From: a virus
Lineage: Duplodnaviria; Caudoviricetes
IMG/VR virus record: IMGVR_UViG_3300034107_000631
Location: 1-25,786 of that record
Direction: 5' to 3' (one strand)
DNA length: 25,786 bases
Shown: in pieces, positions 1 to 25,786 of the stretch
Layout: the number at the start of each line of letters is the position of its first letter
How positions within the stretch are numbered: position 1 is the first letter of the stretch
The notes under the pieces: generated by a model
What the model was told of the DNA's origin: nothing
What the model saw: the letters and a program-made list of their open reading frames with translations, nothing else
The model's database searches: none
Made by a program: the position numbers and the translations under genes

Positions 1-2091
1 AACACTAATTACACATTTAATGTGTCATTAAAAAATACCAATTCAAATTATATTGCAAATGTATTGGGTGTTGATAATTTTGGGAAAGATAGAAATGATG
101 TTCCAATATTTGTTGAAGAACACTATACAACACTATTAAATCAAGCATATAGACTTGGTTATATTAGAGGATTAAAACCAACTTTAACTTATTTGGGTGA
201 TGCAAGAACTGGGGGTTCATCTTCAATTGGTTGGTATCTTGAAAAATATCAATCACCAAAAACGCCATTTGTTGTTTCTGAATTGAGAGGAAATAAAGTT
301 TATAACTTATTCAAATTCATTTCAATATCTGATGGAAATTCAGCAAATACTGAAGTTAAGGTTTCAATTATTAATATGTCATTTAAGAATAGAACATTTG
401 ATGTATTGGTTAGAAGTTATTATGATTCAGATTCTGCACCAGTTGTATTGGAGAAATATACAAATTGTACACTAGATGAATCACAAAATAGTTTTATTGG
501 AAAAAAGATTGGAACAAGTGATGGCAAATATAATTTGGTTTCAAAATATATTATGCTTGAAATGGGAGATGAATTCCCATCTGATGCAATTCCTTGTGGA
601 TTTATGGGTTATCCCCACAGAAAGTATGGTAGTGCATTAACACCAAATTTATTATATAAAACAAGATATTATTATAATAATGAGGTTGTTAACAATGAAC
701 CATTTGCTGCATCAAATGCTGTACCTGCTGATAATGTAAAAAGAACATATCTTGGATTTTCAACAAATTATGGTTATGATAATTCTTTATTATCTTATAA
801 GGGTAAGCAAAATCCAGCAAGCATTATTGCAGATGGGTCAGAATGGAATGTGATTACAAAAGGTTTTCATATGGATTCAGGTGCAACAGTTGTTACTATA
901 GCAAATAGTTATACAACAAGTGGTCAAACAGCCTTTGAGGTTGGCAGTGGAAGTTTTAATTCAGAACCAGAAACAAATTCAAATCCATATTATTACTTAT
1001 ATTCAAGAAAGTTCACCTTATTATTTGAGGGGGGGTTTGATGGATGGGACATTTATTCTGAAAGAAGAACAAATGGTGATACATATCAAATTGGTGGTAT
1101 TGATTATATGAGGGGTGCATTATCTGTACCTGGCAAATATTCAGCAGCAACAGGACAAGGAACATTTAAACAAATTACAGATGGTGATGGTTCAGTTGAA
1201 TTTGCAACAACAGATTATTATGCATATCTTAAAGGTATTTTAACATATCAAAATCCAGAATCAACAAATATAAATATTTTTGTTACACCAGGTATTGATT
1301 ATATTAATAATAGCAACTTGGTTGAAAATGCTATAGATATGGTTGAAAGTGATAGAGCGGATTCAATTTATATTGTTACAACACCTGATGCAAATTTATT
1401 AACAACTGATGTCAATAATGTTATTTATCCCCAAGAATCAATTGTTTCTTTGGAGGAAACAAATATTGATTCAAATTATACTGCAACATATTACCCTTGG
1501 ATTTTGGTTAGAGACCAAGTAAATAATACCCAAGTTTATATTCCACCAACAGCAGAAGTCTGTAGGAATTTGGCATTAACTGATAATGTGGCATTCCCCT
1601 GGTTTGCATCAGCAGGTTATAATAGAGGATTGGTTAATTCTGTTAAGGCAAGGTTAAAGTTAACCCAAGATGATAGAGATACATTATATCAAGGAAGAAT
1701 AAATCCAATTGCTACATTCTCTGATGTTAATACTGTGATTTGGGGAAATAAAACCTTGCAAGTTAGAGAATCAGCATTAAATAGAATTAATGTTCGTAGG
1801 TTGTTATTGCAAGCACGTAAATTAATCTCTGCGGTTGCTGTGAGGCTTCTTTTTGAACAAAATGACCAGATAGTACGCCAACAGTTTTTGGATACGGTAA
1901 ATCCAATCCTAGATGGTATTAGAAGGGATCGTGGTTTAACTGATTTCCGTGTTACAGTTTCAAATGACCCAGAGGATATTGATAGAAATACAATGAGTGG
2001 TAAAATCTACATCAAGCCGACTCGCTCGCTAGAATTTATCTCACTCGAATTCGTGATTACACCTACTGGTGCTTCGTTTGAAGATATATAA
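1..2091 (+). CDS. Contractile tail sheath protein (T4 gp18-like), 5'-truncated
   Basis: The frame is open from base 1, so GTG at 22 is not the real start. C-terminal sheath motifs: ATYYPW, VYIPPT, PWFASAGYNRG, LYQGRINPI, VIWGNKTLQ, LNRINVRRLL, IYIKPTRSLEFISLEF. A tube gene lies downstream. Confidence 0.95.
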   Translation, partial: NTNYTFNVSLKNTNSNYIANVLGVDNFGKDRNDVPIFVEEHYTTLLNQAYRLGYIRGLKPTLTYLGDARTGGSSSIGWYLEKYQSPKTPFVVSELRGNKVYNLFKFISISDGNSANTEVKVSIINMSFKNRTFDVLVRSYYDSDSAPVVLEKYTNCTLDESQNSFIGKKIGTSDGKYNLVSKYIMLEMGDEFPSDAIPCGFMGYPHRKYGSALTPNLLYKTRYYYNNEVVNNEPFAASNAVPADNVKRTYLGFSTNYGYDNSLLSYKGKQNPASIIADGSEWNVITKGFHMDSGATVVTIANSYTTSGQTAFEVGSGSFNSEPETNSNPYYYLYSRKFTLLFEGGFDGWDIYSERRTNGDTYQIGGIDYMRGALSVPGKYSAATGQGTFKQITDGDGSVEFATTDYYAYLKGILTYQNPESTNINIFVTPGIDYINNSNLVENAIDMVESDRADSIYIVTTPDANLLTTDVNNVIYPQESIVSLEETNIDSNYTATYYPWILVRDQVNNTQVYIPPTAEVCRNLALTDNVAFPWFASAGYNRGLVNSVKARLKLTQDDRDTLYQGRINPIATFSDVNTVIWGNKTLQVRESALNRINVRRLLLQARKLISAVAVRLLFEQNDQIVRQQFLDTVNPILDGIRRDRGLTDFRVTVSNDPEDIDRNTMSGKIYIKPTRSLEFISLEFVITPTGASFEDI

Positions 2092-2108
2092 TGATGTAAT
2101 TTTACACC

Positions 2109-2145
2109 AAAAACCCCCACCTCAAAATAGAAGTGGGGGTTTTTT
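2109..2145 (+). terminator. Intrinsic terminator, probably bidirectional
   Basis: AAAAACCCCCAC...GTGGGGGTTTTT inverted repeat with an A-run on the left and a T-run on the right, just after the sheath stop codon. Confidence 0.85.
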
Positions 2146-2231
2146 ATTATTTGGGGTTTTTTTATATGATAGGGGCAATTAGTTTACTTTTATTATATCA
2201 AGTATTATTTTTTTATATAATATATAAATTA

Positions 2232-3131
2232 ATGAAAAAAAATACTTTACCAAAGAACAACCCCAATGTTGCAATGTATATTGCATTTGGATTATGGGGT
2301 TCATTTTTATTGGGTGTAATATATACCCCAAGCAAAATTAAATATGAAAAACAATCATTTACACCATTAATTCAACAAGAAACAGTTTTTATTGAAAAAG
2401 TAATTGAACCAATTAAAGTGAAAGTTGATACTGCTGAACCAATTAAAGTGAAAGTTGAAACTACTGAACCAATTATACCAGAAAATGATGCAATTGAAGG
2501 TGTAACAATAATTAATGAGGATGCTTATTCAAAAAGGTCATATGTTTATGATATTAGACATATGAGTAAAACTGAATTAAGAAAACATCTAAAAACTAAT
2601 GGATTTAGAAATTTGGATAATGCTACTTTAGTTCAGATGAGAAGAATGTGGATGGCATTTCATTATGAGAGTATGTTAATGAATTTACATCTATTGACAG
2701 AATTCCCCATATCTATGCTCTATTCATTCTTTATCATTGAGGCAACCACTAATGGCATTGAGACCAACTTATGGCGACTGCACGCAAATGCGGGGGGAAT
2801 GAAGGCATTTAAGGGGTACGGTTCTGTGACATATAAAACCTATGAAGTGATAAGGGGAAAAAATGTAACTATGAAAGCAAAATTTATGAGTGCAAAAAAT
2901 ACTCAAGAAGGAATTGAGGCTTGGGCTAAAGTATTAAATTCAGGTAGATATTATGAGTGCAAGAAAGCAAATTATAAATTACCAAAGAAACAATTATATG
3001 AAAGCATATGCAAGTGTGTTTATGAATCTGGTTATCATACAGACCCTAAGTATAAGTTTAGAGCACAATTTATGGCAGAGTTTTGGAAATTCAAAACAGA
3101 GAACCTTCCAATTATTATAGAGGAATTTTAA
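2232..3131 (+). CDS. GH73 (glucosaminidase/FlgJ-like) peptidoglycan hydrolase with N-terminal membrane anchor
   Basis: FFIIEATTNG (candidate catalytic Glu), NAGGMK (cf. NLFGIK) and GYHTDPKY (cf. GYATDPxY). Hydrophobic segment VAMYIAFGLWGSFLLGVIY follows basic MKK. The track start GTG 2133 lies inside the terminator; ATG 2232 is preferred, ATG 2166 is possible. Confidence 0.75.
   Translation: MKKNTLPKNNPNVAMYIAFGLWGSFLLGVIYTPSKIKYEKQSFTPLIQQETVFIEKVIEPIKVKVDTAEPIKVKVETTEPIIPENDAIEGVTIINEDAYSKRSYVYDIRHMSKTELRKHLKTNGFRNLDNATLVQMRRMWMAFHYESMLMNLHLLTEFPISMLYSFFIIEATTNGIETNLWRLHANAGGMKAFKGYGSVTYKTYEVIRGKNVTMKAKFMSAKNTQEGIEAWAKVLNSGRYYECKKANYKLPKKQLYESICKCVYESGYHTDPKYKFRAQFMAEFWKFKTENLPIIIEEF
2405..2475 (+). 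repeat. 30-bp in-frame tandem repeat, about 2.4 copies (EPIKVKVDTA/EPIKVKVETT/EPI)
   Basis: TGAACCAATTAAAGTGAAAGTTGA at 2405 and 2435; partial copy TGAACCAATTA at 2465. Confidence 0.95.
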
Positions 3132-3138
3132 ATTAACT

Positions 3139-3175
3139 TGGTTGCTCATTAAATTTGGGCAACCATTTTTTTTTT
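3139..3175 (+). terminator. Intrinsic terminator
   Basis: TGGTTGCTCA-loop-TGGGCAACCA (one U-G pair) followed by T10. Confidence 0.85.
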
Positions 3176-3186
3176 GGGTTTATAAA

Positions 3187-3194
3187 TATTTATA
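3187..3194 (+). promoter_or_regulatory. TATTTATA putative late-promoter motif
   Basis: Recurrent intergenic motif, 17 nt before ATG 3212. Here it is part of the palindrome TATAAATATTTATA (3181-3194). Confidence 0.55.
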
Positions 3195-3211
3195 AAATAA
3201 AATAAAATAAT

Positions 3212-4009
3212 ATGAAGATAATTAAAGAATTTAATGAAAAATCAACTCCAGATATGAAGTATTATGCTTTTGACTGGGATGACAATATTGTATATATGCC
3301 AACAGAAATAATATTACTTGATAATAATGATGATGAAGTTGGAATGTCAACACATGACTTTGCAAAATATAGAGGTGATGTTGGAAAAAATGAATTTAAA
3401 TATAGAGGGACTACAATTGTTGGTTATGCTGATTTACCATTTAGACAATTTACAGTTACAGGTGATGAACAATTCTTACGAGATATTATGATTGCAAAAG
3501 TTGGTCCAGCATTTGATGATTTCAAAGAAGCAGTTAATAATGGATCCATTTTCTCAATTATCACAGCAAGGGGACATAATCCTGAAACATTGAAAAAAGC
3601 AGTTAAAATATATATTGAAGAAGAATTTGATGGGATTATTAAAGATAAAGTTATACATAATCTTAATAAATATAGAGATTTAATCCCAAGTCAAACTGAT
3701 ATTGATATAATTGATGAATATTTGGATTTATGTAAATTCTATCCGGTTTCATTTGGTTCTGGTAGTGCTGCTAATCCAGAAGTAGAAAAAGTGAAAGCAT
3801 TAAAGGAATTTTATGATTATTGTAAAGAAATGGCTAATCAAATTAAAAAAGCATTTGAATTTAAAAATGAAGTTTCTGGTGAATCATTGAAATTCTCAAT
3901 TGGATTTTCTGATGATGATATGAAAAATATTGAAACAATGAAGAATAGTATGAATAAACCAGAATTAACAATATATTCAACAAATAAAGGTACTAAAGAA
4001 AAAGTATAA
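3212..4009 (+). CDS. HAD-superfamily phosphatase-like protein
   Basis: Motif I YAFDWDDNI (DxD), motif II SIITARG, a Lys in EVEKVKAL, motif IV GFSDDD. Confidence 0.7.
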   Translation: MKIIKEFNEKSTPDMKYYAFDWDDNIVYMPTEIILLDNNDDEVGMSTHDFAKYRGDVGKNEFKYRGTTIVGYADLPFRQFTVTGDEQFLRDIMIAKVGPAFDDFKEAVNNGSIFSIITARGHNPETLKKAVKIYIEEEFDGIIKDKVIHNLNKYRDLIPSQTDIDIIDEYLDLCKFYPVSFGSGSAANPEVEKVKALKEFYDYCKEMANQIKKAFEFKNEVSGESLKFSIGFSDDDMKNIETMKNSMNKPELTIYSTNKGTKEKV

Positions 4010-4037
4010 AGTTATATTATAGTTTATATTATAACTT
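4009..4037. terminator. AT-rich hairpin between convergent genes
   Basis: AAGTTATATTATA-GTT-TATATTATAACTT with one mismatch. The stem is weak. Confidence 0.35.
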
Positions 4038-4111
4038 ATAATATATAATACAATATATAGATTTGATAGAAAAAAAGTAAATAGTGTTTTTTAAAAAAAA
4101 ATTAAAATATT

Positions 4112-5722
4112 TTAAAAATTTAATTTGAATACAAAATTACCAACATCATAAATTCTTGGAATACCCCTTTCTTCCATAATTTGGAATTCTGTTTTGGTTG
4201 AATCAAAACCATTCTTAACCAAGATGTCTTTTCTAAATTCAAATCTATGTTTTCTTTTTTTATTAACAATATAAAAATAATTTGGGCTAGTTGATTTAAC
4301 TTCAACAAAGCCCAATTTTTTATATAAATTTCCATTACTCCATCTTTTATCAGCATAACTTAAAATTTCTGCTGGGTTATATGTTTGAATAAAATATTTT
4401 AATAATTTTGATGCACCCCCTACTACAGAAGTATTTAATTTATTGCAAAATCTAAGAAGTTCATATTCTTTATCATTTTTAATTTTATTACCCAGAGCAA
4501 TTCTCTTTTTTCCAAATGTCATTAAAGATACCAATTCATCATTATAATATAATCCAAGGTTAATGGAACTTCCAACCATACCTTGAATATGATTCTCATT
4601 AAGGAATTTTGATTTATCTTTTGTTTTAACCAATTTGATATTGCACTTCCTAGCATAAATCTTATGTTCAACTTTGTTTAATTTGTTTAACAATATGCTT
4701 TTAACAATTTCTTTTTTGCAATCCCATTCATCTTCAAATATATGAATTAACTGGATATTATTTGAATTGCAAATTTCTGTTTTCTCTAAATGATAATTAT
4801 TTTTTTTGAATACATTTGAATGAAAGTAAACCCCATTGAATTCAATGGCTAAGTTATGTTTGGGGATATAGATATCAATTTCTTTACCATTTAAAATATT
4901 TCTATCATTTTTAATATATTCAATATTATTATTATTCAAGAATTCACATAAATCATTTTCTTTAATTGATGAAAATTCACCTGCTGGATTACATAATGTA
5001 CAAGGATTTACTTTATTTTCATGCCTATAATATAATAAACTCCTATAAATTGAGTATTGCTTATTACAAATATCACATATTATTTCAATGTTGTTACCAA
5101 CAGAATTTACAATATTTAAATTATTATGTTTTTTTTCAAAATTAATTGATGATTTTTTAGTTTTTATATTTCTACTTTCCTTTAATAAGATTGGGGTGCT
5201 AACACCATATCTTTTAATATTTGTTTCTGCTATTTTTTGTTTTACTTTATCTAATTTTGAAATATGGTCAACTCCATATTTTTCAATTGTTCTTTGTTTA
5301 ATTAATTCTGTATCAAAGAATATATTTGTAACTCCATAATTTAACATTGTGGTGGCTTCTACTTTTGCCTTAATTTCTTTTGAAGAATTTGGGGAATTAC
5401 CACCATATTTCTCTGTATTTGTTATTTTAATTTTATTTATATGTTCAATATCAGAGTTTGTGCAAAGCAAAGAACAATAAAGTCCATAACCTTCAGTTAA
5501 GGATCTTTTAAACTTTAAATTTACCCCACATTTCTTGCAGGTTGGAATTTCTTTAACCTGATTAATGTAGTGCCATATTTTTTGTTTAAATGATATAGAT
5601 GTTAAATGTGTGGTGTAATTAATGATTTTTTCATATAAATCATTATGGTTGTTTTTAAGAAATGATTCTTTGGTCTTATAGCCAGATTTATTGTCAGTTG
5701 TAAAAAAAATTAATAAATCCAT
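4112..5722 (-). CDS. Free-standing homing-endonuclease-like protein: Zn-binding motifs, YG repeats, Vsr/DUF559-like PD-(D/E)xK-type nuclease and C-terminal GNAT (Mom-like) domain
   Basis: CKKC...YCSLLC; four xxYG repeats (EKYGG, LNYGV, EKYGV, KRYGV); CDIC...CTLC; EIDIYIPKHNLAIEFNGVYFHS...IHIFEDEW; then ELLRFC...VVGGASKLLKYF...ILSYADKRWSNGNLYKKLGF. It is the only long minus-strand gene in the window. Confidence 0.75.
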   Translation of the reverse strand: MDLLIFFTTDNKSGYKTKESFLKNNHNDLYEKIINYTTHLTSISFKQKIWHYINQVKEIPTCKKCGVNLKFKRSLTEGYGLYCSLLCTNSDIEHINKIKITNTEKYGGNSPNSSKEIKAKVEATTMLNYGVTNIFFDTELIKQRTIEKYGVDHISKLDKVKQKIAETNIKRYGVSTPILLKESRNIKTKKSSINFEKKHNNLNIVNSVGNNIEIICDICNKQYSIYRSLLYYRHENKVNPCTLCNPAGEFSSIKENDLCEFLNNNNIEYIKNDRNILNGKEIDIYIPKHNLAIEFNGVYFHSNVFKKNNYHLEKTEICNSNNIQLIHIFEDEWDCKKEIVKSILLNKLNKVEHKIYARKCNIKLVKTKDKSKFLNENHIQGMVGSSINLGLYYNDELVSLMTFGKKRIALGNKIKNDKEYELLRFCNKLNTSVVGGASKLLKYFIQTYNPAEILSYADKRWSNGNLYKKLGFVEVKSTSPNYFYIVNKKRKHRFEFRKDILVKNGFDSTKTEFQIMEERGIPRIYDVGNFVFKLNF

Positions 5723-5742
5723 ATATTTTTCTATTTACTTGA

Positions 5743-5793
5743 TATTTATAAAATGTATGAGAATGGACTCATAACAAAGATAATAATAAATAT
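5743..5793. promoter_or_regulatory. Face-to-face TATTTAT motifs (+ at 5743-5750, - at 5786-5793) around a small hairpin
   Basis: GATATTTATA on +; ATAAATAT reads ATATTTAT on -; TATGAG-AATGGA-CTCATA lies between them (5756-5773). Confidence 0.45.
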
Positions 5794-5819
5794 TATAAAA
5801 AAAATAAAAAAAACATATT

Positions 5820-6308
5820 ATGGCTGATTTATTAATTAAAATGCCTTTTCCTTATGAACCAAAAAGACAAAATAGGTTTATACTAAGGTTTCCAGCTCCT
5901 ATGGGGATAAATGAATGGTTTGTTGAAAGTACATCAAGACCTAAAATATCAATAGCATCAAAAGAAATTGAATTTTTAAATACATCAACATTTGTTTCTG
6001 GTAGATTTAAATGGGAACCAATCACTATTAAATTCAGAGACCCAATTGGTCCATCTGCTGCTCAAGCATTAATGGAGTGGGTTAGATTGCATGCAGAATC
6101 AATTACAGGTAGAATGGGGTATGCTTCTGGCTATAAGCAGAATTTAGCATTAGAATTACTTGACCCAACTGGTGTTGTGATTGAAAAATGGGAATTAATT
6201 GGTTGTATTATAACAAATGCTGATTTTGGTGCTTTAGCATATAATTCAGATTCATTAGCTGATATTAGTGTTACAATTCAACCTGATAGATGTATATTAG
6301 TATATTAA
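5820..6308 (+). CDS. Tail tube protein (T4 gp19-like)
   Basis: 162 aa with EPKRQNRF, RPKI, GRFKWEPITIKFRD, LMEW, GYKQNLALELLDPTGVVIEKWELIGC, FGALAY and VTIQPD; lies downstream of the sheath. Confidence 0.92.
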   Translation: MADLLIKMPFPYEPKRQNRFILRFPAPMGINEWFVESTSRPKISIASKEIEFLNTSTFVSGRFKWEPITIKFRDPIGPSAAQALMEWVRLHAESITGRMGYASGYKQNLALELLDPTGVVIEKWELIGCIITNADFGALAYNSDSLADISVTIQPDRCILVY

Positions 6309-6332
6309 TATAATATATTATTTTTATTAAAC

Positions 6333-6376
6333 AAAGTTCATATGTTTATGGTAATCATAGATATATGAACTTTTTA
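6333..6376 (+). terminator. Intrinsic terminator with long stem
   Basis: AAAGTTCATATGTTTATG-GTAAT-CATAGATATATGAACTTT: 18-bp stem with two G-U pairs, then a T-rich tail. Confidence 0.75.
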
Positions 6377-6440
6377 TTTATATTAGGTTTATGTAATCTA
6401 TTTTCTTTTAATTTTTATTTATTATTTTTAAGATAAAAAA

Positions 6441-7190
6441 ATGGAAGATAAGTCTAAAGAATATGGTCAATCAAGTTTTGACCTACCCCATGATGTGATA
6501 CAATTACCATCTGGGGGCATATTTTACAAAAACAAAAAGAAAGCAATTAAAATTGGTTATTTAACTGCTAGTGATGAGAATTTACTATTAGGTAATAGTA
6601 AGAATTTTACTTTGCAACTTTTAAGAAATAAGATATATGAACATGATATAAGACCAGAAGATATGATTGAAGGGGATATTGAAGCGGTTCTAATATTTTT
6701 AAGAAATACTTCTTTTGGTTCTGAACTTGAACTTTCAGTACCGGATTCTAAGACTGGTAAGTTTTTTAATGCTGTTATTGATTTGAGTGAATTATCAATT
6801 GAAAAGGGTGATACACCTGATAGTGATGGTACATATACTATTACATTACCTAAAAGTTCTGATGTGGTTAAAATTAAACCATTAACCTATGGGGAGATTC
6901 TTGAAATAAATGATATTATTGATTCTTATCCAACTAATAGAATTGCACCAAAAGTAACATTAAGATTATCAAGGGAGATTGTTGAAATAAATGGTAATCC
7001 AGATAAGGTAAGCATTGTTAAATATGTTGAGACTATGCCTATTGCTGATTCAAAATTTATACGCAAGTATTTGAGTGAGAATGAGCCTAAACTTAATTTA
7101 AAAAGAAATATAAAGACCCCATCAGGAGATATGACCACAGTTAGCGCTGGGTTTGGGGTTGAGTTTTTTCGCCCTTTCTTCGGATTATAG
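6441..7190 (+). CDS. Tail/baseplate-hub assembly chaperone (T4 gp26-like)
   Basis: LPSGGIFY, YLTASDENLL, GDIEAVLIFLRNTSFG, ITLPKS, KPLTYGE, MPIADSKFIRKY and a C-terminal EFFRP; sits between tube and tape measure. Confidence 0.75.
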   Translation: MEDKSKEYGQSSFDLPHDVIQLPSGGIFYKNKKKAIKIGYLTASDENLLLGNSKNFTLQLLRNKIYEHDIRPEDMIEGDIEAVLIFLRNTSFGSELELSVPDSKTGKFFNAVIDLSELSIEKGDTPDSDGTYTITLPKSSDVVKIKPLTYGEILEINDIIDSYPTNRIAPKVTLRLSREIVEINGNPDKVSIVKYVETMPIADSKFIRKYLSENEPKLNLKRNIKTPSGDMTTVSAGFGVEFFRPFFGL

Positions 7191-7332
7191 GGTTGCACAA
7201 TCAACAGATTTTTATTATTTAAATAAATTATTAAATGTTTCATATTCTGATTTTTTAATTATGCCCATTTTTTTAAGAAAATTCTTAATAAATAAATGGA
7301 TTGAAGATAACAATAATAATAATAAGGGGTGA
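7171..7332 (+). CDS. Unannotated +1-frame extension of the chaperone (probable programmed frameshift product)
   Basis: Frame open 7135-7332 encoding ALSSDYRVAQSTDFYYLNKLLNVSYSDFLIMPIFLRKFLINKWIEDNNNNNKG*. No ATG before 7261; overlaps the TTT_TTT_CGC site; ends within the terminator hairpin. Confidence 0.65.
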   Translation, partial: ALSSDYRVAQSTDFYYLNKLLNVSYSDFLIMPIFLRKFLINKWIEDNNNNNKG

Positions 7333-7353
7333 TGTTAAAAATCATCCCTTATT
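7321..7353 (+). terminator. Terminator-like hairpin
   Basis: AATAAGGGGTGAT-loop-ATCATCCCTTATT, 13 bp with one G-U pair. Confidence 0.7.
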
Positions 7354-7354
7354 C

Positions 7355-7362
7355 TATTTATA
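7355..7362 (+). promoter_or_regulatory. TATTTATA putative late-promoter motif
   Basis: 15 nt before ATG 7378. Confidence 0.55.
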
Positions 7363-7377
7363 TATAAAATATATATT

Positions 7378-9186
7378 ATGGCAAATGTGGGAGATACTGA
7401 TAATATTATAAGTAAGATTTTTGAAAAAATAGACAAAGTTCAAGCTGGTCTTTTTGGTTCAGAACTTGGTACTTTTTTAAAAGACCAAATAAAAGAAATG
7501 ACAAATTTCACAGGGGCATTAATTGCTTTGGATAAAGAGTCGGCTGATTTAAGTAAGAATTTTCTTCTTGGTAGAACTAGAATAAATGAGTTTAAGGGTA
7601 TTATTGCTGATACTGCACCTATTGTTCGTGAATTGGGTGGTGATATTGGTGATATTAATGCAATGATTAAAGACACAGGTGAAGCACTTGGTAGAAATGT
7701 ATTATTTACCCCTGAAGTTTATGGTAAAATATTTGCAATAAATGATTTGTTGGGTACACAGACTAGTACTCTTGCAAGAAATTTTTCAAATGCTGGTATA
7801 TCTATTGCTAAAGTTGGAGGTGACATTGAAGCCTCACTAAATTATATTAAGAGTATTGGTATGGATGCTAAATCCATAATGAACCAAGTAGTTAATAATA
7901 CTGACCAATTAAATAGATTTAATTTTAAAGAAGGTGTTTTAGGTTTTTCAAAAATGGCTGCAACAGCAACTTTGCTTAAAACAGATATGAGTACCATTCA
8001 ATCATTAGCAGATAAAGTTTTTAATGTTGAGGGTGCTATTGATACAGCTGCTGCTTTTCAGAGGCTTGGTGTTTTTATGGGTGATTTGGCTGATCCATTC
8101 TCATTAATGAATAGTTCATTAAATAATCCAGAAGGTCTGATTAAGAGTATAGCAAAGGCTGGAGAAAGGTTTACTGAATTCAATGCTGAAACAGGTAGAG
8201 TTGAAATAAATCCATCTGCTATGGGTATGTTTAATGAACTTGCTGCTGCATCTGGTATTGGTGCAGATAAACTTAAACAAATGGCAATTTCATTAAGAGA
8301 ATTTAACGAAAGAGCTTCACAAATAAATTTTAAATTTGATTTAAGTGAGGAACAACAAATGCTTATTGCTAATTTGGCATTTTTAGATGAAAAGGGTGAA
8401 TATGTTGTTAATATTAAAGACCAGAAAACTGGTGAAATGATTGCTCAAAAAGTTTCAGATTTAACAGAAGAACAAATTTCAAAACTAAAAGAACTATCAG
8501 ATGAGAAACCAAAAACAATGGAAGAAATTGCAAAAGAATCAATGAGTATTACTGATATTATAAAAAATGATGTTCAAGCAATAAAATATAAAATATTATT
8601 TGGTGTTGCTGGCACGCCAGCATTATTGAAGGCACAAGAGTCTGTAAGAGGTGAAATTGGAATGGGTTATGATTATCTACGTGAATTGATTCCAGACATG
8701 AAAGATACCAGAAAATTTTTAACTAATATAGGTACTGACATAATTAATAGTTATAAAAATTCTGGAAATTTTGAAGGCAATTTAGAAAAAATATTAAGTA
8801 ACTTTCCAAATTTTGGTGATGTGCTTACTCAAATGAATAAGGCTGGTGAAAAAAGTGGATTTAATGATAGTTTAACAAAGGATATGTTAGATAAATTATC
8901 AAGTGCAACTGGAATTAGTGGAAATGATTTTAAAAATTTAATAAAACCTTATTTTAATGTTGGTGGTCCAGAGTATATAGGAACAGAAATTATAAAAAAT
9001 ACTACAACAAATATAAATAATTCAAAAGATAATAAAGTTAATTTTAATTTAACAATTGATGTAATTCATAAATCAATGGATTCAACAGGGGCAATAAAAT
9101 CAATGAATCAAGTTGAAAGAATCAATCAATCATTTAAAGATAATGCGTTTGGTAAAAAACTTACTATAAATATTCCAAATAAGTAA
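7378..9186 (+). CDS. Probable tape measure protein
   Basis: 602 aa, Ala/Gly/Met-rich and helical in character (e.g. ELAAASGIGADKLKQMA); canonical position after tube and chaperone. Confidence 0.7.
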   Translation: MANVGDTDNIISKIFEKIDKVQAGLFGSELGTFLKDQIKEMTNFTGALIALDKESADLSKNFLLGRTRINEFKGIIADTAPIVRELGGDIGDINAMIKDTGEALGRNVLFTPEVYGKIFAINDLLGTQTSTLARNFSNAGISIAKVGGDIEASLNYIKSIGMDAKSIMNQVVNNTDQLNRFNFKEGVLGFSKMAATATLLKTDMSTIQSLADKVFNVEGAIDTAAAFQRLGVFMGDLADPFSLMNSSLNNPEGLIKSIAKAGERFTEFNAETGRVEINPSAMGMFNELAAASGIGADKLKQMAISLREFNERASQINFKFDLSEEQQMLIANLAFLDEKGEYVVNIKDQKTGEMIAQKVSDLTEEQISKLKELSDEKPKTMEEIAKESMSITDIIKNDVQAIKYKILFGVAGTPALLKAQESVRGEIGMGYDYLRELIPDMKDTRKFLTNIGTDIINSYKNSGNFEGNLEKILSNFPNFGDVLTQMNKAGEKSGFNDSLTKDMLDKLSSATGISGNDFKNLIKPYFNVGGPEYIGTEIIKNTTTNINNSKDNKVNFNLTIDVIHKSMDSTGAIKSMNQVERINQSFKDNAFGKKLTINIPNK

Positions 9187-9194
9187 TATTTATA
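9187..9194 (+). promoter_or_regulatory. TATTTATA putative late-promoter motif
   Basis: 11 nt before ATG 9206, within a 19-nt intergenic gap. Confidence 0.55.
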
Positions 9195-9205
9195 TATAAA
9201 AAATA

Positions 9206-12200
9206 ATGAGAAGTCCTTTAGATTTTGGAAATAGTTTTAATTATAGAAATGTATTAACAACTAAAAATTTACCTCCATATAAGAAAACATCTTTTGGGAG
9301 AGTTCCTCCATTTTTTTATGAGGCTGGTCCATTTAGGGTTTCTCCAGTAATTGATAGTGATGACAAATTAATTGACACTCCAGTTTTCTCAAAACAATTA
9401 TATCCATTAAATCAATATGGTGCTGTTGGTGGTTATACACAAGTTACTGATCCTAATATATTAAAAAATAAAAAATCAAATTTTGGTGAATATAATATAG
9501 GTATTGCTAATACATTAAAGATTAATAATAAAGTATTATTAGAAAATTTATCAAGAAATTATTATACAACAGCTGATAATACTATTGATTCCGGTATTTT
9601 TTTAGAAAAACTTGATTATTGGTTTGACCCAAATTTACCAAAAAAGGGGATATTGTATTATTGGGATAAAGGTGTTCCTAATTTTAAACCATCAACATAT
9701 ACTGCATTTGGTATATTAACAAATGATGCTGAAACAAAATCTAATTTAGCTGCTGATTCATATATTACAAGATTGGGTGCAAAAGTTTTAAATGAATATT
9801 TTACAGAAAGAGTTGGTAGATTAACTGATAGATTTAATGTTATAAAAAAGTTTGAAAAAACAATTGATAGTTTAAATAATCCATTAGATGTTTATAACCT
9901 TATTACTGGTAGAAACCCCATATTACAACCTAATTGGAGTATAACAAAACCAAGTAATTTACTTGTTGGTGCTGCACAATTGTCATTAGATTTAGCTGGG
10001 GGTGAATTACCTTTTCCTAGTATTGTTGGGAGCTATTTTGATGAAACAATTAGTTTAACTGGGAAAGGGGATAAGGGTTTTCTTGGTGGGTTATTTAAAC
10101 AAAAGAAAACTGGTTCACAATTATTTTATGATAATATGGGGGCTGGTCAGAGGTCAGTTTTATATAAAAATATAAATAAAAATTTATATAAGCCAAATTA
10201 TGAAAGAAGTGGTATTATAGGTTCTTTTTTAGATTTATTCACAAAAAATACTGAAACCTATTATGTTGGGAGTGATAATTTGGATATTGGGGATATTGCA
10301 TCTCCAGCTGGTGAATTACCAATAGACCAATTTGGAAGACCACTTAAAATAAGTGTTTATGGACCAACAGAGTTGTCAAAAGTATATGAAGGGGAAAACT
10401 TTAATCCCCCTATGGCATTGAATGGTATATCTGATATTGATGGTGGTGGTATTGAAGGGGGTTTTACCTGGGTATCACCCAAATATAAAGGTAATAGTGG
10501 AAAGAATGTTGGAAAAGGTGGTGAAGTTTTTGGGGAGAATGGTACAAAGAGAACAACATTTGATTCAACTGAATCAACAAATTATGAATTAAAGAAAGGT
10601 TCAATATTAGATGATACTCAAAGAATTATTAATTCACAACCAAATGGGGCAAATAGATTAAAGCATGTTGGAAATGCAATGGATCAAGTTAGCAAAGTTT
10701 TTAATGATGGATATAAAGAGATAACAAAAGGTTCAAGAGTTAGGACATATAAGTATCAAAACCCAGAAACTTTGGTTGGGGGCACTTTTCAAGAATATTG
10801 TAGATTATTTACAAAAGATTCACCCTATATGACTTATGAAAGATTGCAGAAAACAAGTGGTATAACTAATGAAGGGAGGAGATTAAAGAGTTCTGTTATA
10901 AATAAAACTTATGATTTAAGTATTGCCCCAAGGAAGGGGAATGATGCTAAAAAATATATGTTATCTATTGAGAATTTGGCATGGAGAACAACAAATATGT
11001 TTTTAGATTTGCCAGAATGTGAGAAGGGACCAAATGGGGGTAGAATAATGTGGTTTCCACCATATGATTTAAAAGTTTCAGATAGTTCTAGTGCAAATTG
11101 GAATGCAAATGATTTTTTGGGAAGACCTGAACCAGTTTATACTTATAAAAATACAACAAGAAATGGTACTTTGGATTTTAGTATTGTAGTTGACCACCCC
11201 TCAATTCTTAATTTAATTGCAAATAGAGTTTTAGAAAAAGAAAATAATTCTGAACAAATAAATGGGATATTAACTTCTTTTTTTGCTGGATGTTTAAAGT
11301 ATGATATATATGATTTGGCTAAAATATATAATACAATGACTTTATCTGAACTTGAAGAAATTCAAAAAATGGTAAAAGAATCCCCATCTACAAAAGATGA
11401 AACAACCTATATTAAACGAACAGTAATAACTGGTGTTGACCCTTTAACACTTTTTGATATTGATACCCCTCCTGATGAAAAAGTAACAGTATTTGACAAA
11501 TATGCAGATTTTGCATTTTATTTTGATAATGATGAACCTATATCAAGTATTGCTGATTATACAGTATTATTTAATACATATACTGCTTCAACAAGTTATA
11601 ATAAGGGGGAGTTAAAAACTTTTATGGATAATTATGTTAAAAATAATTTTACAGAACTAAACAAATTCATAACTGAGTGCAATAATTTCTTAAAAGAAAA
11701 TGATGGGAATACTGTTGAAGTTACTCTTAATTCATCAGCATCAAAACCAGCAAGTAATAATTATAATAAATTATTAAGTGCAAGACGTAGTGGTAGTATA
11801 GTATCTTATTTAAAGAGTAATATAAAATCACCAAATTTTACAATAAAAACAAATAATCTAGGTGAAGACACTGGTGTTACAGCAAAGTCATCAAATAACC
11901 AAACAAAGAGAGTTGATGTTTGTAGTGGCTTTACAGGGAATGCAATTTATAGTGTAAGTGCTATGGCTTGTAGAAGAGTTGCCATAGGAGGTGTTACTGC
12001 AATAAAGAAAGGGGTTGCACCAAAAATTGAACCAAAAAAACAAACAAGTGAGGCACAAATTAAAGTTATTACAGAAGGAAAAGAAAAGGAAACAACTAAA
12101 GTTGAGGAAAAATTATATAAAAATGTATCAAAAAGAGTCTTGCAAAAGTTATTAACTGAATGTGATTATTTTGAAACAATTGAAGAAACCAGCCCATTTA

Positions 12201-13870
12201 TATATAATAATTTAAAAGATAAAATAAAATATTTTACACCAGCATTCCATTCAACAACACCAGAAGGTTTAAATGGTAGATTAACATTTTTGCAACAATG
12301 TGTTAGACCTGGGGAGACAATCCCAACAATAAGGAAAGATGGTGCAAGTGAAGTTAGGGATGCAAAGAATACATCTTTTGGTATACCCCCTGTTTTAATA
12401 TTAAGGGTTGGAGATTTTTACCATACAAAAATTATACCAGAAAATTTAACTATTAGTTATGATCCAATAAGTTGGGATATAAATCCAGAAGGAATTGGGT
12501 TTCAACCAATGATAGCAAAGATTAGTTTATCATTTAAGTTTGTTGGTGCTAGTGGATTGAGTAAAGCAGTTGATAAGTTGCAAAATGCATTATCATTTAA
12601 TTATTATGCCAATACTGAAGTTTATGATGCAAGAGCAGAAAAAACAGATGATAGTTTGGCTGATATGGATAAGAAGATTGAGGAATTCATTAGAGAAAAA
12701 GAAAAAGGTCAAACAGAAAATTTTGATGATATTCCAGTTGTTAATTCCTATACAACAATTGGTACATTAGATATTGTTAATAAAACTTTAACATATGTGA
12801 ATCTAGCTAATGAATTAAAAGATTCAGCAACATCATATATTGATACAATAAATTCTGCTATACAAGAAAATTCTAAATCATACAATATTGAATTGATTTC
12901 TGTTATATTAAAAACGTTAAATAATATTGAGGGAATATATAATTCAACAAACAATAGTGAATTAAAATTATTTGGCATACCAACAAATTATCAAAAGGAA
13001 ATTGATGATTTCACTAAAAAAATAAAAAGTAATATTAAAAATAATACTGATTTATTTATTGATAAAATAAATAGTGAATTTTCATCAGATAAGAATACAA
13101 AGTTTGAAGTTTCAAAGAATTATCAATTATATGTTGATACTGAAATGACAAAGGTTAACAATATTATTAATTCATTTGCCATAAAAATTATTGAAGCCCA
13201 AGAGAAATTTCAAAAAGTATTGAGCAAGGCTTTGTTTGTTATGTCAACACATGATGGTTATGATGGTTATGATGGTTATGTTGATAAAAGTGGACAATTC
13301 TTTGTATATGAATTAAAAAATAAAATGACAATAATTAATGATATCTTGGAAAGTGTTGGTGAGAATATAAATAAAATATTACCTAATTTTAGATTGACTA
13401 ATTATGATCCAGAAAGTTTATACAACATGAATGAACAAGATAGTTTGGTTTATTTATTGCTATATGGTTCATTAAAAGATAAAAATGGTTTTGAAAATTT
13501 TGAAAAACAAATTCTGATTAAATCAGTCAATCCGGATAATAAAGTAAATGATATTAACACTAAAATATCAAAAATATTCAAAGAATATTGGGATGAAAAA
13601 TTAAAAGGATATTCAGGTATTTTTGATAATACAACAAAATTTTTAAGTGCTTTGGGTAATTATACTAAAGATGCTACCACATTTTTGAAAAGTATTACAA
13701 TAAATAATACAAATCTTATTACTGATTATAATGAAATAAGTTCACCAGATAATGCAACAAAAAAAGCATTATTAAATTTAAATGGTGATACAAATTATGA
13801 TAATAATAAAAATACTTGGAGTAAGAATGATAATGATTTTATTTTAGTTAAAAATAAATTAACAAGATGA
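9206..13870 (+). CDS. Large baseplate/tail-tube-initiator-like protein (gp48/gp54-like fold) with an internal OmpA-like peptidoglycan-binding domain
   Basis: Tube-like segments FPPYDLKVSDSSSANW...GRPEPVYTYKNTTRNGTLDF and PPVLILRVGDFY...LTISYD...PMIAKISLSFKF. OmpA-like segment FYFDND...SAS...YNKLLSARRSGSIVSYL...GE...CRRVAI. Confidence 0.65.
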   Translation: MRSPLDFGNSFNYRNVLTTKNLPPYKKTSFGRVPPFFYEAGPFRVSPVIDSDDKLIDTPVFSKQLYPLNQYGAVGGYTQVTDPNILKNKKSNFGEYNIGIANTLKINNKVLLENLSRNYYTTADNTIDSGIFLEKLDYWFDPNLPKKGILYYWDKGVPNFKPSTYTAFGILTNDAETKSNLAADSYITRLGAKVLNEYFTERVGRLTDRFNVIKKFEKTIDSLNNPLDVYNLITGRNPILQPNWSITKPSNLLVGAAQLSLDLAGGELPFPSIVGSYFDETISLTGKGDKGFLGGLFKQKKTGSQLFYDNMGAGQRSVLYKNINKNLYKPNYERSGIIGSFLDLFTKNTETYYVGSDNLDIGDIASPAGELPIDQFGRPLKISVYGPTELSKVYEGENFNPPMALNGISDIDGGGIEGGFTWVSPKYKGNSGKNVGKGGEVFGENGTKRTTFDSTESTNYELKKGSILDDTQRIINSQPNGANRLKHVGNAMDQVSKVFNDGYKEITKGSRVRTYKYQNPETLVGGTFQEYCRLFTKDSPYMTYERLQKTSGITNEGRRLKSSVINKTYDLSIAPRKGNDAKKYMLSIENLAWRTTNMFLDLPECEKGPNGGRIMWFPPYDLKVSDSSSANWNANDFLGRPEPVYTYKNTTRNGTLDFSIVVDHPSILNLIANRVLEKENNSEQINGILTSFFAGCLKYDIYDLAKIYNTMTLSELEEIQKMVKESPSTKDETTYIKRTVITGVDPLTLFDIDTPPDEKVTVFDKYADFAFYFDNDEPISSIADYTVLFNTYTASTSYNKGELKTFMDNYVKNNFTELNKFITECNNFLKENDGNTVEVTLNSSASKPASNNYNKLLSARRSGSIVSYLKSNIKSPNFTIKTNNLGEDTGVTAKSSNNQTKRVDVCSGFTGNAIYSVSAMACRRVAIGGVTAIKKGVAPKIEPKKQTSEAQIKVITEGKEKETTKVEEKLYKNVSKRVLQKLLTECDYFETIEETSPFIYNNLKDKIKYFTPAFHSTTPEGLNGRLTFLQQCVRPGETIPTIRKDGASEVRDAKNTSFGIPPVLILRVGDFYHTKIIPENLTISYDPISWDINPEGIGFQPMIAKISLSFKFVGASGLSKAVDKLQNALSFNYYANTEVYDARAEKTDDSLADMDKKIEEFIREKEKGQTENFDDIPVVNSYTTIGTLDIVNKTLTYVNLANELKDSATSYIDTINSAIQENSKSYNIELISVILKTLNNIEGIYNSTNNSELKLFGIPTNYQKEIDDFTKKIKSNIKNNTDLFIDKINSEFSSDKNTKFEVSKNYQLYVDTEMTKVNNIINSFAIKIIEAQEKFQKVLSKALFVMSTHDGYDGYDGYVDKSGQFFVYELKNKMTIINDILESVGENINKILPNFRLTNYDPESLYNMNEQDSLVYLLLYGSLKDKNGFENFEKQILIKSVNPDNKVNDINTKISKIFKEYWDEKLKGYSGIFDNTTKFLSALGNYTKDATTFLKSITINNTNLITDYNEISSPDNATKKALLNLNGDTNYDNNKNTWSKNDNDFILVKNKLTR
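13251..13280 (+). repeat. 9-bp in-frame tandem repeat (ATGATGGTT x3.3; DGYDGYDGY)
   Basis: Three exact copies followed by ATG. Confidence 0.9.
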
Positions 13871-14190
13871 ATTTAAAATATTATAATAGATATTCATTAT
13901 TTAGCAACAATGGGCAGCAGAAAGTTGTGCCATTTATAAAATTACCCCCAAAGGGTAGTGATAATGTATTTTTCTATAAAAAGAATGTTAGTAGATTAGA
14001 TAAAGTTTCACAACAATATTATCAGAGTCCATTTTTTGGTTGGCTTATTTTGGCTGCAAATCCAGAACATGGTGGTCTTGAAAATAATATATATGATGGG
14101 GCAATGTTGAAAATACCATTTCCATTGGAAACTTCTTTATTAGATTATAAAAACGCAGTAGAAAATTATTTCTTTTATTATGGCAAATGA
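13867..14190 (+). CDS. LysM-like baseplate wedge protein (T4 gp53 / P2 gpX-like)
   Basis: RLDKVSQQYYQSPFFGWLILAANP...GAMLKIP. ATGA overlap with the upstream gene suggests translational coupling. Confidence 0.8.
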   Translation: MNLKYYNRYSLFSNNGQQKVVPFIKLPPKGSDNVFFYKKNVSRLDKVSQQYYQSPFFGWLILAANPEHGGLENNIYDGAMLKIPFPLETSLLDYKNAVENYFFYYGK

Positions 14191-17100
14191 ACAAGGTGAT
14201 GTACATGTTATATATGATTATCAAAATGTCATATATATTGATCCAAACAAGATAATCACCAATACTGGGGAGGTTATAGACAGGGCTGTAATTCCAGAAA
14301 ATTTTGTTATGTATGCTAATTTGGAAACAAAATTAATACCAAGGACAAAACTTTTGATTGGGGGTGACCCCAAGGATTCTATTAAGAATATTAAACTTGC
14401 TTCTATAAATTTTTTAAAACCAAATACAAAAGATGATTATTTTACTTCTAGTTATTATGATGAATTTACAGGAAAAAATTCATTAGGAGGTAAAGGTACA
14501 AATCAAAAAACTATTGATTTGGTTGGGGAAGGTGAAGAATCTTATTTCTTGAATGGTGTGGATAATATTGAGGATAATACTTTGTTTGGTATTAAAATGA
14601 TTGATATTAAGACAAATGCATCATTTGTTCCCACTGTTACCATTACAATGGAGGATATTCAAGGTAGAGCATTATTTAGTTTGGGTAATGATTCACCTTA
14701 TTCTGCATTTTTTAATTTACCATACCCCCCATTTTATTTAACAATTAAAGGGTATTATGGTAAGGCAGTTAGGTATGAATTAGTTTTGACAAAATTCAAT
14801 GCAAATTTTAATACTACAAGTGGGGATTATACAGTTAATCTTGAATTTTTGGGGTATAAATATAATGTATTATCTGATATAAGTGTTGGGCATTTAATTG
14901 CTTGCCCAAATATGTATGCAAAAAAATATAAGATAACTCAAACAAATCCTTCTGATTTAACTCCATCCCAAGTAAACAACATATCAAATCAAACAGATGG
15001 ACAAATACAAAGTTCATTAAATGATGAAACGGTCTTTGAGGTTAATAATGAACTTGGTTATCAAAAAATAATTGAGGTATACAAAGAATATAAAGCAAAA
15101 GGATTAATTGATATTAATTTCCCAGAATTAACTTTGGCTGAATTAACATACAAACTTGAGATGTTTGAGCAAAATGTTTTAAATTCATTAAACAAAGTTG
15201 ACGTTCAGAAATTAACAGATGGAAAAAGGTATAAAAAATTCCTTTCCAATTATTATCAAGAGGTAAGAGGGGGTATTACTTCTTGGTATAATAAATATTT
15301 GGATAATAATCCTATTATATTGTTAGGTGAAAAATATCCAGCATATGGGTTCAAGAAAGAAATTATAGATAATCCCAAGGATGGTAAGATACTTTTGGTT
15401 GAAAGTGATTTAAAAACTATTATATCAAAATACAATAGTGAATTAAATGATAATCCAACTTTTGGTATATATGGAACATCACCAATTGAAAATAATATTA
15501 ATTATAATACATTTGATATTAATATTAAACGTTCTGATGTTGATTGGTGTAAAACATATAAAATAAGAAATAAATCTGTTTCTTTAATTGAATTAAATTC
15601 ATTAACTGAAGATGATTGTAGAACTAGAATAGAGAAGAATATATTTTTTACTTACACCATTTCTGGGGTAACAAGAACAACTCCCACTTTTGTTATTGCA
15701 CCATTTGTTGAAGAAAGAAATTCAATGGAAGCAAAATTCATTAATGAATTAAATGGTATTGAGAGGGCATTGTCTGAACAATTGGCAAAGAGGATTGAAA
15801 AGAAAGAAACCGGAATTGGATTTAAACCAACCATAAAGAATGTTATTGCTGTTATTATGGCAACAACTGAAGGGTTTCTTAGGTTGATGGAAGATGTTCA
15901 TTTAAAAGCCTGGAATGCCAGAGATAACCAAATTAGAATAGATGGGGTATTTAGTGATAACCAAATAGCAAAAGATGATAATTCTTTGAATACTGAAGAT
16001 AATTTTGTATTTCCTTGGCCATTGGTTTTTCAAACAAATGATAAGAAAGATGCAAATAAATATGAATTGGTTTATCCAGGAGATCCAACAGTTGTTAATA
16101 CAACAAAGGGTTATTTTTATGATGTTTGGCCAGAAGTTGAATTTGTTGAAGAATACATAACTGGATATTCAAAACGTTCAGAAACTCCATCCCCCAAAGA
16201 TGCACTTGATTTGGATAAAATTATTAGGAATAGTTATGTCCATACAACAATGGAGTATCCATTTCAAGTTTTACCATATGAATTAACATCAAATTCAAAA
16301 TTCTTTTATGAATTATGGGATAGGATTCTATTATCATCATATATATCAGGATTTTCATCAATATATGAAAATGACAAGAGGATTGGTATGCTAATTAAAG
16401 AAAATGAATTTAAGAATATAAAGAATACATTATCAACCAATTCAGTAATCTTTATTCAGCAATTAAAAAATATATTATTTTCAGTAAATGGATTAGATTA
16501 TGATAATTATAATGCAATTTTGGAAGATATATCTGGGGGAATATCTGAAAGGTATAATAGATATTTGGATGGGTTTTCCAATTCAAACTACATTAGTGAT
16601 ATATTAAATAATCCAAGTAAATTATATGATATTGGTGATTTTAAATTAACAACAGATAATTTTACCAATAATTTAAATGAATCAAAATCTAATACGATTA
16701 TTAATGTAATTCAAAAAGCACCAACAGATGGTAATATAAATTTTACTTATCCTTTTACTGATGCATTGTGGGTTAGTGAAAATTTAACTAATGATTTTGC
16801 TAATAAATATGACACAACAAAAACAATATTATTCAATAGGAAGAGAAATGTAATAACAAATTTTAAAGAATATAATGAAATTGTAACAAACAGACCATTT
16901 AAGTTTTTTGCAACAGAAAAACCTATTATGTATGGTTCAATATATCAAGATAATTTTTCAACAAATCAGACAAAATCTTTAATTAATAGTCCAATATTTA
17001 ATAATGCAATTCAAGTTGGGGTTAACAAATGGAGAACAGGTGAAAAACACCCATATATTGCTTCTGCTTATCTTTTTTTAAATTCCCTACCCTTATCACC

Positions 17101-20100
17101 CCTTACCAGTTTTTTCATTGATAAGGGCAAACCAGAGAAGAATGGACACGTTTTTGCAACCTTTATAAAGTATTCTGCTTTGCATAAATTACCATATGCT
17201 TGGATATTAAAATATGGATCAATATGGCATAGGTATAAAGAAACAGTTAAGACTGGGGTGGATTTTTTGGATGAAGTCTGGAAAGATTTTGATTATAAAA
17301 CAAATTTTAATGCAGATTCAAATTTTGAATATATTATTAATGGTAATCAGCCAATAAAATTAAAAGAGAATAATAATATTAGCATAGGTTTTTATCCTGT
17401 ATTATTAAATGATTATAATGCTTTTTTAAATGGGTATGATTTATTTTCTGGATTTACAAATAATGAATTGAGTGTAAATGAGAAAAGGGGTTTTAAAGTG
17501 CTTAATTCATTAACATATAGCATAAGTGGATTAACATTTAATTGTTATACCACATTAGTTCCAAAAAATATATATGATAGTTCAACATTTAGCAATTATT
17601 GTGAAGATACAAATTTTAGTACAACATCTAAATACTATGTATTACCATCAACAAATAATAATTTAATTACAAATTCTTCATTACCTAAAAGTACTTCTAC
17701 TTATTCATCAGTTGATTCATTATTGAACACTGCTCATAATGGGGCAATTAGTTTGACTATGCAAGATGAATATAATTCATTTACATTAGATAATTTAAAA
17801 AAGCCAAATCATACAGAGTACCTTAGTAGTAAAAGAGATGTAAATGCGTTTTCATTGTTAATGGATTTTGGAAATGAAAATTATGCATCAATTGAGGATA
17901 TATTTTCAATATTTGATTATGATACATTAAATTTATTTGAAAATGAATTTTTAAATTTCAGCAAATCAATATATGATATTGACCAAGATAAGAATCAGAT
18001 AAATTTGATTGGTTTGGATTATAGTAATCCAGTTTCAGCATATAAAAATTTCCAGTTGCTTTTTAGGAATTTGATGGAAGTACCATCAAATCATCTTAAT
18101 TTGATTGATTCTGAATTTTATGAACAATCTGCCAAATATCAAGAAGAGAATATAACCAATTTTTTGGATGGATTTTTGAGTTATGATATGCTATTTAAGT
18201 ATGGTAATCCAACACAATATGATAGATATTATTATAATTCATTAATTGGTCATCTGGGTGGTAATTCTAGGATTTTAAATCCAGCAACATTTAAAGGATA
18301 TGTTGCAAATAGTTTACCAAATAATATAGCATTACAATTGTCTGAATTAGCAAATGAAAACGCTTGGAAGGCATTAAGGCAGCATGTTGGATTTTCAACA
18401 ATTAGTTCATTAACGTATAAAAATAATGGTTCATATATTACAGATTTCTTTATTGATAACAATATTGAATTTACTGAAGCAAATGTTATTGCGTTAGCAA
18501 AACCAATTAAAATATATGCAACACAAAAATTAAATAATCCCCTATTTAACAAACAACAATTTTTAATTCTATTAAACAATCACCAAAATTCATTAGATAC
18601 TTTTGTTGAAGATAATTTAAATGAAACATTATTATTATTAACAAAAGAAATTAATAATATTGATATTGTTGAAATTAATGAAATAAATTCAGGGTTAGAT
18701 AGTAAATTTTCCAAATATGATTTATATGAAACATTTAAGTCAATAAATGATAAGTGGATTTCTAGCAGTGATTTTACAAGTAGAACTTTATTTGAGGATG
18801 TTTTATTTTTGGATAGGGGTGGTAGGAATATTGGTGATTTATATTATGTGGATATTTTTGATTTGAAGAAAATATTTGTAGGGACAAAAACAAATTTAAA
18901 GACCCCGGTATTTAATTTCATTGGTGGAATTCTTGTTAAGAATAACTTTAATGTTTTACCAATGCCATCTTATGTTAATTTCTATGGGGCATTATCACCA
19001 ACTGATATTATTGAAGATGTAATTGAAAGTGCTACTGATATTGCCAATGATGTTTGGGGAAATTATACAGATGTTGATTATAGAAAATCAGGGCCAAAAT
19101 TGGTTTGTATTTTTTCTGGAAGAGATTCAACAACACCTAAAGGTCCAAAAGATTTTAGATATGGGGATGATGCCATTGATATGTTAAAACCATCAAAGAT
19201 ACCATTCTTGGAGGATCAAACAAGTAAAAAAGATTGGTCTCAATCAAATAAGTGTGTTAGTTTTTTGGTTGATGCAGGAATTAGGAATCAAGCCATATTC
19301 TATGGGGTGACAGTTGACCAGAATAATGGTACAGCAACATTGGAATCATTGATACAACAAGAGGAAGTTAGGAATTCTGTTTCAGGTAGGGGTGAAACTA
19401 CTCAAAGTGCTTCATTATTCAATCTTTATAAGAATTTAAGTTATAAATCTACTATAACTTGTTTTGGTAATGCTTTAATTCAACCAACAATGTATTTCAA
19501 TTTGGAACATGTTCCAATGTTTGGTGGACCTTATTTCATTACAGAAGTATCACACAAAATTGCACCAGGAACATTTGAAACTACATTTACTGGAACTAGG
19601 CAAAGTATATATGCCCCCCCAAGTACAGATACATATTTAACTAGTATTAATGAAAATTTATTGTCCAAGATAGAAAGTAATTATGCTAAATCTATTCAAA
19701 ATGAGAAGACAGAAAAATCTAGTGAAACAAATAATTCTCAAACTAGTGGAACAAAGCAAACAAATTCAAGTGAATGTGGAAAATACTTATTTGAAAATTA
19801 TATTCAATATGAAAGAATAACAGATGAAAATATTATTTATTCATCTGCAACTGAAATATATTCTGGAATAACCAAAACGGTTGGTGGTAAATTGGCTGAT
19901 TATATTTACATTATAAGTTATCTGTCATCTTTTGATGATAATAAATTTAAAGCAAATCACAATAACTTTGGAAATGTATGGTTAACCTATGATAGGGGTA
20001 ATCCATCAGCATTTAACCAAGATAAAAAAACATTTTATTGTGCAAAGAATGTTGAGAATGAAAAGATACAAACACCATTTGCTATTTTTAGTTCATTTGA

Positions 20101-20929
20101 TTTATATGTTAAATATATGAGTTTGGCACTTGAAGGTTTTGTGTCAAGGGTAGAAAGCAATTTAGGTAGTTTTATAGATTTATATATAATTTTTTGGCTT
20201 TATGGGGAAAATCCAACTGATGATGCAGTATTAGGTGCAGTAAATAGAATTGAAAAATTAAAGAAGAATAAGGTTTATGCTGCATTAGAAAAAAAATTAC
20301 AAAGTGCATATGTGTCATTGAGGGCATTATCCCCACCAGAAGATTTTAAGAAAAATCAAGAAGCAAATTATGTTGATGCAAAAAATAATGCTAATTTGGT
20401 TAAATTAAATAAAGTGTGTGAATATACATATAATAATATTAAAACAACAAGAATACCAAGGGAGCCTTCATATACTTTACCATATTATTTAGATTTATTC
20501 TTTGAAACTAAAAATCCAAAAGAATTATTATTTTTGGATAATATGAATAAAACTATTGAGGAAACATTAATTAAATTATATGTTCTTGATGGTGCACCAA
20601 TTATATCTGATTTTAAAGTTAATGTTAAATCTGGGGAGACTTATTCAATATTAGTTAATATTAAAATAGATAAAGAAAGTAATAATGTGCCTTATACTGG
20701 AATAAAGTTTATTGCTGAATCTGCAACAACTACAGATAATAAATATAAGTTAACACAAGATGATATTAGGTTAAAAATAGAAAGTGATAGTAATTACATT
20801 AAAAATGATGAAAACCCAGATAATAATGATAAGATTGGGGATATTATTTCTATTGAGAATACTTTATTAAAAATAAAATATTGGAGAGTTAATTATACAA
20901 AATTAATTTTATATCCTAAATTAAATTAA
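14180..20929 (+). CDS. Very large baseplate hub-like protein (gp27 / late control D-like termini)
   Basis: N-terminal FGIKMIDIK...PTVTITMEDIQG...FYLTIKGYYG...FNANFNTTSGDYTVNLEF; later TITCFGNALIQPTMYF...GPYFITEVSHKIAPGTFETTFTGTR, typical of the final hub barrel. Follows the LysM wedge gene with an 11-nt overlap. Confidence 0.65.
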   Translation: MANEQGDVHVIYDYQNVIYIDPNKIITNTGEVIDRAVIPENFVMYANLETKLIPRTKLLIGGDPKDSIKNIKLASINFLKPNTKDDYFTSSYYDEFTGKNSLGGKGTNQKTIDLVGEGEESYFLNGVDNIEDNTLFGIKMIDIKTNASFVPTVTITMEDIQGRALFSLGNDSPYSAFFNLPYPPFYLTIKGYYGKAVRYELVLTKFNANFNTTSGDYTVNLEFLGYKYNVLSDISVGHLIACPNMYAKKYKITQTNPSDLTPSQVNNISNQTDGQIQSSLNDETVFEVNNELGYQKIIEVYKEYKAKGLIDINFPELTLAELTYKLEMFEQNVLNSLNKVDVQKLTDGKRYKKFLSNYYQEVRGGITSWYNKYLDNNPIILLGEKYPAYGFKKEIIDNPKDGKILLVESDLKTIISKYNSELNDNPTFGIYGTSPIENNINYNTFDINIKRSDVDWCKTYKIRNKSVSLIELNSLTEDDCRTRIEKNIFFTYTISGVTRTTPTFVIAPFVEERNSMEAKFINELNGIERALSEQLAKRIEKKETGIGFKPTIKNVIAVIMATTEGFLRLMEDVHLKAWNARDNQIRIDGVFSDNQIAKDDNSLNTEDNFVFPWPLVFQTNDKKDANKYELVYPGDPTVVNTTKGYFYDVWPEVEFVEEYITGYSKRSETPSPKDALDLDKIIRNSYVHTTMEYPFQVLPYELTSNSKFFYELWDRILLSSYISGFSSIYENDKRIGMLIKENEFKNIKNTLSTNSVIFIQQLKNILFSVNGLDYDNYNAILEDISGGISERYNRYLDGFSNSNYISDILNNPSKLYDIGDFKLTTDNFTNNLNESKSNTIINVIQKAPTDGNINFTYPFTDALWVSENLTNDFANKYDTTKTILFNRKRNVITNFKEYNEIVTNRPFKFFATEKPIMYGSIYQDNFSTNQTKSLINSPIFNNAIQVGVNKWRTGEKHPYIASAYLFLNSLPLSPLTSFFIDKGKPEKNGHVFATFIKYSALHKLPYAWILKYGSIWHRYKETVKTGVDFLDEVWKDFDYKTNFNADSNFEYIINGNQPIKLKENNNISIGFYPVLLNDYNAFLNGYDLFSGFTNNELSVNEKRGFKVLNSLTYSISGLTFNCYTTLVPKNIYDSSTFSNYCEDTNFSTTSKYYVLPSTNNNLITNSSLPKSTSTYSSVDSLLNTAHNGAISLTMQDEYNSFTLDNLKKPNHTEYLSSKRDVNAFSLLMDFGNENYASIEDIFSIFDYDTLNLFENEFLNFSKSIYDIDQDKNQINLIGLDYSNPVSAYKNFQLLFRNLMEVPSNHLNLIDSEFYEQSAKYQEENITNFLDGFLSYDMLFKYGNPTQYDRYYYNSLIGHLGGNSRILNPATFKGYVANSLPNNIALQLSELANENAWKALRQHVGFSTISSLTYKNNGSYITDFFIDNNIEFTEANVIALAKPIKIYATQKLNNPLFNKQQFLILLNNHQNSLDTFVEDNLNETLLLLTKEINNIDIVEINEINSGLDSKFSKYDLYETFKSINDKWISSSDFTSRTLFEDVLFLDRGGRNIGDLYYVDIFDLKKIFVGTKTNLKTPVFNFIGGILVKNNFNVLPMPSYVNFYGALSPTDIIEDVIESATDIANDVWGNYTDVDYRKSGPKLVCIFSGRDSTTPKGPKDFRYGDDAIDMLKPSKIPFLEDQTSKKDWSQSNKCVSFLVDAGIRNQAIFYGVTVDQNNGTATLESLIQQEEVRNSVSGRGETTQSASLFNLYKNLSYKSTITCFGNALIQPTMYFNLEHVPMFGGPYFITEVSHKIAPGTFETTFTGTRQSIYAPPSTDTYLTSINENLLSKIESNYAKSIQNEKTEKSSETNNSQTSGTKQTNSSECGKYLFENYIQYERITDENIIYSSATEIYSGITKTVGGKLADYIYIISYLSSFDDNKFKANHNNFGNVWLTYDRGNPSAFNQDKKTFYCAKNVENEKIQTPFAIFSSFDLYVKYMSLALEGFVSRVESNLGSFIDLYIIFWLYGENPTDDAVLGAVNRIEKLKKNKVYAALEKKLQSAYVSLRALSPPEDFKKNQEANYVDAKNNANLVKLNKVCEYTYNNIKTTRIPREPSYTLPYYLDLFFETKNPKELLFLDNMNKTIEETLIKLYVLDGAPIISDFKVNVKSGETYSILVNIKIDKESNNVPYTGIKFIAESATTTDNKYKLTQDDIRLKIESDSNYIKNDENPDNNDKIGDIISIENTLLKIKYWRVNYTKLILYPKLN

Positions 20930-20958
20930 AATTATTTGAATAATTGGTTTAATTGATA

Positions 20959-20966
20959 TATTTATA
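20959..20966 (+). promoter_or_regulatory. TATTTATA putative late-promoter motif
   Basis: 16 nt before ATG 20983. Confidence 0.55.
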
Positions 20967-20982
20967 TGTAAAATAAAATAAT

Positions 20983-21198
20983 ATGATTGAGAATTTAAAT
21001 AGTTATTTAAGGCATTCATCTTCCACAAAAGAACAAATATTAGATGATGGCTCCAAAGAAGTTTGTGATATAATCACAGGTGAATGTTTTGTTGTTAAAG
21101 AAAAGGATGGCTTAATTGAGCGTACTGAAACTAAAACAATTAACAGACAAGTTAAGGTTAAAACTCATGGTGGGATAAAAGAATTATTAAACGATTAA
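20983..21198 (+). CDS. Hypothetical protein (71 aa)
   Basis: Fills the gap, has the upstream motif and an A-rich leader; contains VCDIITGEC. Confidence 0.7.
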   Translation: MIENLNSYLRHSSSTKEQILDDGSKEVCDIITGECFVVKEKDGLIERTETKTINRQVKVKTHGGIKELLND

Positions 21199-21202
21199 TA
21201 AA

Positions 21203-21919
21203 ATGAAAATAGATCAGAAAATTTTAAATGAAATTAGTAGATATCATAATATCAATAGATATATAAGTGAACAAGATGCAACTTTACCCCCACCACCACC
21301 ACCTATGGGTGATCCAAATGCTGCACCAATGCCAAATGCCCCATTAACCCCACCAGGAGAAGTGTCACCAATTCCACCAGGAGGTGCCGAGGATAGTTTA
21401 AGTGCTGCAAACCCAGAACCAATTGATGTTGATGCTGATGAAGATGTTACAGTTATTGATGATGAAGGTGATAGTGAAGAAAAAGGAGATGAGGGTGATT
21501 CAGAAGAATTAGATATTACTGATTTAGTTAGCAGCCAAAAAAATATTGAATCAAAACAGACTGAATATTTTGATAATTTATTTTCACAAATTACCAAGTT
21601 GGAGGAGAAATTAGCCCAAATGGATAGTATCTTTGAGAAGTTAAATGCTATTGATTCAAAGGTTGAGAAGTATCGTGAAAAGACCCCAGAGGAGAAACTA
21701 GAGTTAAGAACTTATGATTCTTATCCATTCAATCAAAAACTATCTCAATTTTTTGATGACAAACAAGTTGAAATGGAAAAGAGTGGAAAAAATGATTATG
21801 TTTTAACATCAGATGATGTGGTAAATATTAATCCAAATGAGATAAAGAATTCATTTGGTTCTATGGATGATGAAGAGGGTGATTTTATGAGTGATGAGGG
21901 TTATAATTTCAGAAGATAA
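21203..21919 (+). CDS. Hypothetical Pro-rich/acidic protein with a coiled coil (possibly virion or scaffold-associated)
   Basis: Poly-Pro tract, D/E-rich linker and heptad pattern LFSQITKLEEKLAQMDSIFEKLNAIDSKVE. Confidence 0.75.
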   Translation: MKIDQKILNEISRYHNINRYISEQDATLPPPPPPMGDPNAAPMPNAPLTPPGEVSPIPPGGAEDSLSAANPEPIDVDADEDVTVIDDEGDSEEKGDEGDSEELDITDLVSSQKNIESKQTEYFDNLFSQITKLEEKLAQMDSIFEKLNAIDSKVEKYREKTPEEKLELRTYDSYPFNQKLSQFFDDKQVEMEKSGKNDYVLTSDDVVNINPNEIKNSFGSMDDEEGDFMSDEGYNFRR

Positions 21920-21937
21920 TTTATTTTAATATTTTAT

Positions 21938-21966
21938 AAAAAAGGGGGTAATGCCCCTTTTTTTTT
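21938..21966 (+). terminator. Intrinsic terminator separating the structural block from the replication block
   Basis: AAAAAAGGGG-GTAATG-CCCCTTTTTTTTT. Confidence 0.85.
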
Positions 21967-22024
21967 CTGATAAAGTTACCTATCATTGTTATGTAATATT
22001 GTTGTAAACAAAAACTATATATAT

Positions 22025-22882
22025 ATGTCGAATTTAGATGCCATAATGGCGCAGTATGAAAAAAACCAAAAAGGGGATTCCCAAAAATTATCGCAAGAAG
22101 ACAGAATGAAACGTTATTTTACGTTATTACTTTCTGACAAAGAGAACACAGGACAAAGGAGAATTAGGATTTTGCCTACAACTGATGGTTCATCTGTATT
22201 TAAGGAGACTTGGTTTCATGAATTACAAGTTGGGGGGTATTACCAAAAGATTTATGACCCAGCAGGTAATGACAATGAAGCATCCCCATTGAATGATGTT
22301 TACCATGCATTGAAAGCAACAAAACGTAAAGATGATGATGAACTAGCCAAAGATTATAAGGCTAAATTATTCTATGTTGTTAAGGTTATTGATAGAGACA
22401 AAGAAGAAGAAGGACCAAAGTATTGGAGATTTAAGCACAATTACAAGAAGGATGGTATCTTAGATAAGATGATACCAATCTTCAGAAACAAGGGGGATAT
22501 TTCTGATATTGATAATGGAAGAGATTTGATTATTGAGTTAGTTAAATCAAAAAGTCCAAAAGGAAAGGAATACACAAGTGTTTCCACAATTATGTATGAC
22601 GATCCAGCTCCTCTATCTACAGATGCTAATTTAACAAAAAAATGGGTAGAAGATGAATCTACTTGGAGAGATGTTTATAGTAGAAAACCAGTAGAATATC
22701 TTGAAGCAATTTCAAGAGGAGAATCCCCAAGATGGGATGACTCCCAAGGTAAGTATGTTTATTTAAACACATCAAATTCTGAAGCATCCTTTGGTGGGGC
22801 AACTGTTGCAAAAAATGCAACAGTTCAGAAAACCAATGTGGTTGTTGAGGATGACTACATTGATGATGACTTACCATTCTAA
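22025..22882 (+). CDS. Single-stranded DNA-binding protein (T4 gp32-like)
   Basis: RIRILP, YVVKVIDR, DISDIDNGRDLII, YTSV and an acidic tail ending DDDLPF. ATG 22025 is preferred over the track's TTG 21986. Confidence 0.85.
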   Translation: MSNLDAIMAQYEKNQKGDSQKLSQEDRMKRYFTLLLSDKENTGQRRIRILPTTDGSSVFKETWFHELQVGGYYQKIYDPAGNDNEASPLNDVYHALKATKRKDDDELAKDYKAKLFYVVKVIDRDKEEEGPKYWRFKHNYKKDGILDKMIPIFRNKGDISDIDNGRDLIIELVKSKSPKGKEYTSVSTIMYDDPAPLSTDANLTKKWVEDESTWRDVYSRKPVEYLEAISRGESPRWDDSQGKYVYLNTSNSEASFGGATVAKNATVQKTNVVVEDDYIDDDLPF

Positions 22883-22905
22883 TTTTAGAAAAATCTAAAT
22901 TACAA

Positions 22906-22938
22906 AGTGGGGGATATTAATATATCCCCCATTATTTT
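22906..22938 (+). terminator. Terminator-like hairpin after SSB
   Basis: TGGGGGATAT-TAAT-ATATCCCCCA followed by TTATTTT. Confidence 0.75.
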
Positions 22939-22955
22939 CTTAAAAAAAATATAAT

Positions 22956-23957
22956 ATGGCTATAAAGAAAAAGGCATCAGTTAATAGTATTGATGCTATT
23001 AAGGATAAGTTTTCTACAAAAACAAAGTATAAACCTGAAGATTATTATTCTTGTGGGGATGCTTTCTATAATGCTTGTGGTGTGCCTGGTCCTGTTATGG
23101 GAGGTATAAATATGTTTCTGGGGCATTCCAATACAAGTAAGACAACTGCTATGATATTGGCTGCTGCTGATGCTCAGAAGAAAGGTCACTTACCCATTTT
23201 TATCATAACAGAAAAGAAATGGAATTGGGCACATGCTGTTGAATTGGGGCTAAATGCTGAAATTAATGAAGATGGTGAATGGGATGGTGATTTCATTTTC
23301 AATGATTCATTTGATTATATTGAGCAGATGACAGAATTCATAAATGATATTTTGGATGCACAAGAGAAAGGTGATTTACCATATTCTGTTTTATTTTTAA
23401 TTGATAGTATTGGTTCAATACCTTGTAAGATGACTTTTGATGGTAAGGGTGGTAAGATGCACAATGCTGCTGTTCTTGCTGATAAAGTTGGTATGGGGTT
23501 ACATTCAAGGATTTCAAAATCAAAGAAAGAAGAATACCCCTATCATAATACATTGGTTGTTATTAATCAACCTTGGGTTGAATTACCAGATTCGCCATTT
23601 GGTCAGCCAACAATTAAGGCAAAGGGTGGTGAGGCACTTTGGTTAGCATCTTCTTTAATATTCTTATTTGGAAATCAAAAGAATGCAGGTATTAACCATA
23701 TAACAGCTACAAAAAATGGTAGAACTGTTTCTTATGCTATTAGAACAAAGGTTTCAATATTGAAAAACCACGTTACTGGTATTGCTTATAAAGATGGTAA
23801 GATATTGGCTGTACCACAAGGATATTTGCCAGACACAAAAGAGGCAATTGAAAAATATAAAAAAGAATATTCACAATATTGGAATGGTATTTTGTCTGGG
23901 GATGGTGATATTACCTTTTCAGAAAAAGATGAAGAAGAAACTATAATCTTTGAATAA
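22956..23957 (+). CDS. uvsX: RecA/UvsX-like recombinase
   Basis: Walker A-like GHSNTSKTT, FIITE (catalytic Glu position), Walker B VLFLIDSIG, VVINQ, KGGEAL, KVSILKNH. Confidence 0.88.
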   Translation: MAIKKKASVNSIDAIKDKFSTKTKYKPEDYYSCGDAFYNACGVPGPVMGGINMFLGHSNTSKTTAMILAAADAQKKGHLPIFIITEKKWNWAHAVELGLNAEINEDGEWDGDFIFNDSFDYIEQMTEFINDILDAQEKGDLPYSVLFLIDSIGSIPCKMTFDGKGGKMHNAAVLADKVGMGLHSRISKSKKEEYPYHNTLVVINQPWVELPDSPFGQPTIKAKGGEALWLASSLIFLFGNQKNAGINHITATKNGRTVSYAIRTKVSILKNHVTGIAYKDGKILAVPQGYLPDTKEAIEKYKKEYSQYWNGILSGDGDITFSEKDEEETIIFE

Positions 23958-23958
23958 T

Positions 23959-24948
23959 ATGAAGAAAACCCTGCTAATTGATGGTAACAACCTATTTACA
24001 ATAGGTTTTCATGGAGTAAGAGAATTTTATTCTGATGGTAAGCACATTGGTGGGGTTTTCCATTTTTTAAACACAATTAGATTATTTCTTGAAAAACATA
24101 ATCATGATAAGGTTGTTGTATTTTGGGATGGCAATGAAAACTCATTAATAAGAAAACAGATATATCCAAAATATAAGGAGAATCGCAAGATTTCAATGGA
24201 TGAACATAAGTATGCCTCATATTTATACCAGAGAGAAAGAGTTAAGGATTATCTTGAAGAAGTTTTTGTTAGACAATGCCAAGTGGATCAGAATGAGGCT
24301 GATGATTTGATTGCTTATTATACACAGATAGCTAAAGATGAAAATATGATTATATTTTCAGCGGACAAAGATTTAACCCAATTAATTGGAGAAAATGTAA
24401 CAGTATATTCACCAAGTTCAAAGACATATAGTAAGAATGGGGATTTGATTCATTTTAAGGATATTGACATACCACATAATAATGTCTATATTTATAAAGT
24501 AATTGTGGGAGATACTTCTGATAATATTGATGGGATATCAAATTTTGGTGAGAAGAAATTAAAAGCATTTTTCCCAAACTTTGAGAAGAGAAATTACCAG
24601 TTGGATGAAATATTAAATGAAGCAAAAGTTTTGCTTGAAGAAAAAAAGAATAAATCTCTGGATAATTTGGTATCAGGTATTAGTAAATCTGGTTTTGTTG
24701 GAGAGGAGTTTTTTGATAAAATTGGTAAAATAATTGATTTAAAAAATCCCTTAATAACTGAAAACGGAAAGGAAATGGTTAATGAGATTTGCAATGATAA
24801 GTTAGACCCAACTGATAGGAGTTATAAGAATTTAATGAAATTAATGAATGATGATGGGTTCTTTAAGTTTCTCCCAAAGAGGGATGATGCTTGGGTTGAT
24901 TTTGTTAGACCATTTATGAAATTGAGTAGAAAAGAAAGAAAAAATTAA
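23959..24948 (+). CDS. 5'-3' exonuclease / flap endonuclease (T4 RNase H, PolI N-terminal-like)
   Basis: LLIDGNNL, VVFWDG, RKQIYPKYKENR, EADDLIA, SADKDLTQL and H3TH motif GDTSDNIDGISNFGEK. Confidence 0.92.
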   Translation: MKKTLLIDGNNLFTIGFHGVREFYSDGKHIGGVFHFLNTIRLFLEKHNHDKVVVFWDGNENSLIRKQIYPKYKENRKISMDEHKYASYLYQRERVKDYLEEVFVRQCQVDQNEADDLIAYYTQIAKDENMIIFSADKDLTQLIGENVTVYSPSSKTYSKNGDLIHFKDIDIPHNNVYIYKVIVGDTSDNIDGISNFGEKKLKAFFPNFEKRNYQLDEILNEAKVLLEEKKNKSLDNLVSGISKSGFVGEEFFDKIGKIIDLKNPLITENGKEMVNEICNDKLDPTDRSYKNLMKLMNDDGFFKFLPKRDDAWVDFVRPFMKLSRKERKN

Positions 24949-24965
24949 TAATTAAACAACATTTT

Positions 24966-25424
24966 ATGAGACAGAATGAGACAACAAAGGTGGAATTTTT
25001 ATTGACATTGAACAACAACATTATTGTTCAGAGGTTTTTAAACATTAAAAATCTTAATACAGATGCAAAAGATTCGGTAGAATTGTATGATTTTGTTAAG
25101 TATTTTTCAGAAGATTTAGAGAAGTATTTAAAGATGAAATCAATTGGTTATTTGATGGACAATAAGGATAGTATTTTGTATGACCCCACAATAATGGAAA
25201 CGTCATCAACAGATGAGGCTGAATTTTTTAATATTTATGTTAAAATTTCTGACCAAATTATTTCTCACAGGATAATTGATGGCAAACTTTATCCACCAAA
25301 GGTAAGATACACAGTTGATATTCGTAATTTTATTAAGGAAACATTAAAAGAATTAACAAACATTTTAATTAGTCAAAATTTAACACACGAGTATTTAGAA
25401 AAGAATTTATTGTCTAACTATTAA
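24966..25424 (+). CDS. Hypothetical protein (152 aa)
   Basis: Clean ORF packed between exonuclease and helicase; contains YPPKVRYTVDIR; no family recognised. Confidence 0.75.
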   Translation: MRQNETTKVEFLLTLNNNIIVQRFLNIKNLNTDAKDSVELYDFVKYFSEDLEKYLKMKSIGYLMDNKDSILYDPTIMETSSTDEAEFFNIYVKISDQIISHRIIDGKLYPPKVRYTVDIRNFIKETLKELTNILISQNLTHEYLEKNLLSNY

Positions 25425-25434
25425 TAATTTTTTT

Positions 25435-25786
25435 ATGTCAAAGAATTTTGATTATTTGGGGCAGACGTTCCAACTACAATTAATCAATCAGATTATTTTA
25501 GATAAGGAATTTGCTAGAGCAATACTAGACTTCATTAAAATATCTTATTTTGAAAATAAGTATTTCAAATTAATCATTCAAATGATTAAGGAGTACCACA
25601 AGAAATATGATGCTGCCCCCAACTTTCAAACATTGGAAGTTGTTGCAAAGTCTGAAATAACACAAGAATTGGCTTTAAAAATTGTTATTGATACCATAAG
25701 TAAGATTAGTTCAGCACCACTTGATGGTGTTGAACTTGTCCAAGAAAAGGCACTTAAATTCTGCAAACAAGAAGAGGTTAAGATTG
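25435..25786 (+). CDS. Probable replicative helicase (gp41/DnaB-like), N-terminal part, 3'-truncated
   Basis: Not in the track because it has no stop in the window. Translates MSKNFDYLGQTFQLQLINQIILDKEFARAILDFIKISYFENKYFKLIIQMIKEYHKKYDAAPNF...EKALKFCKQ, resembling gp41-type N-termini (YF...Y...P, FCKQ). The ATPase motifs lie outside the window. Confidence 0.7.
   Translation, partial: MSKNFDYLGQTFQLQLINQIILDKEFARAILDFIKISYFENKYFKLIIQMIKEYHKKYDAAPNFQTLEVVAKSEITQELALKIVIDTISKISSAPLDGVELVQEKALKFCKQEEVKI

Follow-up and report, generated by a model that had tools for sequence, protein, structure and literature searches.

The gene that lies antisense beside the tail tube gene of an uncultured large myovirus encodes a 536-aa protein, P0001, which almost certainly belongs to the Hef type of free-standing homing endonucleases, and its C-terminal domain is, judging from the modelled structure, a GNAT nearest in fold to the Mom protein of phage Mu. 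The reading put forward here, to which we give an even chance, is that of a homing endonuclease that would cut a long nearby site and whose Mom-like domain would mark the carrier's own site. The locus itself is ordinary, i.e. a new copy of a very common and already described family; the interest lies at the level of the family, in which the role of the Mom-like domain is testable.

The window, i.e. the whole stretch of 25 786 nt that was analysed, contains genes for the sheath, tube, baseplate hub, ssb, a UvsX-like recombinase and an exonuclease, and represents part of a large tail and recombination region of myovirus type. It contains one Hef copy, a count that covers these 25.8 kb, and an Rfam scan of the window gave no match. 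The gene and its surroundings are:

22-2091: sheath gene (Pfam/PHROG annotation).
2133-3131: glucosaminidase-like gene, between the sheath gene and the 265-aa gene.
3212..4009, plus strand: left neighbour, a conserved 265-aa gene, found immediately upstream of the tube gene in Hef-less relatives.
4112..5722, minus strand: Hef-type gene with a C-terminal Mom-like GNAT (ORF, 536 aa, P0001).
5743..5750, minus strand: TATAAATA box, a possible but weak T4-type late promoter, 20 nt upstream of the start codon.
5820..6308, plus strand: right neighbour, tail tube gene (PHROG 4542, E 4.6e-29), a candidate target gene.

A preliminary description had called this the sole gene opposing the operon, which holds: no other long ORF of the window is on the minus strand, where the remaining ones of at least 70 aa are 70-117 aa long and overlap longer genes. 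The same description had placed it between sheath and tube; the tube gene does adjoin it, but the glucosaminidase-like and 265-aa genes separate it from the sheath gene. Likewise, its antisense orientation inside the tail operon is real but not special, being the same in phage LIMEstone1, and antisense placement was discarded as a habit of the family, since paralogues at the tube/hub junction and after the sheath run in the sense orientation.

Pfam, PHROG and NCBIfam gave no name for the 265-aa gene (3212-4009), which nearly all relatives have between their sheath and tube genes and which has a DxD motif, from which we take it to be HAD-like. The glucosaminidase-like gene (2133-3131) has hydrophobic stretches at its N-terminus and is itself optional, being missing in most relatives and inverted in loci L003, L009, L040, L081 and L082. 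The TATAAATA box was called on what we take to be the T4-type late promoter consensus; 18 such boxes occur on both strands of this AT-rich window, and the promoter-like box upstream of the tube gene is also present in Hef-less relatives. An enrichment of late promoters upstream of Hef genes was considered and dropped, as the TAAATA count (19/52) came in large part from one junction and had no control. Further along the tail region, a 1554-aa protein (window 9206-13870) gave a weak, below-cut-off match to the OmpA family (residues 824-901, E 9e-5). The public runs best matching the window were labelled lake water or metagenome, with at least half of the words found in 6 of the 20 matches listed.

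Membership in the Hef family, which the preliminary description had missed, is indicated by a match to PHROG 3339 over residues 17-535 (E 1.9e-134), and 7617 relatives were found among 8000 scored candidates. By tblastn, 420 of 50 697 GenBank phage records matched at 1104 places, many of them annotated as hef or Hef-like; 79 of these records covered at least 80 % of P0001, and the annotation 'putative nuclease/acetyltransferase' was found in 2 of the 60 records listed. Hef of phage U5 was reportedly presented by Sandegren in 2005, in the very title, as a free-standing homing endonuclease, and is said to have cleaved, in vitro, DNA from carriers of Hef as well as DNA lacking it. In the T4-like phage Lv5cm, a 544-aa gene product is 33 % identical to P0001 over residues 62-533 (E 5e-56), the GNAT included, and its gene lies between nrdA and nrdB, the position where Hef replaces mobE (PMC2790892). 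Hef has been counted in the EDxHD group of homing endonucleases (PMC3239194).

An AlphaFold2 model of P0001 built from 110 homologues (mean pLDDT 91.8, pTM 0.63) shows an N-terminal arm, a nuclease at residues 251-350 and a separate domain at residues 357-536. The parts, from the N-terminus onwards, are:

5462..5539, minus strand: first Cys4 cluster, C62/C65/C83/C87, a predicted zinc site.
5153..5437, minus strand: four helical YG repeats, approximately residues 96-190, DUF7487, a predicted modular DNA-binding arm.
4991..5077, minus strand: second Cys4 cluster, C216/C219/C241/C244, a predicted zinc ribbon, at least 90 % conserved.
4673..4972, minus strand: Vsr-like/EDxHD nuclease by profile match, residues 251-350, with E255, D283, E294, H301 and H311.
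4115..4654, minus strand: Mom-like GNAT domain (Foldseek, VIA and Pfam), residues 357-536, containing a putative counterpart of the HTH-like insertion of Mom.

The two Cys4 clusters, four YG repeats, Vsr-like nuclease and separate C-terminal GNAT of the preliminary description were all borne out. Among the 110 homologues, C83 and C87 are invariant and the remaining six cysteines are at least 90 % conserved, while in the nuclease E255, E281, E294, H301 and H311 are invariant and E255/D283/E294/H301 are kept in 109-110 of 110; because they are conserved across this set, neither the clusters nor the nuclease motifs are chance resemblances. The repeats, with [KNR]YG at residues 105, 128, 148 and 171, match Pfam PF24308 over residues 96-189 (E 1e-12) and form four long helices in the model, and their dN/dS ranks highest or second of five regions in 10 of 11 pairs. 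In the nuclease, the EIDIY, AIEF and EDEW motifs start at residues 281, 292 and 330, the family profile matches that of I-Bth0305I (3r3p; E 4.2e-5), and D283 and H301 align with D196 and H213, the residues mutated in the 3r3p crystal; nuclease activity is predicted for this copy. Over the same 11 pairs, dN/dS was 0.07-0.38 for the nuclease and 0.04-0.29 for the GNAT; both domains are under purifying selection.

The C-terminal domain, in which the ELLRF, GGASK, SYAD and GNLY motifs start at residues 421, 435, 455 and 464, returned Mu Mom (8bv8) at both of the first two Foldseek ranks (E 1.5e-7 and 1.2e-6). VIA aligned 166 residues with Mom 36-221 (Z 13.2, rmsd 4.2); by Z, Mom ties with ordinary acetyltransferases, whereas its 166 aligned residues exceed those of the remaining GNATs among the matches listed, which reach 146 at most. 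The likeness is harder to recover from sequence: the Pfam Mom family PF25680 scored 23.4 bits (E 5.2e-5), under its gathering cut-off of 27.1, hhalign to Mom alone gave a probability of less than 2 %, an NCBIfam search gave nothing useful, and sequence searches of the PDB with P0001 or with the GNAT alignment did not find Mom, which the fold search alone recovered. In the Atlas clusters at 0.97, PF25680 is found in 16-26 % of members.

In Mom, Silva et al. named H58, Y59, R111, S124, D149, R151 and Y159, with R151 being essential, and reported that the HTH-like insertion (about 175-209) is essential for activity. Six of these seven active-site residues are kept in P0001 according to a sequence alignment, i.e. 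H378, R424, S438, D458, R460 and Y467 in the place of H58, R111, S124, D149, R151 and Y159, while Y59 is replaced by I379. In that order, the six are kept in 110, 109, 104, 110, 110 and 109 of the 110 homologues; in a wider set, the full H-R-S-D-R-Y combination is present in 48 of 118 distinct ORFs, the equivalent of R151 being variable. Helices follow the GNAT core in the model (residues 493-518), and the VIA span, as judged from the ends of its range, would cover the HTH-like insertion. The GNAT is probably catalytically active. The fold check proposed in the preliminary description thus came out in favour of a Mom-like GNAT, but the acyl-CoA pocket that it had named as a further criterion is outdated because Mom takes glycine from charged tRNA-Gly (PMC13219725), with which it modifies adenine at N6 in dsDNA.

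It could be argued that P0001 is a plain homing endonuclease whose GNAT is a non-catalytic module for DNA binding, base flipping or dimerisation, the carrier being protected by the sequence of its site or not protected at all. The lost Y59 and the variable R151 equivalent would fit such a module, but the conserved residues are the very ones marked as catalytic by the Mom mutagenesis of Silva et al., and in two copies described below the nuclease motif has outlasted the GNAT core. We regard this explanation as unlikely.

The mobility of the gene was assessed at 80 tube-anchored loci, the best of 600 matches from 14 of the 64 parts of the collection. Both neighbours are visible at 72 of these loci, of which 6 have the gene and 66 do not, so the gene is not vertically fixed at this junction, in agreement with the mobility presumed in the preliminary description; at the remaining eight the left neighbour is out of view, and the gene is present at one of these. 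The starred branches of the hub tree (59 distinct rows) force at least four gains or losses, and the sister pair L005/L006 on this tree consists of one occupied and one empty locus. In the comparison of L002 with L003, the Hef proteins are 95 % identical and the left neighbours 51 %. L083 resembles the window closely (tube 97 %, Hef 99 %) and has an extra Hef at the tube/hub junction that is absent from the window. Separate Hef paralogues are present at tube/hub in L003, L083 and L092-L094, and after the sheath in L003-L005, L087 and L092. The flanking genes are intact at the occupied junctions, and the Hef gene is optional here and lies outside introns and inteins.

Two side observations concern these and other junctions. 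At the tube/hub junction of L074 (6531-7457), where other relatives have Hef, there is a Vsr-like nuclease ORF without a GNAT, assigned to its family by eye. In RPN226 (L098:3887-5398), a Hef gene in antisense orientation separates the major capsid gene from the vertex gene, as T4 segD does in both position and orientation.

The tube alleles showed no decisive Hef-linked target site or co-conversion tract, and the tube of L066 joins the main clade with an SH-aLRT of only 87-89. Lys at tube codon 42, present in 18 of 18 Hef-bearing and 11 of 65 Hef-less alleles, was rejected as evidence for the target, as the best columns follow kinship; if the GNAT were a non-catalytic module, this Lys could be a resistance allele, with the same confounding by kinship.

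According to the mechanism that we propose, the nuclease would have a single long target, situated in a conserved gene close by, and by cutting it in co-infecting relatives would spread the Hef gene. The Mom-like domain would modify adenine at or near the homing site, the modifying group probably being an aminoacyl from charged tRNA, and the modification would keep the carrier's own copy uncut. The target site, the donor and the protective role are all inferred along with the GNAT activity; for self-protection of the carrier's own site in particular, the arguments for and against appear to us evenly balanced.

A broader system was considered as well, in which a single gene would provide restriction-modification, with genome-wide modification of adenine and a nuclease that attacks unmodified host or superinfecting DNA at a short site. 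This has been predicted in print for Mom-REase fusions of jumbo phages (PMC7824862), and the intact Mom residues agree with it, as does the fact that the domains travel together: in 401 of 418 records, one place covers at least 80 % of the nuclease plus GNAT query. Against it, however, stand the identity of the family as Hef, which is described as a homing endonuclease (PMC3239194), and the long variable N-terminal arm, the junction-specific paralogues and the location of some copies inside group I introns. Because P0001 belongs to Hef, a long locus-specific target is likelier than general cutting of unmodified DNA.

Multi-copy genomes bear on the same question. All 9 full Hef copies of LR756500 and all 11 copies of F372 keep H/E/R/D/Y, although in 8 of the 9 in LR756500 Arg is missing from both positions that follow the Asp, where the R151 equivalent would lie; in LR756500.1 (L100-L115), several of the nine full Hef-Mom copies are in tandem. 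Since every copy keeps the core in genomes with 9-11 copies, a broad modifier would be redundant, and a role specific to each copy therefore fits better. That copies persist in which the GNAT has decayed while the nuclease motif is intact also speaks against restriction-modification, which we consider improbable.

The same retention counts against an active GNAT carried as cargo, i.e. one that serves the carrier against host restriction, or whose acylation target is not DNA, and that plays no part in shielding the carrier from its own nuclease. The known role of Mom is indeed anti-restriction (PMC13219725), but each paralogue of the multi-copy genomes retains the GNAT and no stand-alone form with its own N-terminus was found when the best 120 of the 572 short hits were compared; 118 of these 120 are collinear truncations. 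In detail, 92 of the 120 continue into the nuclease or the pre-GNAT linker, 26 are collinear but GNAT-only and 2 have extra N-termini, and we read the short GNAT hits as truncations or start-call artefacts. We hold the cargo explanation to be as improbable as restriction-modification.

Retention was further surveyed in 220 distinct nuclease plus GNAT ORFs from 507 loci, with H, R, D/N and Y taken as the core. All four positions are kept in 210 ORFs and three in another 4; 2 (PB50 and L303) have decayed but still have an intact nuclease motif, 3 were set aside because they are at a locus end or mis-scored, and 1 is the intact intron copy. With 210 of 220 intact and two decayed beside an intact nuclease motif, the GNAT is strongly kept yet not indispensable, and as those two copies keep the nuclease motif after the loss of the GNAT core, the domain looks non-essential for the persistence of the nuclease gene. 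Decayed copies are under-counted, because most loci were pulled with GNAT-bearing queries. The copies that bear on this point are:

L139:2410-4216 (LC680884.1): intron-borne Hef-Mom of phage PBS1, with an AR9 counterpart at L240.
L155:1760-3420 (OR770614.1): Hef of Staphylococcus phage PB50, borne by a putative group I intron.
L303:907-2463: free-standing Hef whose nuclease motif is intact and whose GNAT is shortened and decayed.

The PBS1/AR9 copy sits in a group I intron (Rfam match of 84 bits; joined CDS in GenBank) that splits the DxDGD motif of the virion RNAP beta-prime gene, and it keeps all six Mom residues. The putative PB50 intron splits the same RNAP beta-prime motif, apparently one codon from the PBS1 site, and its Hef has an intact nuclease motif and has lost the Mom residues; this intron had no Rfam match even in E-value mode, and its group I-like elements were recognized by motif only. 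Inside an intron that splits the motif, protection would be unnecessary, in line with the GNAT decay in PB50. With the PBS1/AR9 copy intact and L303 decayed without an intron, the intron test stands at one of two, i.e. decay in 1/2 intron copies versus 1/215 others (Fisher p 0.018, with two intron cases only). No further intron-borne fusion was found by Rfam over 60 loci, a scan that missed the PB50 intron, or among 127 intron-motif loci from 2 of the 64 collection parts, and IMG/VR contained no relative of the PB50 protein. Just upstream in the beta-prime gene of PBS1/AR9, a second ORF of the Vsr type lies in a group II intron.

In PALS_2 (L237:2483-4192) and L244 (943-2595), a free-standing Hef-Mom lies directly downstream of an uninterrupted beta-prime gene, and among the GenBank relatives of the PBS1 intron copy that are not identical to it, the PALS_2 protein comes closest (42.5 %). 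This placement would fit a later capture by an intron, and it is tempting to see in these loci a possible intron-capture series.

Taken together, the pattern of retention and loss speaks more for a protective modification that is dispensable and specific to each copy than for a broad restriction-modification system. Several results count against the self-marking model, i.e. the change of Y59 to Ile, the variable R151 equivalent, the sub-threshold Pfam Mom match, the low hhalign probability, the tie in VIA Z with ordinary acetyltransferases and the negative outcome of the search for a target site or co-conversion tract, as well as the decayed L303 copy, which is free-standing, and the intact PBS1/AR9 intron copy. 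The last of these is compatible with all three alternatives: with restriction-modification, with a non-catalytic module, and with cargo, as the GNAT is kept where the intron already splits the presumed site.

Extended to the whole family, the self-marking model would make Hef self-immunising, one polypeptide cutting a long site in competitors and stamping a tRNA-derived hypermodified adenine on its own site; we offer this generalization tentatively and rate it somewhat below an even chance. Immunity would then be chemical rather than a matter of sequence; every paralogue would require a Mom domain for itself, and splitting of the site by an intron would be followed by decay of that domain, as in PB50. 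If the Mom-like domain does protect the homing site, selfish genes that are widespread in phages (420/50 697 GenBank phage records) would join homing to DNA hypermodification, a free-standing endonuclease could target an essential gene without the carrier changing the sequence of that gene, and the family would be a source of site-specific DNA aminoacyltransferases. The intact AR9/PBS1 copies, the decayed PB50 and L303 copies and the T4-like nrdA/nrdB copy, which could be handled in laboratory E. coli, form a natural comparison set.

The idea of cutting and protecting in one protein, which the preliminary description had raised, is not new, having been in print since Iyer et al. 2021. Their Mom-REase fusions of jumbo phages show the same domain pairing and were given the same predicted logic, with acyl-CoA donors and an attack on host or superinfecting DNA (PMC7824862); the words 'Hef' and 'Vsr' do not occur in the main text of that paper, which presents the fusion without a link to Hef homing. 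Our literature search, which covered largely open-access papers, found no paper that joins Hef to Mom or tests the Mom-like domain, and no nucleoside data on modified adenine in Hef-carrying phages. What is added here are the core-retention counts, the two decayed copies and the intron comparison.

Compared with Mu Mom, the P0001 domain shares the GNAT fold and six active-site equivalents, a likeness drawn from sequence and model, and the structural alignment would run across the HTH-like insertion. Identity is about 16 %, the P0001 domain is fused whereas Mom stands alone, and the basic N-terminal stretch of Mom (11-19) falls outside the aligned range, where the nuclease of P0001 joins. With I-Bth0305I (3r3p), P0001 has in common a Vsr-like nuclease with aligned E, D and H and an N-terminal modular DNA-binding arm; it differs in having YG repeats and Cys4 clusters where I-Bth0305I has NUMOD2, in the added Mom-like domain and in being free-standing. 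In contrast to the EDxHD signature, the last Asp is a His in P0001 (H311) and throughout the Hef family.

The closest counterparts are Hef and the Hef-like proteins (U5 Hef, LIMEstone1 F-LimVIII and PHROG 3339/559), which have the same whole architecture, including the C-terminal domain, the comparison with U5 Hef having been made through its positional equivalent, the nrdA/nrdB copy of Lv5cm. They also share the traits of being optional, multi-copy and located between conserved genes. F-LimVIII, given as Hef-like beside the tube gene (PMC3296691), is 31 % identical to P0001 and likewise lies antisense between sheath and tube in its record. From these proteins, P0001 differs only in its insertion site, i.e. 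the junction of the 265-aa and tube genes of an uncultured large myovirus, and in its lineage.

Follow-up and report, generated by a model that had tools for sequence, protein, structure and literature searches.

The question raised by this locus is whether the gene at its centre ends at its TAG codon or is also read, by a programmed frameshift, into a second frame that stays open beyond it. The gene content of the window (the whole 25,786-nucleotide stretch of viral DNA analysed here) is that of the tail region of a large myophage, with sheath, tube, a 249-aa gene, a 602-aa gene and baseplate genes (Table 1). The product of the 249-aa gene, called G below, matches the T4 gp26 'baseplate hub' family (PF12322, phrog_150), and its gene is placed between the tube gene, identified by PHROG, and the gene in the position of the tape measure, as is the case for G/GT chaperones. 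The 602-aa gene product had no PHROG match and no relevant Pfam match; judged by its place alone, it is probably the tape measure protein, and LIS04, HSE3, SP-15 and BCD7 carry a tape measure annotation on the gene in the matching position.

An AlphaFold2 model of G had a mean pLDDT of 83. In a Foldseek search with this model, the HK97 tail assembly chaperone 2OB9 was found at rank 2 (probability 0.91, E 0.21) as the sole high-probability match, with a weak score. In the VIA comparison the model and 2OB9 gave Z 5.2 (rmsd 4.0, 87 aligned); 3FGX (Z 6.0) and 3KLU (Z 5.6) scored higher, and all values were below Z 8. A PDB sequence search returned a chance match only. The gene at 6441-7190 is likely a tail-assembly chaperone gene.

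The first-pass annotation had proposed that a short and a long chaperone are made here through a UUU_CGN-type +1 slip, and its description of the junction was confirmed. The 3' end of the gene (7161-7190) reads GAG TTT TTT CGC CCT TTC TTC GGA TTA TAG, the +1 frame is open over 7135-7332 with its first ATG at 7261, a terminator-like hairpin covers the TGA of that frame (7330), and none was called at the TAG. If TTTC is read as one step, the product is 296 aa against 249 aa, with the junction ...VEFFALSSDYR. The CGC codon is as rare as claimed (5 of 7632 codons), and in-frame TTT CG occurs a single time among the 15 plus-strand genes of the window, at the G junction. The TAG, which had also been pointed out, is indeed the unique such stop among the window's 16 genes, but the relatives described below vary in their G stops (TGA in 96, TAA in 22 and TAG in 21 of 139), so the TAG is incidental.

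Some further features of the window were noted. A free-standing homing endonuclease gene lies on the minus strand at 4112-5722, just ahead of the tube gene (phrog_3339, E 2e-134), and the protein of 2133-3131 joins a hydrophobic N-terminus to a C-terminal domain that resembles endolysins (PHROG E 5e-8). No tRNA was found in a search of the window. Terminator-like hairpins (6333-6373 and 7321-7353) are present on either side of the G/T gene, which may therefore be under separate control from its tube and tape measure neighbours. An (AAT)n run at 7309-7323, giving poly-Asn at the T end, differs in length among close relatives. Near-identical DNA is present in lake and river metagenomes, and the RNA reads of one run cover 6447-6813 only, short of the junction.

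Table 1. Features of the window around the G/T junction
Feature	Position	Strand	Match or remark
Sheath	1-2091		
Tail tube gene	5820..6308	+	upstream of G; phrog_4542, E 5e-29
Terminator-like hairpin between tube gene and G	6333..6373	+	consensus scan only
G, gp26-like, likely tail/hub assembly chaperone, 249 aa	6441..7190	+	PF12322, E 1.5e-6; phrog_150, E 7e-11
Conserved 5' RNA stem-loop	7115..7160	+	CCCC 7117-7120 : GGGG 7155-7158, plus inner helix
Asymmetric 9-nt bulge UCAGGAGAU with invariant GGA	7122..7130	+	within the stem-loop
Predicted shift site TTT TTT CGC	7164..7172	+	P-site UUU 7167-7169, UUC 7168-7170, A-site CGC
Predicted T extension, +1 frame, 54 residues in the fusion	7168..7332	+	frame open from 7135
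Intrinsic-terminator-like hairpin over the T stop codon	7321..7353	+	consensus scan only
Probable tape measure protein, 602 aa	7378..9186	+	position only

The junction in close relatives

Protein clusters matching G numbered 3978. For the comparison of junctions we used 49 loci from a protein search; an alignment without the C-terminus then added the best 80 of 584 loci from viruses and the best 80 of 412 from metagenomes. Including the window, 210 loci were considered; 11 were left out as truncated, and the remainder represented 139 distinct junctions, 52-96% identical, 118 of which came from scans whose patterns left out the C-terminus.

The shift codon was TTT in all 139 junctions (background 74%) and the next codon was always CGC, CGT or CGG, while CGN makes up 11% of the Arg codons elsewhere in the gene. 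The codon before the shift codon was TTT in 126 junctions and TTC in 13. In every junction T was found in the +1 frame, which remained open for 42-49 codons beyond the G stop, and the relative frame of the two parts thus did not vary at random, as the first-pass annotation had warned it might. The 0 and -1 frames closed early and irregularly, the -1 frame 1-30 codons after the stop, and the canonical -1 tandem-slip layout (X XXY YYZ) is absent. The entropy of the T region per +1-frame codon position was 0.86/0.70/1.35, highest at third positions, and the synonymous sites near the shift site were frozen. Since all 139 junctions share TTT CGN and the open +1 frame, the layout is beyond chance. 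A TAG in the +1 frame, two codons ahead of the site in 12 of the 139, confines the shift to the motif or to a point 3' of it. From this conservation a frameshift here is very likely, and the conservation of motif and frame supports the predicted short and long forms.

Two known types of recoding were considered and set aside. A shifty-stop model was ruled out, as the stop codon and its distance vary; a prfB-type +1 shift was rejected as well, the A-site codon being CGN, the stop following 5 or 7 codons later and the GGGG ending 8 nt before the P-site codon. A region search for in-frame G-T fusions in the close family scored two candidates, none of which passed, and the two proteins returned by a search for longer forms were no fusions, but T regions whose calls stem from upstream starts or chimeric contigs.

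The stem-loop upstream of the predicted shift site

The frozen synonymous sites extended up to 50 nt upstream, with GCC at 60 of 61 Ala codons (background 8%); of 99 non-redundant sequences, all 99 had GGA and 97 had GGG. These sites defined a stem-loop composed of the CCCC:GGGG pairing, a 9-nt bulge and an inner helix, a conserved feature which the first-pass annotation had overlooked. Its base ends 6 nt ahead of the slip codon, and in the window the register of the inner helix is shifted relative to the family consensus. The predicted folding energy was -17 kcal/mol (z -2.55). In 54 sequences, 81.8% of the cells paired and 10 of 17 pairs changed on both sides; none of 500 shuffles reached the score of the stem-loop, and slid controls paired in 35-55%.

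Because the structure had been derived from the same sequences, independent controls were added, namely a tree from the upstream protein and synonymous recoding. On the tree, 44 double compensatory changes were counted, in comparison to 5-12 with slid partners, and pair breaks were frequent too (121). The natural sequences folded 2.44 SD better than their synonymous recodings (mean z -2.44, as against -0.25 for a control window), and pairing was 84.3%, compared to the 74.5% already reached by the recoded controls. A search with Rfam covariance models gave no match at E<=1 in 7000-7400. The covariation and folding indicate that the hairpin is a real, conserved structure. The Gly codon of the bulge was GGA in all 139 junctions (background 30%). 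The bulge is SD-like and also complementary to 7175-7184 (+8..+17), a possible pseudoknot, with 90% pairing and no covariation (291 of 500 shuffles), which makes this pairing uninformative.

On the sequence data we consider the chances about even that the hairpin stimulates the shift. The shift may be real and the hairpin may instead serve as a protein-binding or RNase site or as an insulator, or its GGGG may act as an internal SD, as proposed for msi172; this alternative is quite possible, and we hold it somewhat below an even chance. It would accommodate the invariant and unexplained GGA of the bulge, as well as the pairing of GGGGUUGAG with an anti-SD sequence at -7.6 kcal/mol and the G-rich upstream tract described in passages on msi172 (PMC4755241). 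The hairpin is moreover limited to the clade of the window: nine distant phages with the +1 layout lack it (z +0.24 to -1.14), and the Mel-JY01 clade shows it only weakly (mean z -0.97). The layout can thus exist without it. However, the CCCC that faces the GGGG is equally frozen, as the GCC codons indicate, compensatory changes are present, and the base of the stem keeps a constant distance from the slip codon, which would fit a stimulator better.

Distant relatives and the direction of the predicted shift

The distant set comprised 25 loci of annotated collections, with about 22-45% identity or reached via such loci. T was in the +1 frame in nine, in the -1 frame in 15, and behind a coupled ATG in one, LR756511, the junction of which shows a TAATG-coupled start. 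The +1 sites read TTC TTT CGT in GXN1 and HSE3, CTG TTT CGC in BRock and GiJojo, TTT CAG in LuckySocke, TTT TTT CAC in SP-15, TTT CTA in LR756508 and TTT TGG in Mel-JY01. The ninth, TTT TTT AGT (positions 2188-2196 of its locus), belongs to the Listeria phage LIS04, a relative of SP-15, and is the exception to the rule of a pyrimidine after TTT. A second, large clade around Mel-JY01 was represented by 80 loci, of which 4 were dropped; every one of its 64 distinct junctions showed TTT followed by a pyrimidine, and T in +1. In the site of this clade, TTT TTT TGG CCT, Trp replaces Arg in the A site, and a strong 5' hairpin is lacking. At the BCD7 junction T lies in -1, behind the site G GGG GAG.

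Nine of the 15 loci with T in -1 are T4-like phages (S-PM2, Syn1, P-SSM2, S-SM1, S-N03, DLP6, AS-zj, Ps15 and ValKK3). In all nine, the end of gp26 is the canonical -1 heptamer T TTT TTC, and gp51 is open in -1 across the stop; gp51 has its own ATG in eight, and in AS-zj it has none and is unannotated. A -1 G/GT shift at gp26/gp51 of the T4-like phages is thus likely, as far as the heptamer and the frame indicate. In T4 itself (genes 26 and 51, 2303-3729 of its locus), gp26 covers positions 14-235 of phrog_150, the G part only, and gp51 covers 13-280, G and T in one frame; G and GT of T4 may therefore be paralogues.

The T region of the window had no PHROG or Pfam match. It matched the T regions of the distant phages at 96-97% in profile comparison, and with read-through the match to phrog_150 ended at position 253 instead of 233 (+3 bits). 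The direct profile match of the T family to gp51 was 0.6%, inside the shuffled range, and the transitive match via distant T regions was 96.9% and 94.4%. In hhalign, T against S-PM2 gp51 was not significant, nor was G against T4 gp26 and gp51.

The variant sites bear on the direction of the shift. Both the TTC-TTT-CG junctions (13 of the 139) and the CTG-TTT-C sites of three Streptomyces phages permit re-pairing in +1 and not in -2; since the -2 codon would be UCU in the TTC variants, re-pairing of UUU to UUC in +1 is the sole reading open to all 139. A Mu-like -2 slip on UUUUUU, with the junction EFFFALSSDYR, would find the six U in 126 of the 139 junctions, so that a single-tRNA slip of this kind is possible in most, and in 59 of 64 junctions of the Mel-JY01 clade. 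Such a shift is known in Mu (passages of PMC5009743), and the UUUUUUA of LIS04 is a site where +1 re-pairing fails and a -2 shift is possible. For the family at large we nevertheless regard a -2 slip as unlikely, because of the UCU codon mentioned above, because the U6 run is missing in HSE3, GXN1, BRock, GiJojo, LuckySocke and LR756508, and because a pyrimidine follows UUU at all loci except LIS04, in keeping with a +1 rule. On these sites the +1 direction is favoured. The predicted tryptic junction peptide for +1 is TPSGDMTTVSAGFGVEFFALSSDYR; a -2 slip would add one Phe.

T could also be made as a small protein of its own, with TTG 7153 as its start codon, the bulged AGGAG as an SD brought near by the inner helix and the outer stem throttling initiation. 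The equivalent TTG is usable in 107 of the 139 junctions, the GGA is invariant, the AGGAG stands 2-3 nt ahead of the inner helix that ends at TTG 7153, and gp51 often has its own ATG in T4-like phages. An own start nonetheless appears distinctly unlikely: the TTG is missing or severed by a stop in 32 of the 139, the equivalent of TTG 7159 is usable in only 36, no upstream start whatever is found in 16, and no start codon is common to all relatives. ATG 7261 is codon 31 of 54 and lies inside a conserved MP motif (124 of 139), so a start there would lose the conserved first half of T. An own start would moreover leave unexplained that TTT is fixed at the second Phe yet free at the first; the conservation of the +1 peptide starts exactly at TTC, and the genes of the window have A-rich leaders and no SD.

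That the two frames are joined by transcriptional slippage along the T run or by a faulty assembly is exceedingly improbable, for although the window has a T6 run, the run is just three T in several relatives, the same layout recurs in 139 junctions, and an independent contig of another study (depth 144, spanning 6691-7500) reads through the site with no indel, so that the indel error which the first-pass annotation had named as a refutation is absent.

Proposed mechanism and comparison with known systems

Taking these points together, the interpretation of the first-pass annotation is supported, and it is probable that the gene encodes a likely chaperone made as a 249-aa G and a minor 296-aa G-T, the latter through a UUU_CGC +1 slip with the 5' stem-loop as the likely stimulator. 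During such a slip, peptidyl-tRNA-Phe would be held on the P-site UUU (7167-7169) as the ribosome waits at the rare Arg codon CGN. Just unwound, the stem would form again where the mRNA leaves the ribosome, 6 nt behind the P site, biasing the ribosome forward; tRNA-Phe would then re-pair from UUU to UUC (7168-7170), and the new frame, beginning ALSSDYR..., would be read until the TGA at 7330. On the model of lambda, coating of the tape measure would fall to G and recruitment of the tube protein to T.

Passages of published work describe the separate elements of this mechanism. UUU_Y is reported as +1-prone in bacteria (in part of PMC5009743), and msi172-171 shows a +1 slip from UUU to UUC at UUUC with 4-13% efficiency (in part of PMC4755241). 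A refolding 5' hairpin stimulates +1 shifting by 70S ribosomes in vitro (passages of PMC6321510) and in yeast (passages of PMC3639245); according to the passages seen in both papers, stimulation on 70S ribosomes occurs only without RF2 and falls with spacing, and by analogy the 6-nt spacing of the window is at the weak end of the range.

One relative was found among bacterial genomes, on a 248-kb contig of a Flavobacteriaceae MAG with the gene, the motif and the hairpin. The contig may serve as a weak hint of the host, and it may also be mis-binned. As Bacteroidia ribosomes are described as largely ignoring the SD, even at prfB (abstract of PMC10798248), a hairpin could, speculatively, be a sensible substitute. 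A more far-reaching view, which we put forward tentatively and with more doubt than belief, is that a refolding 5' hairpin drives a natural bacterial +1 shift, replacing the SD:anti-SD duplex in an SD-ignoring host (probably of the Bacteroidia), that the GGA bulge is a sensor tuning the G:GT ratio, and that the family reaches this ratio by a +1 slip, by a -1 slip (T4-like gp26/gp51) or by duplication (T4).

The locus would represent a compact +1 recoding cassette of about 70 nt, and its conservation extends over a large family of freshwater giant phages. In cultured HSE3, BRock, SP-15 and GXN1, the 'baseplate hub gp26' and the small hypothetical gene would be re-read as a single G/GT chaperone gene. 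Our search of the main texts of freely accessible papers returned no account of this shift in bacterial gp26-like genes or of a 5' hairpin at a tail chaperone shift, and the family of this chaperone is not described in the passages seen of PMC10885494, PMC3711429, PMC3004832, PMC8211752 and bioRxiv 2026.01.04.697583.

The closest precedent is that of the HF1 haloviruses, whose tail chaperone gene has been proposed to carry a TTT-CGC +1 site (Dyall-Smith et al. 2020, passages of PMC7230728), the only paper returned that joins TTT-CG to the tape measure. These are also myoviruses, in which two ORFs separate the tube gene from the tape measure gene and the predicted +1 fusion would arise close to the first stop, at TTT-CGC. 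Unlike the present family, they have an archaeal host and comprise six genomes, their passages mention no RNA structure, and the likeness is one of motif and layout. The opinion of the first-pass annotation that UUU_CGN is atypical for phage tail genes therefore needs qualification, and the new part, relative to those passages, is the covarying 5' stem-loop at the shift site.

The core motif is identical to the UUU_CGN +1 motif of influenza PA-X and the amalgaviruses (passages of PMC5009743), which, however, works on eukaryotic ribosomes, and the E-site UCC is not conserved in the family of the window. The msi172-msi171 (FseA) pair of ICEMlSym shares the bacterial tRNA-Phe slip and the upstream G-rich tract, but it is a regulator on a conjugative element, and its G tract is described in part of PMC4755241 as a sequence signal, whereas the tract here is paired in a covarying stem. 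With the refolding hairpins (parts of PMC3639245 and PMC6321510) the window has in common a hairpin placed immediately 5' of the E site, which would mimic an SD:anti-SD duplex. Those published cases are, as far as these parts go, engineered constructs at CUU_UGA or at a yeast site; the window is a candidate for a natural case, at a sense codon.

Among tail chaperones, G/GT shifts are known in the -1, -2 and +1 directions, 'except T4' (passages of PMC5009743). With lambda gpG/gpGT, as described there, the gene shares its position, a predicted pair of short and C-terminally extended forms and perhaps, on weak structural matches, a chaperone-like fold; lambda, however, shifts by -1 on a tandem heptamer, whereas the window has a predicted single-tRNA +1 slip, a 5' stem-loop and a G of 249 aa. 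The hub assembly chaperones gp26 and gp51 of T4 (passages of PMC3004832) belong to the same PHROG family, with gp26 corresponding to G and gp51 to G+T, but in T4 they are two divergent genes with no shift, and their direct profile comparison with the family of the window was not significant. The G/GT re-reading proposed here would bear on the claim that T4 is without a tail chaperone frameshift, and if the tentative view of one ratio reached by slip or by duplication is true, this long-noted exception would be removed.
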